DNA of 64,000 bases, taken from assembly GCA_002269645.1 (NCBI GenBank), contig NIVC01000578.1, positions 1 through 64,000 on the forward strand. The letters run 5' to 3'. The position numbers and the translations under genes were made by a program. Below the pieces are notes generated by a model. The model ran no database searches. It worked only from the letters and a program-made list of their open reading frames with translations, and was not told where the DNA came from. Position 1 is the stretch's first letter. Each line of letters starts with the position of its first letter. This stretch comes from Macrostomum lignano (taxonomy: Eukaryota). Positions 1-64,000 of this stretch are shown piece after piece.

Positions 1-812
1 ACTGAGAGGGGTATTCAGGAATGAGAGCGCAGTGGAGTGCGGTGTGTAAATAGCAGTGTACTACTAGTACTGTATAGAAAGATTCTAATCGAATGTCTCC
101 GTAATAAATTATTGGTGAAAAATATGCATTAATTGAGGAAAATAACAAAACTGGATACTAGACATACTACTTCTATAGTATTAGCTGAGTAGTTTGTATT
201 GCAAAATAATAAATAAGTAAAGAATAAGTCTATAAACTGGCGAACAGATTCAGGGGGTCGCAGCTGAAACCGTAGACAGCAAAATGGAAACACGACACGA
301 ATGTCAAAAACATATCTAACATATCTAAACTCGCTAGTTTAAAGGTTTAAAGTTACGCCACTGCTATAACGAGTATAATAAATCAATAAATAAAGCTAAG
401 AAAATAGCGGAATATTAGCGATATTATGATAACAGTTAATATTTGCAATATAAAACAATAAATTGAAATAAACAAGTGCTATATGGATGCGATTGCGCTG
501 CTTCCTACATCAGATATATCGGTAAATATATAAAGTGCCCGTATGCGTGAATAGAGCAGGGGGGGAGGCAACAGACCGGAGGCGGCAGTCCCTCAGAAAA
601 AGCATGTGAGCTACAATCTGTGAAGACGGAAAACTTTCGGTATCACTGAGAATGCCGCCTCTGTCTCCCCGCCCCCTTAGCCATTTGTGCTTGCCTGTGC
701 CGAGTTCTGAGTCAGCAATTGACCACAAAAACTGATTATGCGATTAGAATTATTTAAGAGTTAGCGCCACAGTCCTGACTGCGACTGCCCAGGTGATGGT
801 ACTCATCTCACC

Positions 813-2981
813 TCAGCACCGGGTCTCGTAAAGGCCGCTCTTGCCGATGTACCGAACCCACTTGATGACGTCATGATCCGAGTAGTTCAGCTTGGACTCG
901 AACACCTTTAGGTAGCGGACCTTGAAGCCGGACGGAGCGAAGGGCACCTGGAGGAGGTAGGGGTTGTTAATTCGATGCTGTCATCAATACTCCAGCAAGA
1001 AATCAATCAAAACTTACTACTCAACATTACTTAATAAGTAGCTGGAAAGGGTATTTTTGACACAAAACAATAAATTTCCAAAAAAGTTGCACTCAAGTTT
1101 TTTCTGCTTATCAATACTAAATATTATAGGCGCTAAAGGACCCGGGTTCGATTCCGTGCGATGTGCATGAGAAGGTGTCTGCAAAAAGTATTGCTCAGGA
1201 GTCAGCGGTCCGCAACCCCCCTTCGGGTGTTTTTATCGTCAGCTCACCGGACCATTGGGACCTTCAATACGATGACAACTTTGAGACTCTAGTTAGCCAG
1301 TGTCAATTAATTCGGTTCTAGAAATATAGAAAAAAATGAATTCCCAGACATTCACCTCGAAGTTCATGGAGATAGGCGGCCGAGTCCACTTCTTGGCCTT
1401 GTCAGTGGCGCTGAGCATGTCGATCTCCGCGCTCAGCTGCCACTCCTTCATGCCGCCCATTCGCTTGATCTTCCACACGATGGCGTTGTCGGAGGCCTTG
1501 TACCTGGCCTTGCCCTTCATGCAGATCACCTGCACTCCGCTGGTGTTCAGCGGGGTGGGGATTCGAACCTCCACCTTCTGGGCCAGCAGGGACGGCTTGA
1601 AGTTGCTCTTCACCACCACCTTGACCTCCATCTTGGTGCGGCCGATCTCGCGCACTAGCGGGATGACCCGGAACGGCAGGCTGATGTCCTTGGTGGTCCG
1701 GTAGCGCATCAGCTCGAACTCGCCGTCCGGCGGGATGAACGAGATGGCGTGCTCGGTGTCGAACTTGCTGAGCTTCACGCACTGGTGGAACTGGCAGTCG
1801 TCAATGGCGATGTGGCCGGCCTTGCCGCCGCCGCCGAGGTTGCCGCCGCCGGAAGTCGCGCCCGGCTCCTGCCGCTTGCTGTCCACCACAATCTTGTCGT
1901 TGATGCCGAACTTGCACTCGGGCATGCCGGACAGGAACGACTTCATCTGCACCCGGCCGGACACGTGGGCGGACAGCACCTGGCCTTGAGGCGACATCAG
2001 CAGGTTGACGGACTCGATCACGTCGAGGAACAGCTCGTTGCGCCGGTACTTGATGCCCTCCCGGCGCCAGGCAATCTGTCCCGTGACCTGCGGTGGCGAA
2101 TCGGCCAATTTTTATAAGTCAGTCTTGACGCTTAGCATCCAAGTGGTAGCAGTGCCTCAGCAACAGGATATCTTAGCAACAGACAAGATAGATATCTAGC
2201 AACAGACAGGGTGCCTAAGGAACGGGCAACTTCCCCTAGCAACAGACAGGGTGCTAAGGAACGGGCAACTTCCCCTCAGACAGGGTGCCTAAGGAACGGG
2301 CAACTTCCCCTAGCAACAGACAGGGTGCCTAAGGAACGGGCAACTTCCCCTAGCAACAGACAGGGTGCCTAAGGAACGGGCAACTTCCCCCTAGCAACAG
2401 ACAGGGTGCCTAAGGAACGGGCAACTTTCCCTGACCCCTAGCAACAGACAGGGTGCCTAAGGAACGGGCAACTTCCCCTAGCAACAGACAGGAGACCTGA
2501 CAGGCAAGGTCCCCAGAAAACATACCTGGTTAGTAATCTTGGTGGTCTCCTCCTTAGTCTGGGACTTGATTCCCTGCTGGGTGATGTAGGTCTTGAGAAT
2601 GCCCGTGTCGGTGTTCTGCGGATAGCCGTAGTCCATGATCTCGTCAAGCAGCTCATAGATGAGCACAAAGTTATTCTTGATGTTGTCCTCGTTAATCTTG
2701 CCAAAGTAGTTGCCCATGACCTCCACCATCTTGTAAAGAAACTGGAACACCAGGGCGGCATTGACGTTCTTCTTGGCCGCGGCGCAGATCCAAATATTGG
2801 ATCGCTTGATGTGGAAGAAGCTGGTGTGCGCGATGTTGGTCACCGGCGAGCGCACCTGCTGCCTGGCGTGGATGACGTTGACTCGAAAAGCGTCCACGGC
2901 GTTGCGCCCGATGTCGTCTCGGTAGACGCGAGAGATCAGCACCTCGCCTTTGTGGTTGTACACAAATAGGCCGCCTATCAT
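813..2981 (-). CDS. AP2M1: AP-2 complex subunit mu (clathrin adaptor medium chain), 3 coding exons: 2981-2526, 2087-1356, 947-813; ~440 aa
   Basis: N-terminus [47 protein letters not shown], core [28 protein letters not shown] and C-terminus [44 protein letters not shown] are the recognisable mu2 sequence. Both introns are GT-AG, phase 0. Confidence 0.97.
2198..2492. repeat. ~40-bp minisatellite (AGCAACAGACAGGGTGCCTAAGGAACGGGCAACTTCCCCT), ~7 copies, in AP2M1 intron 1
   Basis: Tandem copies read directly. Confidence 0.9.
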
Positions 2982-4994
2982 TGCTGCTGCTGCCAAGGGC
3001 TTGGAACCTTTAAATATCCGCAAAAAACTACGCGCGCTGGTTCAGGGTTCAGCTGAGGGCCACACAATGTCTAATCCTGTCTGACTTCAGGAGAACTGCA
3101 GGAGGTTAGGTCAGGTCAGGTAGCCAGCAAGTGGTAACTCATTTAATATGAATTAACAATGTTAAAAGTGAAATCTTGGTTAAAACATTTTAATTTTATT
3201 TTAACATTATTGTTTTACTGTTCCAATACTTTGCTTACCAACTATGGTCACTTGAAATGATATGCTCAAACATTGGATTATGAATATTTAAAATTGATTA
3301 GATTGCATGTTTACTCAATGCTCCATATTGTCATTCTCAATGCATTGACTCTAGTCCCTATCTGATAGGGATGTTGTAAGGATTATTTGATAAGGATAAT
3401 ATTGTGTTTAGGATAGAGAGAGCCCAATTTATTTGTATCAATGCACTTATGAATACTTATTCTCTTTCATCAATTTTCTCTGTTAACTGAGCAGTTTATT
3501 TCATTAGATAAATAAAATTTGACAATGAGGCCAATGAGGAAAAGTTAAAAGAGAAAATGCCTAAAGACAGCTGTCTCATTTCACTAAAGGCCAGAAACAT
3601 TGTTGACAAGTTCACATCACAAACAACAAAATATTGTCTGCTAAAGGTACTGAGCTTAGATTAAGAGCTATTCTGGCAAATGTAAAACTGCAAGACAATA
3701 CTCTGGATAACCACTATAAGCAAGTTGAAGGTCATCAGGAATCTACCAGTACACATTCAAACTAAAAATGAATGGAAAAGTTAGCTTGCTTTAATTTGCT
3801 AATATAATGAATTACTTTCTTATTAATTTCTCTTTATATTATATATCAATAGTATCAATATATCATTGTATCTAATAAATTTTTACTCTGAAAAAAGTTA
3901 AAAGAATCTTAATACACTGAATATTCTGAAATAAAATCCATTTTTCCATTCTAAATTATCCAAATTCAAACTATTAGACTAATAGAACTTATTGGTACCA
4001 TTATTTCTAAAGTAATCCAATTATATTTACTGAAAGTTATTTCTTATTGAATGGAAAATAATTGAAAAATTTTTCTTTTAATAAGATGCCCAAAACTGAT
4101 CATTTTTATTATTTGTAATTCAAATATAGTGCTTCCAATAACTTTTTCCCTATATAAACATTCAGTAATGCTACAAAATAAAGCTAATTATTATAATTAT
4201 TTTATTATATTCTTTTGGATTAGCAAAGCTTGATATTAGCTGAATGATATATATTAAAGTAATTTTATAATATAATTTACTTTAAAGAGAGAACTAAAAT
4301 GCTTTTTAACCTTTTTCAAATAAAAAAGAAAACAACTACTATGTAATGGACTCAAACTAGTATAGGAGACAAATATAAGATAGCCAAATTTGACCATCTG
4401 ATTTTGTAGTTTCCAAAAACAAATTTGCATAGTCAGTCATATGTTTAATGCTTAGTCAGTGCTGATATACTATACATGTTACTTTGAAGTGGTTGTCTAT
4501 ATTTTTGTTTTAATCTTACCTACTCCTTAATTGCTTTTTATTTATATATCAATCATGGTAAAATAATGCATTTCTTCTAAATACTGAAGCTTTCTATATG
4601 TATAACAAACAGTATACTTTTTCCTATAGGGCTAGTATATTGCTTGCAATAATTGCAATTCAATGTTAAGCCAATTGCAAAAACTATAATTCACTTGCAA
4701 TCTGCCATGCAATCTACTTACAAACAATTGTCAATATATGTGCAAGATCTATATGCCACTTGCAATCAAGTCCCAATTATTGCAATTTCAGTTGCTTAGG
4801 ATATCCCAGGCATCTGGATAAAAAGCCTCATGGATAACATGAGCTCTGTTTAATTGGCCATAGAGCCCAACTCCATCTAGCTATTTGAGCCAGACTACCA
4901 TGTTATACCACCACTATTACCTACAACTTGGACTAGCAAATTGAGCTATAGCTTAATTGGCACTTGGCTGCCAAATGCAAGCAATGACCTGGAG

Positions 4995-5288
4995 CATACA
5001 TGCGCAACAGTCGGCTGAGTCGGCCGATCTGGCTGACCGATTTGGCGGCCAACCAAAGAAGTCGCAAAAATGCCCAACAAAAAAACCCAAGTAGTAGTAC
5101 AAAGTAGCCGACGAGGCATTTTGGCTAAATAAAACAGTCATAGTTACTCCTGCCGTTTACCCAAAGTTGCGTTAATTTTGTTCTAGGGTTTTTTACATAT
5201 AAGTCACATTTTTGGCCAAAAAGTACGTCACATTTTTGTTAAAACTAAGTCGCATGGCCAACTGAAATTTGGGGGTTGCGCATGTATG
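4995..5288. mobile_element. 294-bp non-autonomous hAT-type MITE
   Basis: Perfect 14-bp TIR CATACATGCGCAAC...GTTGCGCATGTATG, flanked by identical 8-bp ACCTGGAG at 4987-4994 and 5289-5296. An 8-bp TSD is typical of the hAT superfamily. Confidence 0.85.
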
Positions 5289-8140
5289 ACCTGGAGACTG
5301 AACTATAGGACCAGACCTAGCAATTACCTGAGCTACTGCTGTGGGAAATCAATGAGAAATTAGCCCCAGCACTAGATACATTAGCAATTGCTAGAAATGG
5401 ACCAGCCTAACCTACCACTACAAGCTAGCAATTGCCACTTTGGCAATTGAAATGGCCACCACTATAACTGCAATTTAGCTCTACAACAAGACTGAAGGTC
5501 AGCAGCTAGGGCTTTGTTATACCTTGGTGGCTCTGGCCATTGACCACTTAGCTATCTAGCATAGAAGGCTACCCATTACCAGTAGAACAACTTTGCTACT
5601 GTGCTTATATTGCAAGCTTGGCTACAACTTTGGACCAGTCTCAAGTGGCCCTGCTTGACAATATTGCATGCAATATATGGCTGGCCAATTAAGAAAACCA
5701 AGCCCTAGTGCACTATAGCAAATACCCATAACCCAGCAAAACATAAGTATGGATTTTGACCACATTTTGGTGCTCCTTGACTGCCATATGGTGATCTAGC
5801 ATAGCAACCCAGTTGGCCTCAGCAGAAGAGGTGTCACTAGCCAGAAAGGGTGGCACTTGAATGCCAGCAGATAGAACAGCAGTGCCAGCACTGGTGGCAG
5901 TCATGCATTGTTATTGGCATCAGCTTCCTCCGATGTGCGTTGGCTGCCAAGGTCAGCTGACCCTGATGTCTCTCCAACATCAGCATGTAAGCAACTGCCT
6001 GTGTGCATTGACTCTGCAGCATTGAACTTTGGCAGTTGCTCATTGGCCAGGACCTTTTCAAGCGCCATCTCTAGACACAAAAAATATCTGACCTGCTGTT
6101 GCAGTTCCTCCATCTGTGTGTTGATTTCTGCAACTGGACTGTATGTCAGTCCAGCTCAGTCTCTGTATATATAGGTGTGAAAGGAATACATCAGGGAGGG
6201 AGTAAAAAGTGTTGCATAGTGGACACAATTACCTTGCACTGGCCAAGAGATATAGCAGCAAGATGTTGCTACAGTTTGAAAGGTATAATACTGCAACCAT
6301 GTGTTCACTTACTTCTGGCATCGGACAAGTCATAGAGGTAGGATGTATCAAGCTGCAGGCCACAGCATGACCTAACCTGCTTATACAATATCAATAGATA
6401 GTGACCCATTAAATATATATGCACCCTTTTTTATGTAGACTTGTAAAAAACCTGAATTTTTTCAGACCATCACTGATGGGACAGCAAGCGTCACCAATGG
6501 GATAATGTTTAGAGTCACAAGTTTATATAACAACATGCACCTATACAGCTTAAGCTTATATATAAGCATCTTAACTACCTAGTTTTGCATTGATAAAGAA
6601 AAGAAAAATTAAGCAAGAAAACTGTAAGAGTTATTTTTGGCAAGGAAAAAAAATGCATCCCAGCTTATATTTTAGAACGTTTCTTGATTGCATTTCAAAT
6701 GTATTTTGACCACATCATGCCATTTTGAACGTTTCTTGACCATATTTGACCACATTTTGATTATAAGTTGACCATTTTTGATTGCATTTATTTAACTGCA
6801 AAATGGGCAAGGTAGACTGTTTTTTTTTTACTTTCACAGCAAAATTTTTTGATGGGAAGGACTAAGAGATCCAATGTTCATTTTGTCAAAGCAGCACTCT
6901 TATGCCTATGGTAAAAGAGGCTACCATATTGATTTTTTTAGACTTGTAAAATAAAGACTCATCCCTTTGTCCCAAGACTGGCCCTGACTTTCAACCCTAA
7001 AGTGTTCCTTCATATCATTTTATAATTGTCCTATTTCCTGGGTTTAGTCTTTTTTCTTGTGGTTAGTACATCTTTTACTTTTTCTAGCCTTGTCTCTCCT
7101 TTGCTTGCTTTTTTACTTTATCTATGATTTAAATATATTTCATATATCTACCATTTGCTATTTTGTGTTTAACCATTTTCATGTCCTCCCTTGCCCCTCG
7201 GCCAATGCTTGTCCTATTTTAACTAAAACCTACTGTCTAGGTTTGTCCACTGAATATTTTCTGGGTTTTTAAATATACCCACTTTATACTGCTCTACATT
7301 AACGGTTTTTTCTTATTTTCTTACTTATTTTTTTTGAATATTCTAGATTATTTTGCATTTTTCTTATTTACTACCCATTTATTGCTTGAACCCCATGTAG
7401 ATTAGCCTTTTTGCAATGCAGCTCCTTCATTTTATCATATGCAATCAATTCTAAGCTGAACTTGATCAATAAATAATGATTGTTCAAGTGCATTTATTCT
7501 TTGATAAGCCCAAAGCTTTATCTTAAATTGCCTATGGGGAAAAATAACCATATTTTCCAACTCTAAGTAAACTTTAAGAATTAGATATTCTATAAATATT
7601 ATATAAATTATAACTATAATTAGCAATATTATATTACTAATAATAAGCTTCAACATAAATCAATGCATTTTAAAACCTTGGTATTAAAGGACTTTAATGG
7701 CTGTGCCTAATTACAACTAGGCCCTACTCAACAATAGTCTTAGCTACCTTTCTTTGAAATTGAAAACCCATAGGCCCTGGCAGATAGAATAACCCTATAA
7801 ACAAAATTCACAAGATTTGACCATGTGATATTTCTTTTAGCTTTAAACATAAAAACTCTAATTCAAATGGCAGTTGAACTTTTTAAATTTTGAGTTTGCC
7901 ACAACATTTCAATTTTTTTGTTTTGCAACTACTCTCATCTTACAAATAATCTTAGTTATTAGCCAATATAAGCTAGGCTATTTAGGTCTATGAATTATTA
8001 AGTTTAAAGATTAGGGTATATTAGCAATAGATATTATTTATTCATTGCTTAGTCTTATCAAAAAATAATTGACCACTAAGTTAAATGGCATATGACAAGT
8101 ATGAAAACAGAAAAATAGAAGGAAATAGAATAAAAATAAT

Positions 8141-9128
8141 TTGGCATTCCTTTGTTTTACGATCATTTTTCCACCCACATTTCGGTTCACGATCCCCATG
8201 TAATTTTTCATATAAATGATCATAGCTTGCTTGAAATAAACAAAAATTGTTAAACTGAGCTTATTCGTTACATTAAAAAAAACTGAACGGAATAGCCGAC
8301 AAATGGTTTCTTTCATGGCATGGCAATGACAAGGATCCTATATATCTACTTTGGTTTACGATCATTTAAACGGAAGCAATACATGTATGATGTAAATGAT
8401 TATGAACCAAAGCTAGCGTATGTGTGTAAGGGGGTTTTGGTGTTTTACAAGCTCTATCTGAAATCGATCACTATCTCAATATATGGCTAGCTTTGGTTCA
8501 CGATCATTTACATGTATTTTTTCCATTTAAATGATCGTGTACCGAAGCTGAGGGGGGGGTGTCGAAGACATATGTAGTCATATATTTATTTGGTGGCTTG
8601 TTGGCGATTGAAATGTCATCTTGAGTTAACGTGCGCTCCCAAGTAACTTGATGCTTTATTATTCTCTGCACGCTGCCACCCCCCTCAGCTTTGGTTTACA
8701 ATCATTTAGATGTAAGCAATATATGTCAATGATCGTGAATCGAAGCTAGCCATGTATTGAGATAGTGATCGATTTTAGATAGAGCTTGTAAAACACCAAA
8801 CCCCCCTTACATACATACGCTAGCTTTGGTTCACGATCATTTACATGTATCTCTTCCATTTAAATGATCGTAAACTGAAGTGGATATAGGATCATCTTTG
8901 GATTCTTGGAACTGTGAAATGGATCACTATAGGCCCTAACCCCTTTACCTTCTTGTTTCATTTGAACATGCAGCTAGTGTTATGATGGATAAATAAAAAG
9001 GATTGGAGTGCTTGTCTACACAGTTTTTTTTTGCATTTTGATGAAATAAACAACAATTTTGTATCTTCCCTATCTCTCCAATGGGGATCGTCACTAATTT
9101 CAATGATCGTAAACAAAAGGAATGCCAA
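8141..9128. mobile_element. ~1-kb foldback/MITE-like element with terminal and internal inverted repeats
   Basis: Ends TTGGCATTCCTTTGTTTTACGATCATT / AATGATCGTAAACAAAAGGAATGCCAA. Internal ~225-bp imperfect inverted arms at ~8333-8560 and ~8676-8893. TAAT lies on both flanks (possible TSD). Confidence 0.7.
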
Positions 9129-9768
9129 TAATTTTATACTAAGTTTTTTACTACTAGTCTACTAGGGCCTCCAGTCGTCTTGTCGCTGGATTGACTGGAA
9201 GCCAGCCTAAAAGTCTAAAACATGCATGCCTATTCAACTGTTTTAAGGCCTATTTGATTTCTATAAAGCTTTATATTTGACGACTGACATAAAAACGAGA
9301 TAAAAGATTCATAAATAGTTTCTATTTATTTTATAAACACTTCCAAACCAAAAAATGACATATAAAAACAGATTCATAATATGTTTCTTTTTTAATAATA
9401 GCCAATAGGCCTACCCTTAGATTTATTGTGAATTTATAAAAAAATGCTCCCTACATCTACATACGTTTTTAAAAAGTTTTAATGGTAAAACTAATTAAAT
9501 ACGGCTTATGCTAGTTTCACAAAGTTATTCTTTTAATTAAGTTTGCAACACAGTAAATAAACTTTATTATTTTGTTTCTTAATCTTTAAAAGCTTTATTT
9601 AGTACACGATGATTGTATTGAGCGCATTTTTAACATTTGTAAACTTCGCAACTTCCGTTTCCTGGAAGGGTTTTAAGCTAATGCGTTTAAGCTAGAATAT
9701 GTTCGCGGTGTAGTAGGGAACACACGCGTCTTTATTTTTTGCATTTCTGTACTACTCATAACAACAAA

Positions 9769-12700
9769 ATGCCCATTAATAAGCAGGGTAAGTTACTGTT
9801 CATGTAATTAATACTAATATGTGACATCTCAAACCTGTAAATTGCTACAAAAGTGTTGCTCATTTCATTCTTTTACTGAGGTGTCAAATAATATAAGATA
9901 GGAAGCTAGCTAAATAAATTAGGAGTTTGGAATATCATTCTACAACACTACTCAAAATGTGTTTTGTCTGTAGCTTTGAAGAAGTAACAAGTATTTGAAT
10001 AATTGAATTAATTGATTTTGACTTTCTTAATCTAAATATACTAAATCTCAAAGGTTTGTATGTCCATAACGCTCTAGAGATTGCAATTCTTGACCAATTG
10101 GAATACTATTTTTATTGTTTAATAGGTATTTTTTCATTAGACTAAATGATTTTTGGATTGAGATCTGAATTAAGGTGTTTCATAATTTCATTTTTCATAT
10201 TAGTCTTCATACTATAGTATGAAATACATCCAAACATATAATGTTTAAAATAGGCTAGGCCCAACGCATTTTTTGTGAATTAAGATTTACACTATTAGAT
10301 GTGTTGTTATATGAAAAGGAACTACTATTAATTTTAGGTAAAAATAAATAAAAATGCATATTTTAGTTAAAAATACATGCAACAAGGACACCTTGATATC
10401 TGAAATGTGTATGGTAAAATATTGTATTTATTATATGCTAGAGGCTTAAGTTCATCACTCGAACGATTCAGGCATTATTGAATTACATTCTCAGTTTACT
10501 CTGCATGCTTTGCCATTGTCAATCCTGCATGCTGACTTGTCAAATGAGAATGCATGCAATTGCAATTTAGCATTTTTTCTCTGATTCAGTTATAGTTTCT
10601 GCTTGCTTTTTTGAGAATTCACTCAATAATCAAATTTACAAAAAAATAATTCAAGCAAACAGAAATATGATGATATTCACTGGCCAGTAATAAAACTAAT
10701 TATAAATGCTGTAAAGTAACAAACGCTGTCAGTTTGATTGACATTCTCTGTCACAGATTTATTCACTACACAGATTTTACTCGATTTCACCTAAGTAAAA
10801 AAGTCGATCACTTGAACTTCTTGGGGCCTCTGGAACAGCCGAGTCCATCATCATTGAGCATGCACCAGCTGCCAGCGTGACAGAAGCGATGCCGCCCCCT
10901 CCATTTCCGATGTTCTCCGCCTGAACAGTCCCAAATTCAATGCAGTCTGGAGTAGTTTCCCGTCCCGGCGCCTTCCGCCCTCAGAACTCAGAGGAGGAGA
11001 CGCAGCGGCTGTGGGGCAGGAAAGACAGGGGATAATCAATGTGATTGACTAAATGAGTGGTAGGGGAGAGGCGCAGACTCCATTCCCGAAGACTTGCTGG
11101 TTTGGGGACTTGGCCGCAACCAACTCATGCATGAGACTCATTGCACCTCATTGCGCTTCGCTTCCTCTTTCATTCTTGCTAAAGAAAACTTTTCTGTCAA
11201 CGAGGTTTCTGCCGGCTTCGCCCCTCCCAGTTCGCCCCGCTGCATCTGCTGACTAGCGGCTGTAATTCAGGTTGAAAGAATGAACTTTTGCTGCACTGCA
11301 CCCGAAATTTGTCTTATTAAATGGAATCTCACTAAATTCACGTTTAAAACACTGAAGGTTCATAGAAACTTGAATTATTACATGTCTGTTGCTCTGGACA
11401 GTGAAATTATATCGTTAAAAAAAACCAACCTTCTTAGAAACCCGACCTTTCTGTAGCAAAAATCAATGAAGCAGATTTGATATCCGGATCTACTTTAATC
11501 TTTAGGATCTCAGTTCAAGGCAACGCCGTATGCCTTTGCCAGCCCTTTCCCCCATAGTCTGCTTCACCGATCCAAGTGACAGGCTCTAATCCGATCAAAC
11601 TTATTTAGGTTTGTGATTAACACTGCAACTATAAGCTATATTGCTGCTAGTATCAATTGGGCAAATTTGCCAGCGCTCACGCATGTCTACTGTGCTCAAT
11701 TCCGTTTGACAGACGCGACTCGAGCCCTGGAGCTGCTTGAGCAGTACCAGACTCAGCTGAACGCGACCGAGGACGCTAAGCTGAGGGCCGCCATCGAGCG
11801 AGTCATTCGAATCTTCAAGTCCAAGCTGTTTAATGCTCTTGTCGGTGAGTGCAATAGTTACAGCTCATAACGGACTGAACTGTATTTTGGGAACACAAAC
11901 ATCTCTAGCTGTGCAGTCTCAGTTCACCCCCACCGGCCCTAACACAGAAATTCAAGAGTTTTACGAGGTGACGCTGCTGGATGAGAACAAATCGTTGGAG
12001 CAGAAAGCGATGGAAACTCAGCGAGTTGCCGACCGATGGGCCGACGGGCCTCAGTCTGCGAATGGACCGACGAGGCAGCAGAAGGTGAGTCGCTTTTTGG
12101 CAAGCTGACGGAATAACCAGTGGCTGAGTCAGGCTATTCAGTGACTGGATAACAGGCTATTCAGTGACTTGATAGCAGGCTGTTCAGTGACTGGATTACA
12201 GGCTATTCAGTGACTGGATAACAGGCTATTCAGTGACTGGATAACAGGCTATTCAGTGACAGGATAACAGGCTATTCAGTGACTGGATAGCAGGCTGTTC
12301 AGTGACTGGATTACAGGCTATTCAGTGACTGGATTACAGGCTATTCAGTGACTGGATAACAGGCTATTCAGTGACTGGATAACAGGCTATTCAGTGACAG
12401 GATAACAGGCTATTCAGTGACTGGATAGCAGGCTGTTCAGTGACTGGATTACAGGCTATTCAGTGACAGGATAACAGGCTATTTAGTAACTAAAGTAAAC
12501 AATCCAGTGCTGGAAAAAGTTGTAAGAGAAAGGTCTTTAAGGTCTAGAGCCTCCTGAGCAGCTTTGGTACTTACGTGGCACACTGTCAGGGCTGCAACAC
12601 GTTATCGATCGGTCTAGCATTGATTTGCTTTTAGTGGGAAAAAAGTAAGACCTTTTTGTGTGCTTGCATCTGCTGTACTCAAATTCTAAAACTCTTGCGT

Positions 12701-15700
12701 GAGTTGCCGCTACCGGCCAATTGGATTTGCTTTCCCATGCAGCCTCCAGCCGAACCGACTGCTCCGAAGGCCAACTAGTAGAGCACTCTTGGCACAATTC
12801 TCGGTGCACAATTAGCCATGGTAGTCGAGCCCGGGTGCAAACTCGATTTTGGTGAGCGCTCGCCGACTTCAAGTCATTGAGAATTCAATTTGCAGTCCTG
12901 TTTCTCTGTCTCTCTCCGGATGTCTTGCAGCCATTTCTGTTGAAATGTTTTCGGAACGAGAGTCGTAGAAGAAGCGGAGAAGAATTGCAGCAGTTTGATT
13001 GCAGGTGCGCCCACTTCTGCCGCTGTCCCGAAGCAGGCAGGCGCTTACACGGGGTGTAAAAAGCGGCTTTGACCTAATTGACCTATTTTGCTTAGACCTA
13101 AATTTCCAAAGCAATCCTATATTTCTGACCCATGCAGGCTTGTTCGGCCTACCCTAACGACGGGAAGTCAGAATTCTGAAAGCTGGAACCGAGCCCAGGC
13201 TTAATTCCATATACGAGCTATAAGTAGCCAAATATGTATGCAGAATAAAAAAGTTCAGCATCGTCTCAGAGATGATTCAAACTGCCTGCCTGCCATGCCA
13301 TTAAGCTGATGCGATGTGACATGCTCAATACCCGCGGGAGTGCCGGGAAAATGGAAATGCAATTTTAGAGACTTACTTTCCTGTGGAGAGTGCATCTGGT
13401 CCAAAGATGGGACTAAGTTGTTCAGGCCTTGCCGGCTACCTACTACTTACTCTCCGGGCAAGTAGTTGCTGCGCAAAAAGCTGTCGATTTATGGTAGAAG
13501 CTGAAGCACGAGTATTAAGGCCCTGAACAAAACCGGAATTTGAAGCGAGCGAAAAACAAGTCGGCTACCCTCACGTGGAAAACTTTGCACGCACGTCCCC
13601 CGCTTTTTCTAGAAACCTGCCGCACCGTCATCTCCGCCGCTGCCACCGCCGGACTCGTCCGTCGGCGCCTTCGAGGTGGTGCTCCGTCGACTCGCCGGTC
13701 AGGGCTTCGGCTTCAGCATCGCTGGCGGAGTCGACGAGCCGCACCAGCCCGGCGACAGCCGCCTGTTCGTCACGAAGGTCGCGCCGGGTGGCGTAGCCGA
13801 ATCCGACGGCCGGATGTCTGTCGGTGACGTCATTCTGGCCGTGAACGGCGTCGACGTCACCTCTGTGTCGCACGAGGCGGCCGTATCGGCGCTGAAGATG
13901 TCGGGCGCTCAGCTCAGTCTCCTCATGTTGAGGCCGCCGCCTCAGCCGCAGCCGGCTTTGAAACCGACAGCTGAAGCTGCGCCTCTGCCGGCTGAGCCGC
14001 CAGTTACCATGGAGACTGGCACTGAGGCCAACGGAGGTACATTTCTACCTGCTTGAGTTTTTTAGCTGCTAATCCAGTAAATTCCAGGAATGTTTATCTT
14101 AATGACTCGTCATGTCAGAGATTTACTTCTCGACTTCTCGAACTCACCTCGGACTCACCTCTCGGACTCACCTCCTCGGACTCACCTCTCGGACTCACCT
14201 CTCGGACTCACCTCTCGGACTCACCTCTCGGACTCACCTCTCGGACTCACCTCTCGGACTCACCTCTCGGACTCACCTCTCGGACTCACCTCTCGGACTC
14301 ACCTCTCGGACTCACCTCTCGGACTCACCTCTCGGACTCACCTCTCGGACTCACCTCTCGGACTCACCTCTCGGACTCACCTCTCGGACTCACCTCTCGG
14401 ACTCACCTCTCGGACTCACCTCTCGGACTCACCTCTCGGACTCACCTCTCGGACTCACCTCTCGGACTCACCTCTCGGACTCACCTCTCGGACTCACCTC
14501 TCGGACTCACTATTGAAGCTTCTCCCACCCAATGCGTCTCCCGTGTTGCAGGCGGCGGCCCGCTGGAGGTGACGCTGTCCAAGACGGCCCGCGGCCTGGG
14601 CTTCAGCATCGCCGGCGGGACGGACAATCAGCACCTGCCTGGCGACGACTCGATCTTCGTCACGAAGGTGATCGACGGCGGCGCCGCGCAGCACAGTGGC
14701 CGCATCGGCTTCGGCGACCGCCTGCTGGCCGTTGACGGCCGCCCGTTGACCGCCTGCACCCACCAGGAGGCCGTGGCCACCCTCAAAGCCACCGGCGACC
14801 GGGTCCGCCTCACCGTTGGCAAGGCGACGCCCGAGGAGGTCGCCCTGCTCATTGAGCTGGATGAGGCTGCTCGGTTGGAGGAACAGGAGGCTGAAGCTGC
14901 GGCTGCTGGTGAGTTGCTGACTCATCTGTATGTGCTCAGCTATGGTTGCTGACTCATCTGTATGTGCTCAGCTATGGTTGCTGACTCATCTGTATGTGCT
15001 CAGCTATGGTTGCTGACTCATCTGTATGTGCTCAGCTATGGTTGCTGACTCACCTGTATGTGCTCAGCTATGGTTGCTGACTCATCTGTATGTGCTCAGC
15101 TATGGTTGCTGACTCATCTGTATGTGCTCAGCTATGGTCTCTGACTCATCTGTATGTGCTCAGCTATGGTTGCTGACTCACCTGTATGTGCTCAGCTATG
15201 GTTGCTGACTCATCTGTATGTGCTCAGCTATGGTCTCTGACTCATCTGTATGTGCTCAGCTATGGTTGCTGACTCATCTGTATGTGCTCAGCTATGGTTG
15301 CTGACTCATCTGTATGTGCTCAGCTATGGTTACTGACTCATATGTATGTGCTCAGCTATGGTCTCTGACTCATCTGTATGTGCTCAGCTATGGTCTCTGA
15401 CTCATCTGTATGTGCTCAGCTATGGTTGCTGACTCATCTGTATGTGCTCAGCTATGGTCTCTGACTCATCTGTATGTGCTCAGCTATGGTTGCTGACTCA
15501 CCTGTATGTGCTCAGCCAGTCTCTGATTGGTTGCTGGCTTACCATTGCCATTTTACTGTAAAGTACTTTTATATGTCTTGCGGTATTTCGCACCTCTATT
15601 TAAAGAAGGGTCTTTTCACTCTACTTGTATCAGTAGTGCGAGGTGTGCAATTTCGTTGAGCTTCCATTCAAATTAGTTAATTTTCAACCAGATCTGTTTG

Positions 15701-18700
15701 TCAATTCATTCATATTGCGCTTAACTACTCGGTAGTAGTCAGTACAGATTTGCATATAAATAAAATTTGGACGTTGCGTTTCGATTGGCGGAATTTGAAA
15801 CTGTTGCTGAAGGTAAGCCCGAGTCCCGCTGGATCATAACCAGATTACTAAAGCTAGCTGCCTGTCGCATTCATATTATTAGTGTTGCCGACACACCTAC
15901 GGCAGAATGCTACACTGTCTCCTGAGTCTGCCTATAGACCTCACTGCGAGTAGCGCTCATGATTTAATAACGGACCGTAACTTCTCACTTTGCTCTTGAG
16001 TTCTTTTAGACCCCCCCAGGTTAATGTTTAATCAGCCCCATTCATTTGTACCTTTGGCTTTGGAAACAGGCTGAGAGTTTCAAGCATTCTGAGTTGACAT
16101 GCTTTGCGTTTCTTTTTGTCATTTCTCTCGCTCAGGCTGGGTCTGGGCGCATGTGTCTCTCCACGCATTACACTGAGTTTGAGCATTTTATTCTGCGTGT
16201 ACGGGTGGGTCAGCTGACCCAACCAATAAGTCTGTACAGGTGGGTCAGCTGACCCAGTCAATAAGTCTGTACAGATTGGTCAGCTGACCCAGCCAATAAG
16301 TCTGTACAGGTGGGTCAGCTGACCCAGCCAATAAGTCTGTACAGGTGGGTCAGCTGACCCAGCCAATAAGTCTGTACAGATTGGTCAGCTGACCCAGTCA
16401 GTGTGTAGAGATTGGGTCAGCCATCTTCTGACCCAGTGAGTGTGTAGAAATTGGGTCAGCCATCTCCTGACCCAGTCAGTGTGTAGAGATTGGGTCAGCC
16501 ATCTCCTGACCCAGTCAGAGTGTAGAGATTGGGTCAGCCATCTCCTGACCCAGTCAGAGTGTAGAGATTGGGTCAGCCATCTCCTAACCCAGTGAGTGTG
16601 TAGAGATTGGGTCAGCCATCTTCTGACCCAGTGAGTGTGTAGAGATTGGGTCAGCCATCTTCTGACCCAGTGAGTGTGTAGAGATTGGGTCAGCCATCTC
16701 CTGACCCAGTGAGTGTGTAGAGATTGGGTCAGCCATCTCCTGACCCAGTGAGTGTGTAGAGATTGGGTCAGCCATCTCCTGACCCAGTCAGAGTGTAGAG
16801 ATTGGGTCAGCCATCTCCTGACCCAGTCAGAGTGTAGAGATTGGGTCAGCCATCTCCTAACCCAGTGAGTGTGTAGAGATTGGGTCAGCCATCTCCTAAC
16901 CCAGTGAGTGTGTAGAGATTGGGTCAGCCATCTTCTGACCCAGTGAGTGTGTAGAGATTGGGTCAGCCATCTTCTGACCCAGTGAGTGTGTAGAGATTGG
17001 GTCAGCCATCTCCTGACCCAGTCAGAGTGTAGAGATTGGGTCAGCCATCTCCTGACCCAGTGAGTGTGTAGAGATTGGGTCAGCCATCTCCTGACCCAGT
17101 GAGTGTGTAGAGATTGGGTCAGCCATCTCCTGACCCAGTCAGAGTGTAGAGATTGGGTCAGCCATCTCCTGACCCAGTCAGAGTGCGGAGCCTGGGTCAG
17201 CTGATCAGCAGATTCTGAGTTCATTGATTATTCATTTATAAATGGCATTGAGTCCGACAAGCTTCCGCTTTTTGTTCAGAAATGCTTGCATTATTAAATG
17301 CCCTTTGGATTTTGCTGATAGGCAATCGAAGCATTTTTGTTTTGAGTTCTTTCTAATAATTTTAAGAGACTCTTCCTCAGAACTAAAATAATTTTGAGTT
17401 CTATCTACTTATTGCCTTTTCTGTTTGCTGACGAATGAGTACTTTATCAAATTCTTATTTTTAGCAATTTCCTCTAAGAAATTAATTTGATGCAGCGGCA
17501 GTATTCTGGACCCCCAACCGCCCTCACTCACTGCAGGAGGGGCCGCTCGCGGACTGCCCGGCTCGACGAGACCCAGCGGATCCGACGCTCAGCAAAGGCA
17601 TGGTAAGTGACTGAGCTGCATGACCATACACTGACTGAGCTGCATGACCATACACTGACTGAGCTGCATGACCAAAATCTGACTGAATTCATGACCATAA
17701 TCTGACTGAATTTATAAAAAAATCTAACTAAACCCATGACCATAATTAATCTGACTGAATTGATGACCATAATCTGAATAAATCCATGACCATAATCTGA
17801 CTGAATCCATGACTATACCCTGACTGAATCCTTGATCTGCGTGTACCATGACAATACACGCAGAGCTGACTGAATCTATGACAATAATCTGATGATATTC
17901 GCAGTCATGAGGTCACAATGCAGTCATGAGGTCACAATGCAGTGCAGAGTCATGAGGTCACAATGCAGTCATGAGGTCACAATGCAGTGCAGAGTCATGA
18001 GGTCACAATGCAGTCATGAGGTCACAATGCAGTCATGAGGTCACAATACAGTCATGAGGTCACAATGCAGTCATGAGGTCACAATGCAGTCATGAGGTCA
18101 CAATGCAGTCATGAGGTCACAATGCAGTCATGAGGTCACAATACAGTCATGAGGTCACAATGCAGTCATGAGGTCACAATGCAGTCATGAGGTCACAATG
18201 CAGTCATGAGGTCACAATGCAGTCATGAGGTCACAATGCAGTCATGAGGTCACAATGCAGTCATGAGGTCACAATGCAGTCATGAGGTCACAATGCAGTC
18301 ATGAGGTCACAATGCAGTCATGAGGTCACAATGCAGTCATGAGGTCACAGTGCAGTCATGAGGTCACAATGCAGTCATGAGGTCACAATGCAGTCATGAG
18401 GTCACAATGCAGTCATGAGGTCACAATACAGTCATGAGGTCACAATGCAGTCATGAGGTCACAATGCAGTCATGAGGTCACAATGCAGTCATGAGGTCAC
18501 AATACAGTCATGAGGTCACAATGCAGTCATGAGGTCACAATGCATCCGCCCCTCTACCCGCAGCGGGATTTCAAGGTCCGCCCGACGGCGCCCGAGCAGC
18601 AGCAAGAAGTCCAAAGGACTCGGCGGCCTGTTTGGCGGCGGCAAGAAGAAATGAAAACAAATTGTGCTCCTTGCTGCTTCAAGAAGAGACAGAGCGCCTC

Positions 18701-21700
18701 TTCCCGTGTCTCGACAATGCCTTGTACTTTTTTGGATCGGCTTAACCAGTGAAATTTTCTGAGTTTTAATTCTCTGAGGTGTTACTTAATTAGTAGTGCC
18801 GCTGTCACTTGTCGCTCCTGTCACTAGTCACCGAACCGTTAAAAACATTGATCACTCATCATTAATCATTATTTACACATCAACAGTTTTTCCCCAATGA
18901 CTGAAAGTTTTTGTTTTACCGAGAATACCCAATCTTTACATTGCATTGTCGCAGCTGGTCAATTCGACATTCCCAGTTTATTCTCTCAATAAACTGTAGC
19001 GTTTTAGACAATATACTTGCGATCGTGTGATAATGATAGCTTAGTTTCACGTTTTTCCTCAACCAATTTCAAAGTACACAATATACTTTGAAAAAATCGG
19101 TCTCGAGTTCTCCCCATCAGTACCCGGTGGTCCGCGCCAGTTATTTTTGCAATCGGGAGCTGCCCGTGGAAGCAAAATCCGGTCTGGCGCAGCTGGCCAA
19201 GGCAGCGCTGCCGAAATCCCCCTCCCCGCCCAGCGCAGCTTTGACTCTGATGGCAGCTAAGGGGATTTCGCGCCTGAGAAATGCATAGTGGGGATCGGCA
19301 GTGCTGCACTCTGTTGTGTCCCCACACTCGCTGGCCCTGTAATCACTGCTCTCACTGATGCTGCCGCGTCTCCCCACCCCCCCCCCCCAACTCGCTGTGT
19401 TTTTTGCTCCGCAGCCGTGCTCATTCATTCCTTCATCGGCCCCGGGGGGGGGCTGTGACAGACTGCATGGCTGACTGGCTGGCTGGCTCGGTTTCAATCA
19501 GGCAGCGCAGATGAAGCAGAGAGGCTGCTGCAGCTCTGCCATCGGATATAATTTCAATCCGGTCCGCAGCGCCATGCGCGGTAATTACTCGAGGAGGGGG
19601 GAGGCTGATGAGGCGCACCACGCACACGCGCACTGGGCCGGCTTTGGTTCCCATCGGGTCGGCTTCTCCACTTCCCGGCCTGCTGCTGGTGTGCGGTTTC
19701 CGCCAGTGTGTGCCGAGGGCTGCGGGCCCGCGCGCTTCATCGGCTGCGGACAATGCGGAAGCGATCTGGGGGATTCTGCTCCCCCATTCAAATCTGCCGG
19801 TGCTGCTTTCTGCTCTTCTGAGCAGCTCATCAGCTCCGCGTGTTGCAGAATTCGCATATAGAGCTTGTGTAGGCATGTCCGGGTGACGGATGGCGTGCTG
19901 TCTTCAGGTTTGTGTAGGCATGTCCGGGTGACGGATGGCGTGCTGTCTTCAGGTTTGTGTAGGCATGTCCGGGTGACGGATGGCGTGCTGTCTTCAGGTT
20001 TGTGTAGGCATGTCAGGGTGACGGATGGCGTGCTGTCTTCAGGTTTGTGTAGGCATGTCAGAGTGACGGATGGCGTGCTGTCTTCAGGTTTGTGTAGGCA
20101 TGTCCGGGTGACGGATGGCGTGCTGTCTTCAGGTTTGTGTATGCATGTCCGGGTGACGGATGGCGTGCTGTCTTCAGGTTTGTGTATGCATGTCCGGGTG
20201 ACGGATGGCGTGCTGTCTTCAGGTTTGTGTATGCATGTCCGGGTGACGGATGGCGTGCTGTCTTCAGGTTTGTGTAGGCATGTCCGGGTGACGGATGGCG
20301 TGCTGTCTTTAGGTTTGTGTAGGCATGTCCGGGTGACGGATGGCGTGCTGTCTTCAGGTTTGTGTAGGCATGTCCGGGTGACGGATGGCGTGCTGTCTTC
20401 AGGTTTGTGTAGGCATGTCAGGGTGACGGATGGCGTGCTGTCTTCAGGTTTGTGTAGGCATGTCCGGGTGACGGATGGCGTGCTGTCTTCAGGTTTGTGT
20501 AGGCATGTCCGGGTGACGGATGGCGTGCTGTCTTCAGGTTTGTGTAGGCATGTCCGGGTGACGGATGGCGTGCTGTCTTCAGGTTTGTGTAGGCATGTCA
20601 GGGTGACGGATGGCGTGCTGTCTTCAGGTTTGTGTAGGCATGTCAGGGTGACGGATGGCGTGCTGTCTTTAGGTTTGTGTAGGCGTGTCAGGATGACGGA
20701 TGGCGTGCTGTCTTCAGGTTTGTGTAGCATGTCATTGTGACCTACCGTACATGTATTCTTTGACGCTTTTGTTTCATCTTACTAATCATAGAAAGATTTA
20801 TTAGACTGTGTAAGTCAGGAGTTCAGATGAGTTGTTACCTACAGCTAACAACAAACTTTCGAATTTGGGACCTGAGGGGTTGCTGGAATCTCAGCAGCTT
20901 ATAGCAGCGCTGCTAGAAGCGTCTGATAGAAGCTTCAGTAAGCAGCTGACAGAGGTGAGGACTCTGAGCCACTGGGCACGCGCAGAGTTTCTCATACACT
21001 TCTTAACTCGGCGTGTTAGCTCAGCACAGCTCAGCCCACCGCCCCTGTAGGACTCAGCTAAGCACCCAAGGTGAGCCGTGGTGAGGCGGCGGTAAAAGTC
21101 CCGCACTGACTGGCCCCGGCCTCAGTGGGGGAGCAGCTCCCCCTTAATCCCGAGCAGGCCATAAGTGGAATTGGGCATTTCACTTTTTACACTTTTATGA
21201 CCTGCGATCGCCTTCTGCCGCCTTCTACGCTGCCCCCCCCCCCCCCGCGTGTGGGACTTCGCGGCAAGGCCTGGATGCCCGCAGCTGCCTCCTCCCTCGC
21301 TTATCTTCCTACGGTTGTCTTTCCCCCTCCAGTCGGGGCTAAATTTATCCCTGAAACAGCTTCCTACCGCTTGTACTCCCATCGATCCCTGATCCCCTGG
21401 GGAAGTTCCGGGTGGCAACTCGAACGCCTGTCTGCCTGCCAGGCCGCCACGAAGAAGCTGAAAATAAACAGAAGCTGCAGCGCGACCCCGCCGCTCACCT
21501 GGCGCCTTCCAGCGCATCTTTCAGTTGAAACCTCTGCTTTTTGGAAGCAATTTTAGAGAGCCAAAGCGCCGCAAGCTAACGCTGCCTCTCTCTGCCCCCC
21601 TCTGCACTCTCGCTGAACAGCTTCCAGTGGCTCAGCGGGCGGCAGCCTTCGACAGTCGCGACCGCGGCAGCGTCGACTGCGTCAGCGGCGGCACTCGCTG

Positions 21701-24700
21701 TCGGCTGTTGGAGAGGCGCACTTGGACGGCGAACTGAACGGTTGGACTAGGTGAGTAACGGCAGATGTGTGAATTAAAAATCTAGGTCTGTGAATGAGCA
21801 ATGCAGATGTGTGAATGAGGACTTCAGGTGTGTGAATGAGAAGTTCAGATGTGTGAATGAGAAGTTTGGATGTGTGATTGAGCAATTCAGATGTGTGAAT
21901 GACTATTTCAGATGTGTGAATGAGGACTTCAGATGTGTGAATTAGGAATTTAGATGTGTGAATGACTATTTCAGATGTGTGAATTAGGAATTTAGATGTG
22001 TGAATGACTATTTCAGATGTGTGAAGGAGGAGTTCAGATGTGTGAATGAGGAGTTCAGATGTGTGAATGAGGAGTTCTGATATGTGAATGAAGAATTCAG
22101 ATGCGTGAATGAGGAATTCAGGTGTGTGAATGAGGAATTCAGGTGCGTGAATGAAGAGTTCAGATGTGTGAATGAGGGAATGCTAATAATAAACACAGCC
22201 AGAGACAAGAAAAGCCACATAATAGAGGCCAATAGGCAATATGGGTGATGGCCAATGGTCCAGTTTCTAAGCCATAGCACTCATTATTCAAGAAATTTCA
22301 ACTCTTTCATTCCGGATCGCGGAAGTCATTCGATCTGCGCCTTGCGATTTTCTCCGGCGGTCAATGCGGCCGGTCTGCCTCCCCCGGGACCGTCGGTGGA
22401 CCGGCCGAAGTCTCCCACGGCAGGATGCGTACTGGAATTCTTTCAAGTCGCCGGCCTCCCATTTCCCCTCACTAAAAGGTCCGGGTCAGAGATCCGCAAT
22501 GCCTATTTGCTATTCAAAGCGGCCTCAAATCTCCCTTAACTCCCGTCGGACTCAAACCGGCAACCTACCAACGCGAGTCTGGGGTTCGAATCTTAGTCCA
22601 ACTTCTTCCTGGCCTCCTCCGTTGCCCCCCCCCCAGACTCTCCGCTCGTTTATCGGTCGACTTGCCGCCACGCATCGCTGACTCAAATCTGCTCAGCCTG
22701 CCCAGGCCTGAGCGCTGCGGCAGCCTCGGCCAAGCAGCATGCAGGAGCCGGACTTCCTGCCCCTCAGCTGCCTGACAGGGGACTCTCCCCTCTCCCCCTC
22801 TCCTTCTCTCTCCCTCTCTCCCTCTCTCCCTGTCTGCCTCTATCTCCCTCTCCCCCTCTCGCCCTCTCCCTCTCTTCCCCTCTCCCTCTCTTCCCATCTC
22901 CCTCTCACCCTCTCTCCCTCTCTCCCCCTCTCCCTCTCTCCCCCTCTCCCTCTCTCCCCTCTCCCCCTCCCCCTCTCCCTCTCTCCCCATCTCCCTCTCT
23001 CCGCCTCCACCTCTCTCTCCCCTCTCCCTCTCTCCCCCTCTCCCTCTCTCCCCCTCTCCCTCTCTCCCCTCTCCCTCTCTTTCCCTCTCCTCTCTCCCCC
23101 TCTCCCTCTCTCCCCCTCTCCTCTCTCCCCCTCTCCCTCTCTCCCCCTCTCCTCTCTCCCCTCTCCCTCTCTCCCCTCTCCCTCTCTCCCCCTCTCCCTC
23201 TCTCCCCCTCTCCCCTCTCCCCCCTCCCTCTCTCCCCTCTCCCTCTCTCCCCTCTCCCTCTCTCCCCTCTCCCTCTCCTCCTCTGCCCCTCTCTCCTCTC
23301 TCCCCCTCTCCCTCTCTCCCTCTTTCCCCTCTCCCTCTCTCCCCCTCTCCCTCTCTCCCCCTCTCCCTCTCCCCCTCTCCCTCTCCTCCTCTGCCCCCCT
23401 CTCTCTCTCCCCCTCTCCCTCTCTCCCCTCTCCCTCTCCTCCTCTGCCCCCCTCTCTCTCTCTCCCCCTCTCCCTCTCTTTCCCTCTCCCTCTCTCCCCC
23501 TCTCCCTCTCTCCCCCTCTCCCTCTCTCCCCTCTCCCTCTCCTCCTCTGCCCCCCTCTCCCTCTCTCCCCCTCTCTCCCTCTCTCCCCCTCTCCCTCTCT
23601 CCCCCTCTCCCTCTCTCCCCCTCTCCTCTCTCCCCTCTCCCCCCTCTCCCTCTCTCCCCTCTCCCTCTCTCCCCTCTCCCTCTCCTCCCTCTCTCCCCCT
23701 CTCCCCTCTCTCCCCCTCTCCCTCTCTCCCCTCTCCCTCTCTCCCCCTCTCCCTCTCTCCCCCTCTCCCTCTCTCCCCCTCTCCCTCTCTCCCCCTCTCC
23801 CTCTCTCTCCCCTCTCCCTCTCTCCCCTCTCCCCTCTCCCTCTCTCCCCCTCTCCCTCTCTCCCCCTCTCCCTCTCTCCCCTCTCCCTCTCTCCTCTCCC
23901 CCCTCTCCCTCTCTCCCCCTCTCCCTCTCTCCCCTCTCCCTCTCCTCCTCTGCCCCCTCTCCCTCTCTCCCCCTCTAATTCTCTCCTTCTCTCTCCCCGC
24001 CTCTCCCTATCTCTCTCTACCTCTCTCCGCTCCGTGTCTCCTACCTACCTCTCTGAAGCATCCTCTCACTCTTTCCCAATCTCTCCACTCTCCACTTCTC
24101 ATTCTCACCCTGGATCTCCCTCTCCCGGTATCAATTTCCTTCCCCTCCCTCCACCCCGCTAGCCCGGTGCCCCCCAGCAGCAGCCGCTGACCCCAGCAGC
24201 AGGAAGTCGCAAGGCGCTGCCGCGGTCTTGGTGGGACTCGAGCAGCGGTGGCCGAGAGTGCAGCGGCGGCCGCGGTCACCGATCCGCCTGCCTCTGCCAC
24301 TCCCTCTCGCTTCCCAGCTCCTCTCCGCCTCGCCACTTCCCACTGGCTCTCCCCGAGCTGCCATGGGGATTTACGCGCCCTCTTCTCCCTTCCTGCCCTC
24401 GCCCCTCTGCCCCGCTACCGAAGGCCACACTTTCCCCGCCCCTTCTGCCAGTAAATATATAGAGGCTGCGGCCGAGGGCGGGCAGAGAGGAAGAAGAGGC
24501 CCAAGCCCCTCCCGTGCCGCAGCCGCATCCGCCGCAGTTTCCAAGCCCCATCGCCCCGAAACTGCTTGTTCCTCTTTGAACTGGCGGCCTGCAGCAGACA
24601 GCAAGAAGCAAGCGGAACGCAAGAAAAGTTTCTTTCTCCATCGCTGCCCCCAGGCGAAGCCGAGCCGTAGAATAAAGGAGACGCTTCCCCTTTTCCCCGC

Positions 24701-27700
24701 CGGGGCCGAGGCCTCCCCCGCATAGCAGCGGCACGCTAAACAGTTTATCCCTGCTCAGCGACTGAGCACTGCCTGCCCTACAAGAGGTGAGTTGAGCTGC
24801 CGCGCACTTCTGACCGATTAGCCATGCCTACAGGGTCCTCAGCTCAGAGCGGTGGCTCAATTTTCTTAATTAAATGGAAGCATTGCTTTTGCGAGCTTTC
24901 ATCGCCTGAGCCAGCATGCAGTGTCTTCCGCTGGGCTTCTGTAGGTGGAACTTTCCAATTTGAAAAAATGGGCCGCTTATTTACCAACCCTGACACAAAC
25001 CTTTCCCCAACACAAACTCATTCCCTGACATAAACTCGTTCCCTGACACAAACTCGCTCCCTGACACAAACTCATTCCCTGACACAAACTCATTCCCTGA
25101 CACAAACTCATTCCCTGACACAAACTCATTCCCTGACACAAACTCATTCCCTGACACAAACTCATTCCCTGACACAAACGCATTCCCTGACACAAACTCA
25201 TTCCCTGACACAAACTCATTCCCTGACACAAACTCATTCCCTGACACAAACGCATTCCCTGACACAAACTCATTCCCTGACACAAACTCATTCCCTGACA
25301 CAAACTCATTCCCTGACACAAACTCATTCCCTGACACAAACTCATTCCCTGACACAAACTCATTCCCTGACACAAACTCATTCCCTAACACAAGCCTCAG
25401 CACCTGTCACGCAGTCAAATGATTCTCAAGAGTCAGTCAATGAAATTTGACCAGTCAGGAACTGCCAAACCCACTTCAACAACCAGGCAAGAGCAGAAGT
25501 CTGTAAGCCAGTCAGACCTGAATGAAGACATGCGGCTGACAAAAACTAGCAAAGTTTACCATAGAAACCGGTAATTCCATCTGAACTAATTTGCTCTGAC
25601 CAATCTGTGCTGGATTCCTCTGCCCCATGCTAACCTCTCATTCATAATTGCACAATTTTCTTTGATTTTTACTCGGGCCAAGATATTCCAGGAAATGCAT
25701 GCAGCAGTGTTTGAGCACATGTCCTACTGCCCATATATGCATGCCTAAACTGACTTGGTCAGGGTTTTACGACCTGCTCTCAACGTATTGACCGGGCTTG
25801 GGTGAATTTTTTTAACAAGAACTCGCGGCTGGAATGCAAGTTTTTTTACTGTTTTCTCTTAGATTAGTTTCCGCTTCTTGGGCTGGGTGGGGCTGGCGCG
25901 CTGCGCTTAGAAATGCGCTGAGTTTGGCTGGCAGGGACTCGAGCCTTGGAATTGGGTTTGATTTGAGTGAGGCGGTGAGCGAGACAGTGAGTAAGGCAGT
26001 GACAGGCAGTGAGTGGGACAGCGAGTGAGATAGTGACAGGCAGTGAGTGAGTGAGACAGCAAGTGAGTCAGCAAGTGAGACAGCAAGTGAGACAGCAAGT
26101 GAGACAGCAAATGAGTCAGCAAGTGAGACAGCAAGTGAGACAGCAAGTGAGACAGCAAGTGAGACAGCAAATGAGGCAAGTGAGACAGCAAGTGAGACAG
26201 CAAGTGAGACAGCAAGTGAGACAGCAAGTGAGACAGCAAGTGAGACAGCAAGTGAGACAGCAAGTGAGACAGCAAGTGAGTCAGCAAGTGAGTCAGTAAG
26301 TGAGACAGCAAGTGAGACAGCAAGTGAGACAGCAAGTGAGACAGCAAGTGAGATAGTGAGTCAGCAAGTGAGTCAGCAAGTGAGTCAGCAAGTGAGTCAG
26401 TAAGTGAGACAGTAAGTAAGGCCTGTGAATAAGGCTGTGGGTAAGAGGTTGAGTAAAACATAGAGTGAGGCAGTGGGTGAGGCAGTGAGAGAGGGGATGC
26501 GTTGAGCAGTTTGAAGACCCAGTTCAGGCTGGAGTTCTCAGCCCGGGCTCCGCAGGCCATCGGAGATGCCCCCCCCCCGATCCCAGGGCCATCATTCAAA
26601 GCTGATTAATTTCGCAGCTTATGGCACGAGCTCAGTTTCACAGGCGCCCCGCTCATCCCTGCCAGGGTTGTCTCAGATTTTCTGAGTCTGATGAATGCCC
26701 CGCCCAGGCTGAGCCCGCCGGGAGGGACAGGCAGGCAGGGGGAGAAAGGCTCGGGAAGAAATTATCCCGAAAATATCCCCCCGCTCGACATGGGAAATTG
26801 CGGCGCGAGGAAGTTCTTCCAATCTCCAGTTTATTAGAAATTATGCCTCGACCGCTTGCCCACTTTGGCCAGCCGTGATTGATGGCTGCGGCCTACCGGG
26901 CTTCCCCAGCAGCAGCTGATTGATCCCCGCCGCCCGGGGAGATAAAAATCCCCGGCTCCAGCAATCTCGGATTTTGTGGCCTTTGCTGGGCAAAAACCTG
27001 CAGGTTTCTTCCGACCTGATTTTGCCTGTCTAACAGGTGCAGATTGAGTCTGTCTAACAGGTGCAGATTGAGTCTGTCTAACAGGTGCAGATTGAGTCTG
27101 TCTAACAGGTGCAGATTGAGTCTGTCTAACAGGTGCAGATTGAGTCTGTCTAACAGGTGTAGATTATGCCTGTCTAACAGGTGTAGATTATGCCTGTCTA
27201 ACAGGTGTATATTATGCCTGTCTAACAGGTTCAGATTATGCCTGTCTAACAGATGTAGATTATGCCTGTCTAACAGGTGCAGATTGTGCCTGTCTAACAG
27301 GTGCAGATTGTGCCTGTCTAACAGGTGTATATTATGCCTGTCTAACAGGTGTAGATTATGCCTGTCTAACAGGTGCAGATTGTGCCTGTCTAACAGGTGC
27401 AGATTGTGCCTGTCTAACAGGTGTATATTATGCCTGTCTAACAGGTGTAGATTATGCCTGTCTAACAGGTTCAGATTATGCCTGTCTAACAGATGTAGAT
27501 TATGCCTGTCTAACAGGTTCAGATTATGCCTGTCTAACAGATGTAGATTATGCCTGTCTAACAGGTGCAGATTGTGCCTGTCTAACAGGTGCAGATTGTG
27601 CCTGTCTAACAGGTGCAGATTGTGTCTGTCTAACAGGTGTAGATTGTGCCTGTCTAACAGGTGCAGATTGTGTCTCTCCAACAGGTGCAGATTGCGCCTG

Positions 27701-30700
27701 TCTAACAGGTGCAGGTTTTGCCTTAACAGGTATCAGACGGTGGCCAGGACACAGAAGCAGTGGCCATTGTTATTTCGGGGCCTTATCAACCCAAATGAGG
27801 TGAGCATTACCCACCCAGCAGCCAGACAGATGCAGGCCCGCCTACAGACCCTGGACGGGTTGTCTGCTCTGGGAGACTGGCAAAAATTATGCATAGATGA
27901 GGCCGCATCCCGCTTTGCTCTAGGCCAGGGAGATCCTGAACCAGGATCTGGAAAGCCAGTTCTTCCTCAAATCCTCATTTTCCAGACGCGATTGGGCTGG
28001 CAGGTGCTTGATGTATATTTTTATTAACTCGATCTCATTTTAATGTTGACAAGAATTCTCAGCATCTCACTTCAAAGTCATCTCGATTTCCTAGATATGG
28101 ACTGCGTAGTGCTTCCGATGGAACTCTAAAAAAGCAAAAAAATCTACATTTTTACAGGTACCGATAGATTTCATGACGTCCAACAGTTTGACTCCATTGT
28201 CTCCAATGACGGACACTGAGTCAGTCAGGAACCCCGCCAGGAAGTCTGGGGATTTGGCAGGAGTCCGCGCTCCAGACTCTGGTTCAAGGCCTCCTTGGCC
28301 AGGCCCTGTAATTTACCCCCCCCCCCCGAGACCGCATCGGGGTGTGCGCTCACATTGATTGATGAAGCCAGGCCTGATTAAGATCGGCCAGGAGTCTGTG
28401 ACGCATTTTGAGCAGCGCCGCATCGCCGGGTGAATATCGTCTGAGAGTAGTCGAACTTTGTTGTTCTTTGCTCCCAACGGGATAATTTTAGACCGACTCT
28501 GCTGACGCGCGGGGAGCAAGGGGGAGTATTTTCCTCTGGGATTCAGAAATAGCTCTTCCCCTCGCCCCCTCTCCCGCCTCCTCTTTCCTAAGGGCGGGGG
28601 CTGATCGATCAGCAGCATCATCATCGCTCTCAGGCATCCCCCGATCTATTTATAGAAGCCGAGAGTTCGGGCTATTTTCGGGCAGGGGTTGCGTCACTGC
28701 TTGCAGAAGAGAGAGGGGGAATCCCGCCTAGGGCTGAGCTGCAGCTGGCAGAGCCGCCCCCGCTTATCCGACCCGGTTGAGCAGCTCCTGCGCTGCCAAA
28801 TTTCTGTCTTTTTTTATCTCAGCTGCCTGCTGCGCCTTTCCGCCTCCACTTGCTGTGCCGCAGCCAGTTTGAATAGTGAGCTGATAAGCAGCAGGTTGGG
28901 GGGGGGGTCTTATCTCCTAGCGCTGACCCCGCAGACAGACAGGCCCAGCTTGGAGACACCCGGCCCAGAGCTGGGGGTGCATTGTAGCTTCTCAGCCGAG
29001 CTGCTGCCACCTTCACCCCAACTCCCACTTCTCTTCAGTGCAGCTGACTTGGGATCTGGGAAAACCAGCAGCTGCCAGACTGGGAATCGATGGAGAGAAA
29101 AATCCCGCCTCGGAAGGCGTCTCTTGCGGAAACGTTTGACAATTTGCAGCAGAATCTGACATGAACTGGCGCCATCGCTTTGAGTATCAGGGATGCACCA
29201 CTGTGTGTTAAATAGAATGCCTTAGGCTCTCTAAGCGTCAGGAATGTAACACTCTCTGCGCCTTTGGAGTTGGCCCTCACGGGTGGGTGGAACTCCATTT
29301 TCAAATGGAACTTTCTGTATCCCAACAGTTCACTTTTACACTGGCAGCATCATTTCTCAATGAAACAGAACGCTTGCATCGGAGATGAGCCGCAAATCCC
29401 GGCAGAGATAAGCAGCAGGCTCAGACCGCCTGCCGTCTGTCAGGGGGAGGCGGGGGAGGCAACGCCAGCCTGGGGAGGCCAAGGAGCAGCCTGTGTGACA
29501 GCGGCTCATTTGTACGGCCACCCAAAACCCCCTCAACTGCTTCCCCCCAAAAAAGCCGGCCTGGCAACAAATCAGCCAAGCGGAAGGCGGTGACACCAGC
29601 CAGACTCCACTCTGCTCAGCTGCTCAGCTACCCCCCCCTCCTCCAGCCTGGCATTGGGGCGCGGTGGGCACCCAGTGGTAAAGGGCAGGGGATGACAAGC
29701 AGGCGGGCGGAACCAGAGCATAAAATAACAAGCGGCAGCCCGGCGCGCTACACCATCTTCATTCATATTCAAGTCACTTGACGAATTTCCGCAGGGAGCC
29801 CCGCCAGGTGCTGCTGAGCCTCGACCCCGGTTGCAGCAGCTCCGGCAGCAGCAGCGCCAACGGCAGCAGCGGCGGAGGCCCCGGCCTCGGCTTCAACATT
29901 GTCGGCGGCCAGGACGGCGCCGGCGTCTTCGTGAGCGGCCTGCTGCCAGGCGGCATCGCCGAGCGCTCCCGACGACTGCGCCGCGGTGACCAGCTGCTGG
30001 CGGTGAACGGCGCCGATCTCTGCCGGGCCGGACACTGCGAAGCGGCCGCGGCTCTCAAATCGGCGGTCGCGGCGGCAGCAGCGGCAAGCAAAAGCGGCAA
30101 GGCGGGCGCGGTGCAGCTGCTGGTCGCCTACCGGCCAGAGGAGTTCACGCGGTTCCAAGCGCGGGTCCTGCGCGCCAAAGAGCTTCAGCAGCAACAGCAG
30201 GCAGCGGCCGCGGCGGCAGAGGCAATGCTCCCAACGGCTGATGCTGACGGTGACGCGGACGTCGGCACGGCGACGCTGAAGACAACGCAGAAGCGCAGCG
30301 TCTACGTCCGAGCTGAGTTCGACTTCGACCCGGCGCGCGAGTCCGGGCTGCCGAACCGCGGCATCGCCTTCCGGCGCGGCGACATCCTGCACGTCACCAA
30401 CGCCTCCGACGACGAGTGGTGGCAGGCGCGCCGAGTTGGCAACTCCGGCAGCCAGGCCAGCTTCGGCATCGTGCCGTCCAAGCGACGGGTTGAGCGGCGC
30501 GAGCGGGCAAAGCTGCGCAAAGTCAACTTCAACAACAGCCGCAGCGGCAGCGGCGGAGGCGGCTCGACCGAGACCAGCCTCGACGGCAGCAGCGGCGGCA
30601 GAGGCGGCGGCGGCTCGCTGGACCGCAGCTCCGCCAAGAAGAAGCCGTCATTGCTGCAGCGGCTGCACATCGGCCACCACCACCACCACCACCATCACCA

Positions 30701-32086
30701 CGACCACCAGTCCGGCCAGCAGCAGCGAAGCCTCCAGGAAGACGACGACGACTTGGTCTCGGCGGCCGCGACAGCTTCGGGTGGCTCCACCGAGGCCGGC
30801 AGCCAGCGAATTCCGTCCTACGAGCTGGTGCGGCAGACCAAGCCAACGGCCACCCGGCCAATCATTCTGCTGGGCCCGCTGCGCGACCAGCTGAATGACG
30901 CCCTGGCCAGCAACTACCCGGACCGGTTCGCCAGCTGCGTTCCGCACACCACCCGGGCGCCGCGGGAGGGCGAGGAGGACGGCCGGGACTACCACTTCGT
31001 GGCCAGCCGCGAGCAGATGGAGCGGGATATCGCCGGCCAGCAGTTCGTGGAGGCCGGCCGCTACAACGGCAATCTGTACGGCACCTCCGTCCAGAGTGTC
31101 CGGGCCGTGGCGGACAGCGGCCGGCACTGCATCCTGGACGTGTCCGGCCAGGCCATTCGGCGGCTGGAGGCGGCCGGCCTGCACCCTATTGTGATCTTCT
31201 TGCGGCCGCTGGCGCCGGAGAACATCGCGCAGCTGCGGCCGGAGGTCGGGCCAGAGCAGGCGGCCGCGCTGTTTGAGAAGGCCGGCAAGATCGAAGCAGA
31301 GTTTGGCAGCATGTTCACTGGTGAGGCCTCGCATGTCAGAAAATGCGTCAGAAAAATGTCAAGGAATGTGTCGAAAAAATGTGTCAAAAAAGACGAATGT
31401 CAACGGTTTGTCAGACGAATGTCAGACGGTTCATCGAATGTCGGACGGTTCATCAAATGTCGGACGATGTGTCACACGAATTAATGTCGAATTTTGAACG
31501 AATGTGTCAGACGAAGTGTCAGACGATGTGTCAGACGAATGTGTCAGACGATGTGTCAGACGAATGTGTCAGACGATGTGTCAGACGATGTGTCAGACGA
31601 TGTGTCAGACGAATGTGTCAGACGATGTGTCAGACGAATGTGTCAGACGATGTGTCAGAAGAATGTGTCAGACGATGTGTCAAGCGAATGTGTCAGACAA
31701 ATGTGTTGGAATGCCAGAATGTCAGACTACGCATTCAAAATAATTTCAGACGATCTGTCCGCTAAAAACATTTCGGATGTTGTGTCAGGTGAATATCTTG
31801 CGGTGTGTGGTGTGTCAGGAGAACCATAGAAATTTGCACCAGGCGGTGTCAGTAAAACCCAGTCAGCCAGTTTCAAATTATTTTATTCATGCAAAGCTGG
31901 GCGTGAACATTCAGATAGGAATTCACCCGGTCGCTCGCTTATCCCTGATCGACTCAAACCAAACCCGACCCTGCAGCCGCTGTCTCGGGCAGCACAGTGG
32001 AGGACCTGTTCGCCCAGGTCAGGCGCGTCATCGCCCAGCACGCCGACCAGATGGTGTGGGTCGCCTGCACCGACGACCAGCTGTGA
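9769..32086 (+). CDS. DLG1: Discs large homolog (L27-PDZ1-PDZ2-PDZ3-SH3-HOOK-GK MAGUK). Exons 9769-9787, 11713-11844, 11948-12084, 13613-14036, 14552-14908, 21621-21750, 29795-31320, 31977-32086 (~944 aa), plus an optional in-phase exon at 17537-17602
   Basis: Spliced N-terminus MPINKQDATRALELLEQYQ...[28 protein letters not shown] is the DLG L27 domain. PDZ motifs GFGFSIAGG, GLGFSIAGG and GLGFNIVGG; SH3 YVRAEFDFDP...DDEWWQAR; GK FASCVPHTTRAPREGEEDGRDYHFV; C-terminus MVWVACTDDQL*. All junctions are GT-AG with matching phases; 21750/29795 restores T-R-E-P-R before PDZ3. Confidence 0.93.
12131..12485. repeat. 23-bp minisatellite (CAGGCTATTCAGTGACTGGATAA), ~15 copies
   Basis: Tandem copies in a DLG intron. 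Confidence 0.9.
14143..14511. repeat. 13-bp minisatellite (CTCACCTCTCGGA), ~28 copies
   Basis: Tandem copies filling the intron between the PDZ1 and PDZ2 exons. Confidence 0.95.
14916..15515. repeat. 32-bp minisatellite (GACTCATCTGTATGTGCTCAGCTATGGTTGCT), ~19 copies
   Basis: Starts immediately after the PDZ2 exon donor (14909). Confidence 0.95.
16205..17185. repeat. Compound minisatellite: 35-bp unit (~16205-16398) followed by a 39-bp unit (~16391-17185, ~20 copies)
   Basis: Units GGGTCAGCTGACCCAGCCAATAAGTCTGTACAGGT and GACCCAGTGAGTGTGTAGAGATTGGGTCAGCCATCTCCT. Confidence 0.9.
17606..17890. repeat. Degenerate ~24-bp minisatellite (CTGACTGAGCTGCATGACCATACA-like)
   Basis: Begins at the GTAAG donor at 17603 and decays downstream. 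Confidence 0.75.
17903..18543. repeat. 19-bp minisatellite (CAGTCATGAGGTCACAATG), ~33 copies
   Basis: Tandem copies read directly. Confidence 0.95.
19865..20727. repeat. 45-bp minisatellite (AGGCATGTCCGGGTGACGGATGGCGTGCTGTCTTCAGGTTTGTGT), ~19 copies
   Basis: Tandem copies; the repetitive ORFs on both strands are by-products. Confidence 0.95.
21763..22177. repeat. 21-bp minisatellite (CAGATGTGTGAATGAGGAGTT-like), ~19 copies
   Basis: Starts ~12 nt after the donor at 21751. Confidence 0.9.
22785..24140. repeat. ~1.3-kb polypyrimidine/polypurine (CTCTCCC-like) low-complexity tract
   Basis: Almost only C and T on the + strand. Confidence 0.95.
24990..25395. repeat. 18-bp minisatellite (TTCCCTGACACAAACTCA), ~22 copies
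   Basis: Tandem copies read directly. Confidence 0.95.
26045..26412. repeat. 12-bp minisatellite (AGCAAGTGAGAC), ~30 copies
   Basis: Tandem copies read directly. Confidence 0.95.
27025..27730. repeat. 24-bp minisatellite (TGTCTAACAGGTGCAGATTGTGCC-like), ~29 copies
   Basis: Tandem copies with patterned variants. Confidence 0.95.
31335..31715. repeat. 12/13-bp minisatellite (TGTGTCAGACGA[A]) in the last DLG intron
   Basis: Starts just after the donor at 31321. Confidence 0.9.
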
Positions 32087-32791
32087 TCTGCCGCGGTTCA
32101 CTGCAGCGGAAGCCGACTCTTGCACAGTCGCGCCAGTCACTGAGCCGCCCATTTTACACGCTCAACAAATGTGCTTATCTGCTTAGCCAATGTTCTCAGT
32201 GACAGTTCTTAAGCGCCCGCGCCCAGTATTTGGAAGCCAGCCGGCACCCCCTGCTGTGCAGCCCCACCCCCCGGCAGTAGCAGGAAAAGAGGCTTTATTT
32301 CTTAGAAAAGGCTGGCTTCAGGCGAAAATGCACTGCCGAGATGTACCTTGAACAGTATTGAACAGCCAATGAAGTTAATGATGCGGTGACACCTACTCGT
32401 GCAACATGAGCAGGAGTTGATTGAAGAATAAATTAAAAATACGATGCCTCGAACAAAAAAGCAATTCTTATCTTGGAAAGTGCACTTTGAGCGTCAAGCT
32501 GGCCTTCAAATCATGCTTTCTAAGAAATCTTAATATCCTTCTAACTGCGTATTCCTGGAGTCTCTATAAATTGTATTCTCGCACCCGTTCTCAGATGGAT
32601 CAGCAAAAGCCCGGCCGGCCTGAGCTCACTGAGTGAATTGAACTTCAAAATCTTGCTTTTGTCGCTGCCTGGAAGCGGCCATTCTAGCGATACGCCTCAA
32701 TAAACCAAACTCAGTCTTGTACTCGGATTTTCAGATAAATCCCTTCGGTCCGCAGCTTGCCTCTCAGTTATTTGACGGCTAAAGGCCACTA

Positions 32792-33112
32792 GGGAAATGG
32801 GGAGCCAGGGACAGATGAAGCAGGGGGATTCTGCATTGGGGAATATGGGGAGCCAGGGACAGATGAAGCAGGGGGATTCTGCATTGGGAAATATGGGGAG
32901 CCAGGGACAGATGAAGCAGGGGGATTCTGCATTGGGGAATATGGGGAGCATGGGACAGATGAAGCAGGATTCTGCATTGGGAAATATGGAGAGCCAGGGA
33001 CAGATGAAGCAGGGGGATTCTGCATTGGGGAATATGGGGAGCCAGGGACAGATGAAGCAGGATTCTGCACTGGGGAATATGAGGAGCCAGGGACAGATGA
33101 AGCAGGATTCTG
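32792..33112. repeat. 45/48-bp minisatellite (GGGAGCCAGGGACAGATGAAGCAG[GGG]GATTCTGCATTGGGAAATATG), ~7 copies
   Basis: Tandem copies downstream of the DLG stop codon. Confidence 0.9.
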
Positions 33113-33984
33113 TACTGGTTCGGTCTCCAGATGCAATCATCATGAGAAAATCTGCTCGATAAACTTACGAGTGCTCCTCAGTTGTTTAATTTTTTTCGAT
33201 TCCGGAGATCCAGAAGCTGAGATATTGTGAGTGCTGCACTAAAAGCTGAAAACTGAAAGTGTGTCGAAATGTTCTGCTGTAATTTAGATCTTTTGAAAAG
33301 TGCTCACCCCTGAGCTGCCCGGGAAAAGCTCTCGGCTATTTTTGGAAACATTGAAGTCACCCTCCTTGAAAGCAGCATTTTTAACTCAAAGCTTGAGAAG
33401 CCGCGGTCAGCTGGCTTTCATTCAGCTCAAATTGCCTCAAAATGCCTCCCGAGTGCCGCCGGCAACGCCCGCGCTCCCGGTCCGGGGAGGTGCAGCTGGA
33501 ATGCGGGGATATTTTTAGCCAGGCCGATTTGCTGAGCTCGACAGATGCTGGATGCGTCATCTCAGTTGCCGCTTCAGTGGGATTGCGTGCAATGCGGAAT
33601 TCGATCGTCGGACAGCGGGCACAGCGCACGGGTGAAGAAGTTCAAAGAAATGGAAATCGGGAAGCACAGGCAATTATCAGTAAATTAAGATTAAATTTCT
33701 GCTGTTCAAAGCAGCATGCCGAGGATAAATTGAGCTATTTAGCACAACACGTGCCGCGTGAATCTATAGAAGTACTGCCACAGAGGAGCAGGGACTTCCT
33801 GGGTCCAGTATTTACAATAGGAATGGCCGAGCCAAATAATTAAACAGCTAAATAGAGCTCGATTAGCAATCCAGGCTAGATTAATGAGCAACTATGAATA
33901 TCGTTAGCAATTCATGATTTGGGCCAGAGAATAGGACTAATTAGAACTAGCATTCAATGACTGGGATAAGCATTTCATTCTTAG

Positions 33985-34680
33985 GATTAGCAGTCCATGA
34001 TTGAATGATTAGCAGTCCATGATTGAATGATTAGCAGTCCATGACTGAATGATTAGCAGTCCATTACTGAATGATTAGCAGTCCATGACTGAATGATTAG
34101 CAGTCCATGACTGAATGATTAGCAGTCCATGACTGAATGATTAGCAGTCCATGACTGAATGATTAGCAGTCCATGACTGAATGATTAGCAGTCCATGACT
34201 GAATGATTAGCAGTCCATGACTGAATGATTAGCAGTCCATGACTGAATGATAAGCAGTCCATGACTGAATGATAAGCAGTCCATGACTGAATGATTAGCA
34301 GTCCATGACTGAATGATAAGCAGTCCATGACTGAATGATTAGCAGTCCATGACTGAATGATTAGCAGTCCATGACTGAATGATTAGCAGTCCATGACTGA
34401 ATGATAAGCAGTCCATGACTGAATGATTAGCAGTCCATGACTGAATGATAAGCAGTCCATGACTGAATGATTAGCAGTCCATGACTGAATGATAAGCAGT
34501 CCATGACTGAATGATTAGCAGTCCATGACTGAATGATTAGCAGTCCATGACTGAATGATTAGCAGTCCATGACTGAATGATAAGCAGTCCATGACTGAAT
34601 GATTAGCAGTCCATGACTGAATGATAAGCAGTCCATGACTGAATGATAAGCAGTCCATGACTGAATGATAAGCAGTCCAT
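33985..34680. repeat. 22-bp minisatellite (TTAGCAGTCCATGACTGAATGA), ~31 copies
   Basis: Ends ~20 bp from the stop codon of the ATG16-like gene. Confidence 0.95.
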
Positions 34681-34701
34681 AGGCAAGACCGACAGCCAGG
34701 G

Positions 34702-44535: not shown

Positions 44536-47500
44536 TCACTCGGCGTATTGGTTGTCGGCCAGACCTCGAAGCTTGTTAAGCCGAAGCCCCTTGACGGCGT
44601 AGGTCATCTGGATGCCCAGCCCTTTAATGGACTTGTAGCCAACCGGCTCGAACTCGAAGTACTCTTTCAGGTATTCAACTGTGTCCACTAAGCACTGGAT
44701 CATGTCGGGTGCGCCGTTCGAGTACATTCTAGACGAGGTGTTGACGGTGTTGCCCCAGCAGTCGAAGGCGGGCTTATCGCGACCGATGGTTCCTATGGTT
44801 TTTCCGATGTGACAGGTATGTGCAAAGTGTAAGTGAAAATGATTGACATCTTGAGTTTTCGACGATGTGAAATTAGAAATCACACTCAGAGGCCGCACTC
44901 AGTCAGGAATTTGTCCTTTTTGGGTTAAACCATAAGACGATAATGTAAAACCTCAAGCTGTAGTCAATCTGCATGTTTCTTACCTGCGATGAGGTCGCCC
45001 ACACAGAAGCCGATCTTGAAGCGGATACGAAACGGGTCGGACGGATCATAGGCCTCCTTGTCGGTGAGGCGAGCCCTCGTGTTGATCTGGTCTTCGATTT
45101 GCCTGAACGCTGGCACCTTTGAGTGGACCAGGTTAAGACAGTACAGCATTAGAGCGATGTGCGGAGCTTTCGGAGACTTCTGCTTGGTCACCGGGTTCAT
45201 GGATAGGCCTGAAACAGCGAGGTACGTGTCCCGGTAAGATTTAATCTTGTCGATGAACTGCATCCGGCCCAGCTCCTCGTCCATGGCGCACAGAATGCTG
45301 TTGAGAGCCACAATCTCCATGGCGGTCTGCCGGCCCACCTGTCGGCTGTCTGTGTTAGAGGCGGACTGGCTGGGATAATACTTGCGGAACCATTTAGCCA
45401 GCGTATCGTCGCCTGCCCAGAGGCAGATGAAGGCCACCGAAGCCGGCGAGATGTTCTCGTGGTGCAGCGCAAAGTCACCCTTGAGCGCTTTCTCCATGAT
45501 TAGCATGGATTTTTCGTCGGTGTTCGAAATGGCTATGAGCTTCGGCACAATGTTCAGCGGGTACAGGTCGAATATGACGCGGTTGATCTTCTGCTTGTCC
45601 TCGCTGGCCTTCACCATCTCCTTGTTGGACTGGTACGTGGCAAAAAACTCCGTGCGGATGGCTTTTTGGCTAAACAAAGGTTTCATTTTATTAGACACAA
45701 GGGGCTGTTTGCACACTGGAGCATTTAAAGCGACATTGTCCCGCAACCGGCGAGTGGATCGAAATACTGCCCATTCCGCCGACTTCTACAGAGCAGGCAC
45801 ACAAGCTCGCGGATACGGACGCATTCATACGCACAGGTACACACTCACACAGGGCTGTACAGCTGCGGCCCTAACTTCATTTATTGTTAGGCATGTACAC
45901 TTCACTGTGCCTTGGGGGTTGGCCCTCAAAGGGCGTTAATGGCAGACCCAAGCCAAGATTCCAATTTTCCCCAAATTAATGTGACTGCACTTGAAATCGA
46001 GCCTGGGTCGCTGGCACATCAGAGCGCTGAGCTGCACCACTAGGCTACGACACACCCAAATTAAGGTTTCAGTTTAGGTCATAAAAGGAGTTTAACTACG
46101 GTTGCCTACACCACAAGCATGGATGCGCTGTCTTAAAGAAGCTCATTTAAGTTTACCACAGTTCCCAGTTCCCAGTTTAAGCAACTTCTTAACCCCAAGT
46201 CATCAATGACAAACCGCAATTTCTGAATGGTAGGTAGATGGACGTCACTGAGCCCAATAGAAAGAAGGAACAAAAGTGATGTGGAGATTTTAGCAGAACA
46301 TCTCACCGGAATATTGTCAGCGGGATGCAGAACAGTAGAAAGGCCAGCGCAAACATCGAGTAGGTCAGATACTGCTCCGGCAGCATGTAGGCGTATTCCT
46401 TTCCGGTCCTCTTACGAAAGTTAAGCGAAATCGTGACGATAAAGTGCACGCTAAGCTTGAAAAACAGGTTAAGAATATTGGTAGTGAAGCTGGTGGTGTG
46501 CATGAGCACATTGCTGAGCATGGCCGTGTCCATCAGGCGAACAAAAACGTACACAAGAGTGTTGATCTCAGTTGCGTTGTAGAGCTGACTCTCGTAGTCA
46601 AAGTTATCTTTATTGACTGCCTCACTGTTGTCCACTGAGAAGAGAAAATATTAAGGAATATTAAAAAATACAAGGACAAAAAGTGCGAAAACACTACTGA
46701 GCCACCCGCGATTGTCACTCACCAATGGTGCCGAGCATTTTGAGATGACGGAGAGCGCACCGTCTGCCAATCAGCGAGAGTAGAAGAATCGGGTAGCTGA
46801 GCATGAGGAACTGGAAGCCCTGAAAGAACTTCTCATCGTAGAGCAGGTAGTACAGGCGCAGCAGGACGGACTCTCGAGTGTCCACCCGATTCAGACGGCA
46901 GTAGCGATGCGTGGCCCGCTGCTTGCGCTCGTTGTGCACGTTAAACTTGGCATCTATCAGCAGCAGCGCCACCACAAAGGCGTCCACGATGAAGGTACTG
47001 CCGATAAGCATCAGGATGTCGGAGTCAAAGTAGTCTAGGAAAGTGTAGAAGCAGGTGATGGTGAAGATGGCGTTGAAGACCAGGAGAACAGCGTGATCGT
47101 AAACTGGCGAGAAGATATAACTGAGCCGGGCCACTTCGAAACCCAGGTGGTTTGCAGGCAGAAAGTAGCGGATCCGGTACAAATACTCGAATGTTATCTC
47201 CCGGAAGTAGCCAAGATATCTGAGCAGTGTGTGGCATTGTTTTTACGTCTGCAATACATACGAGCTGATAGCAAGCACAGAAAATATAGAAGTTGAAGAA
47301 TTCATTTAAAGCTTACGTGAAATTTGGCTTCAGTAAATGTTTAAGCTCGTGCTTGTTGCTTTTAAGGCTCTCAATGAGGCCGGTCTCTTCCATGGCGTTC
47401 TTGCGGACCCGGCGTTCCGACTGGGCCTATAGGAAATTTTATTGGTTTACAGACTGCCTTTGCCTTGTTCAAAACAATTGTGTTGTTGACTACAAGTCAC

Positions 47501-50500
47501 TCCTACGGCAATTGAGTTTACCTTCCTAGCTCGATCTTCCTCGCTGTAGCCCTTGCGGCTGGCCACGCCTTCAACTCCGGTCAGCTCGAACGGCACTTTC
47601 TCTCTGTTAAACGCCTTCTTTGTCATCGGGCTGATGCTGCCGTCGCGGCGCTTCCACACAACGATGCAGCGCTGCATGCGGGAGCTGATCTGCGCCTGAA
47701 AAAAAGTTTTTTCACCCGTTTCGCTTTTTAAGGTTCTGGGTTGTCTAGGAAAGGCTTTAACAACGAGCTGACCTGTTTCAGCGCCTCTGGCGAGTAGGTT
47801 TCGATAAACTTCTCCTTCTCGCGGAGCGCGATGTCTCCAGCCGGATCGTCATCACCGGCGCCGGGTTCGGAGCCGCGCCGCGGAATGCGACGGGCACCAG
47901 ATCCGCCGCCCTTGGTGCCGCGCGACTCCGGGATCAGCTTCCTGCGGCGCCGCATCATGGTCATGCTCTTGGCCAGATCCTCTGGCGAGTAGTACTCGGG
48001 GTCCGAGCTGTCTTTGAAATCGTACGAACTCAACCTAGGCAATAGTAGGGTGGTTTTGTTACACATCTGTTCAAAACCAGCACAGTAATATAAGTATTGC
48101 ACTGTTAGTAGCGCAACTCAATTTCGCAGTTGTTGTTGGCGAGCAGGTGATGGCACTTGAACGAGATTCGCACGTGACCCTTCTCGCCGCCGCTCTCCAT
48201 CTCGTTTGCCATGAGCGAGTCGTCCGAGTAGATGTCGAATTTGTAGCGAGACGCTCCAAGGATGACGGCGTTGAGGCTGCCCCAGTGCACTCCGATCCGC
48301 ATATCCACGCGCTGCTCATCCGGCAGGCCCATGCTGTCATTGAAGGCCTTCAAAATATTGAAAGATTGCCAACTCGTTTTGGGCTGCTTAAAATAATCTG
48401 TGCTGTTGCAAAAACCGTTTTGGTTGTGTCGCACCTTACCTGAATTTTTTCGCACATCTCCAGACCCATGGCCACTGAGCAGAGCACGTAGTACACCTGA
48501 CAGCAGAGATGTTTTGTCAATGTTTTGTCAATTTGTCGATGAGTCGTGTTTATTCCAAGTGAAATTTTATCGCTGACGATTTACAAATTTACGATCATTA
48601 ATTCCGAATATACTTCGTTTACTTTGTCCTAAATTCTTGGCTCTAGCATTGGCGGGAGCGAGAACTCAACGCTAATGCACTAATGACCCACACCCAGAAC
48701 GTTCTGTTACAGCCAAAGTTTTGTGACACGGACAAAACCAGCTGAGAAAAATTGCTTCGAAGATATCGAAAAACTTTTCGAGGATGCAAAATTGGATGAC
48801 GAGACTTCAGCATCATAATTTAAGCTTCTGATCACGGTAGAGGCCCAGCTAGTCGTCTGTGACATTGACGAGAAACGCAGAAGAGCTTCACGAGCATAAA
48901 AAGGATTTCAGAGCAACTGAGGTTCAGTTCCAGATCACCAACCTGCCTGAGGTGCCTGTCTAGTCGTTCTAGCCAACTAGTCCAGAAACTTTGTTCTTGT
49001 CGACATTTTCATCCACTGTTTTACTTTGGGCTCCATTCCGGTGGTGATTCAGTTGGCATCCCTTTATCGTTTTTTGATGCTAAACAAGTTGGCATAGAAC
49101 GCTTTACACAGTATGACGAAACAAATACGCGGAAAGCTCACCTGGTTCCGCTGCGACTCTTTGCTCGCAAACGCCTGGACGGTGCTCAGCCGTTTCTTCT
49201 CCGTCATGGGCACGCCGGACACGCAATAGTAGCAATCGCCCAGGGTACCGATTTTCTCAATCTGCAACCGACTGGCCGAGATGTCAAAGGCGCCATAGAT
49301 TCGATTGAGAATGTGCACCACCTCGGAGGCGCTGCGGCCCGCTGACATCATGGTGAAGTTGACGATATCGGCGAAGAGCATCGAGGCAAAGATGTACTCC
49401 TCGTGGTACGGCACGATTAAACCTGTGTTGTTTTTGCGCAACAGGCTCTGGTTGAACTTGAACTTCTCGTATGGCTCCACAACGATCTTTGGCATCACTT
49501 TGCGGACCCATTCTTTGCTGAAATAAGAACACCAATGTGGAGATATGTTAAGCCTGTAAATATAAGTGACAAAGGCTTCTAATAATTACCGAATAGAGCC
49601 TTCCTCTTCGTTCTTCTTGATGAGTGCAAAGTTCTCCACAAGGGTTCCAAAAGTGTTGTTGGTTCTGACGATGCTCACAATGCAGGCGTATAGTCCCACC
49701 ATGTTGCACAGCAGCAGCTCTACCAGGTCCACGATCAGGCTGCTACTGTAGTGGAAAGCCTTCTGCGCATCCAGCGCACGGTGGAATGCGGTGGAGTAGT
49801 ACAGGAACAAGATGCTCGCTACTATTGAGAAGAGCAGCGCCATGCGGAATCGCAGGATTCGTGACAGGTAGATGGTTAGGATCAGCGACGACTTCATGAT
49901 GCCCAAGTTCAGAAAGTTTAGCGACAAAACTGTGCAAGAAAAGCGTGTGTTGCGAAAGCTTACAATATTGGTCACTCTCGTGTCAAAGCACGATGCATTA
50001 CCGCGCGCTTATTCGGTAACAAAAAGTCAACCAGTCTACTCAATTACTCTGAGGAGGGGGATTTTTCATTAGCATTAGTATCGTGTTCCCTCATTGGAAA
50101 CTATGACTAGAATCAAACCTATTAACATTATCAAGCCTATCAAGCCTAGAATCAACATTATTATATTGCTCAATTTTTCCATTGCAATACATTCAGGCGT
50201 TGCTTCATGAGGTAAATTAAAAATCAGATGGGACCTAATTCGGCACTCACGGATGACAATGAGCGCGTACAGGCTGATAAGCACGAACGCCATGCTTCCA
50301 TGCACGGCGGCCTTTGGCAAGCAGTCCGGTAGCGACATGACATTCATGATTGACGCGGACGCAATGAACATCATGATGAAAGGCGCCGTGTTCATAGTCT
50401 GGCCGGAGGCCTCATCAAACGTGGAAATGGAGACCAGCTGGAAGATTCCGAATGCAATGATGTAGTAATAGGCCAGGTCAATGTACGCGGTGGTCAGGAC

Positions 50501-50755
50501 CTTGTCAAACTTGGTCAACTCCTGGCCAAGCGATTGGTAGACGAACTTGAACTCAAACAGGGAGTTGCTATCCTGCAGCTTGAACATGCGCCGCCAGGGC
50601 ATGCACACCCGCTGCACAACCTCCACGCAGTCGGCTTCATCGCCATCTTCTTTCTGCTTTGAGAAGCGCCGAGTGATCTGCTCGAGCAGGCGTTGCTCCT
50701 CAGGCGACGCCGACGGCGCGAAACTTTTTTGCGATTGACCGCCAACCATCGGCAA
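44536..50755 (-). CDS. Transmembrane (12-TM) class III adenylyl cyclase. Exons 50755-50251, 49929-49590, 49517-49142, 48496-48440, 48347-48118, 48034-47773, 47695-47522, 47426-47317, 47219-46723, 46634-46307, 45669-44984, 44792-44536; ~1273 aa
   Basis: C1a: ASMLFADIVNFT...TLGDCYYCVSGVP...MRIGVHWG...KFDIYSDD..MANEMESGG. C2a: DKIKSY...[39 protein letters not shown]...KGLG. Two blocks of six hydrophobic helices. All introns GT-AG with consistent phases. The 48118 donor is weak, and the 3' end might splice further at GA|GTGAGC. Confidence 0.88.
45686..46062 (-). mobile_element. tRNA-derived SINE, copy A (in adenylyl cyclase intron 10)
   Basis: Head with A-box-like TAGCCTAGTGGT and B-box-like GGCTCGATTTC; body aligns with 53936-54299; A-rich tail; 9-bp TSD AAGGTTTCA at 45677-45685 and 46063-46071. 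Confidence 0.8.
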
Positions 50756-51801
50756 CGTTTGGTACTCGGTTTGGTCTCGCCTGGCTTTTGAGTCTCTAGA
50801 AATGTATTACTATGTAGATTATCAAAAAGCTACTCAAACTCTCGTCTCTGTAAATACAAAGCTAAAGCTGCCATTTTTTTCATTGTCAAACCAATCATCA
50901 ACTGTCTATGGTGAGTTCAGCTCAACTGACGCTTGAAAGGAGTGCGTGGCGAACTTTATCGAACTTTATCGAATAAATTAAATGCGTGCATCTCGCCGAG
51001 AGCAGTGAATTAAGGTTAAATCTGAAACCCTTAAAAACATTCAGAAACAGGCACGGCATGCGTTAAATTGAAAGTGGCACATAGAGAGTAACAGTGATAC
51101 AAAAGATAAAGAGAATCTTGAAGGGGCTACTTGTCGAATGTCAAATGACATTTATAGAAAATGGTTTTCAATTTCATTTCAGAGCAGCATCTTCGCTCCC
51201 ACCACAGCCTCGCTGCAGTCGCATGCAGGTTGCCAAACGACGCAGAAAAGTTGAAGGTCTTGAGACCAAATACCTGATACACTTCATGGTCAAGCTGAGC
51301 TATTGTTACAATCTCAAATTTGCAACTCTCCATTAAGCAAATTTTGAACCGCTTATAAATGACAGATAGCCAGTAGTATTATACCATACAAAATTGCCAG
51401 CAAAACATTTGTCAGAAACAACTAATATTAACTCTTATTAAGGATAAATTTAACATTTTTCACTCCATTTTCGCTCGTCTTCACTACGCTCAACTCGCTC
51501 CGTTCATCCTCGCTTCATTTCGGTCAAAATGTGAAATTTATCCTTAATAAGAGTTAATATTATTTTTTTCCGACAAATGGTTTGATGGCAATTTTGTATG
51601 GTACCTAACACTTCCAACACTTCCAAACACTTCCAAAACTTCCAACTCTTCCAACTCTTCCATCTCTTACAACACTTCCAACACTTCCAAACACTTCTAT
51701 CTCTTCCAACACTTCCAACTCATCTAACACTTCTATTACACACTAACCCGACCGCGCCCCGCAGGGGCTTGGGGCACAAAAGATTTTTTCTGTTACTAAA
51801 A

Positions 51802-51972
51802 ATGAACCGAGTTTACAACTTTTCAGTAAGTGATACTTTTGAAACTGTTGCTAAAAATGCAGAGATAATAAAACAGCATATATTAAATGGAGTAATCGAT
51901 GAAGTTTATTTAAAATGCGACAACGGGCACGAACAAAAACTTTATCCTCTAGAGTTAGATGGAGTTATATGA
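51802..51972 (+). CDS. Short Polinton left-end ORF (56 aa), unknown function, probably truncated
   Basis: ATG lies at the inner end of the left TIR; MNRVYNFSVSD...YLKCDNGHEQKLYPLELDGVI*. Confidence 0.35.
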   Translation: MNRVYNFSVSDTFETVAKNAEIIKQHILNGVIDEVYLKCDNGHEQKLYPLELDGVI

Positions 51973-52859
51973 TTTAGAACAAGAGCCACCTCGATCCCTG
52001 CATCCGGCTCAGCGCTTCTGACTGGAGCCGCATCAAAGTGACCATGACTGATTCCTGGTCACTGCGGTTATGCAATAGGTGAGCAGTATACTCCGGGTAA
52101 GGGGCTCTCGCCTGCCAGAGTTTTCTTGCAACGCCCCACCCGACGCTGCGACGTCGATGAGGCTCACCTCGGCAACGCCTTGTCCCAGCAGCACAGGCGG
52201 ACACGTCGGACGAACCATTGGTCCACTTTTCTGCGCTGCAGGCCCCACCACGCTAACGACGGATCACCACAATGGCATACGTACCAGCAGCATCATCATC
52301 AGCACAACCATCCACTGCTGCCGCTGCCCTCGGCCTCAAGGATGCTGGTGCCTATGACCTCAACTGGCCCACAACGCCACCGGCCCGCAGCTCGATCTAT
52401 CAGCAGCATAGTGCTCACACTTTTGGACAGTCCTTGAACACCCGCCATCGAGCCAGCCAAATACTCTACATGCTTTCGATTTCTGTGCTACTAACACTTT
52501 CACATTACCAATTTAGACGCCCCAACCTGGACTTCAACTGCCGGTGACCCCAGTCGTTTTCATTGCGTTAGTGGCAAAGTAATCGCAGCCGACCCAGCCG
52601 TTTGCCACAGCAGCTGAGCTCCGACGAGCATAATACAAGAGCAACATTGTCTGGCTCTGGGGGGAGTTGTGTAGCGGACACATGTACTTTTGACAGAGTC
52701 AGCCACTGCTGCTCAAACTGTTTATGGCCCAAATAAACTCGAGCCGTAAAAGGCCCAGCCGCAGAACTTTATTAAAAGACAAGCGGTCTTCATCTCGCCG
52801 CACGCGAGCCGCTTCAATATCCATGAAACCACCATCAATTCAACTAACAAAAAATTAAT

Positions 52860-53180
52860 TTATGATCAAATTCCAAAACATGACAAATCCCCTATATTAT
52901 TTGATGATTGCATTAACGATGGCGATCAAGAATTGCAAAAAGAAATTTTTATTAGCGGTAGAGGAGATGGAATTGGAGCACTTTATCATACTCAATCATT
53001 TAGGGAATTACGAGCGTAGATTCAATTATAAAAAAGAATGCAAGTTGTTGTGTAATGTTTGATTTAGTTGGTTATGATTTACAAAATATACATAGAAGAT
53101 TTAATCCTGGAAGGGAATCAAAACTATTTAAAAGTATGTGTAAAAAATTGGGATGATAGTCAATGCAAACATATATATCA
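52860..53180 (+). pseudogene. Polinton packaging ATPase (A32/FtsK-HerA family), C-terminal remnant
   Basis: Reading across stops and frameshifts: ...SPILFDDCI (Walker B)...EIFISGRGDGIGALYHTQSFREL...KKNASCCVMFDL, matching the Polinton ATPase pattern hhhDD...F..GRH....Y..Q....IR.NA. No Walker A found. Confidence 0.7.
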
Positions 53181-53270
53181 GTCCAAGATTGTAACGGAAC
53201 AATAGAATTTTAACAGATATATTACATGAGAATGAGGAAGAGGAAACGGAATAAAATTCACTCTATAAAA

Positions 53271-54435
53271 ATGGTTAAAAACTTAGATGCTATAAAACAA
53301 TTGGTTGATAGAACAAGTTCAAGATTTGGCACAACGTTACAGTTTATAATGACAAAAACCGAACAACGGATTCAATTGCGCGATCCTTTACAACTCGATC
53401 AAAGTTTAAGTTATCAAGTTGGATTAATTTTATTTTCGGTTTTCAATATGCCACAATTAATTAATGCATCAAATAATCAATTTAGATATTCTAAAGATTC
53501 TGGAGCAAATTGGACAACATTTAGTGTTAATCCGGGAGCATATAGTTATACGGATTTGAACGCATATATCGGGGGAGAATTAACAGCTAATGGTGATTGG
53601 GTAGCAGGCACAATTGTTATAGGAGTTGATTTACCATCCGGCAGATTCACACTATCATTAGGATCTGGATATCAAGTTGATTTTAAAATTGCAAATTCAC
53701 TTAGAACCATATTAGAATTTAATTCCAGAATTGTTACCACATCAAGCACGGGCGATACCGTAGGAAACATTGAAGGCGGAGTTAATACAATTAATATAAC
53801 AACTGATATCTCAAACGGTGGCTATATAACAGACGATAACGGATTTTTGGTTCAGCGTGGAATTATATATTCAATTCCATTTCTGGCTGTTCCAATTGGA
53901 GAGAAAATGATTGTTGCACCCAAACCCCAATATATAGGAGGCCGTAGCCCAGCGGTACCGCAGCTGCTCTGGTGTGCCAGCGACCCAGGCTCGATTCCCA
54001 GTGCAGTCACATTAATTTGGGGCTGAATTGGAATCTCGGCTTGGCTTTGCTCGTGCAATTAATGGCCTTGAGAGCCAACCCCCCAAGGCGCAGTGAAGTG
54101 TACATGCCTAACGATAAAATAAAGTTAGGGCCACTGTACACTCCTGTGTGAGTGTGTGCCTGCGTACGTATCCGCGCGCTTGTATGCCTGCTCAGGGGAG
54201 TCGGGCGGAATGGGCAGTAATGCCTCTCACCGGTTGGGCCTATGTCGTTTAAAGTGCGCCAGCCAGGGCGCGCACAACCCCCTGCCTTTAAAATAAAATA
54301 AACCCCAATATATTATCCTTTAAATCAATATAATATTCAATCTATTTATATCAGAATTTTTTAGATGAAACCAAAAGATTAATAAATTTTGGTGGACAAT
54401 CAATAACAGTAATTTTACGAATAAAGCAAGTTTAA
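53271..54435 (+). pseudogene. Polinton/adintovirus minor capsid protein (penton), interrupted by a SINE
   Basis: LRDPLQLD...YQVGL...SVFNMPQLINASNNQFRYS...W...NPGAYS...VDF...SLRTILEF...INITTDISNGGY...IIYSIPF.AVPIGEKMIVAPKPQY. After the SINE and a 2-nt shift: YYPLNQ...FLDETKRLINFGGQSITVILRIKQV*, the typical penton C-terminus. Confidence 0.8.
53936..54299 (+). mobile_element. tRNA-derived SINE, copy B (inserted in the penton gene)
   Basis: A-box-like TAGCCCAGCGGT, B-box-like GGCTCGATTCC, tail TTTAAAATAAAAT; 14-bp TSD AAACCCCAATATAT at 53922-53935 and 54300-54313. Confidence 0.85.
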
Positions 54436-54654
54436 TTAGATTAAAAATGGGTTATAGAATTACTTTAAAAGAACAATCGAAAAAAGTCAAAATAGCAAAA
54501 AACAGTTATGAAATTGAATTAACAAAATTGAAACAGCTTCAAGCAGAAAAAACAAGAAAGGAGCTATTAAAACAACCGACTAATAAACTAACAAAAACAA
54601 AAAGTTTTGCAATAACTTGAATGACTTTGAGTTGGAATGCTTTTAAACAAAGAT

Positions 54655-55109
54655 ATGGAGATGACACAAACAAATAATATAGAACTAACAAATTGGGCGC
54701 GGCAATTAAAAATAAAACCATTCCGATGTGTTATGCGTGATGAAATAAAAAATTTACTACAATATGGATCATTCATTGTTAATATTGAAACAACCAAAGA
54801 AAATGGTGTACATTGGTCAGCAGTTTATTCAAAACCAAAACTTGTTTACTTTTTTTATTCTTATGCATTACCTCCATTGCAGGAAAAAAAGATAAATTTA
54901 ATTATACCAAAAATCGATTATGTGGAGATTATCATGAACAATTTCAAACCTTTGATAAAAAATATTGTGGACAAGCAGCTTTGTATTTTTGTATCGAATT
55001 AACAACTCGGCCAATGGCCGCGACTCATTTTAATTTAATAAAAATAGACATTAAAAATGATATTTTCTGGAACCCCCTCATGGAACGGGACAACACGCAC
55101 AGGTGGTAA
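54655..55109 (+). pseudogene. Adenain-type cysteine (maturation) protease, frameshifted
   Basis: TNNIELTNWARQLKIKPFRCVMRDEI...FIVNIETTKENGVHWSAVY...YFFYSYALPP, then in another frame QFQTFDKKYCGQAALYF. Catalytic His (GVHW) and Cys (YCG) are present; the usual FDS Asp reads FYS. Confidence 0.8.
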
Positions 55110-55540
55110 TGGTGATTCAGGTGGAATTAGTGTTACATTTGGAGACAATAGGTATATTAATGAAGATGAAGGATATAAAGAAAACTGAAATAGATACTAA
55201 ATTAAATTTAAAACGGAATATTTCAAATTCATTTAATCAAACTGAAATAGATAATTCAATAAATTTAAAACGGAATATATTAGATTCATATAGTCAAGCT
55301 GAAGTTAATTCTGTAGTTAATGCAAAAAGAGATATAAGCGATTGCTATTCTCGAACCGATTCTGATTCGCGTTATGTTCAAACCACAGCAACTGGACCCT
55401 TGGATATGAGTAACAATCAAATTATAAATGTTGCAATTACAACGAATAACTCCGTAGTTGATAAGAACTATGTTGATAATGAAATTGGTAGTCGTAGTTG
55501 CAATATAAATATGAATAACTCTTCAATTGTTGTTGGATAA
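55057..55540 (+). pseudogene. Fibre/tail-like repeat protein remnant of the Polinton
   Basis: MIFSGTP...SVTFGDNRYINEDEG (frameshift) KTEIDTKLNLKR-type ~22-aa repeats and LDMSNNQIINVA...VVDKNYVD, a motif common in fibre-like proteins. Confidence 0.5.
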
Positions 55541-55559
55541 ATTATTTCTTGAATTTCAT

Positions 55560-56945
55560 TAATATAGTTTGCTTCTTGCTTTGTCTTTAAGTATTGCTTC
55601 ATTTTGTCTTCAACTCTAACAAAATCTTTAAACCAACATTTTAATGTTAAACTTGAACATGTAAGAGTATCAAACAATGTCATTCCACCAATTGAATATG
55701 CAATTTCATTATACTTATGAATACACGCACATAGTGAGATATCAAATTGTAAATACTCATACGCTCGTACCATTCGTCAATCCGTTCTAAATAATCGTTC
55801 TCACTCATATCATGAACCATTGATGTCTTACACAAATCTTCTCTAATTTTCATAGATGTACAAAAAATTTTAAACTCATTGATGCCTGTTGAAACGAACA
55901 AAGCATTATAATTGTTTGTTTTGAATCTTTGTGATTCTTTTTTATCTTTATTTATAAAGGCTAATACGTCTTTTGTTGTATAGTCATTTACAAAAGTTAT
56001 TGATAAGATTCCTCTTGGTGTTTTAAGAATTTTACATGGTTTAAAATTGCAAAATAGTGGTATATATGAATCGAATCTGGACGAGTTGTGCGCTATCAAA
56101 ACAATATTTTTTGGCATAATTGAAAGAAGATGTTTAAACATTTTTCTGTTTAGCTCGTATTATCGTTTAAATATGTTTCAAAATCAAATATAACTACATC
56201 CGCTTTAGTTGGATTTGTTGATGTGTTAAAGGTTTTATCTCACTAATGTTTTTGCTCGTTGGTTCTTTGAATACTATTTTATAATTGTCTTTTATCCGTT
56301 CTAATCTGATTCCTGTCTGTTTATTGGATATTAAACAATAATGACCAATGTGATAATCGTTCGAGTGATAATAATTTAACAATAGCCAATCGTGTATAAT
56401 TTTTCTTTGGGGCTTTGGTTCTATTCCTCGATTCGTTGGATTATATAAAGCCATATTCAAATTAAATTATTCGTTGAATTTTCCTATTCTTGAATTTGTC
56501 ATTAAACCTCTTTGGGTTCTTGAATCATTCAACCAAGCTCCATATGCTTCTTTGGGTGGTGCGCTATCACCATAAATAAATTGAACATACTTATAGAAAT
56601 AGTTTTTATCAGATGGTATATAACAATAATCGTCTTGGTACTCTTCTATTTCACATATTACGTTAGTGCCCATACCTTGCTTTGATCTTTCATGTTTCAG
56701 TGTAATTATATTTGGTGTCATTTTGAGTCTTCCAGAAAACACATTAGATTCATATCATAGTTTTCAACTAGATGTTTAATCCAAGCTTGAAACTGATTTA
56801 TATCATAAAATGATACCAAGTATTGATTAATTTCTTCGCGATCATCTCCACTATTAAGATAAAAGTATTGGACTCTTGCATTAGTTATTTCAACACTATA
56901 TCCATTTAAAATTTGTGTTTCTATAAAATCTAATACATTCTGCAT
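55560..56945 (-). pseudogene. Protein-primed family B DNA polymerase (pPolB): N-terminal and 3'-5' exonuclease part only, multiply frameshifted
   Basis: Fragments YCYIPSDKNYF, GHYCLI, Exo II IVLIAHNSSRFDSY and Exo III-like YLQFDISL...TCSSLT. No polymerase-domain motifs (GGR, DxxSLYP, K...N..YG) follow. Confidence 0.75.
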
Positions 56946-57009
56946 TGGCTCAAATCGATAGACTCTGATAAACTCTTCAAGCGATATTTCGGGTTGTGGA
57001 TTCCTTGGT

Positions 57010-57264
57010 TTACGACGTGGCTTTTTTGATTTTTTCTAACTCTGCTATTCTTGCTTCATATCGTGCGTTTTCTATTAACCTTCTCATTTCATATTCTGCC
57101 CTAATATTTGATGCTAATTCTTCTGTTTGTTGTTGTTGTCTTTCTCTTTCAAAGTTTCTTTGGCGCATTTCAATTTGCTCAATTTGTCTTTGTAATCGAT
57201 TGAGCTGTGCGCGCTCGTTGGCAAGAAGTTGTCGAATCTGATTTGGGGTTAATATTTGTTCCAT
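57010..57264 (-). CDS. Small coiled-coil Polinton ORF (84 aa), unknown function
   Basis: Open ATG-to-stop frame, Q/E/R-rich heptads, between pPolB and the pX-like gene. Confidence 0.5.
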   Translation of the reverse strand: MEQILTPNQIRQLLANERAQLNRLQRQIEQIEMRQRNFERERQQQQTEELASNIRAEYEMRRLIENARYEARIAELEKIKKATS

Positions 57265-57346
57265 TTTATAGCAAAGAATTTATAGAATGTTTGATTGAAT
57301 AGTTTTTTAATTTGGGTTTTTGTGGCCTAGACCCCCCACTAGTCGC

Positions 57347-58225
57347 CTACTTGAGTTCCGCTTTTGGTAACAGTAATCCTTTGCCTGAAACGGTTCCTTG
57401 TAGAAAAATACCAGAACCTGCTTTTGGTCTCATTTCGAGATATAATCCGCTTCCATCATGTTTTTCAATTATGTTAAAATCTTTTCCTAATTTATTAAAA
57501 ATCTTTTGAACTGCTGGCCTAAAGTTGGCTCCAACATTATCAAAAAATCCTTTAGCTTTTTCGCCGGTTTTTTCTAAAGTTTGACCAAATTCATGCAATT
57601 TATCTGCTACAATTCCGTCACCATGAGTTGTGCCTTTTAGAATTAGCCCAGTGCCGTGGGTTGTTCCTTGTAACATTAAACCTTTTCCAGCTGCTAGTCT
57701 GGCTTCTGCATTTCTTTTTTGTGCCGCTGTTGCCGAACTGCTATTAATGGCATCTATAAGTTTTGTTTAAATTGAGCGTCCTGTGTTATTTGCTGTCTTT
57801 GGAATTCAACCTCTCGTTTAGCTTTTTCATCTGCAGCTTTTTTCTCATTTACTGCTTTTGCAATTCCAGCTGCTCCGCCTGCTAATCCACCAGCTGCTTC
57901 GATTCCTGCAAAAATTATTGGTAGCAAAGTTGCAAGTGGTAATATGCCCCCTTGTTTTGCTTTTAATTCTCCTAGTTGTTTTCTATTATCATGAATTCTT
58001 TTGGCTGCTAATGTAGTTGCTCCTGCTGCTCCAAGTCCTAAAAGAATTGGTAGAATGGGCAATAATCCACCATCCTTTTTTGTGTGTCTCTATTAAAAAT
58101 TTCACATCCGATTCTGTTAATCGATAAGTTTTATTGTTATGTTTAAATGAAATTGGTCTTCCTTCTTGTGCATATTTTGCAGCTAGTTTAAATGTATCCA
58201 TATCATAATCTAATATTTTTCCCAA
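57347..58225 (-). pseudogene. Polinton virion core/membrane-active protein with pX-like GG-x-LP-x-L motifs and G-x-G-L repeats, split by two frameshifts
   Basis: Three ORF pieces join across shifts near 58070 and 57755: ...KFLIETHK/KDGGLLPILPILLGLGAAG...GGILPLATLLPIIFAGIEAAGGLAGGAAGIAKAVNEKK.../...AGKGLMLQG..HGTGLIL...GSGLYL...GSGIFL...GKGLLL. Confidence 0.6.
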
Positions 58226-58368
58226 CCTATCTAATCTTTTTAGGATGGTGTGACTAGAATTATTCCAATTTAAGCAGGCTACTATTTCAGCTAAGAAATA
58301 TATTCTATTTTCATCGTGATCTCCTCCCCAATAGTTTGGTGATAAAAACTGAGTCCATTTTTATATGA

Positions 58369-58779
58369 CTAAAACTTCTTTAATCCTTTTCCGCCTTTAA
58401 TCGAGTTTAACACTTTATTAAAATCTTGGATGTCTTTATTGCTCAGAGGGGTGCTTTTAGTGGGTGTTTCAGTAGGCTGTGCGGCTTGGGCTGTTTCTTG
58501 TGCTAGCTTTAAATCTTTCATTGCTTTTATTTGAGAAATGGTGTCGTTAAAATCATTCATTTTTTTGAGCTCCTCTGCTGCCTTAGCTGCTTCTATTCCA
58601 CCTTTAACCGCATTGGTTACTGAGCCGGCTGCTGATCCCGCTTGTGCTATTAGTGGCATATTATCTTTAACTAAATTTGCTGCCGTACCTTTCATATCAA
58701 AAAGGCCTTCACCTCTATATTCTACTGGGTTTCCAATTTGTATTTCATTCAGATTGTATGCGTGTGTTATGCGTGTCAT
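58369..58779 (-). CDS. Polinton right-end ORF (136 aa), probable core/structural protein
   Basis: Intact ORF starting at the inner end of the right TIR; RGEGLFD motif near the N-terminus and GGKGL at the C-terminus. Confidence 0.55.
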   Translation of the reverse strand: MTRITHAYNLNEIQIGNPVEYRGEGLFDMKGTAANLVKDNMPLIAQAGSAAGSVTNAVKGGIEAAKAAEELKKMNDFNDTISQIKAMKDLKLAQETAQAAQPTETPTKSTPLSNKDIQDFNKVLNSIKGGKGLKKF

Positions 58780-60335
58780 TTTTGTCTATTTTTAGTAACA
58801 GATTAGAGATTTAGTATATTTAGAAAAAAGCTTGTGTGCCCCAAGCCCCTGCGGGGCGCGGTCGGGTTAGTGTGTAATAGAAGTGTTAGATGAGTTGGAA
58901 GTGTTGGAAGAGATAGAAGTGTTTGGAAGTGTTGGAAGCGTTAGAAGTGTTAGGTACCATACAAAATTGCCAGCAAACCATTTGTCAGAAACAACTAATA
59001 TTAACTCTTATTAAGGATAAATTTCACATTTTGACCGAAATGAAGCGAGGATGAACGGAGCGAGTTGAGCGTAGTGAAGACGAGCGAAAATGGAGTGAAA
59101 AATGTGAAATTTATCCTTAATAAGAGTTAATATTAGTTGTTTCTGACAAATGGTTTGCTGGCAATTTTGTATGGTATAATACTACTATAGCCTTTTCAGA
59201 TCTCGTGCATTCGCGTACAAAACGATGACATGAAAATAATCGCTAAAAAGTCGTTGCAAACAACTTTCTAGTGACTCTAGCGACTCTTGTGACTTTTTAA
59301 AAACTCGAACGCATCTAATGCGATGAGTGGGCGACTGTTGCGTCACAAGCGCGATAGTTATAGAATTGTAAGAGTCACGAAAGAGTCATCCAGGATTCGT
59401 TATGTTGGCGCTCAACTTCGCTAAAGATGTGACTCTGACTCATCAAGCAATGCAAATGTGCTTCAAACACAACTCAGTGACTCTTGCTACAGCGACTCTA
59501 CCACACGTAGGACTCTACGGTCTCAGATTCTACGACTCTATGGTCCCAAAGTTGCTATACCGTCGCACCAGAGTCACTTGCCTCGCCCCAAAGTCGTTTC
59601 AGAGAGTCGCAGATAATAAAAGGTTTCGACTCTTGGACGACTCTGTGGCGACCCAAGTGACTCTGGAACGCTTTTTGGTCTAAGTGTCGTTTTCATCGGG
59701 AGTTCCCAGCAAGTCGCAACCGACGGCAAAAATGCCTGCCTCGTAGCCTAGGCCAGACTGACTCCTGCTCTGCTCGCGGCAATTTCTATGCGGCAGGCAA
59801 AGAATCTACGAGCCAGTTTTTCATAGTGAATAAGAAGCAACAAAGCAAGGAATCGCGGGCATTTCGCCATCGGAGTCAATTGATAAGATTTTGGCTTTTC
59901 ATTAATATTTTCGAACATTCGGATCAAGTACAATTCACTGCTTAGTAATTATGCAGCTCTTGTGCAAGCATTGGTGACAACAAATATTTTAGCCCTTTGC
60001 TAAGCTGTCAATACAGCAGTTAATTTGAAAAAAAACCAGGTATAAAAATAGACCCTTGCGCCGCCTTGTACAGCCTTTGTGCTTAATCTGTAAGGGCATA
60101 GCTGCACTGCAGCAGAGGAGAGAGAAGAGAGAAGAAAGGGCGGCGGGCAGCAGTGTACACTGCATAGCATACAAGAGTGTGACGGCTTTTCATTGTGCGT
60201 TGCCTATAGCAACCAATTGGGGGAAGGGCGGAAATTCAAATTACAGAGCTGCGAGGGCAATTTTGATACAATCTATGCAGTTGCTAAACCTTGAGTCAGC
60301 TAAATTTTCTACGATATTCTTCAGGATCCGATAAA

Positions 60336-63016
60336 ATGATGCAGGCCAGCTTCACTATTGGCGTGGTAAGTCGGCTTGGTTGCAGATTTGAGCCAGAGGC
60401 GCGGCCAGGTAGGGACAAGGGGGCCACCGGTGCTAAAACCCCCAGTGCTAAAGCCCCCAGTGCTAAAGCCTCCAGTGCTAAAGCCCCCAGTGCTAAAGCC
60501 TCTAGTGCTAAAGCCTCCGGTACTAAAGCCCCCGGTGCTCAAGCCCCCCGTGCTAAAGCCTCCAGTGCTAAAGCCTCCGGTACTAAAGCCCCCCGTGCTA
60601 AAGCCCCCGGTGCTAAAGCCTCCGGTGCTAAAGCCTCCGGTGCTAAAGCCCCCAGTGCTAAAGCCTCCAATGCTAAAGCCTCCGGTTTCTAAAGCCCCCA
60701 GTGCTAAAGCCCCAGGTACCAAAGCCCCAGGTACCAAAGCTCCAGGTACCAAAGCCCAAGGTACCAAAGCTCCAGGTACCAAAGCCCCAGGTACCAAAAC
60801 CCCAGGTACCAAAGCCCCAGGTACCAAAGCCCCAGGTACCAAAGCCCCAGGTACCAAAGCCCCAGGTACCAAAGCCCCAGGTACCAAAGCTCCAGGTACC
60901 AAAGCTCCAGGTACCAAAGCCCCAGGTACCAAAGCTCCAGGTACCAAAGCCCCAGGTACCAAAGCCCCTGGTGCTAAAGCGGCACCATTAAATGAAGTGG
61001 GCACCTTAAGAGGCCGCCTCCAAGTCAGAAATACAGGCTACCTAATGGTTTAAATTTCAATGCACCCCGCTTCCCTTCGAGTTCAAACCATTCTTTTTAT
61101 TTTTTGTTACTCTTTGCATTTCAGCCGTCTGCCCCAAGTTCGAGACCGTTCCCGCAGCATCTGACGCCCCATCTAGCACAGATGGGAGTCCCGATGGAAC
61201 AGGCTATGGGTGAGTGTGTGAAATCATTGCTTAGATAAATACTACAGAGTCTGCATCCCGAAGTTCTCGTAGACGATTACCCTAGAAAATATCAGAATAT
61301 ATTTGCTGTACCACAAAACTTTATAAGCCCTTGTAGTTCTTTGTTCTGTAATCATACTTGCATGAAAACCAATTTGAAGATCGGCAATTAGCGCGTGCGA
61401 CTCTGGCTTGATTCTGGCTTGATTCTGGCTTGATTCTGGCTGATTCTGGCTTGATTCTGGCTTGATTCTGGCTTGATTCTGGTTCTGGCTTGATTCTGAT
61501 TCTGGCTTGATTCTGGCTTGATTCTGGTTCTGGCTTGATTCTGATTCTGGCTTGATTCTGGCTTGATTCTGATTCTGGCTTGATTCTGATTCTGGCTTGA
61601 TTCTGGCTTGATTCTGGCTGATTCTGGCTTGATTCTGGCTTGATTCTGGCTTGATTCTGGTTCTGGCTTGATTCTGATTCTGGCTTGATTCTGGCTTGAT
61701 TCTGGTTCTGGCTTGATTCTGATTCTGGCTTGATTCTGGCTTGATTCTGATTCTGGCTTGATTCTGATTCTGGCTTGATTCTGGCTTGATTCTGACTTGA
61801 TTCTGGCTTGATTCTGGCTTGATTCTGGCTTGATTCTGGCTTGATTCTGGCTTGATTCTGGCTTGATTCTTGGATCTCGTGCAGTTCTCGCCCATGAGGC
61901 ACCCCAAAGGCACGGAGAGTGTGCGGCTTGATGATCCTGATGATAGAAATTAGGACCACCGTGTACTTGTGTGAGCATATCCCTGTGTACTCGCACGCAT
62001 CCGTTGTGCTCAAGGGTCAGATGAATGGGCGTGACTCACTGCTCGCCTCCCCGCTGGCTACAGCTCAACTACAGTAGCTGAATTATGCTGATTTTGGCCG
62101 TAATGGGCGGTGCGCTCTCGCTTTGGGTAGCTAAGCCGTCAAAAAGACGCCCGATTTACCCGCGCACTACTGAAAACAACTTGCTCATCTCCTTTGCTTC
62201 CAGGCTACTGGAACACCTTCAACCACTTCGACTTGGACGGCTCCGGCACCATCAATGTGCAGGAGATGGTGACCGGCTTGCAGCTCATGGGACAGTGCCC
62301 CACGCCCAGCGATGTGCAGAACATGATGATGCAGGCCGATCAGAGTGAGTCTGCCTACTGCGATGGGTCGTCAAGCTTTTGTTCGTGTCTTTTGCTTTCT
62401 TGCGCTTCTCGTCATACCATTTAGACTGAGACTGGATTTAAATTAGATTAATCATGATTAAAGCCTTGATTGAAATGCTTTCAGAGTAGCAATGATAATC
62501 GAGTATTAATCATCAGTGCCTGCTGACACGAGTAAATTAAGTCCTCTGCAGGTGTCACTGGGGTATTGTCAGTTTATTGCTTATTCGCCGTTTCCCACAG
62601 ACCACGACGGTCAGGTGGATTTCCTGGAGTACGTAAGGGTGACTCACGCGCGAGTGCAGCCACCGCAGGCGGTGCAGAATGACCTCATGACGGCCTTCCG
62701 CGTGTTCGACAGGGACGGCAGCGGCTACCTGGACGCGAATGAGCTGCGAGCGGTGCTCTGCCAGCGCGGCATGAAGGAGAGCGACTTTAACCATGTGATG
62801 TCCCTGGTGGACCTGGACCGCGACGGCCGCATCAACTACAACGAGTTCGCCGGGCTGATGACTCGGCCGCTGGAGACAATGATGAAGCAGCAGCACGGCA
62901 AGGGGCACAAAGATGGCAAGCATCACAAGGACAAGAAGGACAAGAAGCACAAGAAGCACAAGAAGCACGGCAGCGGCAGCGGCAGCGGCAGCGGCAGCGG
63001 CAGCGACAGCGACTGA
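60336..63016 (+). CDS. Calmodulin-like protein with four EF-hands and a Lys/His-rich plus (SG)n tail. Exons 60336-60365, 61125-61209, 62204-62344, 62601-63016; ~223 aa
   Basis: EF loops DLDGSGTINVQE, DQNHDGQVDFLE (across a splice junction), DRDGSGYLDANE and DLDRDGRINYNE; phases 0/1/1 are consistent. The first exon is less certain; ATG 61182 is an alternative start. Confidence 0.85.
60425..60980. repeat. 15-bp minisatellite (GGTGCTAAAGCCCCC grading into GGTACCAAAGCCCCA), ~36 copies
   Basis: Lies in intron 1 of the calmodulin-like gene. Confidence 0.9.
61402..61870. repeat. 11-bp minisatellite (GATTCTGGCTT) with 6/7-bp variant units
   Basis: Lies in intron 2 of the calmodulin-like gene. Confidence 0.95.
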
Positions 63017-64000
63017 AGCAGTTGCCGGTGTGAATAGTCAGAATAATGCTTAGCTTACTTATGCTTCTTTTGACTTGTTAAAAAAATCTGCTTATGAACG
63101 GGGGCAGCCAAAGCAGAAGAGCGCTGTGCTGTGGAGGCCGCAGGTTTTCGCTGTAGAATGCATTGTCGAGATCACGGGGTTTTGCAGGTTTTTAGCACCA
63201 ACTTTTTCTTACCTTCTGGACTCCATAAGTTGATTCTTTTAATAACTGATCTATTTAATGCGTAATTAAACAAAACATATCACAAAAGACTTGAATGCAA
63301 CGCATGGAAAACTCCATTCAGGAAAAGTGATTTTCTGCGGCGAAAACTCCAGCAAAATTCGCACGGTGCAGCGTCCATTCTAGCGCATGTGCCCACTTGC
63401 CCGAGCGTCTGAATTATGAAAATCTTTGCAATATTTTGATCCTGTACTTGTACCACTGCAGCCGATTAACTTGCTGGTTGTTTATAATTTTCTTATATCA
63501 AGGTAGGTCTGCTCGATGCATACTTTATGAGATTAGCGCAAACACAGAAGCTGAAGATCAAATTCATGACATGGAAGTAAATGTTTCCCATGCAGTAAGA
63601 CGTGCATAATGATACGATTTTAGCCACCTGGAACGAAAAATCTCTTTAAGCCATTTCGATGAAAGTTATTTATTCAGGAAAATTCTTGTTTTTGTTTAAC
63701 TTTATTACAATTTTTAGTTTTTGTCTCTACAAAATACAGCCTGTCTCGTTCCTAAAATATACCTTTCTGTTACCAATCTTATATGCTTTGCCTTTTTCCA
63801 CTTTATTCTTAGCAAATATTCAAACTATGCGGATGTTCCATTTGCAGATGTCTACAACTCCCTTGCTCACCAGCACAAACATTTTGTGGCCAATAATTAA
63901 AATTTCAAGAAACTGCTTGAAAAAATTTAGCAGATGATCCGCTAAATGCAGTAGCTCCAGCCAAATTTAAAGTCTCTGGCAGCACCAAAGCCGAACATTT

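Follow-up and report, generated by a model that had tools for sequence, protein, structure and literature searches.

We describe here a Polinton relic in a window of 64,000 nucleotides (the whole stretch of DNA analysed) and the family from which it derives. According to our main reading, to which we give a probability of roughly 0.7, the window element is a deleted copy, immobile alone, from a young family of Polintons, in which a phospholipase A2 (PLA2)-integrase gene of the full-length members harbours an intron that likely splices itself out and is probably spread between copies by a neighbouring endonuclease. The relic alone is an ordinary decayed copy, and a deletion derivative of a young Polinton family is unremarkable; the group I intron has been lost from the window copy itself. 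The element (51372..59186; 7,815 bp, GC 0.36, termini AGTAGT...ACTACT) is organized as follows.

51366..51371, + strand: target-site duplication (TSD) ATAGCC, left copy; single copy at two empty sites
51372..51791, + strand: left terminal inverted repeat (TIR), 420 bp, with AGTAGT end, hairpin, 9-bp minisatellite and small GC stem with GNA loop
51382..51603, no strand: hairpin in left TIR; 78-bp arms (51382-51459 and 51526-51603), 92% complementary, 66-nt spacer
51802..51985, + strand: first small ORF, 5' part; left edge of ~5-kb deletion
51986..52816, + strand: nested TRIM-like LTR element, 3' part (full element 1.1 kb)
52822..53178, + strand: A32-like packaging ATPase, C-terminal half, with stops and frame breaks (parent ORF Pox_A32 28.2 bits, over cut-off)
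53271..54432, + strand: penton-like (minor capsid) gene, split by SINE, frame break near end (tblastn; fold weakly supported)
53936..54299, + strand: SINE-like insertion, tRNA-headed, A-rich tail; 14-bp target duplication (53922-53935 and 54300-54313)
54465..54617, + strand: remnant of small 69-aa ORF, predicted protein without assigned function (tblastn)
54621..55000, + strand: adenain-like cysteine protease gene, frame breaks (family profile matches adenovirus protease, E 0.006)
55057..55519, + strand: fibre-like gene, N-terminal part, 19-codon repeats (putative label, from position and repeats)
55513..57264, - strand: protein-primed polymerase (pPolB), N-terminal half, frame breaks (parent ORF 1,205 aa, DNA_pol_B_2 E 1.7e-18)
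57350..58321, - strand: pX-like core protein gene, broken (tblastn and Pfam)
58372..58779, - strand: 138-codon open frame, small core-like putative protein (tblastn)
58822..59186, - strand: right TIR, 365 bp, with perfect 78-bp hairpin (58955-59032 and 59099-59176)
59187..59192, + strand: TSD ATAGCC, right copy, exact match to left copy

The termini and the exact 6-bp TSD that an earlier note had reported were found again on re-reading the sequence. Two contigs (C2749 and C1200), which are paralogous or allelic copies within the same assembly rather than orthologues from another species, join both flanks over one ATAGC, one base shorter than the ATAGCC hexamer; their left flank is 97% identical to that of the window element across about 4 kb. 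TIRs of ~400 bp had been announced, in line with the 420 and 365 bp measured, and they agree at 337 of 345 aligned positions apart from one 55-bp difference in minisatellite length. The interior, noted as AT-rich, is not so throughout: it harbours two nested host repeats that are rich in GC (51986-52816 and 53936-54299). The first, the TRIM-like element, keeps a 147-bp LTR (52670-52816) with TG...CA ends and shows a 4-bp TSD in other copies; the second, whose A/B boxes were read by eye, is also present in contigs C1412 and C52 at 92-93% identity.

Upon tblastn with natural ORFs of the full-length copies, the ATPase C-half, penton, protease, fibre-like N-part, pPolB N-half, pX-like gene and 138-codon core-like ORF were matched in the window element, while integrase and major capsid left no trace in the same search. 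The two refuting conditions of the note, one on fragment matches and one on the empty site, were both checked and neither overturned its reading; the penton fold is weakly supported. Taken alone, the window fragments are weak in Pfam (DNA_pol_B_2 E 0.015, Adeno_PX E 0.0007), and the full-length fibre-like ORF gave no Pfam match. The ~5-kb deletion took PLA2-integrase, its intron, the endonuclease, one ORF of no assigned function, the major capsid gene and the ATPase 5' half, together with the 5' part of the TRIM-like element; a second deletion of 4.5-5.8 kb, at ~55514-55528, removed the polymerase core. At 7.8 kb, with two large deletions and lacking integrase, capsid and a whole polymerase, the copy falls short of an autonomous element of 15-20 kb. 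These data support its suggested identity as a non-autonomous Polinton deletion derivative, and show its history: an insertion duplicating 6 bp, later nesting of TRIM and SINE, and two large deletions.

Longer parents with integrase and double-jelly-roll capsid genes, which the earlier note could only guess at, were found in the same genome. Five of these copies are bounded by TIRs and measure 17.1-18.9 kb; three others, which carry nested insertions, are longer. The parent family is a large, young, virus-like Polinton family of 17-19 kb, integrated many times in a likely flatworm genome. The 6-bp TSD is exact in 9/10 bounded relatives, and 48 of the 87 scored capsid matches are full length without internal stop. 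Membership is argued for by the long TIRs with AG...CT simple-repeat ends; by a protein-primed family B polymerase of PF03175 type (parent ORF E 1.7e-18, N-half in the window; OTU is the database label of one cluster member only); by an A32/FtsK packaging ATPase (PF04665 over cut-off in the parent, C-half in the window); and, at the family level, by an rve integrase (PF00665 E 1.7e-7, 31.9 bits vs a cut-off of 32.6) and a double-jelly-roll (DJR) major capsid, the gene deleted from the window copy. The capsid model (pLDDT 52) has iridovirus, Sputnik and mavirus capsids as best Foldseek matches (E 4e-12 to 8e-12), and its Atlas neighbours are viral, some of them DJR. For the penton model (pLDDT 43), adenovirus and mavirus pentons occupy the top Foldseek rows with weak E values (0.06-1), and VIA gives Z 7.1 against a PBCV-1 chain (rmsd 3.2, 112 aligned) and Z 5.0 against the mavirus penton. 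Scores are also weak for the adenain-like protease, whose adenovirus match comes from a profile of 23 members; PF00770 is found in 4/23, and His, Asp, Gln and Cys are invariant. The suggestion that the family may be undescribed in this host lineage is doubtful because, in the portion of a bulk survey available to us, 748 pPolB1 sequences are already counted from 8/73 flatworm genomes (PMC10748475).

The TIR hairpin, the solo-hairpin haplotype, the endonuclease cassette and the group I introns lay outside what the earlier note could see. A group I intron of ~303 nt splits the PLA2-integrase fusion gene of the parents at a single codon boundary, where the Gly codon is followed by that for Pro in the calcium-loop motif of PLA2. 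The site has three alleles: intron A, a different intron B, and none. A group I intron, predicted to splice itself, is present in this protein gene in most of the related copies examined. Intron candidates amount to 221 copies, 40 of which were scored (95-100%). Rfam RF00028 exceeded the cut-off in 4/5 family loci with intron A (55.6-65.8 bits) and one more, and in 28/28 scored own-genome matches of a sister family. The same search missed an intron-A copy with core indels (C581), 3/3 intron-B loci and both environmental loci, and therefore these calls rest on helix reading by hand. Both sides have changed in 19 of 59 pairs and 95.8% of cells are paired, a level reached in 0/500 shuffles and compared with 37-47% in slid controls; since the structure was drawn from the same, related sequences that were scored, the shuffle counts are not probabilities. 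The P3-P4-P6-P7 core contains the guanosine-binding G-C pair, and P7 shows both-side changes in 4/6 pairs, is 98% paired and is fully Watson-Crick in four different sequences. P3, P4 and P7 are present in 8/9 of intron B. In P1, the U just before the 5' splice site pairs with a G of the internal guide, and in intron B the 5' guide sequence tracks the synonymous state of the exon. Additionally, intron-free alleles confirm the splice sites by reading through G|PGT in three copies of the window element's family (among 113 scored matches) and four of the sister family, as do the database proteins P0153 and P0156.

Immediately upstream of the intron, the parent family has an endonuclease gene that varies between copies. 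In the sister Polinton family, the same intron contains a PD-(D/E)XK-like gene in 10/10 loci checked, and this gene is 59% identical to the free-standing upstream ORF. The endonuclease labels are putative (Eco47II family E 1.4e-5, just under cut-off; Atlas 0.90-0.94; HNH by motif alone). Cognate intron-free alleles exist in both families, three and four respectively. We propose that, when copies share a nucleus, the endonuclease would cut intron-free alleles at the conserved motif; repair would then copy the intron into the cut allele, and the intron would protect its carrier. Ribozyme splicing would remove the intron from the mRNA, so that the PLA2-integrase precursor, likely packaged and processed by the adenain-like protease, would still be made.

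An unlikely reading, though one with some claim, is that the introns splice while the upstream endonucleases are unrelated cargo in a slot prone to recombination, serving in defence against giant viruses or competitors; inheritance of the intron would be vertical, and the intron-encoded endonuclease state would have arisen once by chance. In this sense, the slot is filled by at least three different genes, and the PD-(D/E)XK gene adjoins the intron in 7/7 copies seen, a sampling that was not random. Furthermore, the three intron-free alleles of the window element's family keep an HNH-like gene upstream, which means that this enzyme leaves them uncut or else is no homing enzyme. Homing nevertheless fits better with the sharing of one site by two different introns, with near fixation (3 of 113 scored matches being intron-free), with the loss of both intron and endonuclease gene in intron-free sister alleles, and with the recurrence of the layout in a distant environmental Polinton-like contig, where an intron at the same site has a GIY-YIG gene directly upstream.

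Rather improbable, in our view, is that the introns are real by descent and mostly dead passengers, A-ending copies remaining unspliced and multiplying only because the element does, with integrase made from an internal ATG or supplied by other copies. The canonical, near-universal terminal base of group I introns is G. This base ends 8/8 complete intron-B copies and 10/10 sister loci, while intron A ends in A in 26/35 copies and in G in 9/35. We file the A-ending intron A, lacking the terminal G, as a group I-derived, possibly active variant. An in-frame ATG 58 codons into exon 2 opens a 325-aa integrase frame that could yield integrase without splicing; in none of 200 bootstrap trees does a single branch separate the A-ending copies from the rest, a pattern compatible with recombination or repeated change; and a 4.1-kb derivative with identical TIRs (C393) retains only the 3' part of the intron. 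However, core pairing and guide sequence are constrained in A-ending copies, as are both PLA2 exons: pN/pS is below 1 in A-ending and G-ending copies (0.35/0.29 and 0.09/0.05), values for which frames with stops were left out and whose constraint may predate the A/G states. Besides, a dead terminal base is not expected as the majority state in several sub-lineages.

Each TIR carries a co-evolving hairpin; that of the left TIR folds with z = -14.9 vs 200 shuffles. A second haplotype (contig C2173), known from the assembly, contains only a 242-bp solo hairpin at the same site to the base, between flanks 98.7-99.8% identical. The hairpin TIRs give rise to 78-bp direct repeats, and recombination between these would leave such a remnant: the element minus the direct-repeat spacing is 7,815 - 7,573 = 242, and the spacer has the predicted orientation, that of the right TIR. 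There is little likelihood that the solo is instead an independent MITE-like insertion or a hairpin assembly artefact, readings to which its perfect 88-bp palindrome, two private substitutions shared by both arms and a single mismatch in the left copy of the target lend something, as does its source in the assembly rather than raw reads; the identical site, length and spacer orientation oppose them, and no further solos were seen among the TIR matches inspected. In solo LTRs of retrotransposons, terminal direct repeats recombine and leave one end within the original TSD. The C2173 solo likewise leaves one end between the original TSD copies; unlike solo LTRs, its direct repeats stem from palindromes in inverted repeats, and the remnant resembles a MITE. 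Hairpin TIRs may thus be a route from Polintons to MITE-like solo ends.

A symbiont or contaminant source, suggested by relatives in environmental contigs and by the group I introns of protist Polinton-like viruses (PMC12220804, available text), is extremely improbable and largely refuted by an insertion that has empty sites and stands next to a spliced adenylate/guanylate cyclase gene, different flanks with exact 6-bp duplications in 9/10 bounded copies on long contigs, host repeats nested in the elements, and one organism label shared by the holders across six studies.

According to reviews, animals lack group I introns, the exceptions being mitochondria of non-bilaterians and, in a meeting report, rDNA spacers of sharks; nuclear group I introns are held to be confined to rRNA genes (PMC10964413, PMC8393795). 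The Polinton family would extend them to a protein gene in the nucleus of a laboratory flatworm, with a virus-like element as the vehicle. We advance more tentatively, as possible, the wider picture of a bilaterian nuclear genome with hundreds of active group I ribozymes in a protein gene, homing among endogenous Polintons, where two introns compete for the same site, a single endonuclease lineage occurs within the intron as well as next to it, and the commonest variant splices despite its A end. Three questions could then be put directly to the test in one culturable animal: does group I splicing operate on Pol II transcripts of animals, do mobile introns arise when a neighbouring endonuclease is captured, and is homing from one Polinton copy to another the sign of a virus-like, extrachromosomal phase?

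Polintons/Mavericks, equated with adintoviruses in the available text of PMC8502044, are placed by NCBI taxonomy in Amphintovirales, Eupolintoviridae. The present family resembles them in its 6-bp TSD, AG...CT ends, long TIRs and 17-19 kb length, and in its PF03175-type pPolB, rve integrase, A32-like ATPase, adenain-like protease, double-jelly-roll capsid and pX-like gene. It differs from known Polintons in the PLA2-integrase gene split by group I introns and in the co-evolving TIR hairpin; the PLA2-integrase fusion itself is widespread, with both domains in 66/120 homologues among the matches listed. Placement among Alpha adintoviruses (Mayetiola class) was not adopted, since these have PLA2 on pX (PLA2X), and here PLA2 is fused to integrase with the pX-like gene separate. 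In protist Polinton-like viruses, RF00028 introns are reported, in the portion of PMC12220804 at hand, as restricted to a cryptophyte, a rhizarian and a green alga. They share with ours a length of ~300-380 nt, a protein gene near the capsid gene and an endogenous virus, but lie in a short unannotated gene rather than in PLA2-integrase of an animal host; unlike the case described there, intron-free, rival-intron and endonuclease-bearing alleles coexist here. Collaborative homing of phages, in the accessible parts of PMC3984707 and PMC11296320, combines free-standing endonucleases with ORF-less group I introns. As in phages, an endonuclease gene adjoins an ORF-less intron, and a composite state has the gene in a peripheral loop; unlike in phages, the setting is a eukaryotic nucleus, cleavage is only predicted, and both states of one endonuclease lineage occur in one genome. 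The endonuclease beside the intron and the endonuclease inside it are, as read from sequence, the two states of the collaborative-homing model.

What is new here is a set of animal Polintons in which a protein gene in the nuclear genome carries putative group I introns. Two introns compete for its insertion site, some alleles have no intron, and an endonuclease gene occurs in both positions, beside and inside the intron. They are relatives of the element at window 51372-59186, which the earlier note had taken for a Polinton relic, a reading that proved real and correct. This element measures 7,815 bp (GC 0.36) and has the AGT-type ends described, AGTAGT...ACTACT, between exact copies of the 6-bp duplication ATAGCC. 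Its TIRs, put at about 400 bp, are 420 and 365 bp long with 337 of 345 aligned bases identical, and the length difference lies within a 9-bp minisatellite. The right flank finds the locus on three further contigs. Empty sites also bear out the insertion: on two contigs of the same assembly, C2749 and C1200, the left and right flanks meet at one ATAGC, which lacks one base of the hexamer, and their left flanks are 97% identical to that of the element. A spliced adenylate/guanylate cyclase gene has a large exon some 570 bp away from the insertion. Elsewhere in the window, two tRNA matches with equal Rfam score lie about 3 kb apart on the minus strand (41023-41094 and 43992-44063).

Features of the window beside and within the element
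~48100-50806, minus strand: host adenylate/guanylate cyclase gene adjoining the insertion
51986-52816: TRIM-like non-coding LTR element (1.1-kb family, 147-bp LTRs, 4-bp TSD)
53936-54299: tRNA-headed SINE-like repeat that splits the penton gene, with a 14-bp duplication
62510-63013, plus strand: exon of an EF-hand protein, downstream of the insertion

Read against full-length relatives at 75-84% DNA identity, the window copy is a deletion derivative, as had been supposed, with two multi-kb losses and one of 156 bp within pPolB. The left loss (about 5 kb) took the PLA2-integrase gene, the endonuclease, one unknown ORF, the major capsid gene and the 5' half of the ATPase, and the middle one (4.5-5.8 kb) the 3' part of the fibre-like gene, small ORFs and the polymerase core. 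The remaining genes all have stops or frame breaks, save one 138-codon frame, and an Rfam scan of the window found no intron. Because of this gene loss the copy would be incapable of moving by itself. Since the left deletion ends within the nested TRIM-like element, the latter was inserted before it; its family has 43 candidates in the genome (including loci L038-L042). The SINE-like repeat is also nested in contig C1412 and lies close to C52.

Each TIR of the window element folds on itself, with 78-bp arms and a 66-nt spacer (z = -14.9). A restriction of this hairpin to the window's subfamily was ruled out, as the alignment shows a looser form in all copies. The 5' arm is closer to its own 3' arm than to the arms of other copies (0.86 vs 0.75 in 14 copies; 0 of 20,000 permutations), in a test which left out the C1075 TIR due to a repeat expansion and which related copies inflate. 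Paired arm changes are visible by eye in the alignment, and conservation between copies is 79% in the arms and 94% in the spacer. In most copies the 3' arm bulges by 20 nt, a feature absent from the window copy and C1680, whose arm sequences differ; single-stranded ends may thus have undergone template switching more than once. At the inner TIR end (51755-51768) there is also a GC stem with a GNA triloop, whose pairing is kept through changed stems across relatives. As the palindromes sit inside inverted repeats, the element contains direct repeats 7,573 bp apart. In contig C2173, read as a second haplotype of this locus, the same flanks (98.7% identity over 7.7 kb; right flank 99.4-99.8%) surround a 242-bp palindrome, perfect as assembled. 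Its length equals 7,815 minus 7,573 and its spacer has the orientation of the right TIR, so that recombination between the 78-bp-arm direct repeats would explain this solo hairpin. No earlier report of solo ends was found in the literature searched. Separately, C986:337080-337750 (L026) holds two partial TIR hairpins in tandem with a 20-bp tandem repeat between them, beside an element of a third Polinton family.

The host genome does contain the 15-20-kb copies that had been anticipated. Searching with the TIR produced 104 candidates, and the 40 scored yielded 48 matches. Five bounded copies measure 17.1-18.9 kb, and these parents have a capsid gene and an integrase frame; the other bounded copies are three of 24.7-31.9 kb with nested insertions and two small derivatives. 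Exact 6-bp duplications flank 9 of the 10. The family is young, since 290 of 290 TIR bases are identical in 5 of 9 informative copies (C570 left out of the count). Full-length capsid matches free of internal stops number 48 of the 87 scored, which represent fewer independent insertions because the assembly contains haplotype or paralogue duplicates. The family polymerase finds 1,234 relatives, and the database proteins that cluster with a polymerase 95% identical to it are labelled Macrostomum lignano, on which the reading of the host as a flatworm is based. Sequence searches with penton and protease against PDB gave no useful match. Regarding individual copies, the full-length one at C2140:94-17640 has inserted, with a 6-bp TSD, into a capsid gene belonging to a second member of the family, and a 4.1-kb derivative (C393:168308-172388, L020) with identical TIRs keeps the integrase frame, while its intron is reduced to a 3' portion. 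The TIR-bounded copy at C506:477342-494412 has identical TIRs and unlike flanking hexamers, and is possibly a recombinant of two insertions.

In the parents, the integrase frame continues at its 5' side into a PLA2 domain of the parvovirus type that has no start codon. It is preceded by a short exon, which breaks off halfway through the calcium-loop motif, and then by some 303 nt that contain group I motifs. Once this exon and intron were found, the idea that the ATG-less frame starts by a spliced leader or spliceosomal splicing was dropped. Rfam scored the intron over cut-off in 4 of 5 parent loci, and the genome holds 221 candidates, of which 40 were scored, at 95-100%. With P0153, an uninterrupted database relative, as query, 3 of 113 scored family matches read through in one frame, 106 start at the splice position and 4 start later. 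The loci inspected were 37 with intron A, 9 with intron B (a different intron at the same site) and 3 uninterrupted, the splice-position starts among them being a subset of the 106. The sequence G|PGT in the uninterrupted alleles is precisely the predicted one. In a hand-drawn pairing of nine sequences, two of them environmental, 19 of 59 pairs have changes in both partners and pairing holds in 95.8% of cells (none of 500 shuffles as high; slid controls 37-47%), with four different Watson-Crick versions of P7. Introns A and B differ in core and guide and have P2 and P5abc-like parts in common; 8 of 9 intron-B copies pair at P3, P4 and P7 and end in G, and Rfam missed intron B in all 3 loci scanned. 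Taken on sequence, the case for group I introns is strong, and we infer that they are active. Intron loops of L133, L152, L153 and L293 contain inserted short, GC-rich hairpins, single or paired, whose loops are 3 nt long, and similar units precede exon 1 in C13 and C1197; they occur both in this family and in the sister family described below, and look like mobile mini-hairpins.

Among the 35 intron-A copies whose 3' end could be called, the last base is A in 26 and G in 9, despite a G-ending query. None of 200 bootstrap trees has a branch that sets the A-ending copies apart; the trees are of a short alignment, in which recombination is likely. In stop-free frames in register, pN/pS of exon 1 was 0.35 in A-ending and 0.29 in G-ending copies, and that of the PLA2 part of exon 2 was 0.09 and 0.05, respectively, values that fit continued use of the spliced protein and are not proof of it. 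Of the 19 public runs containing the sequence, none is on record as RNA, and 14 were presumed to be RNA. At one A-ending locus, contigs of four runs showed no joint skipping the intron and one run-X1 contig spans both splice sites unspliced; both are neutral on splicing, as the contigs derive from a sequence present in many copies and the type of the runs is not given. No precedent for a terminal-A group I intron was found in the parts of the literature searched.

In a third Polinton family, which is abundant, PLA2 is an uninterrupted gene of its own (426 candidates, 30 read), divergent from a separate integrase gene (C716:300871-316681, in L149/L147, and L163-L192), and one copy has the 6-bp TSD CCCACC. 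Environmental loci (n = 81) comprised 46 without the PLA2 part, 31 uninterrupted and 4 flagged. Two of the flagged loci, L193/L216, are one contig in two collections; L201, a metagenome contig, has an intron 3' half at the same PLA2 site, and the last was rejected as intron-bearing, being an uninterrupted variant. In an IMG/VR contig this site is occupied by an intron, and a GIY-YIG gene lies upstream of it. An Rfam scan of 20 of the 81 loci detected no intron. Among database PLA2-integrase proteins, the frames of P0154, P0160, P0164, P0186, P0194 and P0230 start at the splice position or immediately ahead of it, which suggests introns at the same site in other assemblies.

Polinton-like viruses from three groups of protists are reported to carry group I introns (PMC12220804, Table S11), and flatworm Polintons were catalogued in bulk (PMC10748475 supplement), where the parent family may be included. 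The first ~4 million characters of the PMC8502044 supplement hold no flatworm or intron terms; PMC11296320, 10.64898/2026.10.13.758929, PMC10964413, PMC11161782, PMC8393795 and PMC10120064 were also compared. We found no report of a group I intron in an animal Polinton, Maverick or adintovirus in a literature short on subscription papers and without Repbase/Dfam, and we give about one chance in four that such introns are already in print.

The gene directly upstream of exon 1 varies, being an Eco47II-like PD-(D/E)XK gene in 7 of the copies seen and HNH-like types in most others. An RF00028 search of the genome retrieved a sister Polinton family, with TIRs, capsid, ATPase, penton and protease, in which this intron occupies the equivalent position (L133-L160 are near-identical copies; that at C67:348665-366913 has mismatched flanks). 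All 20 sister loci examined have a PD-(D/E)XK-like gene, located after the guide sequence within the intron in 10 of 10 checked; the copy within the intron shares 59% identity with its free-standing counterpart, and the gene is absent from the four intron-free sister alleles. In this sense, the predicted endonuclease genes beside and inside the intron are laid out as in collaborative homing and its proposed end state (PMC3984707).
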